Source: a virus. From it: 64,000 bases of DNA. The notes beneath the pieces were generated by a model. It saw only the letters and a list, made by a program, of their open reading frames with translations. It was not told the DNA's origin and did not search any database. The position numbers and the translations under genes were made by a program. Of the stretch, positions 1-64,000 are shown in pieces. The stretch lies in IMG/VR virus record IMGVR_UViG_3300023184_000036. One strand, written 5' to 3'. How positions within the stretch are numbered: position 1 is the first letter of the stretch; each line of letters starts with the position of its first letter.

Positions 1-68
1 TCATATGGTATGGTTGTAGTGCAACCAGATAAAATCATTGCCATAATTGAAAATACTATCTTACGCAT
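1..68 (-). CDS. 5' end of a lipoprotein, probably curli secretion channel CsgG (runs off the window)
   Basis: ATG at 68 overlaps the csgF stop (TAATG). Translates MRKIVFSIMAMILSGCTTTIPY with lipobox LSGC. CsgG identity is inferred only from its position after csgF. Confidence 0.6.
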   Translation of the reverse strand, partial: MRKIVFSIMAMILSGCTTTIPY

Positions 69-517
69 TAGAACTTGAAACTCCCTATTGGAACTGTGAC
101 ATCAGTGCGATTACCACTTGCATCAATGACAGTTAATGTAATTGTTTGATTAACACTGTCTTTTAACCATGTTAAAGTGCTACCTTCAAACTGCATTGTG
201 CCAGTAGTTGCCCCATCAGCAAACATAGCATTACTTAATTGCAAACTAAGTTGTGCATAGATGCGGCTTTCCAGATTGTTGAGAAACTTATTTAAATTTG
301 TGTTATTTGCCTTTGATTCAGCCGCTTCTTTTTCTGCTTTTATTGCTGCTTCACGTGCTTGACGACGAACAAATTCTTCATTTTCAATTGTCAGCGCATG
401 ACTGCTATAACCTTCACCACTAAATTCAGGATTTTTAAAACCAAAAACCATCTCACTTGCAAACACAGGTGTAGCAAACATCATTCCAGTGATGAAAAAA
501 GGCACAATTTTACTCAT
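68..517 (-). CDS. csgF: Curli assembly/transport component CsgF-like protein
   Basis: Signal peptide followed by the CsgF-type motif F-x-F-K-N-P-x-F-x-G, then FLNNLESRIYAQLS and a C-terminal G-x-x-T-x-V-x-V-P. Confidence 0.8.
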   Translation of the reverse strand: MSKIVPFFITGMMFATPVFASEMVFGFKNPEFSGEGYSSHALTIENEEFVRRQAREAAIKAEKEAAESKANNTNLNKFLNNLESRIYAQLSLQLSNAMFADGATTGTMQFEGSTLTWLKDSVNQTITLTVIDASGNRTDVTVPIGSFKF

Positions 518-520
518 ATT

Positions 521-549
521 AATCCTCTATTTTATTTATATAGAGGATT
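521..549 (-). promoter_or_regulatory. Hairpin with late promoter TATAAATA in the loop and GAGG RBS in the 3' arm
   Basis: Minus strand AATCCTCTAT-ATAAATAAA-ATAGAGGATT immediately upstream of the csgF ATG. Confidence 0.65.
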
Positions 550-560
550 TTTTAATAATA

Positions 561-1091
561 TTATGATAATTTCTTTATAGGTCTGCGAAATTCAACTATT
601 GATGCAACAGGGTATGCACTTATGTTAACACTTGCATCTTGGTTACCACCAAGTAGTTGAACATACTTTATACCATTATCAAATGTCCAACCATAAAAGA
701 AAGCGACATGACGACCACTTCCACCGCTACGGCGTAATAAAACAATATCACCTGGTTTTGGTTCTTTTACACGTAACCCATAATTGTGATAACTTGCAGC
801 ACTTAAGTTGCCAGTTGAATCATAACCTGCACGTTCTAATACATAGTTTATAAAACCAGCACACCAAGGAACTTTTACAGGATCAATATCTAAAATTGCT
901 TGTAATTCTTTGCGATTCTTTTTTGCATCATAACCATTATAATTCATGGCTATTTGCATTATATCACCACGGGTTTCACCAATGTGAAATCCATCGGCAC
1001 CCCAACTAAATGGAACAGTTAATTCAAAAGCATTTGCGTTATTGAAAGGTATTAGACAAATACCAATAATTGCTAATATTCTTTTCATCAT
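561..1091 (-). CDS. TIGR02594-family CHAP/NlpC-P60-like peptidoglycan hydrolase with signal peptide
   Basis: PWCAGFIN, SAASY, PGDIV, HVAFF and LLGGNQ motifs. Confidence 0.8.
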   Translation of the reverse strand: MMKRILAIIGICLIPFNNANAFELTVPFSWGADGFHIGETRGDIMQIAMNYNGYDAKKNRKELQAILDIDPVKVPWCAGFINYVLERAGYDSTGNLSAASYHNYGLRVKEPKPGDIVLLRRSGGSGRHVAFFYGWTFDNGIKYVQLLGGNQDASVNISAYPVASIVEFRRPIKKLS

Positions 1092-1112
1092 ATATTTATT
1101 TTGTATTAAATG

Positions 1113-1185
1113 CTGAGGAGCCAGGGATCGAACCTGGAATCTCTTGAGTCAAAGTCAAGCGTGTTGCCAGTTCCACCACTCCCCA
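1113..1185 (-). tRNA. tRNA-Gln(UUG), CCA not encoded
   Basis: Acceptor stem TGGGGAG/CTCCTCA, anticodon loop CT-TTG-AC, T-arm CCAGG-TTCGATC-CCTGG. Confidence 0.9.
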
Positions 1186-1283
1186 TTGCATAATCTAATT
1201 TAGCAGATTTTTTATACAAGTCAATTAAAATTATTGACCTGTCAAGAATATTCCTATATATTATTAAAATATACGGAGATAAT

Positions 1284-2315
1284 ATGTCAAAACGTGTTCT
1301 CATTACTGGTGGTGCTGGATTTATTGCACACCATGTTATTAATCACATTCTAAAAACAACTGACTGGGAGATTGTTAGCCTTGATAGGTTAGATTTCAGC
1401 GGTAATTTAAATAGATTGCACGATATGATGCAAGATCATAGTGCAGAAACCCAAAAGCGTGTAAAGGTGGTATACCATGATCTCAAAGCTGAAATCAATC
1501 CGCTTACACGCAGTCGTATCGGTAATGTTGACTACATCCTACATTTGGCTGCTGGCAGTCATGTTGATCGCAGCATCGATTATCCTATGGAGTTCGTCTT
1601 GGATAATGTTGTTGGAACTTGCAATATATTGGAGTTTGCTCGTTGTGTTGAAAATCTGGAAAGATTTGTCTATTTCTCCACTGATGAAGTCTTTGGGCCA
1701 GCACCTCATGGTGTCTTTTACAAAGAGTATGACAGATATAATAGCGGCAATCCGTATAGTGCTACAAAAGCTGGTGGTGAAGAATTAGCGGTATGCTATG
1801 AGAACACTTACAAGCTACCAGTTTATGTCACACATACAATGAATGTGTTTGGTGAACGTCAGCATCCTGAAAAATATATTCCAATGTGTATTCGTAAGAC
1901 ACGTGATGGACAAAGTATTACAGTTCATAGTGATTCTACTAAGACAATTCCAGGTAGCCGTCACTATATTCATGCACAAGATGTTGCAGAAGCATTAATG
2001 TTTATTCTTGGACTAAAAGATTTTGTAATGCCACCAGAATTTGGTGGTGCAAAATGTCCAAAGTTTAACATTGTTGGTAAACAAGAAATCAACAATCTTG
2101 AACTTGCACAGATTATTGCTGATAGTCAAGGTAAGCCACTTAACTATGAAATGGTTGACTTCCATAGTTCACGACCAGGTCATGATTTACGTTATTCATT
2201 AAGTGGTGATTTTATGCGTAGTCTTGGTTGGGAACCAAAAATTGATTTAACAGAACGTATTAAACAAGTTGTTGATTGGACACTGCAACGTCCAGATTGG
2301 TTAGATGTACAATGA
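1284..2315 (+). CDS. dTDP-glucose 4,6-dehydratase-like NAD-dependent epimerase/dehydratase
   Basis: TGGAGFIA, HLAAGSHVDRS, STDEVFG, YSATK and RPGHDLRY motifs (RfbB-like). Confidence 0.9.
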   Translation: MSKRVLITGGAGFIAHHVINHILKTTDWEIVSLDRLDFSGNLNRLHDMMQDHSAETQKRVKVVYHDLKAEINPLTRSRIGNVDYILHLAAGSHVDRSIDYPMEFVLDNVVGTCNILEFARCVENLERFVYFSTDEVFGPAPHGVFYKEYDRYNSGNPYSATKAGGEELAVCYENTYKLPVYVTHTMNVFGERQHPEKYIPMCIRKTRDGQSITVHSDSTKTIPGSRHYIHAQDVAEALMFILGLKDFVMPPEFGGAKCPKFNIVGKQEINNLELAQIIADSQGKPLNYEMVDFHSSRPGHDLRYSLSGDFMRSLGWEPKIDLTERIKQVVDWTLQRPDWLDVQ

Positions 2316-3046
2316 GTAAGAAAGTAGAAAAGAAATATGGTGTATTCATCACCAGTGCAATTAATGCAAAGTTTTCACTTTATAGTCCAGAAGAACGACT
2401 AGAACAAACACTTGAAACTATTGCAAGTGTTCGTGAACGTATTCCAAATGCTGTTATTTGTTTAACAGATTGTGGTATTCCTGGCTTGACTGATGAACAA
2501 ATTGAATTGCTTACAAAAGACGTAGATCATTTTATTGATTTTAGTCTTGATGATAATGTTGTGGAAATTCATAAAAATGTTCAAGTTCAGGATATTGTAA
2601 AAAATCTTACTGAAATGTGTGTGGTCCGTAGTTTCTTTACCTACGCACTTGAAGAAGGTTGGTTTGATGGTTGCGACCGTATTTTTAAAGTAAGTGGTCG
2701 TTATACACTCACTGACCGCTTTAATACTAAAGATTATGAAAATGATATAATTGGTGACAAATATGTTGTAAGCAAACGTATGTTAAGCCAATTTGCTCAC
2801 GGTATCACTGGCATTGACCAACAGTATATGTTACGTGTTTATAGCTTTGGTGCAAACCGTCAACGTGAATTTTTAATGCTTCTTGAAGATATGATTAACC
2901 ATATGCAAGAACGTGTAAGCGTTGGTGGATATATTGATATTGAGCATCTTTGGAACAAATTCTTGCCCAAAGATGCTATTATTGAATTTGATCGCACTGG
3001 TGTTCGTGGTCACGTAGCACCAAACGGAACATTTATTGAAAATTAA
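2312..3046 (+). CDS. Hypothetical protein, possibly glycan-related
   Basis: ATGA overlap with the dehydratase stop; ITSAI...ERLEQT and RIFKVSGRY motifs. Confidence 0.6.
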   Translation: MSKKVEKKYGVFITSAINAKFSLYSPEERLEQTLETIASVRERIPNAVICLTDCGIPGLTDEQIELLTKDVDHFIDFSLDDNVVEIHKNVQVQDIVKNLTEMCVVRSFFTYALEEGWFDGCDRIFKVSGRYTLTDRFNTKDYENDIIGDKYVVSKRMLSQFAHGITGIDQQYMLRVYSFGANRQREFLMLLEDMINHMQERVSVGGYIDIEHLWNKFLPKDAIIEFDRTGVRGHVAPNGTFIEN

Positions 3047-3273
3047 GCCTGTTTAGGATATATTTTTTCGATATCATATTCACGCAAATCAAGCAGTTTT
3101 GATGTACCATCAGTGGTAACAATAGCAACGCCAAGACCACTTTCTTGGCGTACATCAGGATAAGTCACTGCACTTACATAATCAGCATAATCAGTATTAG
3201 CAATAATACGCTTAATATGATTAAGAATTTTAAGATGTTTGAATTTATTTGAACAATCGATAACTTCGGACAT
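3043..3273 (-). CDS. Hypothetical protein
   Basis: Start coupled to the upstream stop (TAATG). Confidence 0.6.
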   Translation of the reverse strand: MSEVIDCSNKFKHLKILNHIKRIIANTDYADYVSAVTYPDVRQESGLGVAIVTTDGTSKLLDLREYDIEKIYPKQA

Positions 3274-3617
3274 TATGCAGCCTCTACGACATGACGACAG
3301 TTGCGACGAAATTGAAAACCACTGCAAGTGCAAGATTTATACTTACCATCAATGGTAACAAGATATGTGTTGCCTTTGCTACCACTAACTTTAATCGTGC
3401 GTTTTGCAACAGGTTCAGCAACAAACTTTTGTTCAACAAGTTCATTGTCAATTTTAGTAATATGCTCACGTGCGATGATACGAACAGGAAATTGGCGATC
3501 ACCCGTTGATAATGCAAGAGCAGGATAATCTACCCATTTAGGAACTGGCATTTCCTCACCACTATAAACAATTTGGGTTTTACGACCATAAAGGTTATTT
3601 TGGACTGTGACGTTCAT
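3273..3617 (-). CDS. SWIM-type zinc finger protein
   Basis: GSKGNTYLV...CTCSGFQFRRNCRH (CxC-x8-CxH). Confidence 0.8.
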   Translation of the reverse strand: MNVTVQNNLYGRKTQIVYSGEEMPVPKWVDYPALALSTGDRQFPVRIIAREHITKIDNELVEQKFVAEPVAKRTIKVSGSKGNTYLVTIDGKYKSCTCSGFQFRRNCRHVVEAA

Positions 3618-3627
3618 ATCTCACCTA

Positions 3628-3864
3628 TCAAGCCGCTTGACGTTTTTCTTGCATCATTTCGGCAAGAATAAACTTGGCGATATTCATCTGTTTGCGGATG
3701 CGTTCTTTGGTATCGACGCCGTAGTTCTGCATTTCTTGGCAATCGCTCAAAATACCCATAACAACCATTTCCATACCTGACAACTTGGCGGTAATACTAT
3801 TGATATATTGGTTACGGATATCGGCTTTGGACATACCAAACATCTGGAAATCTGTGTCAGTCAT
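3628..3864 (-). CDS. Hypothetical early protein
   Basis: GGAG RBS; lies downstream of a sigma70-like promoter. Confidence 0.7.
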   Translation of the reverse strand: MTDTDFQMFGMSKADIRNQYINSITAKLSGMEMVVMGILSDCQEMQNYGVDTKERIRKQMNIAKFILAEMMQEKRQAA

Positions 3865-3893
3865 GTTGTTTCTCCATCAACAATCTATGACTT

Positions 3894-3921
3894 ATAATAT
3901 CATATATTTGGGGGTTGTCAA
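3894..3921 (-). promoter_or_regulatory. Sigma70-like (early) promoter
   Basis: TTGACA-N16-TATTAT on the minus strand. Confidence 0.6.
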
Positions 3922-3925
3922 GCAA

Positions 3926-3954
3926 AAAAAGCACCGTAAAAAACGGTGCTTTTT
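3926..3954. terminator. Intrinsic terminator (bidirectional shape)
   Basis: AAAAAGCACCGT-AAAAA-ACGGTGCTTTTT. Confidence 0.75.
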
Positions 3955-3980
3955 CAATGGGTTAGCAATTATATAATATA

Positions 3981-4916
3981 TTATTTCTTATAAGTTGCCT
4001 TGGTAGCTTCAAAATACTGCTTAACTTCCTCTGCGGTCAAGGCTCTGTTATAGACAGTTACCATACCAACAGAACCAGTTAAACTTTCGTTAAACTTTGC
4101 TTCTGTATTAGTAGTTACTGGTTGACGACCAATATAGAATAAGTCTGGTATTGTATTAAGTTGTGTTCTTGGAACCCAAGACTGTTTAGTTTCACCATCG
4201 TCAATATAAATTGTGTTGGTTGTGCCATCAAATGTAGCAACCATCAATATCCATTGATCAACAAATGCTGTTGACATTTCTTGTTTTTGGTAGTTATTAG
4301 TTCCTACTTGAGGATCTGTAAATGAAGTCCAGCCATCATAGTTACCATTGTATAGCATTGGACGAGCATCCCAAGTACTACCTAATGAGTATAGATAACC
4401 TGATTCATTACGTCCAAAACCAAGAACATACTGACTAACAATTTTACCGTATCCAGGAATAACTGATTGTCCAAATGGTTTAAACTTTACCCATGTTGCA
4501 AATGTACGAGGTTTTTTAGCATTTAACTGATAACCTAATTGTTGTGTTCCGTTAGGATCACTCATTTTAGCAAAGTCAGCTGCACTCATACCAGGTATAC
4601 TGGTAACATGCTTCTTTGTATCAATTTTAAATGCATTATGATTAACAACGTCAAAATTGAAACATTTATTTACTGCATCATAAGTTGGAGTGTTTGTCGG
4701 TGCTACAGGAACAGCATCCAAACCACGACCTGTTTGATCAATCCAATTACCAGTGCCATTATATTTTGAACCATCAAGATGTAAAAATGGGTCTTTTGGT
4801 ATTTCTACTTTAGGAACAAATGTGCAATAATCACTCAAAATTGTTCCAACTGCACATAATTTTGCTTTTATATCGTTTATTTCAGCTTGTAATGAATCTA
4901 ATGTAGGTGCTGCCAT
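3981..4916 (-). CDS. LamG/concanavalin-like lectin domain protein, probably virion-associated
   Basis: LHLDGSKYNGTGNWIDQTG, TFATWVK, ATFDG...IYIDD and VYNRALTAEEV motifs. Confidence 0.75.
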   Translation of the reverse strand: MAAPTLDSLQAEINDIKAKLCAVGTILSDYCTFVPKVEIPKDPFLHLDGSKYNGTGNWIDQTGRGLDAVPVAPTNTPTYDAVNKCFNFDVVNHNAFKIDTKKHVTSIPGMSAADFAKMSDPNGTQQLGYQLNAKKPRTFATWVKFKPFGQSVIPGYGKIVSQYVLGFGRNESGYLYSLGSTWDARPMLYNGNYDGWTSFTDPQVGTNNYQKQEMSTAFVDQWILMVATFDGTTNTIYIDDGETKQSWVPRTQLNTIPDLFYIGRQPVTTNTEAKFNESLTGSVGMVTVYNRALTAEEVKQYFEATKATYKK

Positions 4917-4988
4917 CTATGTCTCCTTTTGAGTGTGAAATACGCTGCACCAATATTTACCTAAATGACACTTCATAAAAACGTCAAA

Positions 4989-5012
4989 GAAAAAGACCGC
5001 CGAAGCGGTCTT
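4989..5012 (-). terminator. Intrinsic terminator with UUCG loop
   Basis: Minus strand AAGACCGC-TTCG-GCGGTCTT-TTT. Confidence 0.85.
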
Positions 5013-5016
5013 CTAA

Positions 5017-5412
5017 TTACTTTGCTTTTTTAGCCTTGGGCTTTTTAGGCTTTTCGGCGGTTTCTGCCGCCTTTTTTGGCTTTGCAACACGTAGTTTTTT
5101 AGTTGTTGCTTCTGGTTCCGTTGTAATAATTGGGGTGCCAGCGGTTACAACTACTGGTGCAACTTCAACACGGTTTGGGTTCTTATCGCTAATAGCCCAT
5201 TCAGCATCACTTAACTTATGCAATCCAACACAGTAACCAGTTGAACTGCGACCACAACCACACTTTGGTGGTTCCTTCTTTGCTGCTTGCTCAACAATTT
5301 CATCAACTTTTAAAGTTTCAGATTGTTCAGACGCATCATCTTTGTGACTTAAGAGTTTGTAAATTAATGCAACTCCTGCAGCCACTACTAGTAGAACGAG
5401 AATAGTTCCCAT
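5017..5412 (-). CDS. Membrane-anchored CDGSH-like Fe-S motif protein with Lys/Ala/Pro-rich tail
   Basis: N-terminal TM helix; CGCGRSSTGYCVGLH; C-terminal KPKKAAETAEKPKKPKAKKAK. Confidence 0.6.
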   Translation of the reverse strand: MGTILVLLVVAAGVALIYKLLSHKDDASEQSETLKVDEIVEQAAKKEPPKCGCGRSSTGYCVGLHKLSDAEWAISDKNPNRVEVAPVVVTAGTPIITTEPEATTKKLRVAKPKKAAETAEKPKKPKAKKAK

Positions 5413-5478
5413 TGATATCTCCTTGGTATTACTATTTACGTTCTACAGTATGCCACAAAACAAAAAACATGTCAAGTA

Positions 5479-5850
5479 TTATTTGTAGCTTGGAGTATAA
5501 TACTTAAATGCTTCTTTCCAGAAAGTGCTGTAAAGGTCATTGCTAACCTGTTCTTGCATCTTCTTGAAATGCTTACCACTATAAATCTGGTCAGCAGTCT
5601 TTTGCATTTCGCTTGCGATAGTGCCAGCTGCTGATGATGTTGCCTTTACTGCTTCTTTTGTATAAGTTGTTTGAGCATCAATAAATTCATTCATAGTTTT
5701 TGACACATTGTCACTATAAACAAACATCTTTACCCAATCTTTCTTTGCTTTTTGTACTGTATCAATAAATTCATCTGCATTGTTAAACATTTCTTTATCC
5801 TTTTCTATGTTGTAAAGCGTATCCGCTTCTTCATTTGTGTAAGGCCACAT
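5479..5850 (-). CDS. Small helical protein, possibly phasin-like
   Basis: AAGGA RBS before ATG 5850; amphipathic helices FIDTVQKAKKDWV and FIDAQTTYTKEAVKA. Confidence 0.5.
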   Translation of the reverse strand: MWPYTNEEADTLYNIEKDKEMFNNADEFIDTVQKAKKDWVKMFVYSDNVSKTMNEFIDAQTTYTKEAVKATSSAAGTIASEMQKTADQIYSGKHFKKMQEQVSNDLYSTFWKEAFKYYTPSYK

Positions 5851-5860
5851 TTTTACTTCC

Positions 5861-5906
5861 TTATTGCACTGCATATATTTATACTGCAGTGCAACAATTA
5901 TGTCAA
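5861..5906 (-). promoter_or_regulatory. Promoter TTGACA-N17-TATAAATA flanked by inverted TGCACTGCA boxes
   Basis: Inverted repeat 5861-5873 / 5885-5897 surrounding TATAAATA at 5876-5883. Confidence 0.65.
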
Positions 5907-5915
5907 TATATTATT

Positions 5916-7007
5916 TTAGAAAAGATCAATATTTTCCCAAGGCAATCCATCCTTACCAAAATGTCCATAGTTTGTAGTAGAACTATAGATAGGACGGAAT
6001 AGATCAAACTTGTTAATGATACCAAGTGGTGTTAGGTCAACATTATCACGTATCCATTTTGTCAACCCACGACTATCGCCATTACTTTCAACATAGAAAC
6101 TCATTGGCTGTTCAAGACCAATAGCATAAGATACCTGAACTGTTGCCCAATCTGCACGACCACTTGCTACAATGTTCTTGGCAAGATAACGCATCATATA
6201 AGCAGCAGACCTGTCTACCTTTGTAGGGTCTTTGCCACTAAAAGCACCACCACCATGTGGAGCATAGCCACCGTAAGTATCAACAATAATCTTACGACCA
6301 GTTAAACCAGTGTCACCGTCTGGTCCACCAATAACAAATCGTCCAGTAGGATTGATATGAAACTCTGTGCGAGTATCAACCAAACGGTCAGGAAGCACAC
6401 TACGAATAAGTTGTTCTACTCGTGTGCGAACCGTATACATATCAGTGTCTTCACTGTGCTGTGTAGAGCAAACTACCTTGTCAATGCGGAATGGATTGCT
6501 ATCATCATTATATTCAACAGTAATCTGGCTTTTAGCATCTGGACCAAGCCAATCACGACCACTCTTACGATGCTCTGTTAAAGCCTTTACGACTTCATGA
6601 CTATAATGAATAGCACTTGGCATAAAGTTTGGTGTTTCATTAGAAGCATAACCAAACATTAATCCTTGGTCACCAGCACCAAATGTATCGGTGCCAAGTG
6701 CAATATCAGCACTTTGTCCATGCATTAGGTTGAGAACTTCAACTGTACGCCAATCAAATCCACTTTGCTCATAACCAATGTTTCTAATGGTATTGATAAC
6801 GGTTGCCTCAACCAAGTGACGGTCAAGTTCACCTTTGTATTCACCTGCAATAACTACCTTATTGGTAGTAACAAGTGTTTCACACGCACAACGATAAGAT
6901 TTATCCTGTGGTGCCATCATCAAATCCAAAACCGCATCACTGATTGCATCAGCAACTTTATCTGGATGTCCTTCACTTACGCTTTCACTTGTAAAAAGAT
7001 AACTCAT
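5916..7007 (-). CDS. metK: S-adenosylmethionine synthetase
   Basis: FTSESVSEGHPDK, GAGDQG and GGGAFSGKDPTKVDRSAAY signatures. Confidence 0.97.
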   Translation of the reverse strand: MSYLFTSESVSEGHPDKVADAISDAVLDLMMAPQDKSYRCACETLVTTNKVVIAGEYKGELDRHLVEATVINTIRNIGYEQSGFDWRTVEVLNLMHGQSADIALGTDTFGAGDQGLMFGYASNETPNFMPSAIHYSHEVVKALTEHRKSGRDWLGPDAKSQITVEYNDDSNPFRIDKVVCSTQHSEDTDMYTVRTRVEQLIRSVLPDRLVDTRTEFHINPTGRFVIGGPDGDTGLTGRKIIVDTYGGYAPHGGGAFSGKDPTKVDRSAAYMMRYLAKNIVASGRADWATVQVSYAIGLEQPMSFYVESNGDSRGLTKWIRDNVDLTPLGIINKFDLFRPIYSSTTNYGHFGKDGLPWENIDLF

Positions 7008-7029
7008 TTTGTATTTTTCCTTTTTAATA

Positions 7030-7419
7030 CTATTTTCCGTATTTGTGGTCTAATTCTTTATAAAAACTTTTACGTAATCTAATGATAGGTTCTGGTTCTT
7101 TTATATTTTTTTTATTAGCAGAACCTTTTCCACCGTCTGTGTAATTTTCTAATATTCCTGTATTGTTGTCTAACCTACCATAATGTTTTATCAATGATTT
7201 TTCTATTTCATATGCTTCATCTTCCGACAAATCATCAATGATAATATTAATTCTATCGTTGTAGCGAGGAACTAAAATGTCATCATGCTTACGAAAGGCA
7301 CGATTTCCTTTTCCTTTTCCAATGTAATAAGGAGTTCCATCTTCACGAAGATATTCGTAAACATAATATCTCCTATATACATTTCCTGTTGCTGTGTGTG
7401 TTCTAAAAGATTTACGCAT
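7030..7419 (-). CDS. GIY-YIG family endonuclease (free-standing, homing-endonuclease-like)
   Basis: YYVYEYLREDGTPYYIGKGKGNRA...AYEIE...N motif. Confidence 0.8.
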   Translation of the reverse strand: MRKSFRTHTATGNVYRRYYVYEYLREDGTPYYIGKGKGNRAFRKHDDILVPRYNDRINIIIDDLSEDEAYEIEKSLIKHYGRLDNNTGILENYTDGGKGSANKKNIKEPEPIIRLRKSFYKELDHKYGK

Positions 7420-8440
7420 TTGTTAATTCTTGAAATAATTTAGTGCTTGCAAGGTTCTTGGCTTTACTTTCTACTTGGATATCAAAGTTTTCCCAAAACT
7501 CTGCAACATATTGGTTGACAGCAGTGTTCCACATGAAATCACTGTGAGCACGAAGTTTTTGTTTCTTGTGTCCACTTTCAAGTAGTGTTGTCATGGCAGG
7601 ACGAACGCTATTGTCATGACCAACAAGAATAGACTCACTGCTGACGCTATAATGCATAGTTGGGCGCACACCACGCCAACTGTCAATAACACGCTTGATT
7701 TTGTCATCAGTAGGTTCAATATACTCTCCCGTTTTAACCCAATGATGGTGACAATCAAAAACAGTAGGAATGATATCTGCAAGAGATAAAGTGTCATCCA
7801 AACCATAACTATTCTCCTCGTTTTCTATTGTGACGAGGTTTCTGGCTTCTGTTGAAAGTTGGTTCCAAATGGCTCTAATACCGTCTGGACCTTTGCGACC
7901 CGATATATGGACATTAATTTTAAAACCATGGTCGTGAAAGCTGTTCCCGTAACCCATCCATCTAGCCAAATCAGTATGATACTCAAATTCACGGATTGAG
8001 TTGGCAACAATAGTTTCGTTATCACTAGCCAAAACGCAAAACTGACCAGGATGAAAACTAACCCGTATATCAAGCATACGAGCGGTCTCACCAATAGCAG
8101 CGCATTTTTTGGCAATGGCTTCTTTAACATCTGGTAACTGATAATAATAAGAGTAAGTTGGCTCAGTATAAACTGGAAACATATCACTAGATAGCCTAAC
8201 CATGCGTTGTCGGGGGTCCAAAGTTCCAACACGTTTGACCAATTCAAGTGTAGCATTTGTATTGTGCTCCATAATATCCCACAACCGCTGTTCGGCAACG
8301 GCACGTTCTTGGCGGTTAAGCCAAGCGACTGTGGTTGTTCTATTGTTAAGTTTTAGGGCTTCATCCTTGGGCTTGAAACCATCCATTTGACGTGGAAAGT
8401 CAAGCCATTTGCAGCAAAAACCGATACGTTTGTGTGTCAT
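7412..8440 (-). CDS. uvsE: UV DNA damage endonuclease
   Basis: RIGFCC, RLSSD, SFHPGQFCVL, IENEE, FDCHHH and RAHSD motifs. Confidence 0.9.
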   Translation of the reverse strand: MTHKRIGFCCKWLDFPRQMDGFKPKDEALKLNNRTTTVAWLNRQERAVAEQRLWDIMEHNTNATLELVKRVGTLDPRQRMVRLSSDMFPVYTEPTYSYYYQLPDVKEAIAKKCAAIGETARMLDIRVSFHPGQFCVLASDNETIVANSIREFEYHTDLARWMGYGNSFHDHGFKINVHISGRKGPDGIRAIWNQLSTEARNLVTIENEENSYGLDDTLSLADIIPTVFDCHHHWVKTGEYIEPTDDKIKRVIDSWRGVRPTMHYSVSSESILVGHDNSVRPAMTTLLESGHKKQKLRAHSDFMWNTAVNQYVAEFWENFDIQVESKAKNLASTKLFQELTNA

Positions 8441-8470
8441 ATTACTACTATACCACAGTTTTTTATAGTG

Positions 8471-9145
8471 TCAAGCAAATAATTCAGGGAAAAGTAAAGA
8501 AATATGAAAATTTTGATCAGTATTAATATACGTTTTAATATGCGGAATTATATTATTTGCAATAATTTCATGTCCATTTGGACTAAAATGGTTCAATCGT
8601 AAATCATTGTGTTCCATTGATTTATTATATGTTTTAATATGATCTGTTTTACTACATTGTATAAGACCACCATTTGTTAAAAACCACAATCCATAGTTTT
8701 TTTCTACAAAATCATGCTCAAAACATGGAATATTAATTAATTTAATATTTTTATCTCTACAAATTTCTTGTATATCTTTTATAATAAAATTATGCATCAC
8801 TGATGAATATTCAGAATCATATAAAAATTCATAATAATTATTAACTATTTTTATAAAATCTGTTTTTTTGTTTAAAATATCATATTTTAAATTATTTGAA
8901 AAACTAGGTTTAATAGGAATAGTCGGGTTATATAATCTTGCATGTTCAGTATGACAAATTAAAATTACGTCTGGAAGATTATTAGAGTTAATAATTATTT
9001 TAAACTCTTTATATATTCGAAACTCACTGTGACCAGGAAATCCAGATTGATGTATAAGTTTTAAATTTAAAGTTTCAACCAAAGTTTGAATCCAAGTATC
9101 TTTATAGGTATATGTAAAACTATCACCAATAATAGCAATACGCAT
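8471..9145 (-). CDS. SGNH/GDSL-like protein (paralog A)
   Basis: IIGDSFT at the N-terminus and D-x-R-L-N-H-F-S-P-x-G-H near the C-terminus; low GC. Confidence 0.6.
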   Translation of the reverse strand: MRIAIIGDSFTYTYKDTWIQTLVETLNLKLIHQSGFPGHSEFRIYKEFKIIINSNNLPDVILICHTEHARLYNPTIPIKPSFSNNLKYDILNKKTDFIKIVNNYYEFLYDSEYSSVMHNFIIKDIQEICRDKNIKLINIPCFEHDFVEKNYGLWFLTNGGLIQCSKTDHIKTYNKSMEHNDLRLNHFSPNGHEIIANNIIPHIKTYINTDQNFHISLLFPELFA

Positions 9146-9306
9146 TAGAACACCTTTACACTATTCAACTGACTAAATTGTTGTGCATCCACCCAAGTAT
9201 TCACCAATGGTTCACCCTTGATATTCAAGCTAGTGTTTAGCAACATTGGACAACGAGTTCTACTATACCATGCTTCCAATATTTTATACATAATACTTGG
9301 AGTAGG
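9145..9306 (-). pseudogene. Remnant 3' end (53 codons) of a second carbamoyltransferase gene
   Basis: Translates PTPSIMYKILEAWYSRTRCPMLLNTSLNIKGEPLVNTWVDAQQFSQLNSVKVF*, matching the C-terminus of 10006-11466. Confidence 0.85.
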
Positions 9307-9446
9307 TTGTTCTATTGTTAAGTTTCAATGCTTCATCCTTGGGTTTAAACCCATCCATTTGACGTGGAAGATCAAGCCATTTGCAGCAAAAACCGATACG
9401 TTTGTGTGTCATATTACCACTATAACATAGTTTTTTACAGTGTCAA
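9305..9446 (-). pseudogene. Duplicated promoter and first 36 codons of uvsE
   Basis: Near-identical to 8333-8474. MTHKRIGFCCKWLDLPRQMDGFKPKDEALKLNNRTT, then runs out of frame to TAA at 9284-9286. Confidence 0.9.
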
Positions 9447-10006
9447 GAGAAAATTTCAGGGTATAAACTAACAATATGGAATTGTTGGTCAGTATTGATA
9501 TAATTTCTTATATGGGGAATTATATTATTTGCTATTATTTCATGTCCACGGGGACTAAAATGATTTAATCGTTTATCATTAGTTTTATAATCCCAAGTAG
9601 GATCATCTGCTTTGCTACAAATCATTAATCCACCAGGTGCAAGAACCCACAAACCATAATCTTTATCTAAAAAATCATGCTCGAAACAAGGTATATTAAT
9701 CATTTTAATATTTCTTAATTTACATTGTTCTTGCATATCTTTGACTAATAATCTTTGAATAGTTTTAGCAAATTCAATATCAGCCAATCCTTCATTATAC
9801 AATCTTGTAAATTCAGTATGGCATACTATTATAACATCTGGTTGTGGGACTAAAGTTTTAATAAAATTATCATAAATTTTATACTGACTTTGACCTCTAA
9901 ATCCATAACAACTTATCATTTCAAGATTAAGTTCATTACATACTCGTTCTATCCAAGTGTTTTTGTAACTGTATGTAAAACTATCACCTGTAATTAAAAT
10001 TCGCAT
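9443..10006 (-). CDS. SGNH/GDSL-like protein (paralog B)
   Basis: ITGDSFT and DKRLNHFSPRGH; clear paralog of 8471-9145. Confidence 0.6.
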   Translation of the reverse strand: MRILITGDSFTYSYKNTWIERVCNELNLEMISCYGFRGQSQYKIYDNFIKTLVPQPDVIIVCHTEFTRLYNEGLADIEFAKTIQRLLVKDMQEQCKLRNIKMINIPCFEHDFLDKDYGLWVLAPGGLMICSKADDPTWDYKTNDKRLNHFSPRGHEIIANNIIPHIRNYINTDQQFHIVSLYPEIFS

Positions 10007-11466
10007 TAAAATATCCGCACATTATTTAATTTACTAAATCGTTCAGCATCAGCCCAAGTGTTGACTAGCGGTTCACCCTTGACATTTAAACTTGTGTTTA
10101 ATAATATTGGACAACCTGTTCGCTCATACCACGCTTCTAATATTTTTCTTGTAATACTTGGTGAATTTTTTGGCATTGTTTGTAATCTACTAGTTCCATC
10201 AACATGACATATTGCTTGTAAATTTTCTTTGTCTAAACAAGGGTCTGCATACTGCATGTAATTGTGATTATTTGGGTTTGCCCAAAAATATTTTTTATAA
10301 TGTTCGGACAATATAATAGGAGCAAAAGGACGAAATGCCTCACGTTTTTTAATCATATTCACACGGTCTTTGACATTATTGCCACGTGGGTCTGCTAACA
10401 AACTACGATTGCCTAATGCACGTGGTCCCCATTCTGCACGACCATTAGCAATACCAATTACTTTACCTGCTTCTATTGCATCAACTACTGATTTTATATT
10501 AACATTACGTTGAATATTATAACCTAAAAATGCATGTTGAAAATTTAATTGTTCACGATTATGCCAAGCAATAGAACCTAAACTTAAACCACTGTCACCT
10601 GGATTTGGTGGCACCCATATTTTATTCCATTTAGTAGTATGACTTATATAACCATTTGCTACACAATTCAATGCACAACCACCAACTAATACAAGATTTT
10701 TACTTTTTATTTTAGTTGATGCGTAATTTAAAATATTATTCAAATAATTCTCATAAATCCATTGTGCACTTGCCGCAATGTCTACATCACGCCAACGATT
10801 TTTTGGTGGTAGTGTCCACCACTTCATACCACGATGTAAGTTATGTCGTAGTTGGACATAAGGTGTATTCCAATTAACAAAAAATTCTTCTAACAATTCC
10901 TTTGTATGTTTAGGTTCGCCAAATGCCGCCATACCCATAACAATGTATTCTTCTTCATTTGATTTATAACCCAGATAATCTGTTATTGCACTATAAAACA
11001 AACCAATACTATCTGGATAGTAAGAACTATAAACTTTTTTTAAATCTTTATCTTCTGCACTCCAAATGGTAGTGCACTCATATTCACCAATTGCATCAAT
11101 TACAACCACAGCCGCATCACTAAACCCACTAGTATAATAACCCATAGCAGCATGTGCACCGTGATGTGGCACAGTTTTTATTGGAAGATGATCTAATTTG
11201 TATTTTTTAAGATATGACTTTACACCACGAAATAATGGTCTTTCACCACTTAAAATATTACGTAAACTATGTTTCCATGGTTCTTCATACCAGTAAATTT
11301 GTGTTGGTTCACCATATGAAAAACAATCTTCTAATAATTCTACATTTAGATTAGAATCATTTTTTATACGACTATAACGCTCTGCATGACCTGCAAATAA
11401 TATATCATTTTCTTTGACAAGGGCTACACTTGCATCATGATTATTAGCGTTAATACCTAAAAACAT
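10006..11466 (-). CDS. Carbamoyltransferase (NodU/CmcH family)
   Basis: HDASVAL, ERYSRIK, HHGAHA, GGCALN, EWGPRALGNRS and LLNTSLN motifs. Confidence 0.92.
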   Translation of the reverse strand: MFLGINANNHDASVALVKENDILFAGHAERYSRIKNDSNLNVELLEDCFSYGEPTQIYWYEEPWKHSLRNILSGERPLFRGVKSYLKKYKLDHLPIKTVPHHGAHAAMGYYTSGFSDAAVVVIDAIGEYECTTIWSAEDKDLKKVYSSYYPDSIGLFYSAITDYLGYKSNEEEYIVMGMAAFGEPKHTKELLEEFFVNWNTPYVQLRHNLHRGMKWWTLPPKNRWRDVDIAASAQWIYENYLNNILNYASTKIKSKNLVLVGGCALNCVANGYISHTTKWNKIWVPPNPGDSGLSLGSIAWHNREQLNFQHAFLGYNIQRNVNIKSVVDAIEAGKVIGIANGRAEWGPRALGNRSLLADPRGNNVKDRVNMIKKREAFRPFAPIILSEHYKKYFWANPNNHNYMQYADPCLDKENLQAICHVDGTSRLQTMPKNSPSITRKILEAWYERTGCPILLNTSLNVKGEPLVNTWADAERFSKLNNVRIF

Positions 11467-11467
11467 T

Positions 11468-11578
11468 TTAATATATGAACGGGTCTCGTTTTCTTAATTC
11501 TTTAAGTAATTTTTTACGTTTGTGAGTATAATATAATTCTTCAACGTAATTAACAATCCATTTCCATAATTTCTTCAT
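11468..11578 (-). CDS. Unannotated 36-aa basic protein ending RDPFIY
   Basis: MKKLWKWIVNYVEELYYTHKRKKLLKELRKRDPFIY*; ATGA overlap with the upstream stop; fills the gap before the carbamoyltransferase. Confidence 0.7.
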   Translation of the reverse strand: MKKLWKWIVNYVEELYYTHKRKKLLKELRKRDPFIY

Positions 11579-12762
11579 AGAATTTTGCTCCAATTACTTT
11601 GACCTACACATTTATATATGGCACTGCCATCACGAACTATTGCCAACTCATTTGGTTCACCAACACGTTCTGGAATACGATCAACGATATTAATCAACAA
11701 TCCACAGAATCTTATAGGACCATTAATTTCAACAGTTTTATCTGTTTTAAGCACAATTTGATTTAAATTGTTACTACCTAACGTAACGTCATTACCACGA
11801 GTGCTACCAACAAACATATTTTTTTGCGCATATTTTAATATGCTTAATTCACTATCTTCATCCCAAACACTTAATACACCAGCAGTTTCTTCTGTATTAA
11901 TTCCAACTCTACCCATATTAACTGTAAGAGTTTCACCAATAAGTGCTTGACCAGTAACAACTAATTCTTGTAGATTTCCTACCTTACGTAGGTTACTATT
12001 AATAATATGTGGACCAATTGAATTGTTACCTAATACATGTCTATCACCATCAACAATATTACGGTTTGCAATGTTAATATTTTGACTATTAACATTTTCT
12101 ATATTCTGTGTACTTGTAGTGTGGCTTACTTGTTGGATATAACGTTGTAAACCTGGACTTTCTAAAATATTACCATTAACAACTATATCTCCATCAATAG
12201 TAACATTTTTCAAAAATGCATTATCTTCTATCAATAAGTTTTCGGCAGTGATATTATTTGTTGTAATGATACCATCATCTGTAATTTCTAATTGTAACTT
12301 ACTTGAACTATCTTTGATACCGCTGCTTGTAAAGTTTCTGTAGATACCATTATTAATCCAATTAGCATTAAATTCATTACCATCCATACGTATACTTTCA
12401 AATGAAATACTACGTGGAGGAAAATTATAATTGCTTGCGGCACGATTTACTTCATTTTGAACACTACTTACGATAATACGATTTAAATCACTGCCTTGTA
12501 AATGTTCAGCTATCTGTTTACTACCAATGTCTATAAGTTGATCAAGAATAATGCCTTTGACAAGTTGTGTAACTTCATCTGCAAAATCACGTTTAGTTGT
12601 GATTTCATTATAAACCCTACCAGTAAGATTAATAACAACATTATTAATTTGTTTTTGTAGCGTGTCAGCGATTACTGCAGACAAATCAGTGTTTTGTAGA
12701 TACGTTTCTACGTTATTACGCACACTCTGTGCGATTGCTTCTTGAATATTAATGTCAACCAA
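11575..12762 (-). CDS. Hypothetical protein with fibre-like beta repeats, possibly virion
   Basis: Long ORF containing NSNLRKVGNLQELVVTG and RVGINTE repeats. Confidence 0.6.
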   Translation of the reverse strand: MVDINIQEAIAQSVRNNVETYLQNTDLSAVIADTLQKQINNVVINLTGRVYNEITTKRDFADEVTQLVKGIILDQLIDIGSKQIAEHLQGSDLNRIIVSSVQNEVNRAASNYNFPPRSISFESIRMDGNEFNANWINNGIYRNFTSSGIKDSSSKLQLEITDDGIITTNNITAENLLIEDNAFLKNVTIDGDIVVNGNILESPGLQRYIQQVSHTTSTQNIENVNSQNINIANRNIVDGDRHVLGNNSIGPHIINSNLRKVGNLQELVVTGQALIGETLTVNMGRVGINTEETAGVLSVWDEDSELSILKYAQKNMFVGSTRGNDVTLGSNNLNQIVLKTDKTVEINGPIRFCGLLINIVDRIPERVGEPNELAIVRDGSAIYKCVGQSNWSKIL

Positions 12763-12771
12763 TTGGCTTCC

Positions 12772-13470
12772 TTAAAACTTTACAGTTATAATATGTTCAT
12801 AATTTCTTTTAAAAAAACCACGATATAACATGTTCTTTTGTATAACATAATCGCTTCCACCAAGGTCGCTGCTGTATTTTGCAAGTTGCTTGAAATACAT
12901 TGTGCGGCGTTCTACTGGACCGATAACTGTTAAATCACGGTTATTTTCTATAAAGTATATATGATTTTGCCAATTCTGTTTATTATTTTTGTCTACTTGA
13001 CTTTGTTCAAGTATAATTGTATCACCATAAACACCGCTATCAACATGATTACGTTTATGTGGTGCATTGTTTTTATAATCTTGTAAACTAGTTACAAGAT
13101 AGCCATTAGTAACCTTTTGTATGTCACTTAAAAGATTACGTTGGTCATTTTCTGTGGTAGCAAATGTAAAATATTCATCCAATGCTATTGTAATATCTGC
13201 GTCACCTTTAATTTGTGCAATATGGTCAATAAATGTGCTACTGCTTTGATAAGCATATTTTACACTTTGGTCGCCAACAACAAAGCAATCATAGTGTTGT
13301 TCTAAAAGCAAAACAATAGGATTAAAATGAGTAAAGAGTAGGGTTTTTGGTTGAATTTGCAATCCACCAAATAGTTTTTGTAGTATTTCAACTTTTGCTT
13401 GTGCTTGTTCTAACCAACGGGTCGGATCTGCTACTGGTTGCAATTTTAACCAATAATCACCTGAAATCAT
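12772..13470 (-). CDS. Hypothetical protein
   Basis: 232-aa ORF behind a late-promoter hairpin. Confidence 0.65.
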   Translation of the reverse strand: MISGDYWLKLQPVADPTRWLEQAQAKVEILQKLFGGLQIQPKTLLFTHFNPIVLLLEQHYDCFVVGDQSVKYAYQSSSTFIDHIAQIKGDADITIALDEYFTFATTENDQRNLLSDIQKVTNGYLVTSLQDYKNNAPHKRNHVDSGVYGDTIILEQSQVDKNNKQNWQNHIYFIENNRDLTVIGPVERRTMYFKQLAKYSSDLGGSDYVIQKNMLYRGFFKRNYEHIITVKF

Positions 13471-13473
13471 TAA

Positions 13474-13515
13474 AGCCCACCTTTACCTAACATAATATTT
13501 AGGTAAAAGTGGGCT
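13474..13515 (-). promoter_or_regulatory. 17-bp hairpin containing TAAATA and occluding the downstream RBS
   Basis: Minus strand AGCCCACTTTTACCTAA-ATATTATG-TTAGGTAAAGGTGGGCT-TTA-ATG, with one G-U pair. Confidence 0.65.
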
Positions 13516-13520
13516 ATTTC

Positions 13521-13718
13521 TTACTTGATGAGCAAGCCAAGTTCCTTTAGGTCTTCATAAAGGATATGATCGTTAGGAATGGTTTCAGTTTTACCATCTT
13601 TAACATTCTTGACAATCTTCTCAATATCGGTTGCAGTCATTTCTGTGCAACGCTTGATAGCTGCACGAACTTTGCCCCACTCAACAGTTCCACGATAACC
13701 CATGATCAACATTGTCAT
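13521..13718 (-). CDS. Small hypothetical protein
   Basis: GAGAG RBS; TTGACA-type promoter near 13750-13773. Confidence 0.65.
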   Translation of the reverse strand: MTMLIMGYRGTVEWGKVRAAIKRCTEMTATDIEKIVKNVKDGKTETIPNDHILYEDLKELGLLIK

Positions 13719-13779
13719 ATACTCTCTCTGTTATATTATTTTACCAATATACTATATATGTTTTTTTTTGTCAAGTAGT

Positions 13780-13975
13780 TTTTAACGGGTGGGATGCTAT
13801 TCCCACGATGGTTTTAGGATGGCCAAATTTTGGGGTTTCAATTGCCTGACGCAATCACCATTACCTTCACAGGTCTCTCACCTGTCCAGCCCACTGATAT
13901 AGGTCTGCAGTCCGCACAAATGGATTCTAGTTATACTCGCTCCAACCTTTACGCACAGCCGTGCCGCCGTTAAAA
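13780..13975 (-). ncRNA. Candidate structured non-coding RNA with tRNA-like closure
   Basis: GC-rich intergenic block; 9-bp terminal stem TTTTAACGG/CCGTTAAAA; several internal hairpins; no long ORF. Confidence 0.55.
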
Positions 13976-13979
13976 TCTT

Positions 13980-14762
13980 TTACGTCCATAATGATTTACG
14001 AAGTTTAACAATGCGTGTCAGCATTTCTGTTTCTTCTTCATCATACTGTTTTTCAATTTCTATTAAACGCTTATGTGCAATTTCACCACGCTCACGTTCT
14101 TCATCTGTTTTTTCTTTGGAAAAAAATCCATCACCATTTGCATGTAACAAGTCGCAATGTTCACTCCAACCACTAACATCCATAGGATCTGGACGGTTAG
14201 GGAAATTCTTGCACCAATTATATAATTCTTCAATTTCTATTGCACTAATTGCTTGATGTGTTAGTTGTCCATGCTTTTCATCGGTTTTATCAACACCCCA
14301 ACTTTCATCATAAGTTAAACCTTTTTCCCATGCAATATAATCTAAACCTGCTTCTGGACAACGCCCTTTAACAAATTTCCATTTCTTTTTCCAAGTATTT
14401 TTCCAAGCAAGTTCAATTTCAACATGATCAATAATAAGTTGACGCATGCCACTTACAAGACGACTATCACTGTCCCACCACTGACCAGGTTTTAAATCCG
14501 TTGGCATGATATGTGTGCGATCAATAAAACGATTACGAACATAACGTTTTGGTTTATTCCAAATTTCAGTTATGCTATAAACAACATCATCTAAAAAATT
14601 AGGAACTGTTTCAGTTAAAAAGAATCCAAGTGGTTTTGATTTTTTTAATTCATCATCCCACTTTTTCCAACCACCCCATTCAAGAGCAGTTGGTTTTTCA
14701 ATACCAAACTTTTTACGAATCCAGATGTTTAATGCACAATCCATAAAATAATAGTTTTTCAT
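13980..14762 (-). CDS. Hypothetical phage protein
   Basis: 260-aa ORF with GAGG RBS directly after tRNA-Thr. Confidence 0.7.
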   Translation of the reverse strand: MKNYYFMDCALNIWIRKKFGIEKPTALEWGGWKKWDDELKKSKPLGFFLTETVPNFLDDVVYSITEIWNKPKRYVRNRFIDRTHIMPTDLKPGQWWDSDSRLVSGMRQLIIDHVEIELAWKNTWKKKWKFVKGRCPEAGLDYIAWEKGLTYDESWGVDKTDEKHGQLTHQAISAIEIEELYNWCKNFPNRPDPMDVSGWSEHCDLLHANGDGFFSKEKTDEERERGEIAHKRLIEIEKQYDEEETEMLTRIVKLRKSLWT

Positions 14763-14778
14763 ATCTGCCTCTAAAAAA

Positions 14779-14853
14779 TGGTGCCCAAAGAGAGGATTGA
14801 ACTCCCGACCTACGCATTACAAGTGCGTTGCACTACCGCTGTGCTATTTGGGC
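14779..14853 (-). tRNA. tRNA-Thr(UGU) with encoded CCA
   Basis: Acceptor stem GCCCAAA/TTTGGGC followed by ACCA; anticodon arm ACGCA-CT-TGT-AA-TGCGT; T-loop TTCAATC. Confidence 0.93.
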
Positions 14854-14854
14854 T

Positions 14855-15214
14855 TTATTCTTTCGGAACAGTATGTCTAACACCATCCCACTTATTACCT
14901 ACTATATCATTTTTCTGACAAAAGTCAATAATATTTTCATAAAAACTATCAAGTTCACCATTAAATTGTCCCATCAATCCACTGGTGAGTTCCATTGCAC
15001 GTTGCCAGTTACCACTTTTATATTCACGAATCATATCAATATGCATTTCTTTAAAAAATGGTAGTGTAGCCAATTCATTTACATTGCTTACTTCAACCAA
15101 TGCGTGTAGTGTAACTGGTTCTTGCAAGCCAGGTTGCATCACAGTATCAAGTTCAAGTATGGTATATTTGTCTGCCATGCTTTTAGCAGTAGCTGCATCA
15201 AAAATAATATTCAT
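14855..15214 (-). CDS. Hypothetical protein
   Basis: Likely start MNIIFD at 15214; KYTILELDT motif. Confidence 0.6.
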   Translation of the reverse strand: MNIIFDAATAKSMADKYTILELDTVMQPGLQEPVTLHALVEVSNVNELATLPFFKEMHIDMIREYKSGNWQRAMELTSGLMGQFNGELDSFYENIIDFCQKNDIVGNKWDGVRHTVPKE

Positions 15215-15255
15215 AATACAATTATATATAATTATTATTGGAAAACAATAAAAAA

Positions 15256-16032
15256 ATGCATTTTGATTTAGTAAGTGACCTACACGAAAATTTCTGGCCA
15301 CCTGAAAAAAACTTAAAATGGGAAGGTCTTGGAACAAGTTTAGTATGCGTTGTTGCTGGTGATATCAGCAATGATTGGAATTATTCATATGAAAAACTTG
15401 TAGAAATCGGTGAACATTATCGCCATGTTATATTTGTTGATGGCAATCATGAACATGGTCATAAGCCTGATTTACACCACCATAATAATGAATTTCAATT
15501 ACGTATTGCTGAACATAATCATATTACATATTTGCACAAAAGTGTAATTGTATTAGATGATGTTGCATTTGTTGGTTGTAATGGTTGGTGGACATATGAT
15601 TTTTGTATGCCAGAAGTCACTAACTTTGAATGTTGGGATCACCTTATCAGTGAAGGTTGGAGTGATGATAAGTTAGCAGAAATTATGGCAGTTGCTAAAG
15701 TTGAAGCTAAAATGCTGTATACTCAAATAGAAACTTTTAATAATGACCCAAGAATAAATCATATTGTAGTTGTAACGCATACTTCGCCAAAACGTAAGTT
15801 TAGATTTATAACTCCTGATATGCATGTTGCACATTATGGTCGTGCAGGTAGTAGTTTGATGCAAACAGTGTTGTTAGCCAATACTAATAAGAAAATTAAA
15901 GCATGGTGTTTTGGTCATTGCCATCACGAAATAGATGAAACCATAGATGGTATAAGATATATTTGCCATCCACGTGGTCGCAGTGACGAAGGTATTGGAA
16001 ATATCTATTTTCCAAAATTAGTTCAATTTTAA
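15256..16032 (+). CDS. Calcineurin-like metallophosphoesterase
   Basis: SDLH, AGD, GNHE, VTH and FGHCH motifs. Confidence 0.9.
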   Translation: MHFDLVSDLHENFWPPEKNLKWEGLGTSLVCVVAGDISNDWNYSYEKLVEIGEHYRHVIFVDGNHEHGHKPDLHHHNNEFQLRIAEHNHITYLHKSVIVLDDVAFVGCNGWWTYDFCMPEVTNFECWDHLISEGWSDDKLAEIMAVAKVEAKMLYTQIETFNNDPRINHIVVVTHTSPKRKFRFITPDMHVAHYGRAGSSLMQTVLLANTNKKIKAWCFGHCHHEIDETIDGIRYICHPRGRSDEGIGNIYFPKLVQF

Positions 16033-16355
16033 GACTCTGGTTCTATCTTAACAGCAAGAGGAAAATTGTTTGTTCTTGCAAGTAGTGTTGTTTCTACTGC
16101 TTTGCTTTCAGCAATTTCAAATGGTAATACAGCAACCATTGCACTGCCTTCTTCATGAATTTTTACTGTTAATTCTTGTGCACTATCAAAGTTATGATCA
16201 AAGATTTCTTGTAATACTGCGATAACAAAATCAACAGTAGTTACATTATCATTCATAAAAATAACCTTAAACTTTGGTGGTGGAGTAAGGTCTTTTTTAG
16301 GTGTAATTTTAATTTTTGTGCGTGTTTGAACGTCTGTTGTCATTTTGCCCATCAT
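16029..16355 (-). CDS. clpS: ATP-dependent Clp protease adaptor ClpS
   Basis: PPPKFKVIFMNDNVTTVDFV...IHEEG...EIAESK...FPL. Confidence 0.92.
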   Translation of the reverse strand: MMGKMTTDVQTRTKIKITPKKDLTPPPKFKVIFMNDNVTTVDFVIAVLQEIFDHNFDSAQELTVKIHEEGSAMVAVLPFEIAESKAVETTLLARTNNFPLAVKIEPES

Positions 16356-16365
16356 TTATATTTAC

Positions 16366-16389
16366 CACAGTGGGCTTTCGCCCACTGTG
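16366..16389 (-). terminator. Stem-loop after hsp20 (GAAA loop), followed by TAAATA upstream of clpS
   Basis: CACAGTGGGC-GAAA-GCCCACTGTG; no clear U-tract on the minus strand. Confidence 0.55.
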
Positions 16390-16409
16390 ATTTTATATTA
16401 CCATAACTA

Positions 16410-16844
16410 TTAAGATTTTGCAATAGCTATTTTACGTGGCTTTTGTTCTTCTGGAATATGAAACTCCAGATTTACAATAAGCAATCCATTTTGCATCTTT
16501 GCAGTCTTGACTTCCATATTGTCAGCCAAATTAAATGTACGGACAAACTTGCGACTTGCAATACCACGAAATACGTATTCCGCAGTGGTTTCATTCTTAA
16601 TTTCACCAGTAATTACAAGTTGATTGTCCTTTAGCGTGATGTCAATATCATCTTCGCTAAATCCACTCGCCGCAATTTCAATTTGGTAGTCAGTATCACT
16701 ATTGCGGATGATGTTATAAGGTGGATAACTTTGCTGAACTTGCACTGAATTTACACGAAGCATATCATCAAATAGGCGTTCAAAACCAATTGCAGTGCGG
16801 TTAAAATGGTCAAAACCATCAAATACTTTAAGTAGATTACTCAT
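16410..16844 (-). CDS. Small heat shock protein (Hsp20/IbpA-like)
   Basis: IGFERLFD, SYPPYNI, RGIASRKFVRTF, NGLL and PEEQKPRKIAI motifs. Confidence 0.93.
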   Translation of the reverse strand: MSNLLKVFDGFDHFNRTAIGFERLFDDMLRVNSVQVQQSYPPYNIIRNSDTDYQIEIAASGFSEDDIDITLKDNQLVITGEIKNETTAEYVFRGIASRKFVRTFNLADNMEVKTAKMQNGLLIVNLEFHIPEEQKPRKIAIAKS

Positions 16845-16905
16845 TTTGTTTCTCCTTCTAAAAGCGAGTAAATTAGACGACCCAACTTTGGCATCGTCTA
16901 ATCTT
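16845..16905 (-). promoter_or_regulatory. ROSE-like RNA thermometer in the hsp20 5' UTR
   Basis: Upstream hairpin ATTAGACGA...TCGTCTAAT, then CTC(G)CTT-TTAG-AAGGAG pairing the SD with a bulged G (UCGCU motif). Confidence 0.65.
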
Positions 16906-16928
16906 ATATAGCATTTTTTTTAAATTTG

Positions 16929-18029
16929 TCAAGGGGTTTTAGAAAAAATATTATTAATTTGATTATTAACACTTATAAAAGTGCAACGCTTGCTCAATTC
17001 TTTAAGACGACGAGCACCAACATAAGTCAACGTGCTACGAACACCACCAAGAACGTCTTGAATAACATCATTTACATCACCACGATAAGGAACTAATACT
17101 TCCTTACCTTCGGCTGCACGGTATGTCTTAAGACCACCGCTATGCTTATCATTTGCCGCACGACTGCTCATACCATAGAATTGAACAAACTTACGTTCTT
17201 CAATTACATGATTATGTCCATCGTGACTTATTTCATTTGTTTTATAATATTTGGTAATAACATCGCCGCCACCTTGATCACAGCCAGCTAACATTCCACC
17301 AAGCATTACGAAGTCAGCACCACCAGCAAAGGCTTTAGCAACATCACCAGGGCAAGTACAGCCGCCATCTGCAATAATATGTCCACCAAGACCGTGAGCA
17401 GCATCTGCACATTCGATAACTGCCGAAAGTTGCGGATAGCCTACTCCAGTTTTGATACGAGTAGTGCATACACTACCAGGACCAATACCAACTTTAACAA
17501 TATCAACGCCACTTAAAATAAGTTCCTCTGTCATTTCTGGAGTAACAACATTACCTGCAATAATAATAACCCCTTGATTTTCTTGACGAAATTTACGAAC
17601 AAATCCAATAAATCGTTCAGTATAACCATTAGCAACATCAATACATACAATTTTAATATTACCTTCGGGTAATTTACTTTTTACAAGTTTATATTTTTCA
17701 TAATCTTCATCTTTAATACCAAGACCATATGCCCAATGGTCATTAATCTTATAACCAGTGCGACCAATCCATAGGATAAGTTCTTCTACGGTATAGTTTT
17801 TGCGAAGTGCTGTCATTAAACCAAGTTCAGCAAGTGCTTCTGCCATTTCAAATGTACCAACACCATCCATATTCGCCGCAATGATTGGTTTGTTTGACCA
17901 TTGCATACCACTATTACGAAAGATAAATTTACGGTCAAGACTAACTTCATCACGACTTACCAGTGTGCTACGTTTTGGCACAATTAGAACATCACTAAAA
18001 TCAAGTTTAGTGTAATTAATAATACGCAT
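16929..18029 (-). CDS. guaC: GMP reductase
   Basis: [35 protein letters not shown] and [13 protein letters not shown] motifs. Confidence 0.93.
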
Positions 18030-18043
18030 TTTTCACCTATTGT

Positions 18044-18292
18044 TTAACGTGCAATACCAAGATTGCGAAGTTCTTTCAACTTTTTCTGCCAACGTTTTTG
18101 TGCACGTGCATTGGCTTTCTTACGTTTCATGCTTGGTTGTTCAAAACGTTCACGTTCACGAAGTGTTTGGAAGATACCATCTTGTTGTAGCATCTTCTTC
18201 ATCTTGCGAAGTGCTTTATTAACATCATTATTGTGAACTTCTACAAAAAATCCACGTTGTTTAACATTTTCAAGTTCTGGTCTGCTAGACAT
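18044..18292 (-). CDS. rpsU: 30S ribosomal protein S21 homolog
   Basis: VEVHNNDVNKALRKMKK...GIFQTLRERERFEQPSMKRK; start 18292 with GAGG RBS. Confidence 0.85.
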   Translation of the reverse strand: MSSRPELENVKQRGFFVEVHNNDVNKALRKMKKMLQQDGIFQTLRERERFEQPSMKRKKANARAQKRWQKKLKELRNLGIAR

Positions 18293-18674
18293 TATTTTCC
18301 TCTTTGATATAATTAGCATGTAGTTGAATAAGCCAAGAATATATATCAAACGTTTCACGATGATTATATTTGGCAATATCATTGGAGCCATATCCCCAAC
18401 AATTCTTTTGTGCAAGCAAATAACCTTTTAATAATTCTTTATTGCCGCTAAAACGTGTATTAACAAGTGTAGCATAACTGTGTTTGTGTGAATTTAAACA
18501 CCAAACATCATCATTTTCATTGCTACCATATAAGAATAATGTAATATCAATGTCAAGATTGTTGATAGTATTTGACAGACGTTCTATGTCGCCCCATTCA
18601 ACATCTACAAGTAGCACCTTGAATCGGTGATCTAAATCAAGATCAGGTGCGGTTACAATTCTACTTTGGTTCAT
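18285..18674 (-). CDS. Hypothetical protein
   Basis: ORF coupled within the operon. Confidence 0.65.
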   Translation of the reverse strand: MNQSRIVTAPDLDLDHRFKVLLVDVEWGDIERLSNTINNLDIDITLFLYGSNENDDVWCLNSHKHSYATLVNTRFSGNKELLKGYLLAQKNCWGYGSNDIAKYNHRETFDIYSWLIQLHANYIKEENNV

Positions 18675-20311
18675 TTACTTAAATTATCTATAGCAACTTG
18701 TTCAGTTGGTGTCATATCGTCATATTCAACTTCACGACGACCTAATCTACCTAACTGCCAATTCTGCCAATTCACGTTATCAGTATAGCCAGTATTTTGG
18801 TATCTGTCAACTAAAATCCACTCTGAACCATTCCATTTATACAAATTATTTGGTTCACGAACAAGTATAAAAAGTTGACCCATATATGGTTGTGTTGGTA
18901 AATTATGTCCAACAATATCATTATCTACATCAAGTAGATATGCTTTGTCACCAATATCATCGCTTTCTGCAAGACGTTTATCTAGTTCACGTTCTGCTTT
19001 AAGTTGATTTATTTCATTATTTTTTGCATCAACTTCTTTAATAAGATGATCAAGTGCAACAGTCAAGTCCATAAGTGTTTTGTTATCTGTTTTATCAATT
19101 TCTACAATCCTATCAACAGGAACTTCAACTATTTTTTCAACAATAGTTTCCACAGGCACTTCAACAATCTTTTCTACAATCTTTTCAACTTGAACTTCCT
19201 TGATAACTTCAACAGGAACTTCAATTCTATCTACTGTAGTGATGTAAACAGGTTTTTCAATCTCAACAATCTTTTCAATAGTTTCAACTGTAGGAATTTC
19301 TATAATTTTCTCCACAATTTTGTCACGGAATATTGGAACCGCCTGAACAACTTCACGTTCAATTATTTCTGGTTCACGATTACGAAATGCTTCTAATTCT
19401 TCTTCCAATTCACTTACACGTAATATAGCTTCATTATTATAAACTGTTACTATTTTTTCAATAGGCTTTTCAACAACAACTTCTTTAACAATTTCTTTTA
19501 CAATTTGTTCTGTTTGTGCATCTTGCTCTTTGCGACGATTGCTGATACCCATTGTTGCACCCAAAACCAAGCTGACTGCAAGGGGATCAAACACAGCAAC
19601 AATAAAAATAATAACCCAACGAACTGCTCGTTCAAGTAATGATTTATCAACATTATCTCCGTATATTAATTGTGCGATATACTTAATTGGTCCAACTTCT
19701 GCTTCAACTTTTAATTGCGCTTGGTTAAGTTTAAGTTTTTGTGCGTTTAGATCAGCAATACGCTTATTGGTTTCATCAATAGTTTGGTTAGCCGCAAGAC
19801 GTTCTTTCTTTTGGCTATCACGCAGTTTTGTTGCTTGGGTGGTGAGTGTTGCTGTGCGGTTGTTATCACGTGTTGCATTGCTTGCGCCACTGTTCAACAG
19901 TCCATTTACAGCATCATCCATTTGTTTGATAAGTGCTTGATTATCCTTGATTCTTTGCTGTTCTACTGCAAGATTTTGGTCAATCTGTTCAATAAGCAGA
20001 GTATTATCACCTACGCTACTTGTAGTTTCAATGTGTGCACGTGATAGGAATCCAAAGATACCCATACTTGTTACAAACATAAGAACAATAATAGCAAGTG
20101 CAAGATACCATTTTACAATAAAGTTTACACGGTTCCAATTCTGGTGTAGCCATACTGTGGTAATAATCTTACCAAACTCTAATACACCACCCATAATGAT
20201 AATAGGAATTACAGCACCGCTGAATATAGCTGTAAGACCAGCAATACTGTAATATGCCGCCACGCCACTAATGCTGACTGCACTTAAAAGTGCTAAAATA
20301 TTAAGAAACAT
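18671..20311 (-). CDS. Membrane protein with coiled coil and VEKIVEVP repeats
   Basis: Three N-terminal TM segments, a coiled coil, EVGPIKY, a TM ending VFDPLAV and a repeat region. Confidence 0.7.
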   Translation of the reverse strand: MFLNILALLSAVSISGVAAYYSIAGLTAIFSGAVIPIIIMGGVLEFGKIITTVWLHQNWNRVNFIVKWYLALAIIVLMFVTSMGIFGFLSRAHIETTSSVGDNTLLIEQIDQNLAVEQQRIKDNQALIKQMDDAVNGLLNSGASNATRDNNRTATLTTQATKLRDSQKKERLAANQTIDETNKRIADLNAQKLKLNQAQLKVEAEVGPIKYIAQLIYGDNVDKSLLERAVRWVIIFIVAVFDPLAVSLVLGATMGISNRRKEQDAQTEQIVKEIVKEVVVEKPIEKIVTVYNNEAILRVSELEEELEAFRNREPEIIEREVVQAVPIFRDKIVEKIIEIPTVETIEKIVEIEKPVYITTVDRIEVPVEVIKEVQVEKIVEKIVEVPVETIVEKIVEVPVDRIVEIDKTDNKTLMDLTVALDHLIKEVDAKNNEINQLKAERELDKRLAESDDIGDKAYLLDVDNDIVGHNLPTQPYMGQLFILVREPNNLYKWNGSEWILVDRYQNTGYTDNVNWQNWQLGRLGRREVEYDDMTPTEQVAIDNLSK

Positions 20312-20312
20312 A

Positions 20313-20678
20313 TTAAACTTCCACCGTATTTTCTACTACATACCAACCAAGTTTCTTGAAATCTTCACGTATTTCTTCTGTAATTGTGGCTTCACTAACA
20401 TAAGAAGAATTATCTTCCATGTTACTTACATAATAACGCATGTAATCGCCACTTAAACTACCATCATACAAACTAGCACCAATACCGCCAGCATGTCGCC
20501 AACTACAACTCCAATGTTCTGCCGCTAAAATTGTAAGAACCTCTGCCTTGATAAACTCATTGTTGCATAATGCCGCATAAAGATGTTGGCAATATGCATC
20601 ATTACCACGTGCTTTATTGCGTATATAATCACTATTATACAAATCTTGTTCAAGGTTTGGTTTAGGTTGGTCAGTCAT
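20313..20678 (-). CDS. Hypothetical phage protein
   Basis: LYAALCNNEF...WSCSWRHAGG; GGAG RBS before ATG 20678. Confidence 0.7.
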   Translation of the reverse strand: MTDQPKPNLEQDLYNSDYIRNKARGNDAYCQHLYAALCNNEFIKAEVLTILAAEHWSCSWRHAGGIGASLYDGSLSGDYMRYYVSNMEDNSSYVSEATITEEIREDFKKLGWYVVENTVEV

Positions 20679-20679
20679 A

Positions 20680-20717
20680 ATACGCTCCATGAATAATTAA
20701 TCTATCATGGAGCGTAT
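20680..20717 (-). promoter_or_regulatory. 13-bp hairpin occluding a GGAG RBS and overlapping a TTGACT...TAGATT promoter
   Basis: Minus strand ATACGCTCCATGA-TAGATTAATTAT-TCATGGAGCGTAT-T-ATG. Confidence 0.6.
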
Positions 20718-20727
20718 GCAAAGTCAA

Positions 20728-22992
20728 TTAAAAATCAATAGTTAAACCAACCATAACAGTGGCATTGTTATAATTGTTACCATGATTATATCCACCACGC
20801 AAGAAAATACTTGTATTGTCAAATACTTTCTTCTTGATAGTAGAACGAACGCCAACAACAACACCATATTGGTCATTATTGGTTACTCTGCCTTCAAAAG
20901 ATATATCTTCATCCATTTCATAGCGAGTTCCAACATATGGCATAACATGTGTGCTCTTTGAATTAGTAAGACCGTTTGAAAGTAGGCTTGTGCCACTTTC
21001 TACAATAGAACCAATTTCACTATTAACAATAGTAGCACCAATCAATGGTCTCCAACCAGCATAAGCAGTTGCTGAATATAAGGTTAGATCACCATATGAT
21101 ATGCGTTGTTCTGATGTTTGAACATAACTTAAACCAAAATCAGAAATGCTATTCTTGGTAGTAACATCAACAATATTTAAGCCAAGAGAACCTTTAATCC
21201 ATAGTGGTTCCATTTTCTTAAACACATAAGCAGTCGCACTATAGTTGGTTCCGCTCATAGTTGAGTTTAGCGCACTGTTGACTAATTGACCAGCCTGACC
21301 AGCAACACCTGCCGTGATATCGTCAACTGTCTTTTGATAGCCAAAGTTTATTCCACTTGCACCAATATTGCCACTCATAGAACCACTTGCATTTACCCAA
21401 CTACCATCTTTTGTAGTAAGTGGATCAATGATAAATAGATTAACTATATTATAATTAAACAGTGCTTGTGTGCCGCCAACATTAACATCTTTCTTTTTGT
21501 TTACAGATGTAGAAGTATAAGAATCAAGTGTTTGGTCTGATGATACAACTTGATATACAGTATTATCAGTTGATGTAGGTGTTCCATATGTCACGCTAAT
21601 AACATTGCCATTAGCATCTACAGTAGTAGTCGTAGGTGTAACAGTAGTAGTTGTTGTTAGTGGTGTCGTAACCGTAGTTGTTACAGTATATGGATTATCA
21701 GTAATTGTAGTTGTATTTTTGTTTACAGTAACTGTATCTCCACCTTTGGTCTTGCTGAATGAAATAAGATCAACAGAAGAAGAAGGCAGATTAGTAGTTG
21801 CAGTAGTTGTTACTGCTGTTCCACTGGATGTACTTGTAGTTGGAACATTAACAGTAGTTGCAACACTTTGTAGTGCTGGTTGAGTTGTAGAAACAACGTC
21901 AGTGCTTGTTGTTGTAGTTGTTGTTACAGGAGTTCCATTTACAGTTTGGGTTGAGCCATCACTGTATGTGTTTACAGTAACAGGTGTTGTGGTAGTTGTA
22001 GTTGTAGTAGGTGTTGTTACAGTAGTTGTAACTGTATAGTATGTTGTGACAACCTGATTACCGTTGGCATCAGTAGATGTAACTGTGCTTGTATTTGTTA
22101 CAGTTGTAGTAGTAGGCGTTCCAATTGAATTGGATGTAGTCACACTTGGTGTACCTGTTGCTGAACTTACAACAGTAGGTGTAGAAGGAGCACCACCGCC
22201 ACTTGGATTAGACACACTCATGGTAGAATTATAACCACCGGCTGTTCCACTAGTCGTTCCACCAGTTGCGCTTGGACCACCACCATTTTGGTTGGCTACA
22301 AGACCTGTTGTATTACGACCTGGTGTACCAGTATTATCAACGATACAAGCATTGCTGCCACCCCAAGCACCTTGACAAGCACCAAGCGCAGGACTTAATG
22401 TCCATCCCTGTGCGTTTGTGCCATTGTAAGGACCAAACTCTGGATTATAAAGTAAGTTGGTTCCGCCATTTAATGTAAGAGTTGGTGCACGGTACCAAGG
22501 ACCGTAATCACCAGCCCAATAACTTCCGTCAACACCATACATAGATACTTTTGCGTATGCTACAGTAGCACAACTGCCACCGCAGTTTGTTGATGATATA
22601 GATAAGGTAGTCCAAGGCACAGCAGGATCGGCTTGTGGGTTGCCACTTAACATCACACCTTGACTATTTGCTGTTCCACTTTGACTTGGCTGTGGTAAGT
22701 TATTTGAGTAACTTGTATTGACAGTGTTTATTAATGTATTTGAAGAATTATAAAATTGAATCTTTACGTTAGCAGTATCGCTTTGACCTGCACGACCGCC
22801 ACCATTGTGTGCTAGGACGCTAAATTCAAAAGTTCCGCCATTTTGCATTGTGCTATCAAAAACAACACTTTGACTAATTGTTGTAGTTACATAGGCTGTT
22901 GCTATGCTATTGTAAATATCGGTTGCGTATGAATTAGACGCAAAAAGTGTCATTGCCATACCAAGTATGGTCTTACAAATATTCTTAAACAT
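20728..22992 (-). CDS. Secreted autotransporter-like outer-membrane protein with Thr-rich stalk
   Basis: Signal peptide, Cys-containing N-domain, ~230-aa Thr/Val-rich linker, amphipathic beta strands and terminal VMVGLTIDF. Confidence 0.65.
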   Translation of the reverse strand: MFKNICKTILGMAMTLFASNSYATDIYNSIATAYVTTTISQSVVFDSTMQNGGTFEFSVLAHNGGGRAGQSDTANVKIQFYNSSNTLINTVNTSYSNNLPQPSQSGTANSQGVMLSGNPQADPAVPWTTLSISSTNCGGSCATVAYAKVSMYGVDGSYWAGDYGPWYRAPTLTLNGGTNLLYNPEFGPYNGTNAQGWTLSPALGACQGAWGGSNACIVDNTGTPGRNTTGLVANQNGGGPSATGGTTSGTAGGYNSTMSVSNPSGGGAPSTPTVVSSATGTPSVTTSNSIGTPTTTTVTNTSTVTSTDANGNQVVTTYYTVTTTVTTPTTTTTTTTPVTVNTYSDGSTQTVNGTPVTTTTTTSTDVVSTTQPALQSVATTVNVPTTSTSSGTAVTTTATTNLPSSSVDLISFSKTKGGDTVTVNKNTTTITDNPYTVTTTVTTPLTTTTTVTPTTTTVDANGNVISVTYGTPTSTDNTVYQVVSSDQTLDSYTSTSVNKKKDVNVGGTQALFNYNIVNLFIIDPLTTKDGSWVNASGSMSGNIGASGINFGYQKTVDDITAGVAGQAGQLVNSALNSTMSGTNYSATAYVFKKMEPLWIKGSLGLNIVDVTTKNSISDFGLSYVQTSEQRISYGDLTLYSATAYAGWRPLIGATIVNSEIGSIVESGTSLLSNGLTNSKSTHVMPYVGTRYEMDEDISFEGRVTNNDQYGVVVGVRSTIKKKVFDNTSIFLRGGYNHGNNYNNATVMVGLTIDF

Positions 22993-23160
22993 AATTTTCC
23001 TCGATTTGATTTTAATTCATTGAATGTAAATGATAATTGAATCGTTGAAAAATAATGTTATTGAATAGTTGAAAATACTATTGCTTATAGATTGCATGAT
23101 ATTTAGGCGACTATTTCTGTAATAATGTTCCTATAAATATGTTTAAAAGGGAGTTCAACT

Positions 23161-23919
23161 ATGCTTGGTGATAAAACAATACCAGAATTAGCCGTAATCT
23201 TTGCTGAAATCGCAAGTGCTGCTTATATTGATAATGACGATACCGTTTACAAAAATCTTGGTTTTACTAAAACAAAGTTTATTGACCATGAAGGTGCGCA
23301 AGCATATGTCGCCGCAAGTAAAGATGAAGTCATTGTTGCTTGCCGTGGAACACAACCAACACAACCAAATGATTTATTAGCAGACCTTAATACTATTCCA
23401 AAGCGTCATGGCAGTGGTTGGGTGCATCAAGGTTTCCGCACAGAAGCACGTAAAATCATTGATGATGTTTTAGATTGGGCAAAGAAGAATAAAGGCAAAG
23501 ACATTTACGTAACTGGTCATAGTCTTGGTGCAGCAATTGCACTTTATGTTACACAAGAGTTGGAATATGCTGGTTTTCCACCAAAGTTACTAATGAGTTA
23601 CGGTCAGCCACGATTAGGCAATGCAGATTATGTAGATGGAATTAAAACAGAACATTATCGTTTTGTAAACTGTAATGATCTTGTAACACACGTTCCACCA
23701 CGTGCACTGTTATTCAAGCATCATGGCAAACTTTGCTATATCAACTTCTATGGTAATATCCGTCCTGTAACAAGCTGGCAACGTTTTAAGGATCAATTAC
23801 GTGGTCGTATTCGTGCATGGAAAAAGGGTGAGTTCTTTGATGGTATTCGTGACCATGGTATGGACAAATATATTGCAAAACTAACAAATATTCGTGATAC
23901 TGGTCAAGACATTGCGTAA
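23161..23919 (+). CDS. Lipase class 3 (alpha/beta hydrolase)
   Basis: CRGT, VHQGF, VTGHSLGAA, YGQPRLGN, DLVTHVP and DH motifs. Confidence 0.9.
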   Translation: MLGDKTIPELAVIFAEIASAAYIDNDDTVYKNLGFTKTKFIDHEGAQAYVAASKDEVIVACRGTQPTQPNDLLADLNTIPKRHGSGWVHQGFRTEARKIIDDVLDWAKKNKGKDIYVTGHSLGAAIALYVTQELEYAGFPPKLLMSYGQPRLGNADYVDGIKTEHYRFVNCNDLVTHVPPRALLFKHHGKLCYINFYGNIRPVTSWQRFKDQLRGRIRAWKKGEFFDGIRDHGMDKYIAKLTNIRDTGQDIA

Positions 23920-24310
23920 GTTATTGATTTCATTGAGTTTTTTAAGTTTAACTGGCTGTGTAAGTGTGGACAGTATGTATAAGTTTATTCCAAGTTTTTG
24001 GGATGACAACCAAAGCGCAGCCATTACTAATGTTCGTAACGATATTGCCTATATTAATTGTAGCAAGCCACAACTACAACAAGCACAAAATATTGAGCGT
24101 GATGCAAATTGGTTTATACTATACAGCGAAAGCAAAGGTATTACGCAAGGTGATGTTATTGCTGTAGTTAAACCAATTCGTGACACTGCCGTTGAATGGG
24201 TAGAACGTACAAAGACAAAAGAACCAAGTGTTGCTTATTGCAAAATAAAGAAAGATATACTTGATAGTCAAGCAGAGGCTGCGGCTAAAGCAGTATTAGG
24301 GAGATACTAA
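23894..24310 (+). CDS. Lipoprotein, hypothetical
   Basis: Basic N-terminus, hydrophobic stretch and lipobox LTGC; exact start uncertain. Confidence 0.65.
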   Translation: MILVKTLRKLLISLSFLSLTGCVSVDSMYKFIPSFWDDNQSAAITNVRNDIAYINCSKPQLQQAQNIERDANWFILYSESKGITQGDVIAVVKPIRDTAVEWVERTKTKEPSVAYCKIKKDILDSQAEAAAKAVLGRY

Positions 24311-24540
24311 TGTTAGAAGATTTACAAAAACTACTTAATTGTGGTAAACCTTGGGCTGTAAAACGTGCAAGCATTGCCAATGACTTGATTGAACAATATA
24401 AAAGCGGTGATTTAGCCGAAGATGAATATAAAGAATTGATGGCTGATTTAGTTGCCACTGATAAGTTAAATGCGGAAGCAGATGATCTTAATGTTAAGTC
24501 CATGCTTATTGGTTGCATTAAAGCCGCAATGAAACTTTAA
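24310..24540 (+). CDS. Small hypothetical protein
   Basis: TAATG coupling and GGAG RBS. Confidence 0.65.
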   Translation: MLEDLQKLLNCGKPWAVKRASIANDLIEQYKSGDLAEDEYKELMADLVATDKLNAEADDLNVKSMLIGCIKAAMKL

Positions 24541-25004
24541 TTAGCATCCGTATAAAACCAGTGGTTGCCTATCTTTTTAATAAACTTAAACCCTTTGTTT
24601 TTAAACGGTTTATTATTAAAGTATAGTGCACCACCTGTTGGATCATGCATATAAGCATCATATAATATGTGACCAGCTAAAAGATATAATTCCATATACT
24701 TTTCAGGTGTAATCTGCCTATAAGGATAACAAATAAAAGTAAACTGACAATCTTCTTGGCTGCGTTGATTAACAACCTTACAGGCGGTTTTTGGAAACTT
24801 GCCACTATTGATACGATTACGAACTACCCAACCAACTGCAACTTGCCCTTCATATCCTTCACCATAGGCTTCATAAAACAAAGCCTGAACTAAACACTCT
24901 GTTGGTGATTCCTGATAAACTTTTGGTTTTGGGGGTTGATCTTTAGAAAACGCAGGATAACTCACTGCGATTAAGGCTACCAAAGATATAAAAAGCCGTT
25001 TCAT
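24537..25004 (-). CDS. Cell wall hydrolase (SleB/Hydrolase_2 family) with signal peptide
   Basis: CLVQALFYEAYGE...AVGWVVRNR...CQF...DPTGGALYF...IGNHWFY. Confidence 0.88.
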   Translation of the reverse strand: MKRLFISLVALIAVSYPAFSKDQPPKPKVYQESPTECLVQALFYEAYGEGYEGQVAVGWVVRNRINSGKFPKTACKVVNQRSQEDCQFTFICYPYRQITPEKYMELYLLAGHILYDAYMHDPTGGALYFNNKPFKNKGFKFIKKIGNHWFYTDAN

Positions 25005-25020
25005 TACCTCATAAAAAGTT

Positions 25021-25285
25021 GCAACCATTTCTGTTTCTAGGCTGGTTGCCCACCCAATGAATTACGCCGCTAGGCGCATTTCAAATGGAGCGTTATCATT
25101 CGCTGCATTTACTTTTTTGGTCTATAAAGCGACTAACCTGTTATCTCCAACAATTCCTTCGCCGTCAATCGATTCCCATAACGGGCCCACAGAAATACAT
25201 CACTTTACTAATGTATTTGTGGTGGACCCGACCAGATTCGAACTGGTGTCTTGCCCAACTATTTCAATTGCTATCAACAATAACA
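25021..25285 (-). ncRNA. ssrA: Circularly permuted two-piece tmRNA
   Basis: Acceptor piece ends GACACCAGTTCGAATCTGGTCGGGTCCACCA (25220). Intervening hairpin 25189-25219. Coding piece begins GGGCCCG (25188), giving a G3-U70 Ala identity pair. Tag AANDNAPFEMRLAA* at 25062-25106. Confidence 0.9.
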
Positions 25286-25289
25286 ATAT

Positions 25290-25320
25290 TATTTATAGCA
25301 TCATTGTGGGTTTATGTCAA
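25290..25320 (-). promoter_or_regulatory. tmRNA promoter TTGACA-N17-TATAAATA
   Basis: Minus strand TTGACA-TAAACCCACAATGATGC-TATAAATA. Confidence 0.75.
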
Positions 25321-25456
25321 GGGTTATTTGCTGCTGTTTGCCGCAATGTGGGCAATATAGTTTTTTAGGCTTCCAATCGTCCATTACGGCAATACTAAAC
25401 CACATTTTACAGAACTCACAGGTAAAATGCCAGATTTTTTCTACATTGGCTTGCAT
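25301..25456 (-). CDS. Unannotated 51-aa zinc-ribbon protein
   Basis: MQANVEKIWHFTCEFCKMWFSIAVMDDWKPKKLYCPHCGKQQQITLDINPQ*; TAATG coupling. Confidence 0.7.
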   Translation of the reverse strand: MQANVEKIWHFTCEFCKMWFSIAVMDDWKPKKLYCPHCGKQQQITLDINPQ

Positions 25457-26241
25457 TATTTTATTTTTTCCCAATTATCTAAATTTGACATTATATCATG
25501 AAACACACAACCAAAATGTTCGCAATCTCTTGCATACGATTGTTTTTTCCGTGCATCAATTGTAGCATCATTAAATTTTTCTTCATTTACTTTATAAAAA
25601 TTAAAATTATATTGTTTTGCAGCATATTTTATTGCATCCCAGTTTCTTTCCCAAAATATTTCATTTTCTTCTTCTGAAACTAAAAATTGTTCAAACATAA
25701 CTTTTTTAAGTTTTTCTCCAATTGTATTATTGTATCTTTCATCAATCAACCATGGAGCAAATATATCATATTTGTAAATTTTTTTGTTAATAAATTCTTT
25801 TCGTTTTCTGTATATTGTCATTATAAAAACATTTTTTGGTTTTAACACTGGTATCCATGATTTAAATAAACGATACACTGTTTCTATTCCAGTGCCAGCT
25901 TGACCCATATTATAAAAATTACCATTATTAAGTTGTTTGTTTATCTTATATGCATATGTATCTTCTATATTAAGACCTAAACCCTCGGTAATACTACATC
26001 CAAAAAACATATTTCCATCTTGGGGATTTTTTATATCAAAATTATCATATGTTCTAAAACCATAATTGTTATATGAATAAGTTATTTTTGTATCAATCCA
26101 ATTATTTTTCTTTAATATTTCTTCATTTGTTATTAAATTTTTTTTATATCTCTCAATGCAGTCACCTGCAATATAATACGATTTACTATTAGGTTTAGTG
26201 TAACTATATGAAAATTTTTCAAAAAAATTGTTATTACTCAT
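25456..26241 (-). CDS. SGNH-like hypothetical protein
   Basis: YNNYGFRT, FFGCSITEG and ARDCEHFG motifs; very low GC. Confidence 0.6.
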   Translation of the reverse strand: MSNNNFFEKFSYSYTKPNSKSYYIAGDCIERYKKNLITNEEILKKNNWIDTKITYSYNNYGFRTYDNFDIKNPQDGNMFFGCSITEGLGLNIEDTYAYKINKQLNNGNFYNMGQAGTGIETVYRLFKSWIPVLKPKNVFIMTIYRKRKEFINKKIYKYDIFAPWLIDERYNNTIGEKLKKVMFEQFLVSEEENEIFWERNWDAIKYAAKQYNFNFYKVNEEKFNDATIDARKKQSYARDCEHFGCVFHDIMSNLDNWEKIK

Positions 26242-27062
26242 TACTTAATTTTTTCCCAATAATCAAAATCGGATATCATATCATGGAATTGTGAACCAAG
26301 ATGAAAGCAATCTCTTGCGTAATAATCATTCTTTCTGCAAGTTGCCGCCGCTTTAAGAATTTTATATTGTTTAGGAATGTAAACATTACAATCTAATTTA
26401 GATATGACATAATGAATAGCATCCCATGTTCTTTCATATGAAATTTCTATTTCTTTCTGTGATGCTAAAAAATCAAAATAAAATTCACGCTTTTGTTTTT
26501 GTAATTGCATATCATTAGCAAATTCTTTTATTAATGTAGAAATATGTGTGTCATCTAAATCCCAAGGACCAAAATTATTATCATTATAATTTTCAGAATG
26601 TAAAAATTCTCGTCTTGCTTTGTGTAATGAGTAAATGAATATAAAAATATTTTTTGGTAAAACTTTACTTGTCCAAGATTTTAATAGTCGATATACAACT
26701 TCTACACCGCCGCCACTTTGACCAAAATTATAAAAAGAACCACCTAATTTTTGATTAATTTGATAAGCCCACGTGTCCTCTATATTAAGTCCAACTCCAT
26801 CTGTCAAACTACACCCAAAGAACATATTAAAATCTGTGTCATTCTGTATATCATAATCATGGTAAGTTCTAAAACCATAATTGTTATACCAATATTTTAT
26901 TTCCGTATTAACCCAATTATTTTTTTCTAATAATGAATGTTTGTTTTTTAAATTATATTCAAATAAGTTTTTACTGTCATTGCCTATAAAATTATACAAA
27001 GTATGTGGCTTGAATAGCTTGTAACTATTTGAATAATTTTCAAAGAAATTATCTGTCATCAT
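26241..27062 (-). CDS. SGNH-like hypothetical protein (tandem paralog)
   Basis: YNNYGFRT, FFGCSLTDG and ARDCFHLG motifs; same WEKIK C-terminus. Confidence 0.6.
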   Translation of the reverse strand: MMTDNFFENYSNSYKLFKPHTLYNFIGNDSKNLFEYNLKNKHSLLEKNNWVNTEIKYWYNNYGFRTYHDYDIQNDTDFNMFFGCSLTDGVGLNIEDTWAYQINQKLGGSFYNFGQSGGGVEVVYRLLKSWTSKVLPKNIFIFIYSLHKARREFLHSENYNDNNFGPWDLDDTHISTLIKEFANDMQLQKQKREFYFDFLASQKEIEISYERTWDAIHYVISKLDCNVYIPKQYKILKAAATCRKNDYYARDCFHLGSQFHDMISDFDYWEKIK

Positions 27063-30000
27063 GTTCTTATTGTAGTAGTTTGTCCATCTGGACCAGCACC
27101 GCCCCATGGAGCAATTACGTTACGGTCCATACCAGTGTTACTAATTTGTAACAATTGGTCATAAACATTACCCATTTTCTTTAATAAATTACTTAAAACT
27201 TTATTACCAAGTAATGTATTACGTAAACCTTCTATATTGCTTGGTGTAAGCTGTGCCAACATTTCTAGCATACCATAAGTCATTTGTTCTGTTGCAAATG
27301 GATTGCTATATTTTGTTGTTCCAATATCACCATAAAGAATCTTGTTTACAATGCCTAACATTGTTGTTACAAATAAATCATTATTGCTAAGAATTAAACC
27401 ACGATTTGTAATTTGTGCAAACTGATTTTGACTACGGTCTAATCCAATAATATACATTTTGTCACCAATAACAAGTATATTATTATCTACTGCTTGTTGT
27501 AGTGTAGTTAAACCAATATCTTCCAATACTTTTGGATTTGCTGCATCCCATTGTAAATCATAAAACATTTCATCAGCTTGTGCTGGTAACATTTTACTTG
27601 GGTCATAACCCTTACTTATTAACATTTGATTACGCATGTCAGCATATATTTCCTGATTAGTTTGTGGAATATATGTATCAGCTAAGAAATCAGGAACATC
27701 TGGTAAATTACCACTATATGTATCAAGATAGAAACCAGTAGGATCACGTAGATACTTACTATGCGGTAGCTTAAATCTCTCAACATCTACACCAAGACTT
27801 TGTAATGCTGCGGCGTTACGACCTTGACGCATTGCAGCTTTAATTGCATCACCATAAATGTTATCTTGTGCTACACGTTCAAGATAATCACCTATTTGTC
27901 CATACCCATTTTGTTGACCATAATAAGGTAAACCATCTGCAAATACATAGGCACTAATAGGTGTGTTTTGTGTAGGTGCAAAAATATCAACACCCATAGT
28001 TGTGCAGTGATGATTTTCTTTAAGTATTTGTGCACAACTTGCGGCATGTGCAGCTTCACTCGCTTGTATTGCTGCTTGGATTGTTGGATTAGTACTTGCT
28101 TTTATTACACTTAATTGTGCTTCTATACTTGCTATTTGTGCATTAACTGCATCATCAAGTGTTGTATAAATTGTTCCATTTATATTGATACTATCAGCAT
28201 TAGCTGGTTGACCACCGCCACCTGCATCACCCGATACATGATATGAACCAGTTAATAATTTATTAAGAACAGTTATACGAGCATTAAGTTCCTGTCCATC
28301 AGCAGTTCCCATCAAAATATTATTAGCATTTGTAATAATAGGAAGTGTATTATTATGTACATAACCAGCAGGTGTTCCAATAAAATCTGCCATGGTAAGT
28401 TCACCAATACTACCACCACCAAAACCAAATGTTTGATTTAAGGTATCCATTGCGGGTTGATATGTTGGTGTGCTCATTTGACTAATGTGGTTAAGATCAA
28501 AACCAGCATCAGTTTTTGCAAGTGCTGTTCCAATTTCATCAAATGTTTTTGCTTTGGTAACACCAAGACTTGTCAAGTGTTGACCTAAATCACCGAATGA
28601 TTTGCTTGGTCCAGTAGCATGAAGGTCTGGACACATATAACTCATATTAGTTAACTGTCCAAGATTATCTATTTGCTTACCTAAATTAAAATGACTACTA
28701 ACAGCACCTATTGCAGTAGGATCATTTATACTTGCAAGAATAGATTGAACTTTTGCATCATATTGTGGATTATCAATACCAGCAATAGGAATATTATTTT
28801 TTACAAGTTGTGCTGTAAGACCTGTTGTATTTCCTAAACCTGCATTGAGAATTTGTTTTGCAACACGTGCAGGTTGTTGTAATCGCAACATATTTGTTGT
28901 ATCAAATGTTCCAAGATTTTGTAAATTACTTGCGGCTGCTGGTAGATTACTTGTAAGTGAACTCATACCATAGCTAATAACACCATTGTTATTCACAAAG
29001 TTTGCACCCATACCGCCTGGTCCATTAGCACCAAAACGCAGTGCGGCGGCTTCTGCTGCTGCACCAACCATGCTGTTACTAATTCCACTCATTGCATTTG
29101 ATAGACCCATTGTTTGGACAAAACTTGCACTTGCACCTGCGGCGGCACCTGCAACCATATTTGTTCCCACTCGTTGAATCATACCATTTAATCCACCATT
29201 AGCTGCAAATTGTTGAACAGCATTTGGCAAATTTAGAGGATTACGTATTACAGCATTAAGTGGTCCTAAAAATCCACCAACCGCACCACCTAATGCACCG
29301 CCTACACCACCACTTATAATTTGTGTAATTTCACGTGGTAATACACCAGTTAAACTTGGTAGTATACCACCACCAATGTTAGATAATTTATCAAACATTC
29401 CACCAGATAGTTGATTAATTGGTCCAGCGACTTGCCCAAGAACTTGACTTAATCCACCACCAAGAAGTCCACCTGCTTGACTTAATGCGCTGCCCATAAG
29501 TCCAGTGATTCCCGAACCGCCTAATACACTTGTTGCTACTGAAAGTGCAGTATTAATTGCGGCACCAATACCACCAAGTAAACCTGCAGCAGCAACCGCA
29601 CCAAATATTCCTACACCTGCGCTTGCACAGCCTGCACCTGTTCCAGATGTTGTTTGTAATTGTTGAGAATTAATTTGCTGGCTTGGTCCACCTTTTGTTG
29701 CACCACTTGGGGGAGTTCCATCTAAAGCCGCTTGTGCTTCTTGAATTCTTCTTGACACTAATCTTGGATCACTGGTAGTAGTGTTAAGTGCCAAAATTTC
29801 TTTATTCATTGCAACTGCACGTTCATCTGGGTCTGAAATTGCAGCAGCCTGTAATACTTTGTTATAACAAGTAGCATTTTGCCCATAGTTGTAAGATAAA
29901 CTTGTAAGTGCAAACTGTTGGCCAGGTGTTAAATTATCAAAATTACCACCATAACTAGCAACTCTAGTTGACATGGCTGGTCCATCAACATTTTGCAATC

Positions 30001-30205
30001 GGTAATCTAGTAAATCACTTGCTTGTTGTTCTGTGATAGTATCGCCTGGTTGAACACGTTGATTATTTGGATAATATTCATTTCCATAACCAATAGTCCA
30101 GTGAAGAGTACCATCACTAGCTCTAATTTGATAAGCTGCAAGTTTCTTACCTTCAACCGCTTGCATACCAGATTTTGTAAAAGTGTAATCATTATACTGT
30201 GTCAT
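27059..30205 (-). CDS. Large tail/baseplate protein with N-terminal phage lysozyme (GH24-like) domain
   Basis: EGKKLAAY...D...WTIGYG, QFALTSLSYNYG and LVSRRIQEA motifs; Gly/Ala-rich helical middle. Confidence 0.7.
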   Translation of the reverse strand: MTQYNDYTFTKSGMQAVEGKKLAAYQIRASDGTLHWTIGYGNEYYPNNQRVQPGDTITEQQASDLLDYRLQNVDGPAMSTRVASYGGNFDNLTPGQQFALTSLSYNYGQNATCYNKVLQAAAISDPDERAVAMNKEILALNTTTSDPRLVSRRIQEAQAALDGTPPSGATKGGPSQQINSQQLQTTSGTGAGCASAGVGIFGAVAAAGLLGGIGAAINTALSVATSVLGGSGITGLMGSALSQAGGLLGGGLSQVLGQVAGPINQLSGGMFDKLSNIGGGILPSLTGVLPREITQIISGGVGGALGGAVGGFLGPLNAVIRNPLNLPNAVQQFAANGGLNGMIQRVGTNMVAGAAAGASASFVQTMGLSNAMSGISNSMVGAAAEAAALRFGANGPGGMGANFVNNNGVISYGMSSLTSNLPAAASNLQNLGTFDTTNMLRLQQPARVAKQILNAGLGNTTGLTAQLVKNNIPIAGIDNPQYDAKVQSILASINDPTAIGAVSSHFNLGKQIDNLGQLTNMSYMCPDLHATGPSKSFGDLGQHLTSLGVTKAKTFDEIGTALAKTDAGFDLNHISQMSTPTYQPAMDTLNQTFGFGGGSIGELTMADFIGTPAGYVHNNTLPIITNANNILMGTADGQELNARITVLNKLLTGSYHVSGDAGGGGQPANADSININGTIYTTLDDAVNAQIASIEAQLSVIKASTNPTIQAAIQASEAAHAASCAQILKENHHCTTMGVDIFAPTQNTPISAYVFADGLPYYGQQNGYGQIGDYLERVAQDNIYGDAIKAAMRQGRNAAALQSLGVDVERFKLPHSKYLRDPTGFYLDTYSGNLPDVPDFLADTYIPQTNQEIYADMRNQMLISKGYDPSKMLPAQADEMFYDLQWDAANPKVLEDIGLTTLQQAVDNNILVIGDKMYIIGLDRSQNQFAQITNRGLILSNNDLFVTTMLGIVNKILYGDIGTTKYSNPFATEQMTYGMLEMLAQLTPSNIEGLRNTLLGNKVLSNLLKKMGNVYDQLLQISNTGMDRNVIAPWGGAGPDGQTTTIRT

Positions 30206-30206
30206 G

Positions 30207-31478
30207 TTAATTCACATTTGTTGGTTTAAAAGTTGGTGGTGTCCATCCGACATTTGCAGAAACATAAACTTCGGCAACGGCGTTTAGTGTTCCTGGTATT
30301 GCTATTGGTGCACCAGTTGGAACTAATTTACGCAAACCTTTTGCTTCTCTACGTAAATTAAAATCTTGATTACTTGTTAAATTTTGTGGATATGTTTTTG
30401 CTGCATCAATTGGACTACTTGTATTATAATATTGTTTTGCCAAATCATGAGAATCAGTTACACGTGAAATATTTGCACCAATCAATCGTGCCGCAGTATC
30501 AGCACTTGTTTGTGGAATTGCTTTTGCAACAGTTGAATGAAAGAATTGTGTATCATCACCCAAAGCTGCATCTTTTAATGCATCACCATTGTATAATGAA
30601 TCTTTTACATAAGTCAAATCTGTAGAGAATACACCTTGATTTACATCAAAATCCTGAACAACATAATCTAGACCACTTGTAGTAAATGAACTACCCAAAG
30701 TATAATTGTTTGTATAACTATTACCAGTTTTTTTATAAATGGTTGCTGGTAAATTTACAGGTATACCAGTTACACTATCACGAATTGGTGGATGATAATT
30801 GTTTACTACTGCTACATTTGGTATTAAACCGCTTTGTGCCCAACGAAACATCTGGCTGTTTATTGTATATAAACCAACAACTGTATTTGGTATATCTGGT
30901 GCACTTTGTGGTCCATAACCTTCATAATTAAAAAATGATGCATTAGTTGTGCCAGTAAAATATTGTATGTTACTAACGTTAGCTACACTATTTGCATTTA
31001 AATACAAACTTGTATTGCTTATAATATATTCTACACGCCCAAGATAAATGTTGCTATATGAAGTTGTTGTAGAATTTGAAACCAAACTATTTACATTTGT
31101 AACATAAAGTGTATCACCATAATTTAATTCTGTAATAAAGTGTGTGCTGTTTCCAGTAATGATTGCGCTGTTTACATTTGCAGTTATATTACCAGTTGTT
31201 CTATATACAAATGCTGGAACATTTGCATACATTGATTTGTAATGAAAATTAGTTGGATTTGTATTACTACTGATAGCAACATTTGCATTGGCAGTTAAGG
31301 TTATACTTGTATTACTATTAATATTACTGACATATCCAACAAATGTATTACTAACATTGCCAATAACGGCACCGAGTTGTAATTGTGTTAGAAATGTTGT
31401 TCCATAACCAATAACTGTTGTATTAGTTGTAAAACTTACAATATTACCTGTGCCGTTTGCATAACTTCCTAATGGCAT
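30207..31478 (-). CDS. Putative virion structural protein
   Basis: Repeated G-x-x-T-x-F-x-T-x-L-x-x-G-x-x modules; Asn/Thr-rich. Confidence 0.6.
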   Translation of the reverse strand: MPLGSYANGTGNIVSFTTNTTVIGYGTTFLTQLQLGAVIGNVSNTFVGYVSNINSNTSITLTANANVAISSNTNPTNFHYKSMYANVPAFVYRTTGNITANVNSAIITGNSTHFITELNYGDTLYVTNVNSLVSNSTTTSYSNIYLGRVEYIISNTSLYLNANSVANVSNIQYFTGTTNASFFNYEGYGPQSAPDIPNTVVGLYTINSQMFRWAQSGLIPNVAVVNNYHPPIRDSVTGIPVNLPATIYKKTGNSYTNNYTLGSSFTTSGLDYVVQDFDVNQGVFSTDLTYVKDSLYNGDALKDAALGDDTQFFHSTVAKAIPQTSADTAARLIGANISRVTDSHDLAKQYYNTSSPIDAAKTYPQNLTSNQDFNLRREAKGLRKLVPTGAPIAIPGTLNAVAEVYVSANVGWTPPTFKPTNVN

Positions 31479-31744
31479 TACATTCCTACCATTACACTTG
31501 CTTCATGTGGAATCATTCTGTGTCCACAAGCATCAAAACTTCCTAAAAATCCTTGCTCACGACCTTCAATGATTACACTTCTGCTACCTAATACAATAGG
31601 GTTTCCAGGATGTAAGTATGGGTGACCTGTAACATAATCACCCTTACGACTTGCACGACGACCTTGAACAATGACACTGACTGCACCCATAATGGCAAAA
31701 CCACCGCCATCATTGTAAGTTCCCATTTTTGCTGGTATTGGCAT
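31478..31744 (-). CDS. PAAR-like spike tip protein
   Basis: GAVSVIVQGRRASRKGD, H...H, GSRSVIIEG and CGH motifs. Confidence 0.8.
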   Translation of the reverse strand: MPIPAKMGTYNDGGGFAIMGAVSVIVQGRRASRKGDYVTGHPYLHPGNPIVLGSRSVIIEGREQGFLGSFDACGHRMIPHEASVMVGM

Positions 31745-31753
31745 ACTATCTCC

Positions 31754-32056
31754 TTAGATAGACTTTGCCAGCGTCAATCCTGTTGTTTTTGCAAGATACT
31801 GATTGGCAATGTCACTATCAGTAGCACCATATAACGCCACTGCACTCTTATTTAACATTACAGAATCTGTGGGTGGAATACTAAAAACTGCTGGTGCAAG
31901 ACCAAATCCACCTTGTGGTGTTGCAATCATGCATAGAGGTTTTGTAAGTTTATAAGTTGTTTCAGTTTCTTCTGCAATTCTACATATAATTTCTTCACCA
32001 GTAATAAGTTTAATAGTCATTACTTTACTGGGATCATTTGCTTTCTCTAATAACAC
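31754..32056 (-). CDS. Hypothetical protein (Sm-like fold typical of T4-like phages)
   Basis: TIKLITGEEII...KP...QY...TTGL pattern. Confidence 0.6.
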   Translation of the reverse strand: MLLEKANDPSKVMTIKLITGEEIICRIAEETETTYKLTKPLCMIATPQGGFGLAPAVFSIPPTDSVMLNKSAVALYGATDSDIANQYLAKTTGLTLAKSI

Positions 32057-32294
32057 GTTTTGCTTCCTGTAATTCGTTGTAAGATACTTTACTTAACCCT
32101 GTATAACCACCCTCTACTAAAAGTTTACCATTGTAGTAAATCTGTGGCATTGTTTTGTGACCTTCACCAATAAGAAAATCACGAACACCTTCTTCCATAA
32201 TATCTACTTCTGTAAAATCTTCGTTCCAACTTTTAAGTAGGGCTTTTGCACCATCGCAATATGGGCAATGATCTTTTGTATATAATGTAATCAT
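32034..32294 (-). CDS. Glutaredoxin
   Basis: CPYC, TMPQIY and GGYTGL motifs. Confidence 0.9.
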   Translation of the reverse strand: MITLYTKDHCPYCDGAKALLKSWNEDFTEVDIMEEGVRDFLIGEGHKTMPQIYYNGKLLVEGGYTGLSKVSYNELQEAKRVIRESK

Positions 32295-32308
32295 ATATTT
32301 TTTCCTTT

Positions 32309-33157
32309 TTAAAAATTACAAGATGATTTGCAAATAGGACGAGGGTTTGTTTGCAATTCTAAACTTATATCTAGTTTATCCGTATATTCAACTTCATACA
32401 TAAAACAGCAAGTAGATATTTTACCAGAAGCAGAAACATATAAACTTGGATATTCCAAGTGCATACAAGATTTTTCACTTTCAAAATGTGATGTTATTTT
32501 ATCATGAAAATGTTCTTTTTTAGACCATGAACTTAAGTTTAATAACTCACCTGTTTTATAATGTTTTGCATTTAAATTTACTCTAGGTCTTTTTTGTAAA
32601 ATAAAGTGATGAAATTTTAATTTTTTACTTAGCGCAAATGCTTTTTTTATTTGATGTTCATTATGTGCAAATGGTATAAATTGCCATACAGCGTTACCAC
32701 CACTAGAAATAAATGCATTTGCATTATCTATTATTTTTTTGAAATCTGTACCTTGGCGATAGATTTTATGTGTATCTTCTAAACCATCAATAGCAAAAAA
32801 TATTAAGTGTTCTGTACTCTTTATTTTTTTACCTAAATTACTCCACCACTCAGTTGTTTTAAAACTTCCATTAGTATGAATACGTATGAATAACTTTTTT
32901 TCTATCAAAAAATCTAATACTTCTGTAATATTTTTTGCAGCTAATGGATCACCAAAATTACCACATAACTGAATAGTTTCAAGATTTGGTAGAGTATATA
33001 TTATACTTGATAGTTTTTGTAAAGGCAAATCTTGTTCAATCAATCCATCAACTAATTTATATCCATCTATATTTCTTGGACATGATGGGCACCACGCATT
33101 GCATCTGCTTGACAATTCTACATGAAGCCATTTAACCGTATCTAAAAAATTATCCAT
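32309..33157 (-). CDS. Radical SAM protein with C-terminal Cys (twitch/SPASM-like) motif
   Basis: CNAWCPSC, CGNFGDP, HTNG and IDGLEDTH motifs. Confidence 0.85.
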   Translation of the reverse strand: MDNFLDTVKWLHVELSSRCNAWCPSCPRNIDGYKLVDGLIEQDLPLQKLSSIIYTLPNLETIQLCGNFGDPLAAKNITEVLDFLIEKKLFIRIHTNGSFKTTEWWSNLGKKIKSTEHLIFFAIDGLEDTHKIYRQGTDFKKIIDNANAFISSGGNAVWQFIPFAHNEHQIKKAFALSKKLKFHHFILQKRPRVNLNAKHYKTGELLNLSSWSKKEHFHDKITSHFESEKSCMHLEYPSLYVSASGKISTCCFMYEVEYTDKLDISLELQTNPRPICKSSCNF

Positions 33158-33584
33158 TGGTATTTTTATCTATTACACGTTGTCTTAAATCACTCGTGCT
33201 AAAACGATGTTCACGACGATTAAAGTAAAGTTCTATGCCACGTTTTTTACAAATATCACGACCAGTAAAATCCTTGTCACGATATTCTTCACCAAGTATA
33301 CGCACATTAATTGGATACATTGCAAGAATATCTTCTAAATCTGCTTCTGTTACATATGGAATAACTTCATCTACATAACGAACTGCAGCAAGTTGTGCAT
33401 GACGTTCTACAACAGTTTGCACTGGTTTGTTTTTAGTAGGACGATCTAATGTTGGATCAACTTGCAAACCACAAATAAGATAATCACAATGGTCTTTTGC
33501 TTCACGCAACATTGCTACATGACCAGCATGCAACAAATCCCACGCCGAACAAGTAAAACCTATCTTTTTTATATTGTTAATCAT
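33150..33584 (-). CDS. Cytidylyltransferase (TagD-like)
   Basis: FTCSAWDLLHAGH, YVDEVIPY and FSTSDLR motifs. Confidence 0.88.
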   Translation of the reverse strand: MINNIKKIGFTCSAWDLLHAGHVAMLREAKDHCDYLICGLQVDPTLDRPTKNKPVQTVVERHAQLAAVRYVDEVIPYVTEADLEDILAMYPINVRILGEEYRDKDFTGRDICKKRGIELYFNRREHRFSTSDLRQRVIDKNTNG

Positions 33585-33585
33585 T

Positions 33586-34695
33586 TTAAATTACTTCAAT
33601 TTTCCAATCTTTTGCTTTACCACGATTTGGTATTCTATTATGTAGATATGCGGCGTGAATGGTTGCAAAACTTAAATTTAATTTTTTACATAGTCCTTTT
33701 AGATTTCCAACCTGTTGATATACTTCACCCGTTGGGGATGTAAGTTTCCAATGGTTGCTAAAATAATGGTTTTCACCAGTCGGCATTATTCTATTTTCTT
33801 TAATTTTTTGTATTGTTTCTGGACTATGATGCTTGCCATACATTGGATTATTGCTGCCAGCAGTGAGTTCTCTAAACTTTGCACGAGTTTCTTCACTGTG
33901 TTTTTTAGGTCCATAACCGCCTCGTTCTTTTTGCAACTGTGATCTTTTTAATCGTTGCAATTCTGCACCTTCTTTGCCATATATTTCTTCGTAAGTTCTT
34001 CCCTTATGATTTGGTGGTCTTGCCTCTAAACATATATTTGTTAAAATACCATAAGGCTCATATCCCTTACGACCATATCGCAATATTAAATCTTCTTCCA
34101 TTTTATAAGCAAATTTTTCATCAATAATATCTTCTGCAAGATATTCTACTTGTGGTTCTAATCCTGCTTTTCTAATAGCATCAATTTTATTTTCTTTGTG
34201 AATATTATCACTTCTTGACATATCATAAAGATGTGTTTGTGCTCTTTTTCCAGTTCCCTTGCCAATATAGAAAGGCATATTGTTTCTTGGGTCTATGAGA
34301 GCATATATATAATACATAGTTTCAATCCCCTGATTATATTTATCAAGAGATAGAGAATATATATTATTTGTAATATATTTTTGTGTATTATTTTTTAATC
34401 TGGCAAATACATTTAATTTTCTTTTGTCGGCAAATGGGGTTATATCTATCAAGTTTCCATCATTATTCTGCCATATACTATGTAATATTGCTTGATACCC
34501 CCAAGCACTTTCCAAGAAATAATATCCAAGTATTCTTTCGCCCCCATGACTAAGAATATAATTTTTTACATTTGTGTGGCATATATTTTCTTCGCAACTT
34601 GCATCAGGATTGACTGGTATATTTCCAAGCCAATCACATCCAATATCACGAGCAAAATCAACAACTTCAGTTGTTGATGGTATAAACCAAATCAA
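33586..34695 (-). CDS. GIY-YIG homing endonuclease with NUMOD3-like repeats, fused to an N-terminal Cys-His-Asp domain
   Basis: YYIYALIDPRNNMPFYIGKG, KKHSEETRAK and NPMYGKHHSPET; internal ATG at 34317 with its own RBS and TAAATA. Confidence 0.8.
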   Translation of the reverse strand: MIWFIPSTTEVVDFARDIGCDWLGNIPVNPDASCEENICHTNVKNYILSHGGERILGYYFLESAWGYQAILHSIWQNNDGNLIDITPFADKRKLNVFARLKNNTQKYITNNIYSLSLDKYNQGIETMYYIYALIDPRNNMPFYIGKGTGKRAQTHLYDMSRSDNIHKENKIDAIRKAGLEPQVEYLAEDIIDEKFAYKMEEDLILRYGRKGYEPYGILTNICLEARPPNHKGRTYEEIYGKEGAELQRLKRSQLQKERGGYGPKKHSEETRAKFRELTAGSNNPMYGKHHSPETIQKIKENRIMPTGENHYFSNHWKLTSPTGEVYQQVGNLKGLCKKLNLSFATIHAAYLHNRIPNRGKAKDWKIEVI

Positions 34696-35789
34696 AGACT
34701 AAATCCCTTGAATGTATCATTAGATACATCTTGTTTGGTTCCGCCTATGACGTAACTGCTTATCTGCGTTTGCTGCGGGGCGACCTGAACATCAGCACCA
34801 GCAATCCACTTTTGTGTCCAAGGCAGTGGATTATTCTTTGTAGCATAAAGCTGACCAAGACCAACTGCTTGCATACGCTTGTTTGCAATAAACTCAACAT
34901 ATTCAGCAAGCAACTGATAGTTAAGACCAATCATAGAACCGTCCTTGAACAAGTATTGTGCCCAAGCCTTTTCTTGTTGAACTGCATCATCAAACAACTT
35001 GATGGCTTGTTCACGACATTCTACTTCAATCTTTTCATAGTCTGGATCATCTTTTGGAAGAATCTTTAATAATGATTGTGTGCCAGCAAGATGTAGATTT
35101 TCATCACGTGCAATGAACTTGATAATCTTTGCGTTGCCTTCCATCTTTTTCAACTCCGCAAATGCCCAACTACAAGCAAATGACACATAGAAACGCACAC
35201 CTTCAAGAATATTCACGCTCATAAGTGCAAGCCAAAGTGCTTTCTTATGTTCATACGAATTTGTTTGATTTCCAAGAGCATGATTATTATTCAAATCAAT
35301 TAGTTTGTCATAAAGTTCTGTGATATCACCAGCACAATCAACAATCTCTTGAATGTCCATCATTTCATCAAATACTTTGGATGGATTAGCATAAACGTTA
35401 CGGATGATGTGTGTATATGAACGAGAGTGAATTGTTTCACTAAATGTCCAAGTTGTAATCCAAGTTTCTAATTCTGGAAGTGAACAGATAGGACCAAATG
35501 CTACTGCTGGTGCACGACCTTGAACGCTGTCAAGTAGAATCTGGCGTTTAAGATTACTTGTAAAAATATGTTGTTCACTTGCTGTCAATTCTTTGAAATC
35601 TTTAGCATCACGAAGTGTATCAACTTCTTCTGGACGCCAAAAGAAACCCAACTGTTTATCAGTAAGTTTATCAAACTGTTTATACTTTAGGGTATCATAT
35701 CGTTGGATACTAACACCACCGTGCGGATCAAGAAATGCCAGTGACTTTGTATGGTCACTCTTATCATTTGCGTCAAATACTGTACTCAT
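34692..35789 (-). CDS. nrdB: Ribonucleotide reductase class Ia beta subunit
   Basis: FFWRPEEV, ETIHSRSY, LEGVRFYVSFACS and RDENLH motifs. Confidence 0.96.
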   Translation of the reverse strand: MSTVFDANDKSDHTKSLAFLDPHGGVSIQRYDTLKYKQFDKLTDKQLGFFWRPEEVDTLRDAKDFKELTASEQHIFTSNLKRQILLDSVQGRAPAVAFGPICSLPELETWITTWTFSETIHSRSYTHIIRNVYANPSKVFDEMMDIQEIVDCAGDITELYDKLIDLNNNHALGNQTNSYEHKKALWLALMSVNILEGVRFYVSFACSWAFAELKKMEGNAKIIKFIARDENLHLAGTQSLLKILPKDDPDYEKIEVECREQAIKLFDDAVQQEKAWAQYLFKDGSMIGLNYQLLAEYVEFIANKRMQAVGLGQLYATKNNPLPWTQKWIAGADVQVAPQQTQISSYVIGGTKQDVSNDTFKGFSL

Positions 35790-35837
35790 AACAACCTCTT
35801 TAAAATAATTATAACAAAATTATGTCGGTTGCACAAA

Positions 35838-38150
35838 TTAAATCGTGCAACTTTCACAAGCGTCTTGATCTTCAAGAAGTTGTAAGTTTTTAACTTCAAA
35901 GTCTTGTTTTTGTTCAACAAACTTGCTGACATCAACTTCACCTTGACCATCATATGTATTGAAATAATAAAGAGTTTTAATACCATACTTGTAGCAAAGT
36001 AGTAGGTGACCAATCATAACACTCATTGGAATCTTTTCATCTTCATAGAATGTTGGATTATATGAAGTATTGGTAGAGATACTTTGGTCAATATACTTTT
36101 GCAGAATAGCAACAATTTTTAAGTAACCTTCTGGTGACTTTTGGTCCCATAGCAATTCATACTTGTTCTTAAGTTTGCGGAACTCTGGAACAACTTGCTT
36201 TAATACGCCATGTTTGCTCTGCTTTACACTAATAAGGCTACGTGGTGGTTCGATACCATTTGTAGCATTAGCAACCTGTGCACTTGTTTCTGCTGGCATG
36301 AGTGCCATGAGTGTGCTATTACGAATACCATGTTCTTTAAGACTTGCACGAAGACTGTCCCAATCCATGGTAAACACTGGTGCGACAAGTTCATCAACTT
36401 CACGCTTATATGTGTCAATAGGTAGAATACCATGACCATATTTTGTTTCATTGCTTTTTGGGCATGCACCTTTTTCAATAGCAAGTTGATTGCTTGCCTT
36501 AATAAGATAATAACTCCATGCTTCTGCATATTCATCAACAAGTGGTAGTGCCAATGGATCACTATATGATAGATCATTCTTTGCAAGGAAATAAGCAAAG
36601 TTGATGATACCAATACCCAATGGACGACGATTCATAGTTGAAAGTTGTGCCGCAACAACAGGATACTTTTGATAGTCAAGCAATTCATCAAGACCACGAA
36701 CAGCAAGGTCGCACATCTTTTCAAAGTCTTTAGGTTCCTTTACGTTGCCCCAGTTGATTGCTGACAGTGTGCAAAGACTAATTTCACCTTCTTCATCAAA
36801 GATATGCTTAAGTGGTTTTGTTGGAAGTGCAATTTCAGCACAAAGATTGCTTTGCTTAACTGGTGCAACACTTTCAATAAATGCACCATGTGTATTGGCA
36901 TGGTCAACATTCATAAGATAAATGCGACCTGTATTCTTGCGTTCTTCCATAAACATACTAAACAGATCAATAGCTTTATAAGTTTTTTTACGAATCTTGC
37001 TGTTTTTTTCAGCAGCCTCATAAAGTTGTTTAAACTTGTCTTGGTCTTGGAAGAAAGCATTGTATAAGCCTGGAACATCACTTGGACTAAAGCAGGTGAT
37101 GTCCCCACCTTGGAGAAGACGCTCATACATTAACTTGTTAAATTGTACACCATAATCCATATGGCGAACACGATTATCTTCTGTTCCCTTGTTATTTTTG
37201 AGAACCAATAAATCTTCTACTTCATAATGCCATAGTGGATAATATAGAGTTGCCGCACCGTTGCGAACACCACCTTGTGAACAACTGCGAACAGCAGTTT
37301 GGAAATGCTTATAGAATGGAATTAAACCTGTGTGGCTGGCGTCACCTTTACGAATTGGAGATCCAATGGCACGGATAGCCCCAGCACCAATCCCAATGCC
37401 TGCCTTTTGACTTACATATTTGACAATGGCACTACTTGTTGCATTGATACTGTCTAGACTATCGTCAGTTTCAATTAATACACAGCTACTAAACTGACGT
37501 TGTGGTGTGCGGACGCCAGCCATCACAGGAGTAGGAAGACTAATATCGTGCTTACTGATAGCATCATAATAGTCCCTAACATAACGTAAACGAGTTTCTT
37601 TTGGGTATCTTGAAAATAGTGTTGCGGCAATAAGAACATAAGCAACTTGTGGAGTTTCCATGATTTGACCAGTAACACGGTTCTGCACTAGATACTTGCC
37701 ACGTAGTTGCTCCATTGCAACATAAGCAAGACTACAATCACGTTCATGGTCAACGAACTTGTTAATAGTTGCCCATTCTTCTTCGGTATAATCTGTTAAG
37801 AGCGCAGGATCATAAAATCCACTTGCAACATTCTTTTTAATAATATCAATCAATGCCCACGGATGATAGTCACCATATACTTCTTTGCGTAGGTGATAGT
37901 TTACGAGACGACCTGCGACATATTGGTAATTAGGCGCATCTTCACTAATAAGATCAGCAGCAGCCTTAATCATAGTTTCTTGGATTTCACTGGTTTTAAT
38001 GTTATTATAAAATTGAATTTGACTTCGTAGTTCTAGTTCACTTGCACTTACATTGTTGATATTTTCTGTTGCCCAGAATACTACTTTGTGAAGTTTATCA
38101 ATATTCAATGGTTCTTTACGACCATCACGTTTAGTAACATTAATCGCCAT
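35838..38150 (-). CDS. nrdA: Ribonucleotide reductase class Ia alpha subunit with ATP cone
   Basis: VTKRDG, QFSSCVLI, SNLCAEI, KTLYY and C-terminal CESC. Confidence 0.97.
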   Translation of the reverse strand: MAINVTKRDGRKEPLNIDKLHKVVFWATENINNVSASELELRSQIQFYNNIKTSEIQETMIKAAADLISEDAPNYQYVAGRLVNYHLRKEVYGDYHPWALIDIIKKNVASGFYDPALLTDYTEEEWATINKFVDHERDCSLAYVAMEQLRGKYLVQNRVTGQIMETPQVAYVLIAATLFSRYPKETRLRYVRDYYDAISKHDISLPTPVMAGVRTPQRQFSSCVLIETDDSLDSINATSSAIVKYVSQKAGIGIGAGAIRAIGSPIRKGDASHTGLIPFYKHFQTAVRSCSQGGVRNGAATLYYPLWHYEVEDLLVLKNNKGTEDNRVRHMDYGVQFNKLMYERLLQGGDITCFSPSDVPGLYNAFFQDQDKFKQLYEAAEKNSKIRKKTYKAIDLFSMFMEERKNTGRIYLMNVDHANTHGAFIESVAPVKQSNLCAEIALPTKPLKHIFDEEGEISLCTLSAINWGNVKEPKDFEKMCDLAVRGLDELLDYQKYPVVAAQLSTMNRRPLGIGIINFAYFLAKNDLSYSDPLALPLVDEYAEAWSYYLIKASNQLAIEKGACPKSNETKYGHGILPIDTYKREVDELVAPVFTMDWDSLRASLKEHGIRNSTLMALMPAETSAQVANATNGIEPPRSLISVKQSKHGVLKQVVPEFRKLKNKYELLWDQKSPEGYLKIVAILQKYIDQSISTNTSYNPTFYEDEKIPMSVMIGHLLLCYKYGIKTLYYFNTYDGQGEVDVSKFVEQKQDFEVKNLQLLEDQDACESCTI

Positions 38151-38159
38151 TTGATCTTC

Positions 38160-38618
38160 CTATATTTTTAATTGTTTTGCGTTTACAGTATTAATCAGTT
38201 CTGCGGTTGGACTGATTGATAGGTTATTTACAACCACTCCATCCTGGTAATTCAACGTATATAATCCACCCTCACACCTGACTAAATTAAGGTATTCATG
38301 TTTTTTGCGGTCACGATAAACCTCTATTACCATACTATCCTTTTCTGAATAAGAAGTAAAGTATAAAGTGTAAAAAATACCTAATGCACGTGCAGTATCA
38401 TCATACAAACCACTGCTTATAAGCGTCCATGGATCAGGCCAGTGACGACAATCATCAAATTCAAGATATGGGTCTGTTAATTTGCAATTCTGCCATGCTT
38501 TAGCAACAAGATCCAAGTGATCTTTGTCTATACTACGACGAAAATCACGCCATTGTAGAATGTTGTCATGGGTTCTTGATGTAATCCACTTAGAACATAT
38601 CGAAGTATCTAATAGCAT
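38160..38618 (-). CDS. Hypothetical phage protein
   Basis: WRDFR...WPDPWTLI...YTL pattern; start uncertain. Confidence 0.6.
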   Translation of the reverse strand: MLLDTSICSKWITSRTHDNILQWRDFRRSIDKDHLDLVAKAWQNCKLTDPYLEFDDCRHWPDPWTLISSGLYDDTARALGIFYTLYFTSYSEKDSMVIEVYRDRKKHEYLNLVRCEGGLYTLNYQDGVVVNNLSISPTAELINTVNAKQLKI

Positions 38619-41600
38619 AATTGATAAGACCTGTACCTGTTGAATCGGTAGTGTATGTTACATCGCTGCCATTATAACCAAATGTAACACCAACATCACT
38701 ACTAAATGTCCTATCATCTTCTATACTATATAAACCACCAGAAGTCAATGTAAATTTAGCAAGTCCAGTGGCAACATTACTGCCTCTTGTAATAGTATAT
38801 TGGAACTCAAATCCAAAATTTTCACCAAATTCATTTAATCCAGTTACGAGAGCCGCAGTAGTATTATTTGCTAATGCCAATGTTCTACCACGTTGGTAAT
38901 TGATTGTTCCCATACGCAAGCCGTAAGAATATACCCATTCAACAGCTTGTTCAACTTCACTTACATATGGTATACCAGTGCTTGTGCTTGCCTGTGCTGC
39001 TGTTCTATCAAAACTATCACCGATACTTGCACAACCACTTATTGTAGTATCAAAATATATGATTCTATAAAATGGATTTGCAACACCAGTGCTTTTGTTA
39101 CCTACATCACGGTAATAATTACTTAAACTTAAGAAATTAGTGCTGTTTGTCATATAACAACCACTATTGTAAATTAAGTCCATTGTGCTGTTACTGATAG
39201 TAAAACCAATAGCACTTGTTCCAACAAAATACAAACCATGATAAAGGTTGCTAAATGTGCAACTATCTATAAGTCCATTGCTTGTATACTGACTACTCGG
39301 TAGATAAATTCCAACATGAAATCCATTAATTAAACAATCAGTAATATTAACATCACTTGCATATGCAAGGGCACGACCAAGTAGCTTAACACCAGCAGTA
39401 GTGCTGCCATTAATTGGATCTGTTAAAACAGTGACAGTGCTTGTGTTTGGACCTTGGAAACGAATATTGTTTAATGTAACACGTGTTGCGCTGTCAACTA
39501 CAATACCATCATTAAGACTTTGTAATGTCATATCACTTATTGTAATATCAGTTGGTAGACTTGCACCATTTAATCCAATAAGATTTTGAATTTGTTGTAG
39601 GTCATCTGCTGTATACATAACCCATGTTGTATATGGATAGATGTATGGATTTGCTGTTTGTGTGATTTGTGTATTATAAGTTCCTTCACCACGCAATCTT
39701 GCATAACTTGGAACATTTATACTACCACTAACAATATATTCACCTGCTGGAAAGTATAAAACTTTACGTGCTGCAAGACTTGTTGTTCTGCAATATAATT
39801 CATACATTGCACGATTAATGGCTTCTGTGTCATCTGTAACACCATCACCTCTGGCACCAAAATCTTTTACACTAACAAAGTCATCAAGTTTTTTCTGTAA
39901 AGAACGTTGTGTAATTGTTCCACCATAACTTAAACTTTGTGTTGTCCAAGTTTGTGCATCTAAACTTGTGCTTATATGACCATTATCACCAATAGCATAA
40001 TAAGTGCTACCAATATAACCCATACCACGATTGCTATATGTTACTGATTGTGTTTCTTTTCTAAAATAATTGTATTGACTTGTGCTATAATAAAAGAAAC
40101 CATATTGACCACCAATAACATTAGTTGTGTTATTGTCTGCAATATCATATAGATCTGGTGCAAGTGCGCTGGTTCCAAAATAGATACTTGTATAAGTCCA
40201 AGTTACTGCATCTTGTGATTTAAGATAAGTTAGACTTGTATCACCACTTACATAAAAATATGTGCCGATATAAGTAGAACCAGTTAAGTTAGCATAAGTT
40301 GTTGTTGTTTTTGTAAACCAACTAGTGCCATTTGTGCTAGTAGCAATAACACCATGATCACCTGTAACAATCCAATAATTTGTGGACGCACCGCCTGGTG
40401 GTGTAAATGTATAATATTGTACACTGTTTAAATCACTTAGTGTGACAGTTGCACCGCTTGGATCAGTTGCACTATTTGCAATAGCACTGCTCCATGTTGT
40501 GCCATCTGCACTGCTAACACCAATACCACCAGTTCCAACTGCAATTGCTTTATATGTTCCACCACCCAAATTAGCAACTGCAACGCTGCGAAGTTCTGCG
40601 CTTGTGCCGCTGCTACGAGAAGTCCAAGTTGTAGCATTTGGACTGGTTAGTATAGTTCCATTAGCACCTACTGCAATCCAAGTAGTTGTGCTTAATTTTG
40701 TTATACCAATTAAGTTTTGTGAAGTTCCACTTGTACGTGCAGTAAAAGTAGTGCCAGTTGTAGATGTTAAAATAACACCACTATCACCAACAACTACCCA
40801 AGTAGTACCATCAAAATAAACACTGTTTAAACTCGTAGATACACCACTGGTTCTTGCTGTCCACGTAGAACCTGTTCCACTAGTATAGATTCCACCACTG
40901 CCAGTTAGCACTGTAAATAAACCAGCACCATTATGGTAAATGTACTTAAAATTTTCAATAGCACTTGCTACTGTCGTGATCTTGCTTAATGTAGTGCCAC
41001 TAGCATTTTTATATACATCACCCCAACTTGTAAGAGACCATGCATTTGTGCCATCATTAGTAACACTTACCAAACCATCAACAAGGCTTCGAGTCCATGT
41101 ACTACCATCAGTGCTTACATAAACTTTATTACTTTCGCATGCTGCAACAAATGAGTTACCACTACCATTAGTAATATAACGTAAACCCAAAACATCATAG
41201 AAACCAACACTTGTTACAGTCCAAGTTATAGCATCTGGACTTGTTATAATTCTGCCATTTGTTCCACCAGCAACAAATTTACTATTACCATATGCAATAC
41301 TATAAAGAGCATCAGTTGTTCCACTGGTTTGACTACTCCAAGTTACGCCATTATTACTTGTAAAAACTTCACCAAGTTCAGTTACAAGAACAAACTTACT
41401 ACTTGCATAAACAATTGCATTGATGTTAGTGTATGAAACTGCACCACTTGGTTGCCATACTGTTCCATTTGAACTATACAACACTGTACCATTAGTTCCA
41501 ACTGCTACAAAATATCCACCACCATAAGCGATATCAAGTAAATTTTGTGTAGTTCCACTTATAGTGCTGCTCCAAGTAGAACCATCACTACTTGTAAGAA

Positions 41601-41922
41601 TATTACCATTACTACCAACTATTACATATATTGAACCATTACTTGCAATTGCATTATATACAGCACGTGCATTACCAGTTTGTGGATTATAACCAGCATC
41701 ACTGTTTTTAAAATCATATAAATTTGCTAAATTAAGAATATCACTGTATTCAGTGAGAATTTCTGTATTACCAGTTTGTGGCGCACCATCACTTACAAGA
41801 CCGTTACCAATAAAAAGACGGCGTTCATCGACAGCATAACCTATTTCTGCCTTTGCAAGTTGTGGTAGATTTTCAAAAATTCCGCTACGATGTTGTATTC
41901 TTGAGATTTGGACAATGCTCAT
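38590..41922 (-). CDS. Tail fibre/baseplate protein with beta-propeller repeats and pectate-lyase-like beta-helix
   Basis: N-terminal QISRIQHRSG...EIGYAVDERRLFIGNG, many TS-x-DG-x-TW repeats and SVKDFGARGDGVTDDTEAINRA. Confidence 0.8.
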   Translation of the reverse strand: MSIVQISRIQHRSGIFENLPQLAKAEIGYAVDERRLFIGNGLVSDGAPQTGNTEILTEYSDILNLANLYDFKNSDAGYNPQTGNARAVYNAIASNGSIYVIVGSNGNILTSSDGSTWSSTISGTTQNLLDIAYGGGYFVAVGTNGTVLYSSNGTVWQPSGAVSYTNINAIVYASSKFVLVTELGEVFTSNNGVTWSSQTSGTTDALYSIAYGNSKFVAGGTNGRIITSPDAITWTVTSVGFYDVLGLRYITNGSGNSFVAACESNKVYVSTDGSTWTRSLVDGLVSVTNDGTNAWSLTSWGDVYKNASGTTLSKITTVASAIENFKYIYHNGAGLFTVLTGSGGIYTSGTGSTWTARTSGVSTSLNSVYFDGTTWVVVGDSGVILTSTTGTTFTARTSGTSQNLIGITKLSTTTWIAVGANGTILTSPNATTWTSRSSGTSAELRSVAVANLGGGTYKAIAVGTGGIGVSSADGTTWSSAIANSATDPSGATVTLSDLNSVQYYTFTPPGGASTNYWIVTGDHGVIATSTNGTSWFTKTTTTYANLTGSTYIGTYFYVSGDTSLTYLKSQDAVTWTYTSIYFGTSALAPDLYDIADNNTTNVIGGQYGFFYYSTSQYNYFRKETQSVTYSNRGMGYIGSTYYAIGDNGHISTSLDAQTWTTQSLSYGGTITQRSLQKKLDDFVSVKDFGARGDGVTDDTEAINRAMYELYCRTTSLAARKVLYFPAGEYIVSGSINVPSYARLRGEGTYNTQITQTANPYIYPYTTWVMYTADDLQQIQNLIGLNGASLPTDITISDMTLQSLNDGIVVDSATRVTLNNIRFQGPNTSTVTVLTDPINGSTTAGVKLLGRALAYASDVNITDCLINGFHVGIYLPSSQYTSNGLIDSCTFSNLYHGLYFVGTSAIGFTISNSTMDLIYNSGCYMTNSTNFLSLSNYYRDVGNKSTGVANPFYRIIYFDTTISGCASIGDSFDRTAAQASTSTGIPYVSEVEQAVEWVYSYGLRMGTINYQRGRTLALANNTTAALVTGLNEFGENFGFEFQYTITRGSNVATGLAKFTLTSGGLYSIEDDRTFSSDVGVTFGYNGSDVTYTTDSTGTGLINYAIRYFDMF

Positions 41923-41948
41923 TAGTATCTCTCATTTTATAGAGATAT

Positions 41949-42650
41949 TTATGAGTTCTCCGCATAGAACTGCCAAACTCTATCCCACCAAGTTGCAGTC
42001 CAGTCATCAAATTCATCACCAGTAATAATCCAACGTTGTGGTTCACAGTTCTTACTACACATTAAGATAACAATTTGTTTGATATCTGTGCCAAATATTT
42101 CATTATGAGCAGCAGCATAAGCGGCACCTTGAATAAAATAATCATGAATCCATTCAGTTTTTTTAGGTTTATTGGTTTGTTTATAGTCTATAATACTTGG
42201 TTTACCATTATAAACACCAACAAGGTCAGTAGTGCCAGCATAAAGCTGTGGATAATATAGTGCAGTTTCCATACCCCAAAATTCTTGAAGTTGTCCTTTA
42301 AGATATTCATCAATAATAGTATTTGCCATTTTAGCACTTTCTTGATGAACAGCATTACTACCTGTTTTTAATTCACCATGTTCCAACCAATTTTCAAGTT
42401 GTTTGTGCATACTAGTTCCACGACCAGCGGCTTCTGTTGTGATTTGTTGTGCTTTTTCAACACCAACACGCTGTTTCCATTCACGCAATGCTATAACTTT
42501 TTCTTTTGGTTTGGTTTTGTCAAGAATAGTAGTTACGCTTGGAACAATATCACCAGTAGGTGTCAGGTATCTACGACCTGCTTCTGTTTCTTTACGTTTA
42601 ATTTCGCTATAATTATATTGTTGATTATACTTTACCAGGATATTTGCCAA
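41949..42650 (-). CDS. PD-(D/E)XK exonuclease
   Basis: PSVTTIL, RGTSMH, E...YAGTTD...IIDYKQ and Q..AY motifs. Confidence 0.85.
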   Translation of the reverse strand: MANILVKYNQQYNYSEIKRKETEAGRRYLTPTGDIVPSVTTILDKTKPKEKVIALREWKQRVGVEKAQQITTEAAGRGTSMHKQLENWLEHGELKTGSNAVHQESAKMANTIIDEYLKGQLQEFWGMETALYYPQLYAGTTDLVGVYNGKPSIIDYKQTNKPKKTEWIHDYFIQGAAYAAAHNEIFGTDIKQIVILMCSKNCEPQRWIITGDEFDDWTATWWDRVWQFYAENS

Positions 42651-42970
42651 GAGATATTTGTCCCATCAGTTGATATACGACTGATAGTATAACCCAATTT
42701 GGCAAAGTTGTCAATAACACTTTGCATTTGTCCAGTGGCAAGCGCATTGGCTGTGCTTGTTTGCCAAGCAGTATAATATTGTGTAGCTAGTGTCATTGGT
42801 GTTCCAACAACAGTATTACCATTTAAGGCAGTTGTTGTAGTTTTGTTTACAGTAACGGTAACATTACCAGCAGTAACTGCTCGCAATACATTTAGATTTA
42901 ACAATGCAATTTCTGTTTCGGTTGCTACGCTTGTTACACTTTGTGTTCTGGCATTTGTTGCTGTAAACAT
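42632..42970 (-). CDS. Hypothetical late protein
   Basis: TAAATA upstream at 42987-42992. Confidence 0.6.
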   Translation of the reverse strand: MFTATNARTQSVTSVATETEIALLNLNVLRAVTAGNVTVTVNKTTTTALNGNTVVGTPMTLATQYYTAWQTSTANALATGQMQSVIDNFAKLGYTISRISTDGTNISWQISW

Positions 42971-42989
42971 ATTATTTTTCCACTAATAT

Positions 42990-43922
42990 TTAGGATACAC
43001 TTTTGCTTTTTGTTTTGCCGCCTGCTTGTCTTTTACGTCTGCCAGCACAATGTGCTTTCTGGCTAAAACCTTTTGGATGACTGCAATTAATACTTTTCTT
43101 ATATTTTTTAGTCCATGTTTCAGTTATTTTCTGCATGGATTTTTTAACTTTATATTTTTTACCATCAACAATAAAGTATTCCAAACCTTTTTCACGTGCA
43201 GTTCTCAAAGCACCACTAAAGGCATTACCTTCACTTAAACTTAAATCATTGTCAATTGCTTTTAGATGTGCGTCATTTAGTTTGTTAAGATCACCTTCAT
43301 TACGAAGTAACTTAAAAGCGAGATTTTCAACACCAAATTCACCCTCACGCTCTAATCCACTTTGGCGAAGTTTCTTAATACGTTCTTTTAAACGTTTTAT
43401 AGTTGCACGGTCACCACTTTCTACCGCTTGGTCTATTTCAGCATGTAGATGTTCAAACTTGTCTTGAATGTTTGTAGTGTCTGGATTTGCTACAATTGTT
43501 TTAGGAAATTTAATCCAATTATTATTATAAATGCTGTAAATACCATTTGATATATGCTTTTCGTCACTGCGTTGAACATACACTTCTACGGCGTGACCAT
43601 AAATGCTTATATCATGTTGATCATTAAATGCACCTTTTTTAGCCATAAACAATTGGTCAAGGTCTTCTTCGCAAGGACCATTTACATCAGCAACAAGATG
43701 TAGGTCAATATCACTATCTGCATTATAATTATAACTTGCATTACTTCCACTTATTGTTATATCAGTTAATTGTAGATTTGGAATGTTTATAAAATCAACA
43801 AATGCTTTGGCAATCTTAAACAATGCAAGACGGACTTCTGGTTTAAGGCGATTGTTTTCCCATAAATCAGGATTCAACTTGTCATGAAATTTTGTAAGTT
43901 GTTCTAAATCACCAATGCGCAT
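42990..43922 (-). CDS. Pol-beta superfamily nucleotidyltransferase with C-terminal extension
   Basis: ISGSNASYNYNADSDIDLHLV (GS...DxD) and VEVYVQ; located among late genes. Confidence 0.75.
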   Translation of the reverse strand: MRIGDLEQLTKFHDKLNPDLWENNRLKPEVRLALFKIAKAFVDFINIPNLQLTDITISGSNASYNYNADSDIDLHLVADVNGPCEEDLDQLFMAKKGAFNDQHDISIYGHAVEVYVQRSDEKHISNGIYSIYNNNWIKFPKTIVANPDTTNIQDKFEHLHAEIDQAVESGDRATIKRLKERIKKLRQSGLEREGEFGVENLAFKLLRNEGDLNKLNDAHLKAIDNDLSLSEGNAFSGALRTAREKGLEYFIVDGKKYKVKKSMQKITETWTKKYKKSINCSHPKGFSQKAHCAGRRKRQAGGKTKSKSVS

Positions 43923-43934
43923 AAGGTATTTAGA

Positions 43935-44366
43935 TTAAAAACGTGATGCTCTTGCAGCCATTTTATCAACCGTTGCACGTTCTGGACTACGACCATTACC
44001 TATTGGAGCACTGCTTTGTTCTGGTTCTGGCGCAGGTTCTGGCATAGGTGCGGCACCGCCTTGTTCTGCTCCAAGATCACCTTCTGGTTCACCCATTGGT
44101 TCCGCATCAAAGTCATCACTTTTACCAATAGTGATGTAATCTTCATTAGCATCACCAATTAGTTCATCAAGTGCAGGAAATTGTTTTTTCAAACCTTCTA
44201 ATGCTTCCCAGTTAAAACTATAACCAGCATTATTCATAAGATTTGTGATGTTACGCATTGGAATTTTTGTGCCAGGTTCTGTCTTATTTTGCAAATATTG
44301 CAAAATTGTCATCAAAGTTCCTACTTGACTACGAACAAAATCTGGCGCAACTTCCAAGAGTTTCAT
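43935..44366 (-). CDS. Hypothetical head-associated protein
   Basis: Acidic Pro-rich C-terminus; late gene cluster. Confidence 0.55.
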   Translation of the reverse strand: MKLLEVAPDFVRSQVGTLMTILQYLQNKTEPGTKIPMRNITNLMNNAGYSFNWEALEGLKKQFPALDELIGDANEDYITIGKSDDFDAEPMGEPEGDLGAEQGGAAPMPEPAPEPEQSSAPIGNGRSPERATVDKMAARASRF

Positions 44367-44368
44367 TA

Positions 44369-45286
44369 TTAAACTCTCTTACCACGACCTAATTCGGCAG
44401 TTCCGCCAGCGGCACTATCAGCAGTATCTAAATCACCGCCATCACGTGGAGGCATTGGTGCTGCACCTGTATCAACTGGTTCAGCAGTAGGAGCAGGTGC
44501 TCCACCTAAATCACCAACTGGTGCGGCACCCATTGGTTGTGCACCATAAACACCACGTGCTGCATTATCAAGTGTATCACGTGCTGTATTTGCACTGTCA
44601 AGCAATCCTTGTAGAACTTGCTTGGTTGAATCATTAAATGAATTAGCTTGTTCCATGCCAATTTCATCCTTCATTGCACTGACAAGTGCTGGAAGTTGTT
44701 CATTTTGCATAGTGCTAATCTTTTCAACAATATCTTGAACTGTATCAGCAAGGTCACGTGCAGCCATAGTAACACGAGCCTGTTCAATTTCACCTTCTGT
44801 TAATGCTGGTGGTAGAACAATACTTTCATTCTTTGCCATTTTTGTAGCAGTAGCATACATAACTTCTTTACCACGCTTGCCATAACGCTTTTCAAAATCA
44901 CCACCACGCTTTTTAAGTGACTTTACAAAGTGTTCTTTCTTCTTTGTTTCGCCTGGTGTCAACTCACGTTCGTTAAGTTGGGTTGTGCAATATTCATTGA
45001 TTGCAATCATCTTTTCTGCGAGTGCTTTACGACCTGCTGCCATTTCATTCTTCCATGTTTCAAGGACTTTTGTTACCATAACAGCTTCCATATATTTTGG
45101 ATTACGTTCTGCATGATGAACTTGTGAACTCTTACGAATTGTGTTTATTTGACTCTGAACAGTTGAAAGCATTTGGTTAACACTGCCTTCTGTTAAACTG
45201 TCAAGATTAAGCTGCCACTTATAAACTTTCTCTAATTGCTTATTAAGTTCTGCGGCAGAAAAATTACTAAATTCTTTAACAAACAT
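44369..45286 (-). CDS. Hypothetical head/core protein
   Basis: YGKRGKEVMYATATKMAK module, EQARVTMAA and terminal LGRGKR; TAAATA upstream. Confidence 0.6.
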   Translation of the reverse strand: MFVKEFSNFSAAELNKQLEKVYKWQLNLDSLTEGSVNQMLSTVQSQINTIRKSSQVHHAERNPKYMEAVMVTKVLETWKNEMAAGRKALAEKMIAINEYCTTQLNERELTPGETKKKEHFVKSLKKRGGDFEKRYGKRGKEVMYATATKMAKNESIVLPPALTEGEIEQARVTMAARDLADTVQDIVEKISTMQNEQLPALVSAMKDEIGMEQANSFNDSTKQVLQGLLDSANTARDTLDNAARGVYGAQPMGAAPVGDLGGAPAPTAEPVDTGAAPMPPRDGGDLDTADSAAGGTAELGRGKRV

Positions 45287-45309
45287 TTTAATGTCCTTGT
45301 TTTAGTTAT

Positions 45310-45744
45310 TTATTGCAAAGAGAGACTTTTTTCTAATTCTCTCAACTGTTGTTCTAACAAATCAAGGTTAGTTTCCACATTTTCTAATCTATCATCCAAG
45401 ATTGGATTATATTTTGTTTTTAGTCTACGTTTAAAACGTTCTTTGTCATCCAATAGCATATCTAATTGATGGTCATAGGCAATCATTTTATGGGAATCAG
45501 TATAGCGTTTTTTACATATTAATGCTGCAAATAGTATAGCAATACGGCGTTGTTTGAAAGTAGAAATTGTTGATTTTCCTCTTTCAACATTCCATATACC
45601 ATTGCTATTCTTGATTTTAATATCATTAACCACAAAAGTATTACCTACCGATTTTACAATGATATTTCCACGTTTAGACATATCATTATAGGAATCAGTG
45701 ATAAACTTTGCTATTTTGTTGAATTGATATTTTTCGCTGTTCAT
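45310..45744 (-). CDS. Hypothetical protein
   Basis: 144-aa ORF with C-terminal coiled coil; TTGACA upstream. Confidence 0.6.
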   Translation of the reverse strand: MNSEKYQFNKIAKFITDSYNDMSKRGNIIVKSVGNTFVVNDIKIKNSNGIWNVERGKSTISTFKQRRIAILFAALICKKRYTDSHKMIAYDHQLDMLLDDKERFKRRLKTKYNPILDDRLENVETNLDLLEQQLRELEKSLSLQ

Positions 45745-45779
45745 ACAAGTATTTTATCAAACAGCATTATAATTGTCAA

Positions 45780-46067
45780 TTATAAGTGCGGATTTTTCGC
45801 AATATAAATTATCAACCCTAATAGGGCTGTTAGTAGTGAGCCAATAATGCCAATTCCCAAGCCAACGAGTTTTTTATAAGCCATAGTTTCTTTCTCGATC
45901 AACATATTTTTGATCTCGCTGACTATGGATTCGACTGTAGCAAGTCTTGTTTCCATAGTATTCATTTTTTCATCCATTCTTTCATAACGCTCTGCACAAA
46001 GATCAACGTGTGCTTCTAAACTTTCACGTTCATTTTCATAAACTTTAGTTGCCACTTTGTTCTCCAA
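45780..46067 (-). CDS. Coiled-coil protein with C-terminal TM helix
   Basis: ESLEAHVDLCAERY...GLGIGIIGSLLTALLGLII. Confidence 0.6.
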   Translation of the reverse strand: MENKVATKVYENERESLEAHVDLCAERYERMDEKMNTMETRLATVESIVSEIKNMLIEKETMAYKKLVGLGIGIIGSLLTALLGLIIYIAKNPHL

Positions 46068-46094
46068 ATGCAGTGCAAAGTATTTATAATATGG

Positions 46095-46442
46095 TTAAAT
46101 CATTAAAAAGTGGGTGTTTTTGTGTTCACTGTCTATTAGAGCACAGTTTATGTCAAAATCAATAGTTTCATTAAGTCCAGATATAATAGGAAGATGCTGA
46201 ACTATTTTTTCAAGTTCAGTTATGTTTATGTTTTCAGTAGAATCAAAATCAAATATCCAGACATTATGAAAACCGCTATAGTTTTTACCAAAATCTAAAC
46301 CAGTTAAATCTCTATGAATTTTCTTTGGAAAGTTTTGAATTTCAAAATTGCAATATAGACTTATAGATTGCATAAGTGAAACCCAATTTTTATTTGGATT
46401 TGTTTCTGTTCCCAAATCTATAAGTGTTAAACAACGTATCAT
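46095..46442 (-). CDS. Hypothetical protein
   Basis: Likely start MIRCLTLID at 46442, after the terminator. Confidence 0.6.
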   Translation of the reverse strand: MIRCLTLIDLGTETNPNKNWVSLMQSISLYCNFEIQNFPKKIHRDLTGLDFGKNYSGFHNVWIFDFDSTENINITELEKIVQHLPIISGLNETIDFDINCALIDSEHKNTHFLMI

Positions 46443-46459
46443 AAGAGTATATAGACAAT

Positions 46460-46487
46460 AAAAAAGGGCGGTAAAAATACCGCCCTT
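46460..46487 (-). terminator. Intrinsic terminator
   Basis: Minus strand AAGGGCGGTA-TTTT-TACCGCCCTT-TTTT. Confidence 0.8.
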
Positions 46488-46510
46488 AATTCTACTATAT
46501 TCACCCACTA

Positions 46511-46945
46511 TTAAGTGTATGAAAGTTTGAAACCCTTGTTCACGAAAAGTGAAGTAGTTGCGTTAGTGCTGTTGTTACCATAGTAACCACTACCGTTACC
46601 ACCGTTACGAACAATTGCCTGAACTGCTGATGCAATACCAGCGTCAGTTGTTGCATAACCTGCTGCACCTTCAAGAAGAAGACTGATGTTACCACCACTA
46701 CCTGTTTCAATTTGGTATGCAAGAACTGTAATGTTTGCTGAAAGTGTCTTCAAGATACCTTCAACACCAAGGTTTACACCAAGTTCGTTTGTAAGATCGG
46801 TTGCTGCACCACCAGAACCTGCAATATAACCTGCAAGAGCTACTGGTTGCTTACCAATGAAACTTGCACCTGCTGCTGTGCTGATAAAGCCCTTGCCGTC
46901 ACCAACAAGACCAACGTTACCATTTACACGATAAAAATCTGCCAT
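46511..46945 (-). CDS. Probable abundant virion protein
   Basis: Gly/Ala-rich, GGAG RBS, TAAATA promoter and its own terminator. Confidence 0.6.
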   Translation of the reverse strand: MADFYRVNGNVGLVGDGKGFISTAAGASFIGKQPVALAGYIAGSGGAATDLTNELGVNLGVEGILKTLSANITVLAYQIETGSGGNISLLLEGAAGYATTDAGIASAVQAIVRNGGNGSGYYGNNSTNATTSLFVNKGFKLSYT

Positions 46946-47013
46946 TTTAATACTCCAAAATCTGCGTTTATTAATACGCTAATAGTATTTATATTACTGG
47001 AAAGAAAAGAGCT

Positions 47014-47277
47014 TTATTTGCTCTCATTTATTCGTCTTAAGCCACGAACAAATTTAGCTGGTTCTTGTGTGCGTATGCTATTCAGCAATCTACGTTCAAG
47101 TTCTTCTGCCTCTGGAGTATCATATGTTTCACGTAGTTGATTAATTAAATTAATAGCACTATTAATGATATGATTGGCACGACTTTCAAGAACGTGTCCA
47201 CTATCTTTGCCTATTGACATATGGCTTAATTCATCAAGAATACTGCGAGATTGTTTACGCAAATTACTTACTCCCAA
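47014..47277 (-). CDS. Hypothetical protein
   Basis: RSILDEL...ESRANHIINSAINL...ELERRLLNSIR; start uncertain. Confidence 0.6.
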   Translation of the reverse strand: MGVSNLRKQSRSILDELSHMSIGKDSGHVLESRANHIINSAINLINQLRETYDTPEAEELERRLLNSIRTQEPAKFVRGLRRINESK

Positions 47278-47282
47278 ATTAT

Positions 47283-48305
47283 TTAGGGATTTTTACACTT
47301 TGCAACTTTTCCACAAACATTGTCGCATTGAATTAAACGACCAGTTTCATAACTATCTTTAGTCCATGAACTTTCTACACTACTAAACCATTGTATGCAA
47401 GTTTCTAACTCATTTTCATGCAAGCTATTATGTTTTATCAATGGTTTAATTTGACGATTTAAAAATCCATTATATCCTTGATCATAGGTTAATGGATTAA
47501 AAGCCAAATAACAACAAGGATAAACTAATCCATTTGCAGCAATATAAACTGAACTATTATCTTTTGTAAAACAAGAATGTATTAATCCTTGAACATATGG
47601 TCGATGACGATATGTTTTATTTGGGTCACTTTGAAATTTTATTATATCTTCAATATCAGTAAACCCTTTGTAATTTCCTAAAATACGAACTAACTTACCA
47701 CTGCGGTCAAAAACTGGACCAGTATTTCGTCCATGATCAACTATTTCAAATCTTGCAAATCCTAGTTTTTTAGAAAGTAATTGTGCCTCTTCAATTTGAT
47801 GTTTATTATGATCAAATCTTATCATTTTCCAAGTAGCAACTCCGCCAGCATCCATATAAGTTTTTGCATTTTGAAGTATTCTGTTAAAATTGGTATCTTG
47901 CCGATATATTTCATGTGTATCTTCTAAACCATCTAGGCAAAAATCTACAATTGTATCTGAAAATTTTCCAAGTTCATGCCAAAAATCTGCGTTTCTTGCA
48001 CTACCGTTTGTGCTTATTCTTATCCCCAATGGCGAATAACACGATTTAAAATAATCTAATATTTGTAGAGATTCTAAATTAGATGTAAAATCTCCAAAAT
48101 TTCCATTAAGTAATATTCCACGTTCAAGTTGTGAAATAAATTGTGGGGAAAATGAATGTTTAATTAAATTAAGTGTTAAATTAGTTTCTTCATATCCACT
48201 ATTGTATGGATAACCAAATAAGTTTCTTGGACAAAGTGGACATCTAGCATTACATAAACTACTAAATTCCATATGTAAATGTCTGATTTCTTTTAAACTG
48301 ATCAT
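47283..48305 (-). CDS. Radical SAM protein (paralog of 32309-33157)
   Basis: CNARCPLC, NGNFGD, STNG, LDGLEDTH and YPCC motifs. Confidence 0.85.
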   Translation of the reverse strand: MISLKEIRHLHMEFSSLCNARCPLCPRNLFGYPYNSGYEETNLTLNLIKHSFSPQFISQLERGILLNGNFGDFTSNLESLQILDYFKSCYSPLGIRISTNGSARNADFWHELGKFSDTIVDFCLDGLEDTHEIYRQDTNFNRILQNAKTYMDAGGVATWKMIRFDHNKHQIEEAQLLSKKLGFARFEIVDHGRNTGPVFDRSGKLVRILGNYKGFTDIEDIIKFQSDPNKTYRHRPYVQGLIHSCFTKDNSSVYIAANGLVYPCCYLAFNPLTYDQGYNGFLNRQIKPLIKHNSLHENELETCIQWFSSVESSWTKDSYETGRLIQCDNVCGKVAKCKNP

Positions 48306-48332
48306 TTCTATATTTAAATAGTATACACAATC

Positions 48333-49616
48333 ATGAATGAAATCAAATCAAAATTAGAAAAACGTGGTAAATTTTTTTGTCCTGCAAAGTGGCAAGAATT
48401 ATATCTGTATTTGAATCATGGTAATACAAACAGTTGTTCTCATCCAATACCACACAAAATACCACAAGAAGAACTTAATGAAAGTTTGTTTGCTTTACAT
48501 AACACCAAACATAAAATGAAAGTTCAGCAACAAATGCTTAATAACGAAATCCCCGATGAGTGTCATATGTGTTGGCATTTAGAGAATAAAGGAATTATGA
48601 GTGATAGATTTGTAAGAGGCAGTCACTGGGAATCTTCTATAGACAATCTAAAAGTAGATAAAAATCATATTCCTAAATTTATAGAAGTTGTATTTGATAA
48701 TTTATGTAATTTAAGTTGCAGCTATTGTGATAGTGGTCAAAGTTCAAAATGGACAAACATTTTAGAAAAAACAGGTCCATGGGAAATAGAAACAGATGAT
48801 AGAAATTTATATAACAAAATTAACATAAAATCAGGGTTTGTAAATAAAACTTATATCGACGCTTGGAATAATTGGTGGCCGTTAATTAAAAATCAAGTTG
48901 AGTTTTTAAAAATAAGTGGCGGCGAGCCTTTAATCAGTCCCAATTTTTGGAATACCGTATACAAAGTTGATGAAAGCAATCTGAATTTAAATTTAAGTAT
49001 TAACAGTAACATGTGTTTTGATAAGAAATATATTCTTAAATTAATAGAAATTGCAAAAAATTATAAAACGATCAAAATTTCAGCAAGCATTGATGCAACT
49101 GGAAAAATAGCAGAATATACCAGAAATGGTTTAGATTATGATTTATTTTTAGAAAATATTAATTATTGGTGTGATAATAGTCCAGATAACTGTTATCTAA
49201 GTTTGCAAAGCACAGTTAATATTTTTAACATCTGGGGCATTACCGACAAGTTTGATTTGCATTTGAATTTAAAAGAAAAGTATGGAACTAAAATAAAAGA
49301 ATGTTATAGCACTATTGTTAGATTTCCAAAATTTCAAAATTTTTTATTATTACCATATAGTATCAGAAAATCTATACATGAAAAAATGTCTGCATGGTAT
49401 GAAAGTAAAATTGATAAATTTTCCGAAAAAGAAAATATTTTTATTAAAAAAACATTCCAAAATCTTCTATCGGAAAATGATGAGCATAATTTTGAAAAGA
49501 AAAAACTTTACAAGCAAGATTTAATTAAATTTGTAAAAAATTATGACAAATTTAATAAACATAAATTTGAAAATGTTTATCCAAAAGAATTTATTGATTG
49601 GTTGAATGAAGAATAA
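48333..49616 (+). CDS. Radical SAM protein with N-terminal twitch-like Cys motif
   Basis: FCPAKW, CSH, ECHMCW, CNLSCSYC and SGGEP motifs. Confidence 0.85.
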   Translation: MNEIKSKLEKRGKFFCPAKWQELYLYLNHGNTNSCSHPIPHKIPQEELNESLFALHNTKHKMKVQQQMLNNEIPDECHMCWHLENKGIMSDRFVRGSHWESSIDNLKVDKNHIPKFIEVVFDNLCNLSCSYCDSGQSSKWTNILEKTGPWEIETDDRNLYNKINIKSGFVNKTYIDAWNNWWPLIKNQVEFLKISGGEPLISPNFWNTVYKVDESNLNLNLSINSNMCFDKKYILKLIEIAKNYKTIKISASIDATGKIAEYTRNGLDYDLFLENINYWCDNSPDNCYLSLQSTVNIFNIWGITDKFDLHLNLKEKYGTKIKECYSTIVRFPKFQNFLLLPYSIRKSIHEKMSAWYESKIDKFSEKENIFIKKTFQNLLSENDEHNFEKKKLYKQDLIKFVKNYDKFNKHKFENVYPKEFIDWLNEE

Positions 49617-49685
49617 AAATTAAAAAACTCTATTTTTCAAGATAATTAATATATTATAGGCAAATTTAGGCATAAAGGGCAAACA

Positions 49686-51386
49686 ATGAAACTACCAGAA
49701 AACGCACAGGCACAATGCGAACAATTATTAAAAGAATTTAGAAGAAAAATACCAGATGATGCGGCATATAGTGATCGCCTTGTTGAAGAAATAGAAATCA
49801 TACTGGGATTACGTTTTACAGAATACTTCTTACAGGTCCGTGAAATATTAGATATGACCACTGATTTACCACACATGACTCGTGGTAGTGCAGGCAGTAG
49901 TCTTGTATGTTGGGCATTAGGAATTACAGACGTTGATCCTATAAAATGGGATATACCACTTTCACGATTCTTAAATCCACACCGTGATGATTTACCAGAC
50001 ATAGACATAGACTATCCACATTGGGCACAAACTACAGTGATGGAACGTATATTCAAACGCTGGCCAGGTAAAAGTGCACGAATTAGTAACTATGTTACAT
50101 TCAAAGAAAAAAGTGCCAAGCGTGAAGCAGCACGACGACTTGGTGCAAAAGGTAAATTACCTCGCAACTTCAAATACGATGATCTTGACATTGACATAGG
50201 GGAAGCCATACGTATTGAAAAGAAGTTGCTTGGTAAGAAACGAGCCATCAGCAAACACTGCGGTGGCATACTTGTGTTCAAGCATAATCTACCAAAAAGT
50301 CTAATAAATGCCGATAATCAAATACTGTTAGACAAACATGAAGTAGAAGACCTTGAACACTTGAAGGTTGACATACTTGCTAATCGTGGTTTAAGTCAAC
50401 TATATGAAATAGAACCAAATATGAGTTTAGAAGACTATCCTGATTATGATGAAGCAACTATAAATCTACTTTGCAATGGTGATGTATTAGGTGTAACACA
50501 AGGTGAATCACCAGCAATGCGACGATTGTTCCGTGCAATACAACCAAAGTCACGCAGTGATTGTGTATTTGCTACTGCACTTATACGTCCTGTTGCTACC
50601 ACTGGTCGCCAAAAAGCAAGTTTCTTTCATGACTGGACTGAACAACGATTAGAAGAAAGTATTGTTTATGAAGATGATGCTATCAAAAAGATAAGCAAAC
50701 TTATTGGTTGTGATATCTATGAAGCAGATATGTATCGTCGTGCATTTGCCAAAAAGAATGAAGAAAAAGTTTATGAGTTTATGCACCGCATGGGAACACA
50801 TCCTAATAAAACAGAAATTATAGACGAACTTTATCAACTTGGAAACTTTGGATTATGCCGTGCACATGCTGTAAATCTTGGTAGATTGATTTGGGCGTTA
50901 GCATATCAGAAAGCGCATAACCCAAAACCATTTTGGGCAGCATATCTTAAACACTGTGAAGGCAGTTATCGTCGTTGGGTTTACAAGAATGAAGCCAAAC
51001 GTGCTGGTTGGGATTTACGTGATTTAGGTTACAATTACAGTTTACTAAACGACTCAATTTATGAATATCGCAAGTATGGATGGTGGGGAGATCAAGAGTT
51101 CTTATCAGGTTTTTATTGTTCTAATCAGTATCTGGACCGTTTTGAATTTGCTGGTCTTGTTGCTAATGGTCGTGTATTCAAAGGTGAAGGTGGAAAGTAT
51201 ATTACATTCTTGACACTTGGTGTTGGTAACGGAAAATATATTGACCTATTGGTAAAAGGTCCAGTTGCATATCATGATTATGATGTTGTATGCGGAGTAG
51301 GCAAAGTTAAAACAAGCAATGGCAGTCAATATATTGAATGTCAAAATGTGCGGACATTAAAATTGGAAAAATTTATTTCTGCTTAA
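49686..51386 (+). CDS. Truncated DNA polymerase III alpha (DnaE)-like protein lacking the PHP domain
   Basis: RGSAGSSLV, RFLNPHRDDLPDIDID, SKHCGGI, KVDIL, LIRP and AHA motifs; OB-like C-terminus. Confidence 0.85.
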   Translation: MKLPENAQAQCEQLLKEFRRKIPDDAAYSDRLVEEIEIILGLRFTEYFLQVREILDMTTDLPHMTRGSAGSSLVCWALGITDVDPIKWDIPLSRFLNPHRDDLPDIDIDYPHWAQTTVMERIFKRWPGKSARISNYVTFKEKSAKREAARRLGAKGKLPRNFKYDDLDIDIGEAIRIEKKLLGKKRAISKHCGGILVFKHNLPKSLINADNQILLDKHEVEDLEHLKVDILANRGLSQLYEIEPNMSLEDYPDYDEATINLLCNGDVLGVTQGESPAMRRLFRAIQPKSRSDCVFATALIRPVATTGRQKASFFHDWTEQRLEESIVYEDDAIKKISKLIGCDIYEADMYRRAFAKKNEEKVYEFMHRMGTHPNKTEIIDELYQLGNFGLCRAHAVNLGRLIWALAYQKAHNPKPFWAAYLKHCEGSYRRWVYKNEAKRAGWDLRDLGYNYSLLNDSIYEYRKYGWWGDQEFLSGFYCSNQYLDRFEFAGLVANGRVFKGEGGKYITFLTLGVGNGKYIDLLVKGPVAYHDYDVVCGVGKVKTSNGSQYIECQNVRTLKLEKFISA

Positions 51387-52776
51387 GATTATTAAGCATT
51401 TGTCGTAGCGCACTGCTGTTTACATCAGCCTGTATTTTACCAGGTTGATCTTCTACCACTGCTTCTGTTGATGGCTTAACATTGCTACCACCTTTAATGC
51501 TTGCAAAGATACTACTGCTTTGTTTCTTAAATTGTTGATAATCTGGATCTTCTGCAAGGTCACGAATACGCAAACTATCAATATCAAATTCTAATTCAAT
51601 CTTTTGCCCAACACCACTACTACTACGTGTTTTCATAAGTTGTAGTTGATACTTGCCATGTTCACGCATACTACGACTTGTAAAGATACCAAATAGATTA
51701 TCTGCGGTATTGATCTTACTGATACCACCACTGATATGACTATGGTCAAATTCTACTTCTTCCACAGATGCACGGTTTAACTGTGATGCTGTGACTAATA
51801 GAATATCTAATTCTTTTGCAAAGTTACGAATTTCTTCACTGACATACTTGTCTTTAACAAACAGATCACTTGGGCTAACCTTTGCACTAACAGGCATAAG
51901 CAAGTCAAGATAATCAATCATAACAAAGTCAACATGACGACCAGTTCGTATTTGTAATTCTTTAATATAAGCACGAACATCGTTGATATTGCTTTGTGCT
52001 GGCATATACTTGATTTGCAAGCGACCACTTTTCTTGCCAAGCATCTTAACTTTAACTTCAATATCTTCAATGCTTTTAAAGATATCACGTGACGGTGTAT
52101 TGGTAAGCATACCATCAATACGCATGGCAGTAAGTTCTTCACTCAATTCAAGTGTAATGTATACACCATTAAGACCTGCCAATATCCAATTACAAGCAAT
52201 GTTCTGCATGAACAGTGATTTACCACTACCAGAACCGCCAGCAAAGATATTCAATTCACCACGATTAAATCCACCAAACAGCTTCTTGTCAAGTGTGGTC
52301 CATCCACTACTTGTTTGACCGTTATTATCTTTAATTTTATTCAATCGTGCAATAGGATCAAGAAAGTAGTCAGTGCCAAGGTCTTTGGTTAAACTAATCT
52401 GCACTGCATCTTTAATAATCTTTTCAACAGGATCAAAATCACCCTTTTCCAACATATCTGCGGCTTTTAGAATTGCACGTTCTAATTCTTTTTGTTTAGT
52501 AAAACCTTCAAATTCTTCCAAGAACCAACCAGTATGGTCATCAGTCATACCAGGTATGGGTTGGAAAGTATTACTGGTGGCAGCATTAATCTGTTCTACC
52601 AATGGCATAATAGTATGCTTGTCACAATGTTCTTTGATAAACTTTGCCGCACTCTGCAAACTACGGTCAAAGTTGTTTGGATTGAAAATGTTTTGGACAC
52701 GCACATAACTTTGTGGGTCACTTAACATCATTTCAATGAATAGTTTTTGAACTTGTGAGTCGTAGTTTTTAGACAT
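51373..52776 (-). CDS. Replicative DnaB/gp41-type helicase
   Basis: GGSGSGKS, TLELSE, IDYLDL, TASQLNR and MKTR motifs. Confidence 0.92.
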   Translation of the reverse strand: MSKNYDSQVQKLFIEMMLSDPQSYVRVQNIFNPNNFDRSLQSAAKFIKEHCDKHTIMPLVEQINAATSNTFQPIPGMTDDHTGWFLEEFEGFTKQKELERAILKAADMLEKGDFDPVEKIIKDAVQISLTKDLGTDYFLDPIARLNKIKDNNGQTSSGWTTLDKKLFGGFNRGELNIFAGGSGSGKSLFMQNIACNWILAGLNGVYITLELSEELTAMRIDGMLTNTPSRDIFKSIEDIEVKVKMLGKKSGRLQIKYMPAQSNINDVRAYIKELQIRTGRHVDFVMIDYLDLLMPVSAKVSPSDLFVKDKYVSEEIRNFAKELDILLVTASQLNRASVEEVEFDHSHISGGISKINTADNLFGIFTSRSMREHGKYQLQLMKTRSSSGVGQKIELEFDIDSLRIRDLAEDPDYQQFKKQSSSIFASIKGGSNVKPSTEAVVEDQPGKIQADVNSSALRQMLNNLKQK

Positions 52777-52806
52777 ATTGGGCTATTATACACTTTATAG
52801 TTTAAA

Positions 52807-53361
52807 TTACAAATTAAAAAATTTACGATTTTTTCCCCACCATTTGTTATATTCTTCTTCTATACTGTCATCAGCAATTAAAGAAAAATAAATTTTTATA
52901 GTATTTTTAAAACTATTATAAGAAAAAAATATATCTTGATTGATTGGTATAATATCATTTAGTTGAAAAACATTATTCCATCGTTTAACATCAATTAAAT
53001 TACGTTTTGTAAAGGGAATATTATGAATTGTTTGCAATCTATAAAGTAATTCTTTTTCATACCCTACTGAATTAATATAAAACATTTTACTGTTTTCAAA
53101 AATATTTTTAAGTTTAGGATGAAAATAATGTGCTGACATACAGTAAGTAACTTTATCATTATAAATTAAATTTTCATCATTTAACAAACTTTGACAATAA
53201 TCCTTAAATGCAAAAAATTTACCATCTACTTGTATTTTATTGTCAAAATAGTTTATTTTTGTTAACTCATTATAATACAGTTTATTAATACATAAAGTTA
53301 AAAAATCTCCACCTCCACCCCCAGAATGAAATAAGATAAATTTATTTTTATTAAAGCCCAT
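52807..53361 (-). CDS. Low-GC hypothetical protein with N-terminal Gly-loop
   Basis: FHSGGGGGDFL. Confidence 0.55.
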   Translation of the reverse strand: MGFNKNKFILFHSGGGGGDFLTLCINKLYYNELTKINYFDNKIQVDGKFFAFKDYCQSLLNDENLIYNDKVTYCMSAHYFHPKLKNIFENSKMFYINSVGYEKELLYRLQTIHNIPFTKRNLIDVKRWNNVFQLNDIIPINQDIFFSYNSFKNTIKIYFSLIADDSIEEEYNKWWGKNRKFFNL

Positions 53362-53374
53362 TACAATCTCTATT

Positions 53375-54133
53375 TTAAATACTTTGATTATAAGTAAAAT
53401 ATTTTACATTGATATCATAAAAACGTTTATATAAAATTTCTACTTTATTCTTATCTACTTGAATATCAAATTTTTCTAATATTTCTTGCAAATTTTTTAA
53501 AAATTTATCATAAGAAAAAAAATTTTCAAAGTAAAAAACTATATCAGTATCTTCAATATTAACACTTTCAGAAAGATTATAATAATACTCTGTTATTTTT
53601 TTACTATTTTTTTCTAAAATTAAATGTTTTCTTTTTTTATTTTTTTCTAGGTCACTAATTTTTTTGTAGCTATATATTGCATTTTCATTGACTGATTCTT
53701 TAATTTTATCTCCCATTATTTTACTAACAATATCTAATGACTCTTTTTTAAAAAGAATAAAAATTTTATTTGTATGGGGGAAAACTTCTCTTATTTCATT
53801 TATACCTACAAAAGTGGCAATTCTTTGAGGGGGTTGAAATATTTTTTCATTTTTAACTTTGACATCAATGTTTTTATTTAAAAAGCTATCTTTGTCTTCA
53901 CGGGTTTTTATTTCTATCCATGCATTAATATCATCGTCACCATGAAAATTATTCAAGACAAAAATTATATTTTTATGGGCAGCATTGTTTTGATCAAAAA
54001 TATCGAAAGAATCCTCAAAATATTTTGTAAATTTATCTGATAAAATTAATATATGATATAAAAAACTACCAAATGTTCCTGGTGTATAAAATATAAAAAA
54101 CATTTGTTTTTTTAATTCTTCTAAATCAATCAA
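53375..54133 (-). CDS. Low-GC hypothetical protein with N-terminal Gly-loop
   Basis: FYTPGTFGSFL. Confidence 0.55.
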   Translation of the reverse strand: MIDLEELKKQMFFIFYTPGTFGSFLYHILILSDKFTKYFEDSFDIFDQNNAAHKNIIFVLNNFHGDDDINAWIEIKTREDKDSFLNKNIDVKVKNEKIFQPPQRIATFVGINEIREVFPHTNKIFILFKKESLDIVSKIMGDKIKESVNENAIYSYKKISDLEKNKKRKHLILEKNSKKITEYYYNLSESVNIEDTDIVFYFENFFSYDKFLKNLQEILEKFDIQVDKNKVEILYKRFYDINVKYFTYNQSI

Positions 54134-55131
54134 TCAAACCACCGTTTTGTTTGTAATTTAATTTTTAAACTACTATTTTCTACACTTTGTAAAATACTTT
54201 TCATAGTGAAGGTATGACCATACTTAGCAACACTGTCTGCAACATCTTTAATACCATCACCCCAATCTGGAAATGCTACTCCCCAACCATACTTTAGCGC
54301 AGCATTAACCATTGCGTGGCCAGCTTTGTCACGATCAGGAACAACAATGATATCACGATCAAGTGTTTCAATAACATCGGCTTGCGTGTCATTGATTTCA
54401 TTACTACAAATTGCAAGTGCACCAATAGCAACTGCATCAAGCAATCCTTCAACAACAATACAAAACTTTGCGTTTTTAAGTTGTTTATCATATCCCCATA
54501 TCATATTACTTGGATAGTTGGAAAAATATTTTATCTTCTTCTTACCATCTTCAAATAATCTACCACTGAAACCCATGGGTTTATTGTTCCAAGTAAATGG
54601 AACTAACACACGGTTGCGCAATGACGCATCATCTGTCCAATGAAACTCATGCAACTTATCACCAAAACCACGAGCATCAAGATAACGAATAGCGGTTTCC
54701 AAACTGTTATAATCTTCTTCATTGATATATCCATCATTTAACCAACTTGTAATAGGACGACCAGGACAAGGATCACGTGGTTCATAGGTAGGTAACTCAC
54801 GTGTTTCAACTACAACTGGTTCTGCGGTCTCTTGGCTGATAGCAAATAGCGCAAGACGACCTACAAGGTCTTCACCCATACCAAGCCAGTTCATCCAACG
54901 CCGCATTTTATAACTTAAACGACGACCTGGCTGCCAACTACAAGTATAGTGACAATTGAAACAATGATAATTGATACCGCCTTCTAGTGTTTGGTGAACA
55001 CCACCACGACCACGAGTATCGGACTCGTGTCCCAAATGCTGACAGCATGGCGCATTAAAGCTAATCCACCCACTTGGGGTAGATTTCTTCTTCCATGGCA
55101 AATGGTTCAGTATTTGGTTGGTAATTTCCAT
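54130..55131 (-). CDS. DNA primase (DnaG-type, zinc finger plus TOPRIM)
   Basis: PCC...HCFNC, YLDARG, VEGLLDA, PDRDKAG and KD motifs. Confidence 0.88.
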   Translation of the reverse strand: MEITNQILNHLPWKKKSTPSGWISFNAPCCQHLGHESDTRGRGGVHQTLEGGINYHCFNCHYTCSWQPGRRLSYKMRRWMNWLGMGEDLVGRLALFAISQETAEPVVVETRELPTYEPRDPCPGRPITSWLNDGYINEEDYNSLETAIRYLDARGFGDKLHEFHWTDDASLRNRVLVPFTWNNKPMGFSGRLFEDGKKKIKYFSNYPSNMIWGYDKQLKNAKFCIVVEGLLDAVAIGALAICSNEINDTQADVIETLDRDIIVVPDRDKAGHAMVNAALKYGWGVAFPDWGDGIKDVADSVAKYGHTFTMKSILQSVENSSLKIKLQTKRWFD

Positions 55132-55162
55132 TTAAGTAATATAACAGATTTATGGCAATCTG

Positions 55163-55951
55163 TCAAGGACGATAATAAATGTAATTCATCTGACCGCTAA
55201 TTTGACTTACTTTAAATCTTACAGCACGATATTTGCCTTGGAAATTAAAATAATTACTACCACTGACATTTGCACAATTAGCATAACTTATAGTTGTAAA
55301 ACTGTTAGAATCAACCACACTCTTTGCATCCATACTTGCTTGTAACTGAATATTGCCAGTAAAAGCATTAGAATTATATTGCACAGTCTGATATACGGCA
55401 CTACCACGAACATAATTTGCGGTCAGGAAGCTACTACTGTATGCAACATTTACATAATTTGTATCACTGTTATTGCTGTATGTAAAGTTGTTAGCACTAT
55501 AGCTTGGTGTAAACTGTGGATATACTGAATCTTGTATTCTTGCTTGACCTTGTGCCTGATAGTTGTCATCGCTATAAACAATTTCTTGTTCACCTTCACC
55601 ATTTGTGGCAACAATACTATAATTATATAATCCTGCATTTATATTGTCAAGCAAACTGCCTTCAATAAGACAAGTTGCTACACCATCACGTGTATAAACA
55701 AGGTCAAGATTACGTGAAAACACTAATTCTTTTGTAGTGCTATCAATTAAATTAAATAAAACTGTGCTTTGTAAAAGGCTCACAGGTTTTTGATCATTAT
55801 TTTTAATAACGAACTTAAATCTATTATCTACACCTTTATAGATTTGTAATGGCTTGGCGTAAAACAACTGATTCTCCCTGTGTAATGCAAGGTCGCTGTT
55901 CTTTACAACAGTTATAATTTGTTGATATAAATAACCTGAAATTTGCTGCAA
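55163..55951 (-). CDS. Hypothetical virion protein
   Basis: IYKGVDN...KNNDQKP and FTGNIQLQAS...FNFQGKY.AVRF; TAAATA upstream. Confidence 0.55.
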   Translation of the reverse strand: MQQISGYLYQQIITVVKNSDLALHRENQLFYAKPLQIYKGVDNRFKFVIKNNDQKPVSLLQSTVLFNLIDSTTKELVFSRNLDLVYTRDGVATCLIEGSLLDNINAGLYNYSIVATNGEGEQEIVYSDDNYQAQGQARIQDSVYPQFTPSYSANNFTYSNNSDTNYVNVAYSSSFLTANYVRGSAVYQTVQYNSNAFTGNIQLQASMDAKSVVDSNSFTTISYANCANVSGSNYFNFQGKYRAVRFKVSQISGQMNYIYYRP

Positions 55952-55977
55952 CTAATGGACCCTTTTTAATATTTATT

Positions 55978-56352
55978 ATGAGTTTTTCACTGGAACAAAT
56001 GCTTGAACAATATCCGTTCTTAAGTTATATAAAATACCCCACTGCGGATTTTATTGGAATTATTCAAAATTTTGATGGAGATATTGTTTCAATGTATGCC
56101 TTTAACAAATTAAAAACCGAAGATGATAAACGTGGATTTCTTGAAGCAGCAGAAATATGGTGGTGGGAAAGTAATCGGTTAATACCGATCAATATATTCT
56201 TAAAACATGGTTGGGACAAATATCGTTACAGCACAGTAACACTAACTACAAAAGATATAAGAGAACAATGTGGACATATTGTAAGCATTGCTAAACTTGC
56301 AGAACGCAGAACAAAACGTAGAGTTGTACAGTTAGTTAAACGACTAGGTTAA
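55978..56352 (+). CDS. Hypothetical phage protein
   Basis: YPFLS...GIIQN...WWWESNRLIPINIFL. Confidence 0.7.
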   Translation: MSFSLEQMLEQYPFLSYIKYPTADFIGIIQNFDGDIVSMYAFNKLKTEDDKRGFLEAAEIWWWESNRLIPINIFLKHGWDKYRYSTVTLTTKDIREQCGHIVSIAKLAERRTKRRVVQLVKRLG

Positions 56353-56892
56353 TAAGTTCATATGAACCATTACTAATTGTGCATAGCCATAGGCATGTGC
56401 TTTCTTAAAATAATAGCCTTCATTTGGTTTTACCCAAATCTCATCAGCTATTTCTCGCCATCGTTTTCCGATAAGATATCGTTTTGATGGACGAATGATT
56501 GCCAATACCATAGCCAACTGATCCATTGTAGTAGGAAGATGTTGTTGTAAGACATCAAAATGATTTGATAGATGAATAAGTTTGGCAACGAAATCTTTCT
56601 CCTTTAATAATTCCCACTGTGGTTCACGCTTACAGAGTTCGTCAAGATGCTCGTTACTGCGAACTGAATTATAAACGTGAACATTCAGTAGGTCAAGTTT
56701 CATATAACCTAATTCTTCTGCCGTATCATAATCAACGTTACTTAATCCTGTAACAGGATTGAACGGAATAGGATTGACATAGACTCCAGTGTTGTGCTTG
56801 ACAACAGCACCGTCACGGCGTATAGACGCAGGAACATGCTTGATAAGTTTCAAGATATCCTCACGGTTTCCAAAGTCTATATCAATATCCAC
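56344..56892 (-). CDS. Minimal DnaE-like polymerase catalytic fragment (182 aa)
   Basis: Starts at DIDID; contains KHNTGVY, MKLDLL, LAIIRP and FKKAHAYGY. Confidence 0.8.
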   Translation of the reverse strand: MDIDIDFGNREDILKLIKHVPASIRRDGAVVKHNTGVYVNPIPFNPVTGLSNVDYDTAEELGYMKLDLLNVHVYNSVRSNEHLDELCKREPQWELLKEKDFVAKLIHLSNHFDVLQQHLPTTMDQLAMVLAIIRPSKRYLIGKRWREIADEIWVKPNEGYYFKKAHAYGYAQLVMVHMNLLT

Positions 56893-57627
56893 TTAACAAC
56901 CAGCCTTTTCTAATATCTGCCTTGCAAGTTCTGCTTCTGCGGCATGTATTTTTAACTTGCGTTCCCAAAATGGTGGATCAATCCAAGGTAGTGCAAGTGT
57001 AACTTGTTCTTCATTTAATTGTCCAAGTTTTTCTATACCATTGTCACAGCAATAAATTACCCAAGGACTAATCCGACCATGAACAATGTGATTTAAGAAA
57101 CGACTTGTGCTTATCTTTTTAAAGTAATCATTAAACGCTATAATGTCATCTTTAGTTTCTTCTGCCCAACGTTGCATAGTTTCAACACTACGCTCTAATG
57201 CTTCATCATATTTTTCAGTTCTAACATATTCCCACAGATATGATTCATAAATTTTATCACGTGTCCAACTATCAAGTTTGTATTTGCTTGTTAGCACATA
57301 ATCTATAAATTTATTAACATTAATTGCATCAATCGCATTACAGTGACGACCAAATTTTACAAATCCTTGATATAGTGAACTACTGCAAAAGTCTTCATAT
57401 GTTTTAAGTTTAGCACTGCCTTGGGTTAATTCATAAAACCTTATCCAAGCAATATAACCAATACGCACACCTTTTTCATTCTTTTGATTTTCACGGCGTT
57501 TTGGTTCGCATTGATGAACTACAAGACTGTTTTCACGAGTGAAAGCAAGTCCGCAGTATTTGCAAACAAATTCTCCAGACTTAACATCTTTAGCCGCTTC
57601 AATTGCAATTTTATGTAGTTCTTTCAT
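56893..57627 (-). CDS. Zinc-finger-containing phage protein
   Basis: CKYC-x12-HQC motif. Confidence 0.7.
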   Translation of the reverse strand: MKELHKIAIEAAKDVKSGEFVCKYCGLAFTRENSLVVHQCEPKRRENQKNEKGVRIGYIAWIRFYELTQGSAKLKTYEDFCSSSLYQGFVKFGRHCNAIDAINVNKFIDYVLTSKYKLDSWTRDKIYESYLWEYVRTEKYDEALERSVETMQRWAEETKDDIIAFNDYFKKISTSRFLNHIVHGRISPWVIYCCDNGIEKLGQLNEEQVTLALPWIDPPFWERKLKIHAAEAELARQILEKAGC

Positions 57628-58150
57628 TTAATAATTCTTTTGCTTCATTTGTAATATAATACTTAAATGTGCTATTGTCAAATCCTAATAACACATCTTT
57701 ATGTAGCGGTAATTCATAAGCATTGTATGGTTCGATATGAATAATTTCATTATAATACTGTGGAAAATTACCAAAATAAACTTTTGGTTTGACAATATCA
57801 GTAACAGATTCATTAATAAATCTATGGTGTAAATGTCCATATTCACCAAGGTGATTGTGTGTTAATATAAGATCATGTTGACTGCAATGATAATGCAAAA
57901 ATTTTTCAGCATCTTTACCATCAAAACCTAATTCATTATTCTTTACCAACTCCCAGTTATCAGTAAATCCACCAAATTGTGTTTCAACTCCATATTTGTC
58001 CCAGAAATTTTTCATTTCATTAGCACGTTCATCAAAGAAATTGTATGTAAGATAAACAATTTTCCAATCATAATGTTGATATTTTCTTATAAAACCCCAA
58101 CCAAAAATTACACAATCATCAGGATGAGCAACTATACATATGGCTTTCAT
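57611..58150 (-). CDS. PIG-L/LmbE-family deacetylase
   Basis: VAHPDD and LTHN..GEYGH..H motifs. Confidence 0.8.
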   Translation of the reverse strand: MKAICIVAHPDDCVIFGWGFIRKYQHYDWKIVYLTYNFFDERANEMKNFWDKYGVETQFGGFTDNWELVKNNELGFDGKDAEKFLHYHCSQHDLILTHNHLGEYGHLHHRFINESVTDIVKPKVYFGNFPQYYNEIIHIEPYNAYELPLHKDVLLGFDNSTFKYYITNEAKELLNERTT

Positions 58151-58986
58151 ATGCGGTCCTTTACAAATTCATCCCATGCAAAGCGTTGGTCAGCATCAAG
58201 TAGTTTATATGCACGTGGATGTATGCTTGCAGTGAGTGCCTTATCGTCTCCTTGTAATTTAACAAACCAATTATAAAAATTATCTACTTCCCAATCTGCA
58301 AGATTATAAACACTAAATTGCTGCTTGCCACTATATAAATCATCAAATAAGTTATTTTTGCTTATCCATGCACTATAACATAAAAACTCTGTGATACCGT
58401 AAGTATCAGGATTTACTTTACTTGGAAATTGGCAATTGCTTTCAAACCATTCTACAAAGTTTGGTTCATTCATGACCATATCACGCATGGCATGAGTATA
58501 AGCAAGAAAAGGAACACCAGCAGGACTGATCCAGTTAAAATTTGTAATATTATATTTTTGCTTTAGAAATTGTAAACCAGACTGCCAATGTGGACTGTTG
58601 CATGTCCAACTTTCACAATGTGCACGATTGTATTGGTCAAATATTTCTTCAATATCAAATGGACGAATAAACCATGTCTTGGCATCAAGTATCATGCACC
58701 AGTTACTTTCAGCATGTGCTGTACCAAGTATCTTGCATATTTGCTGTGTATACCAACCTGACAGATGTGATGATGGATAATAACCAAACTCATTGCGGTG
58801 AAATATGCGAACTTTATAACCAAGATCGCCATACCAACTTACGTCAATATCGCCATGAGTTAGCGTGTCATCATTTAATATAACATATATGTTTTGTATT
58901 TCATGATCAAAGTAATAAGCCATACTGTATGCTTGAAGTTCAAGCAAATGCAGTTCATTACGATAAACAACAGTTAGCAAGTCCAT
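58147..58986 (-). CDS. Glycosyltransferase-like protein (DUF6492-like)
   Basis: GWYTQQICK, ILDAK.WFIRP and TEF..Y motifs. Confidence 0.6.
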   Translation of the reverse strand: MDLLTVVYRNELHLLELQAYSMAYYFDHEIQNIYVILNDDTLTHGDIDVSWYGDLGYKVRIFHRNEFGYYPSSHLSGWYTQQICKILGTAHAESNWCMILDAKTWFIRPFDIEEIFDQYNRAHCESWTCNSPHWQSGLQFLKQKYNITNFNWISPAGVPFLAYTHAMRDMVMNEPNFVEWFESNCQFPSKVNPDTYGITEFLCYSAWISKNNLFDDLYSGKQQFSVYNLADWEVDNFYNWFVKLQGDDKALTASIHPRAYKLLDADQRFAWDEFVKDRI

Positions 58987-58988
58987 TG

Positions 58989-59204
58989 TTACTTTGTGAT
59001 CTCATGTATAGTTCGTGCTTGCTTTAATAAATCAATAACAGTTGGGTCTTTGCTTTGAAATACTGGTCTCCATTCTTGCCACCAATTAAATAATTCAACC
59101 ATTTCAAGTGTAAAATTACAATGTAATTGCTGACCACCAAAAGTGTCACTGATTGTTAACGATGCTATTCTGTATTCATTGGTTGTAGAACTTTTAATAG
59201 TCAT
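58989..59204 (-). CDS. Hypothetical protein
   Basis: ATGA coupling with the upstream gene. Confidence 0.55.
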   Translation of the reverse strand: MTIKSSTTNEYRIASLTISDTFGGQQLHCNFTLEMVELFNWWQEWRPVFQSKDPTVIDLLKQARTIHEITK

Positions 59205-59662
59205 TTCAACGCCTCTTTAATTTCTTTGTCGCTATATCCACGTTCAACTAACATACCTTTATATTGCTCATCAGTAATTTTATCAGCAAGAAGTTCTGCT
59301 TCATCACTCTTGATATGCGGATATAATTCTAACATCTTTTGAGCACGTTTATTCTTGGCAGTCTTTCCGCTATATGCCATCCACTCATGACGATGCTTGC
59401 CCATGTTGGGGCTTACAGTGGTCAGCAGCAGCCATTGTAGTTTAGGATGCTTGTTGATATCAAAGAAACGTTTGTTTACACGTTCATTCATTGCTTGCAG
59501 ATAATATTGTTGTAATTCTGGAATACCGTTGACTACACTGCCCCAACGCAACATAAGATAGGTAGAGAACTTCTTGCGTTCTTCATCATTGAGTTCATCA
59601 TAAAACTCACGATTACGCAAATCAAGTTGTGCCATTTCATAACCAATGTCAAGTTTGTTCAT
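59201..59662 (-). CDS. Clamp loader small subunit-like protein (T4 gp62-like)
   Basis: FSTYLMLRW...N...HPKLQW...H.W pattern, in the replication cluster. Confidence 0.6.
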   Translation of the reverse strand: MNKLDIGYEMAQLDLRNREFYDELNDEERKKFSTYLMLRWGSVVNGIPELQQYYLQAMNERVNKRFFDINKHPKLQWLLLTTVSPNMGKHRHEWMAYSGKTAKNKRAQKMLELYPHIKSDEAELLADKITDEQYKGMLVERGYSDKEIKEALK

Positions 59663-60287
59663 AGAATATTTCTTTTTCTACATCTAATGCTATTGCAGCT
59701 ATTTTTCTTATCACAATACCGTTATCTTTTGCAATTAATAAATGTGTTAAATCTTTATAAGAATTAATATCTTTATTATTAACTAATACAATGTCTATTC
59801 CTTTTTGAATAATTTTTTTATAAATTTTTTCATCATATTCTTGCGTAATTGCTTTGCCATTAGAAAGAATGCTATATTGAAGATCACAAGGTCTCATATA
59901 CATAAAAAGTTGATGCAAAGAATGATCCGTATACACAATATACCAAGTTTTAGCATTTGTATCCCACTTTGCACCTAATTTTTTTACCCTATCTTTGTGC
60001 TCAAATGGGACATCAAGAATTATTTTATAATTTTGTTTCATATAGCTGTAACTTAAAGTTAATTCATGATATACACATTCAATATAGATGTCATATTTTC
60101 TAATATAAAAATCACATATAATATTTTGATTAGGATATTTTACTTCATATTCATATGAAAGACCGCTTGGTAGCAAAAATTTATTCACAAAATCAGCTTC
60201 AAATTTACTGCGATATTTTTTACCGTCATTGGCAACAGTTGGAATACCAAAGATAGGTTTTTTTGGTTTTGTTGCAAGATTAACCAA
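59649..60287 (-). CDS. PD-(D/E)XK-type endonuclease with inserted DUF5710-like domain
   Basis: YRSKFE, YEYE, CDFYI..IYIE; insert LDVPFEHKDRVKKLGAKWDTNAKTWY. Confidence 0.6.
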   Translation of the reverse strand: MVNLATKPKKPIFGIPTVANDGKKYRSKFEADFVNKFLLPSGLSYEYEVKYPNQNIICDFYIRKYDIYIECVYHELTLSYSYMKQNYKIILDVPFEHKDRVKKLGAKWDTNAKTWYIVYTDHSLHQLFMYMRPCDLQYSILSNGKAITQEYDEKIYKKIIQKGIDIVLVNNKDINSYKDLTHLLIAKDNGIVIRKIAAIALDVEKEIFYEQT

Positions 60288-60513
60288 GGATTATTCCTCT
60301 CCATTCACCTTTTTCGGTTGGTGAAAATATGCCAGCGATGCTGCCATCATTTTTGATTTCTTTTACTTCTTCACTCGCATAATATAGTGAGCGCAACTGA
60401 TCTGCCGCATCTTTCAACGTAAGATTAGTCTCGGTGGCTTTAAGTATATCCATCCATTCAATATATTCTTCTGTATAATAACGCTTTGGTGGCGAAACTG
60501 TTCCAATGCTCAT
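60280..60513 (-). CDS. Hypothetical protein
   Basis: 77-aa ORF in the operon. Confidence 0.55.
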   Translation of the reverse strand: MSIGTVSPPKRYYTEEYIEWMDILKATETNLTLKDAADQLRSLYYASEEVKEIKNDGSIAGIFSPTEKGEWRGIILG

Positions 60514-60525
60514 AATAATATTATA

Positions 60526-61026
60526 CTACACTATATTTTGGATGTCAATGGTTTCACTTGCACGACTAATTTCTTTAACAAAGTATGCACATATTGGCTT
60601 TGGTCCGTCAGTTATTGGAATACAAAGTAGCTGACCGTTCTTTAGTTTAGGAAAATACCAGCGCACATCCTGATACACATCTTCAATTTCTATGTTCATA
60701 AATGCCGCACGGAATGAACTTAGCGGATTAAATGTAAATGCTTGGAATCCACGGTCATTGAGTTTTGTAAGTGGCAGTGCTTCTAAGTCACCAATTTCTG
60801 CTTCGCCAATAAGAATACGCCAATTATATGGCATCATAATTCTGTGTTCACCAATTTTTAAAACCAATGCTGGATCATTAAAACTTTCTAAAAATACCAA
60901 TGGCAAGAAATAATAATCTGCTTCTGGTGGGTTACTGTTATCTAAAACGCAAAATCGTAAATCATCAACTTGGTCTGGTAAATTATTCATTTCAAATACG
61001 GTATTATCAACTGTTAGTATTCTCAC
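60526..61026 (-). CDS. Hypothetical phage protein
   Basis: MRILTVDN...DYYFLPLVFLESF...WYFPKLK. Confidence 0.7.
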   Translation of the reverse strand: MRILTVDNTVFEMNNLPDQVDDLRFCVLDNSNPPEADYYFLPLVFLESFNDPALVLKIGEHRIMMPYNWRILIGEAEIGDLEALPLTKLNDRGFQAFTFNPLSSFRAAFMNIEIEDVYQDVRWYFPKLKNGQLLCIPITDGPKPICAYFVKEISRASETIDIQNIV

Positions 61027-61793
61027 TGTCTTTCCTTAACAAAATTATAATATAATTCAGCAATGGCAACCTGACCATCAGGGTGCGTATGATATCCTGG
61101 ATCTGGTCCAGTTAATGGATGACTATTGCAAAAAGCACCCAACGCAAAATTTGGTGGTGCAAAATATTTTTCTAAAAATGGTTGTGGGAAATCTGCCGCC
61201 CAACCTTTACCATGAATATATGTATTCCAACCATTAAACAAAAATGGTATGTTTAAGTAATCTAATTTCCATAAACCACTATACAATACCCAATTATCTA
61301 CTTGACGTTTCCAATGTGCATCATAAAGAAATGCAGCATAACCTTCCATTGCCATGCGTGTATGTTTGTCTACTTTGGCAATGCGATAGTTATGGTCATA
61401 GTTCTCAATAACACTGAACATTGTTTCAGCAATCATATGATAAGGATGAGCATCACCATAGTTAAAGTTCTTTAACCCATCTTCCCAACGATAACCATTA
61501 CGGTTTTCTTCTTTTGCACTGTGGTTTGGACTACCATCTTCTATCTTAATAAACTTCTCAACTGGAAACTCTATGCGGTCTTCTGTAGTGCTTGCAATAA
61601 ACACCCAATCTGCTTTTTCTTTTATTGCTTCATCAATCTGTAATCGTATTACATTATTGCCAATACCTTGACGAGCATAGGTAATAAGTTCAGCACCAAG
61701 TTTGTTAGCAAGAATTTCACTCCAATGCGTTCCCATATATTCAGGAAGATTACTAACAGCACTAAACGAGCAACCACATACTGCTATTTTCAT
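61023..61793 (-). CDS. SGNH-like hypothetical protein
   Basis: VCGCSFS, ARQGIGN and DPGYHTHPDGQ motifs. Confidence 0.6.
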   Translation of the reverse strand: MKIAVCGCSFSAVSNLPEYMGTHWSEILANKLGAELITYARQGIGNNVIRLQIDEAIKEKADWVFIASTTEDRIEFPVEKFIKIEDGSPNHSAKEENRNGYRWEDGLKNFNYGDAHPYHMIAETMFSVIENYDHNYRIAKVDKHTRMAMEGYAAFLYDAHWKRQVDNWVLYSGLWKLDYLNIPFLFNGWNTYIHGKGWAADFPQPFLEKYFAPPNFALGAFCNSHPLTGPDPGYHTHPDGQVAIAELYYNFVKERQ

Positions 61794-62440
61794 AAATTTT
61801 CATTCCATACATAACTATAATCAGCAGGATAGTATTTTTTACCCCACAATTCTATTTCTTTTTTTAATTCTACAAACTTTAATAAACTTTTGTATTTTTG
61901 TATATCTATTTCATTAAACATATTATTAATTTCTATATCGTAATAAAGTTTTTCATAATTTAACAATATTTTATTTTTGTTATTTTTAGGATGATTATAA
62001 AAATCAAAGAAAAATTTAACTAGTAGTGGATTTTTTAAATGGGTTTCAAAGCTATGTTGATCTACAATTGTATGATGGTCATGATTTTTAAATAAACTTT
62101 CAACTCGTATATTTGAATACCATTCTTTAGAAAAAATTATTTTATAAATTTGGAAATTATATTTTTTTAGCAACTCGTAATGTTCATTTTGTAAATAAAA
62201 AAGATGATGCACAGCAGTATATTTGTCAGAAATTGTTGACAAGATAAATTCAAATTCTTTATAATCTACGTTTTCTTTTGATTCTTCAAAAGAATTTATA
62301 TGGCGTCTTAAATTTTTATTAAGACATATACTTTTAGATGTTAATTCAGTTTCCAGAAAAATATCATTATAATTTAAAAAATTACATAAAAAATCACCAC
62401 GACATCCACCAACATATTCAATTAAATATTTTTCACTCAT
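61790..62440 (-). CDS. Low-GC hypothetical protein with N-terminal Gly-loop
   Basis: IEYVGGCRGDFL. Confidence 0.55.
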   Translation of the reverse strand: MSEKYLIEYVGGCRGDFLCNFLNYNDIFLETELTSKSICLNKNLRRHINSFEESKENVDYKEFEFILSTISDKYTAVHHLFYLQNEHYELLKKYNFQIYKIIFSKEWYSNIRVESLFKNHDHHTIVDQHSFETHLKNPLLVKFFFDFYNHPKNNKNKILLNYEKLYYDIEINNMFNEIDIQKYKSLLKFVELKKEIELWGKKYYPADYSYVWNENL

Positions 62441-63879
62441 TTGTAGTTGCTCTTTTCTTGAGTAAATGGATATTTTGCATCTTTATAAAACTGTTTACGT
62501 TTTGTAAGATGACGTTTTGCAAACTTACAATCTGCTGTTACATCCCAGATTTGAACAAAGTCTTTGTCTTCTGCTTTGCGGATTCCACGTCCGATACTTT
62601 GGATGACACGAACAAAACTTTTACCAGGTTCAATAAGCACAAGATTGAAAATGCGAGGGATATTAATACCAACGGCTGCAACGCCGTAAGTAGCCACGAT
62701 AATCTTGTCACTAACATCCGCAACTTCATCATAGTGTTCTTTACGATCTCCGACTTTCATATCGCCATGAACAAACACACTATTAGGCAATCGTGCAACA
62801 AGTTCATCACCACATTCACGGCGATCAACCAACACAAGTGTATTACCAGTTTTGATAATTTCATTTACCATACTTGCAAGATGATCCAATCGTTCACTGT
62901 TAGTGGTGAGATATTTAAGTTCAGCCTGATAGTTTTTGAAGTCACTGTATTCAACAGTTTGCACAATGTTAACATGACACGCACTTAACACACCACGTTC
63001 TTGTAATTCTGCTGCACTTAATTGATTAAGAACTTGACCAAATGATACAAGTAATGCGGCACGTTCAAATTGTTCTTTGGGAACTGTTCCTGTTAATCCC
63101 CAACGGATAGGAACATCAGCAAAGTGATCTGTAAGCAATGCTTTAAGAACTTCTGCTTTTGCTTGATGCACTTCATCAACAATGATAGCAACAACGTTTA
63201 GCATCGCTGTCCACTCATCACCATCTTTATTTTTCTTTAGTAGATTGTTTAGGCTTTGCCATGTGCAGATAGTATGTGTGCGACCAAGTTCTTTACGATC
63301 ACCAAAATAAACACCAACATTTAATCCAAGATTTATATAATCTGCTTCTGTTTGAGTAACAAGACTTTTGTTAGGCACAATAATAATCGTGCGACCATAC
63401 TTTTCAACACTATACGATAGTGCTGCTGTCATAATTGTTTTACCAGCACCAGTGGCTACTTCTTGTATACCTTGTGGATTTTGTAAGAACTCGTTGACAA
63501 TTTCAACTTGATAATCACGTAGAACTATTGGCTTGCCTTCTTGTGGATGAACTTTTGGCCAGTTCTTATTGCTAAATGTATTTTCATTTATTGCATCAAA
63601 CTCAAGTTGCTCACGTGATGCACGATGATCTTCAATTTCAAAATCCCAATTACGATCTTGCAACCATTCTATAATTTCTGGTAGTAGATTGATATAGGTT
63701 GAACCACCAAGTTGAAAATACGCAACCTTACCATCCCATCTACCTAACTTTACACTTGGTAGGTGACGAGCATACGGAACTTCATACTTAAATTTTGTAA
63801 CAAGTCTCCGACGAGTGTCAACGTCAAGACCTTCTAATTTACAATTGACTTCATCACGGATGATAATTTTACATAACAT
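62437..63879 (-). CDS. uvsW: SF2 DNA helicase (UvsW-like)
   Basis: LRDYQ, ATGAGKT, DEVH, LTGT and QSIGRGIR motifs. Confidence 0.88.
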   Translation of the reverse strand: MLCKIIIRDEVNCKLEGLDVDTRRRLVTKFKYEVPYARHLPSVKLGRWDGKVAYFQLGGSTYINLLPEIIEWLQDRNWDFEIEDHRASREQLEFDAINENTFSNKNWPKVHPQEGKPIVLRDYQVEIVNEFLQNPQGIQEVATGAGKTIMTAALSYSVEKYGRTIIIVPNKSLVTQTEADYINLGLNVGVYFGDRKELGRTHTICTWQSLNNLLKKNKDGDEWTAMLNVVAIIVDEVHQAKAEVLKALLTDHFADVPIRWGLTGTVPKEQFERAALLVSFGQVLNQLSAAELQERGVLSACHVNIVQTVEYSDFKNYQAELKYLTTNSERLDHLASMVNEIIKTGNTLVLVDRRECGDELVARLPNSVFVHGDMKVGDRKEHYDEVADVSDKIIVATYGVAAVGINIPRIFNLVLIEPGKSFVRVIQSIGRGIRKAEDKDFVQIWDVTADCKFAKRHLTKRKQFYKDAKYPFTQEKSNYK

Positions 63880-63916
63880 TAATGTTAATATAGTATATTA
63901 GAAAATATATTTCAAT

Positions 63917-63950
63917 AAAAAAGCAGCGATAAACGCTGCTTTATTTTTTT
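63917..63950. terminator. Intrinsic terminator
   Basis: AAAAAAGCAGCG-ATAAA-CGCTGCTTT. Confidence 0.75.
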
Positions 63951-64000
63951 GATTTTACTTCTGCAATTTTTTGTATGGTAACTTTACCGTCACCAAATCC

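Follow-up and report, generated by a model that had tools for sequence, protein, structure and literature searches.

A conserved, structured RNA gene of an uncatalogued family in uncultured freshwater jumbo phages

Introduction

Phage T4 encodes two stable RNAs that are not tRNAs, rnaC ('species 1') and rnaD ('species 2'), which are located beside tRNA-Arg in the T4 record. The ends of rnaC are paired and a T-arm hairpin lies next to its 3′ strand. tmRNA likewise has paired 5′ and 3′ ends, its 3′ strand carries a T-like arm, and a large pseudoknot domain, reached by a long helix, replaces the anticodon arm. ROOL and GOLLD are RNAs of phages and prophages that often lie near tRNA islands, contain pseudoknots and have no known protein partner. 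To our knowledge, RNA homodimers with a function occur rarely in nature, and pseudoknotted RNAs of about 205 nt with a new fold seldom come to light. ROOL, GOLLD and OLE self-assemble by symmetric kissing loops with covarying palindromes; for OLE and GOLLD, Kretsch et al. (PMC12286853) took switching from one palindrome to another as support for the intermolecular kissing loops seen by cryo-EM. Dimerization of the HIV-1 DIS is driven by purine-flanked 6-nt palindromic apical loops (PMC7357161).

Here we analyse a 64,000-nt stretch of a viral genome (IMG/VR record IMGVR_UViG_3300023184_000036; hereafter the window), in which an initial annotation had proposed an undescribed phage non-coding RNA, such as a tRNA-mimic decoy, a Y-RNA-like or a 6S-like RNA. 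The region 13775–13978 is a genuine gene for a conserved, structured RNA whose family is uncatalogued. Like the two T4 RNAs it is phage-encoded and located near tRNA genes, one gene from tRNA-Thr in the window and near a tRNA with a CUA anticodon, tRNA(CUA), in its relatives.

Results

Identity and extent of the RNA gene

The G+C content is 0.46–0.47 over positions 13800–14024 and approximately 0.30–0.36 in the flanks, which agrees with the GC-rich block described initially. That the block is non-coding was confirmed as well, as no reading frame is open across the RNA family and single-base insertions or deletions separate its members. Throughout the family G-U pairs outnumber A-C pairs (28 versus 13) and the promoters point in the same direction, so that the RNA is assigned to the minus strand. 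The covariance model R1 matches over the full length of the gene (Table 1).

Neither ARAGORN nor Rfam calls a tRNA or tmRNA at 13775–13978, and an anticodon loop, a CCA end and a conserved tag frame are absent, as had been claimed. The tRNA-Thr gene (14779–14853) is indeed located one gene upstream. In the whole window ARAGORN finds only tRNA-Gln, tRNA-Thr and a tmRNA, while Rfam 15 finds four families, namely the permuted tmRNA, two tRNAs and ROSE_3. The permuted (two-piece) tmRNA, a type that points to a host among the Alphaproteobacteria, is located at 24971–25316 on the minus strand (Rfam, 86 bits), and the ROSE_3 thermometer precedes hsp20 at 16839–16900, also on the minus strand (Rfam, 44.5 bits with a gathering score of 43).

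A comparison with Rfam 15 gave zero matches for the window RNA at the gathering threshold or at E ≤ 10, and nothing at E ≤ 10 for three divergent members of the family (the window RNA, the type A member L012 and the type B member L010). Together with the conserved homologues and the significant covariation described below, this bears out the proposal of an undescribed phage RNA. The data support a family that is new by Rfam 15; from the catalogue of approximately 10 000 viral candidate RNAs, whose candidates are 29–151 nt long by the range it gives (PMC10690425), it is set apart by candidate length only.

Table 1. Positions of the RNA gene, its structural elements and the adjacent genes within the window (minus-strand elements are read from high to low positions)
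Feature	Positions	Strand	Remarks
65-aa gene	13521–13718	minus	directly downstream of the RNA in 20/20 viral loci fetched with the 65-aa protein
Promoter of the 65-aa gene, TTGACA-N17-TATATT	13746–13774	minus	5 nt after P1; 11/12 match; conserved in all loci
Whole RNA gene	13775–13978	minus	approximately 204 nt (about 205), 5′ to 3′ from 13978 down to 13775; full-length match to covariance model R1, 220 bits
P1, 5′ strand UUUUAACGG (acceptor-like closing stem)	13967–13975	minus	pairs with 13780–13788; 97% of cells paired; 2 pairs with compensatory change
P2, D-arm-like hairpin GCAC-GGCU-GUGC	13953–13964	minus	2 nt after P1; 100% paired (21 copies); loop GGCU, GAGA or GAGU
P3, 5′ strand AGGUUGG ('anticodon stem' position)	13942–13948	minus	long-range helix with 13816–13822; compensatory change in 4/7 pairs
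J3/4, single strand AGCGAGUAUAACUAGAAU	13924–13941	minus	highly conserved; GGAGCGAG and AACU near-invariant
P4/P4a arm (CCAUU...AGUGG, inner GG/CC)	13891–13923	minus	P4 column pair 59/101: GC in 14 copies, AU in 6, CG in 1
Apical loop A-CUGCAG-A of P4a	13904–13911	minus	purine-flanked 6-nt palindrome; candidate kissing-loop dimerization site
P5, hairpin ACAGGU-GAGAG-ACCUGU	13869–13885	minus	100% paired; C-G to U-A in type B
Pseudoknot helix Y, 5′ strand AUGGU	13857–13861	minus	pairs with 13808–13812; crosses P3; 98% of cells paired
P6, hairpin AUUGC-GUCAG-GCAAU	13841–13855	minus	compensatory change in 4/5 pairs; cleanly deleted in L048
P3, 3′ strand CCAUCCU	13816–13822	minus	partner of 13942–13948
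Pseudoknot helix Y, 3′ strand ACCAU	13808–13812	minus	inside the 'variable region' between P3 and PT
PT, T-arm-like hairpin GUGGGA-AUAGCA-UCCCAC	13789–13806	minus	0 nt before the P1 3′ strand; 83% of cells paired; loop consensus R-U-R-G-C-R, not T-psi-C
P1, 3′ strand CCGUUAAAA	13780–13788	minus	partner of 13967–13975
260-aa gene	13980–14762	minus	stop codon 4 nt before P1 in this phage; preceded by tRNA-Thr

Relatives and subtypes

Related loci were recovered by means of the flanking 260-aa protein (five viral and ten metagenome loci) and the 65-aa protein (twenty viral loci), and nhmmer was then used for the RNA itself. In all 20 viral loci fetched with the 65-aa protein nhmmer detected the RNA, approximately 40 nt upstream of the gene and with the promoter in between. 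After removal of duplicates, IMG/VR and the JGI freshwater contigs yielded 21 distinct copies (126–248 bits), which fall into three subtypes. A complete 338-kb phage genome with terminal repeats contains exactly one copy. The carriers are a small clade of uncultured freshwater jumbo phages with one RNA per genome.

Type A includes the window RNA, type B (L010 and L003) has a longer P4 arm and the third subtype, L048, is missing one hairpin. The RNAs of the window and L012 are 85% identical, the adjacent genes 62% at the nucleotide level. Compared with type B, the RNA is only 50–53% identical while the gene is 71% identical, i.e. the RNA has diverged more than the gene, which suggests two structural subtypes instead of uniform drift. 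In L048 (1262–1448) the whole P6 hairpin is gone by a 21-nt deletion, while P3, helix Y and all other helices are kept and P3 carries compensating changes (GGGGUGG/CCAACCC). As this natural variant lacks P6 but keeps the other helices, P6 seems to be dispensable. The deletion and the two structural subtypes mark which parts of the RNA can be dispensed with.

Beyond this clade, a blastn search (word 11) with the 1.3-kb region against 50 697 phage records, as a survey of cultured phages, gave zero matches. A two-motif pattern scan of 185 579 bacterial genomes returned 37 stretches, which are attributed to chance because model R1 recognizes none of them as belonging to the family, the best score being 10 bits. 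Pattern scans of viral sequences with GACCTATATNAGTGGG retrieved mostly unrelated DNA, and those with AGGTGNGAGACCT...GGTAA mostly the coding sequence of a Walker-A motif (GARPNTGKT) in a helicase-like gene. The viral scan with GCACG...GGAGCGAG gave zero new members, and so did the other viral pattern scans.

Covariation supports a pseudoknotted nine-helix fold

RNAalifold on a MAFFT alignment gave a partial fold only. By hand analysis and two covariance models we arrived at alignment A8, which brings all helices into register. The nine-helix model on A8 comprises 49 pairs, and 92% of the cells are paired. Both sides have changed in 16 of the 49 pairs, compared with 5.2 ± 1.5 in shuffled alignments (0 of 500 shuffles reached 16) and with four to six in control structures slid by 1–3 columns; these counts come from little diversity (three subtypes), and many compensatory changes go back to the single split between types A and B. 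The folding energy of the window RNA, −62.1 kcal/mol, was better than that of most shuffled controls but only marginally so (z = −1.8; 13 of 200 shuffles were as good), and the opposite strand of the block folds no better. The case for structure therefore rests on covariation.

The strongest support was obtained for P3, P4, P6 and Y. P3 occurs across the family as AGGUUGG/CCAGCCU, ACAUUGG/CCAAUGU, AUCGG/CCGAU and, in L048, in the form given above, and P4 as CCA/UGG, CCG/CGG or ACGUU/AGCGU. Helix Y, a pseudoknot that had been missed initially, reads AGUGU/ACACU in type B instead of AUGGU/ACCAU, which accounts for two compensatory pairs. Four of the six hairpins listed in the initial annotation were recovered, as was its closing stem. 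The 9-bp closure P1 is present in each of the 21 copies, with a single replacement of A-U by G-C, and the T-like hairpin PT abuts its 3′ strand as described. P5 was confirmed with one compensatory pair and P6 with four. The D-like hairpin P2 is paired in 21 of 21 copies; its loop varies but its stem does not, so that P2 is neither supported nor contradicted by covariation. Two further hairpins, CCUAU-AUCA-GUGGG and UGGA...UCCA, are absent in the relatives and had to be abandoned. The bases in question are part of P4 (CCAUU/AGUGG), of P4a (GG/CC) and of the long-range helix P3 (AGGUUGG/CCAUCCU).

At the start of J3/4 an invariant GGAG (13938–13944, minus strand) could pair with an ACCC/AUCC/CUCC motif following P6 (13832–13836, minus strand). 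This contact amounts to only 2 bp in most type A copies, to 3 bp in type B and to 4 bp in L048 (CUCC) and L054, the latter with a double change (GGAU/AUCC). Its formation would be in competition with the top of P3. The pairing may represent a tertiary contact or an alternative state. Owing to the type A/B split, an all-against-all covariation scan was too noisy to reveal new tertiary pairs.

These data bear on the possibility that the locus has no function of its own and is a decaying relic, made up either of one or more degraded tRNA genes or of the inverted-repeat ends of a small mobile element. The ends of the RNA do form an inverted repeat, and the slot after the 260-aa gene holds tRNA(CUA) in relatives. 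Compensatory changes and an RNA identity of 85% next to 62% for the neighbouring gene show purifying selection, and each genome has the RNA just once, always at the same place. Covariation largely refutes such a relic, and we regard it as barely credible.

A palindromic apical loop switches in step

The apical loop of P4a has the form R-NUGCAN-A in all 19 type A plus L048 copies. Its hexamer is AUGCAU in 13 and CUGCAG in six of them and is never non-palindromic. Positions 1 and 6 of the hexamer (alignment columns 70/75) are A and U in 14 rows, C and G in six and gapped in one, with no non-pairing combination. In an unbiased scan these two columns were among the few strong covariations outside any helix. 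They cannot pair with each other within one molecule, since they are five positions apart in one 8-nt loop. The probability of meeting a 6-nt palindrome by chance at this base composition is 0.044 per 8-nt loop and 13% per 14-nt loop. The arms of type B contain CUUCGAAG (L010) and UCUAGA (L003), where the local fold is ambiguous and the palindromes cannot be assigned to an apical loop with confidence. Computed energies of the loop–loop duplexes range from −6.8 to −10.5 kcal/mol. Because the palindrome switches in step, as in the argument made for OLE and GOLLD (PMC12286853), and because its design resembles that of the HIV-1 DIS, we infer that the RNA probably forms a symmetric homodimer by a kissing-loop contact of P4a. 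With a single palindromic loop, a dimer rather than a cage is predicted.

The likeness to tRNA is topological

P1, P2, P3 and PT meet in a four-way junction whose order and spacing are those of the tRNA cloverleaf, where P1 corresponds to the acceptor stem, P2 to the D arm, P3 to the anticodon stem and PT to the T arm. P1 and P2 are connected by 2–3 nt, P2 and P3 by four, PT and the P1 3′ strand by none, and the 'variable' segment comprises 9–12 nt. P2 has 4 bp and a 4-nt loop, P3 has 7 bp and PT has 5–6 bp with a loop of 6–8 nt. Topology and three of the four connectors thus fit tRNA; the D-like loop is limited to its 4 nt, and the T-like loop lacks T-psi-C. Where tRNA has a 7-nt anticodon loop, P3 encloses a domain of 143 nt (the P4/P4a arm, P5 and P6), into which five bases of the 'variable' segment pair back as pseudoknot Y. 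The RNA ends in AAAACUAC instead of CCA, and a GG-containing D loop of normal size is missing along with the anticodon loop. The tRNA model RF00005 gave no match at E ≤ 10 for the window RNA, L012 or L010. The tRNA likeness of this RNA is topological only. The tRNA-mimic decoy suggested initially is a possible reading, to which the junction layout and the connector lengths would be suited.

We also considered a descent from tRNA. A 30-nt stretch of type A resembles the D and anticodon arms of tRNA(CUA), with z up to 4.5 for L012 in local alignments against shuffled sequences. This resemblance, which would fit the relic outlined above, is not significant for the window RNA, L006, L010 and L003 and finds no link in nhmmer, so that an origin from tRNA(CUA) is unproven. 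Nor is the RNA a replacement of the tRNA(CUA) that follows the 260-aa gene in relatives, because the same relatives hold both, the RNA being located further downstream, after one or two genes.

In L064 a truncated tRNA(CUA) is found within the approximately 70 nt that precede the RNA (L064:51–258, minus strand). Its T arm is cut off and the remainder is fused directly to the −10 region of the promoter of the RNA, which looks like a recombination scar. The D-arm region of this truncated copy is nearer to the 5′ part of the RNA than that of other tRNA(CUA) copies.

Genomic context and promoters

In the relatives with an upstream cassette, a sigma-70-type promoter (TTGACA-N17-TAYAWT) ends 1–2 nt before the RNA. 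In L012 this promoter (2148–2176, 11/12 match) is followed by the RNA (2178–2385) and a second promoter (2386–2414, 11/12 match); the upstream promoter is found in L003, L006, L048, L055 and L059 as well. In the window and nine other loci the RNA directly follows the stop codon of the 260-aa gene, and no good promoter lies upstream. A sense-strand intrinsic terminator after P1 was found in none of the loci, and we therefore infer the 3′ end of the RNA. Three metatranscriptome runs of the same study, with contigs at 80% likeness, yielded short spurious pieces only, none of them over the RNA.

On the plus strand, the PT hairpin followed by GAUGGUUUUA (13789–13816) scores as terminator-like, in the window as well as in L012. 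Since all neighbouring genes are located on the other strand, this antisense site is probably a by-product of the conserved CUAAAACCAUCG segment.

The cassette between the 260-aa gene and the RNA (L012:1452–2176, L003:3639–3820, L006:3292–3700) is absent from the window. It contains a tRNA with a CUA (amber-reading) anticodon and a gene of approximately 195 aa, which starts with ATG TCA TAG and hence has an in-frame amber codon at position 3, preceded by a good ribosome-binding site. Neither tRNA(CUA) nor the ~195-aa gene is present in the window, where tblastn gave no match. It thus seems that the suppressor tRNA and the gene that is its apparent client are gained and lost jointly.

The main rival to a free trans-acting RNA is a cis-acting leader or operon element of the 65-aa gene. 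As the 5′ part of the transcript of that gene, the structure would control the gene or the polymerase transcribing it, be it by riboswitch-like sensing, by processive antitermination or by stabilizing the mRNA, without any free RNA being made. The RNA is located directly upstream of the 65-aa gene in 20 of the 20 loci fetched with that gene while its upstream neighbours vary, there is no sense-strand terminator between the two, and conserved A-rich single strands together with a pseudoknot are typical of ligand-binding RNAs. On the other hand, a conserved sigma-70-type promoter with 11 of 12 matches lies between the RNA and the gene, which hence has a transcriptional start of its own that excludes the RNA. 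No terminator and no helix sequestering the ribosome-binding site follow the RNA, and no alternative pairing with the ribosome-binding site or other expression platform was seen. Furthermore, paired 5′ and 3′ ends and a palindromic loop are traits of free, stable RNAs. A cis-acting role is therefore regarded as unlikely.

In the window, the RNA has to be released from the transcript of the 260-aa gene, which might be done by the RNA itself if it were a self-processing or otherwise catalytic RNA cutting itself from an early transcript. A compact pseudoknotted fold with invariant single-stranded segments would be compatible with a ribozyme. It matches no ribozyme family of Rfam 15, however, no conserved cleavage-site motif was recognized, and the action of host RNases on an RNA sealed by P1 is a simpler account of its ends, so that we consider catalysis very improbable.

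Neighbouring proteins and possible partners

No Pfam or PHROG family was found for the 260-, 65-, 232- and 395-aa proteins. The model of the 260-aa protein is helical (pLDDT 74) and has no fold match. Among 5.8 billion proteins the 65-aa protein forms 15 clusters, all at least 75% identical, indicating a very narrow distribution. Its AF2 model (pLDDT 92) has the order beta-alpha-alpha-beta-alpha-beta and matches the C-terminal domain (CTD) of L7/L12 with Z 7.8 (rmsd 1.9 Å over 59 residues) and ClpS with Z 7.3, values that might reflect a common arrangement. A true ClpS gene, assigned by Pfam, is located at 16029–16355, 2.5 kb from the 65-aa gene.

The RNA could be the RNA subunit of a small phage ribonucleoprotein with the adjacent 65-aa protein as its partner, since the two are neighbours in every locus recovered, the protein (75–100% identity) is as conserved as the RNA and its L7/L12-CTD/ClpS-like fold is modelled with confidence. 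This fold is known to make protein–protein contacts and is not known to bind RNA, which counts against such a particle. In addition, the protein has no marked basic character, Z values below 8 lie in the range of a 'common arrangement' and synteny among close relatives is weak evidence. We judge the ribonucleoprotein rather unlikely. A more far-reaching idea is that the tRNA-shaped RNA, dimerizing by its DIS-like kissing loop, and the adjacent free-standing L7/L12-CTD-like protein together constitute a phage device that engages host translational GTPases or ribosomes. Though quite improbable, such a device would, if real, give a giant phage a novel means of taking over translation, beside its own tRNAs, tmRNA, S21 and ClpS.

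In the complete 338-kb relative we found no TROVE (Ro60), RtcB, PolyA_pol (CCA-adding enzyme) or SmpB, while the search controls for TROVE and RtcB were found. As there is also no Rfam match, the suggested similarity to Y RNA or YrlA is not upheld.

Discussion

The locus is best explained by a stable, trans-acting structured RNA of approximately 205 nt, belonging to an uncatalogued family that is present once per genome in freshwater jumbo phages, with a proposed role as dimer or scaffold. We hold this explanation with somewhat better than even confidence. In cassette-bearing phages the RNA would be transcribed from its own early sigma-70-type promoter, and in the phage of the window it would form the tail of the transcript of the 260-aa gene. 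Either way P1, which pairs the 5′ and 3′ ends, would define and protect the mature ends. Two molecules might then join via the purine-flanked palindrome of P4a to form the symmetric kissing-loop homodimer, which could serve as a scaffold or decoy for a factor that recognizes the tRNA shape, be it part of the tRNA-processing or translation machinery or a tRNA-directed defence nuclease. Since the RNA is small enough, direct structural work is feasible, and the tRNA-like frame combined with a covarying palindromic loop makes dimerization directly testable with loop mutants.

Comparison with known RNAs shows where the family is set apart. The 6S-like RNA offered as one identity in the initial annotation found no support, as the fold is a branched, pseudoknotted four-way junction and not a rod with a central bubble, and Rfam gave no match. 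With tmRNA the window RNA has in common the paired ends, the T-like arm on the 3′ strand and the long helix to a large pseudoknot domain in place of the anticodon arm. However, ARAGORN and Rfam, which do call the real permuted tmRNA of the window, do not call this RNA. The pair 3:70 would be A-U instead of G3-U70, there is no ACCA end and no canonical T loop, the reading frames differ among the subtypes so that no tag frame is conserved, and the complete relative lacks an SmpB gene. T4 rnaC shares the paired ends and the T-arm hairpin next to the 3′ strand, but its T arm has the canonical GGUUCGAAUCC, which the window RNA lacks. There is no homology to rnaC or rnaD: model R1, run without filters on the T4 tRNA region, reached 7.5 bits at best and did not match the whole of either RNA. 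In addition, the window RNA is longer (205 nt versus 139 and 119 nt), pseudoknotted and equipped with a palindromic loop. The nearest architectural analogues are tmRNA and T4 rnaC, neither of which is a homologue.

The models of ROOL, GOLLD, OLE and raiA gave no match to the RNA in Rfam 15 at the gathering threshold or at E ≤ 10. ROOL, GOLLD and OLE are three to four times larger (approximately 500–800 nt) and assemble into 8- to 14-mer cages or, in the case of OLE, dimers. The putative dimer would have self-assembly by symmetric kissing loops with covarying palindromes in common with them (PMC12286853), its signature here being read from the sequence alone. The HIV-1 DIS is similar in its 6-nt palindrome with purine flanks, R-CUGCAG-A or G-AUGCAU-A in our family and GUGCAC or GCGCGC in DIS (PMC7357161). 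It differs in being located in a retroviral genome leader, and the stem closing the loop of the window RNA has only 2 bp and non-canonical pairs. With its position near tRNA genes, the window RNA joins T4 rnaC and rnaD, ROOL and GOLLD in a growing group of structured RNAs maintained by large phages next to their tRNA genes. The recurrence of such RNAs at these sites suggests a general RNA-based function in the phage takeover of translation or in the evasion of defence.
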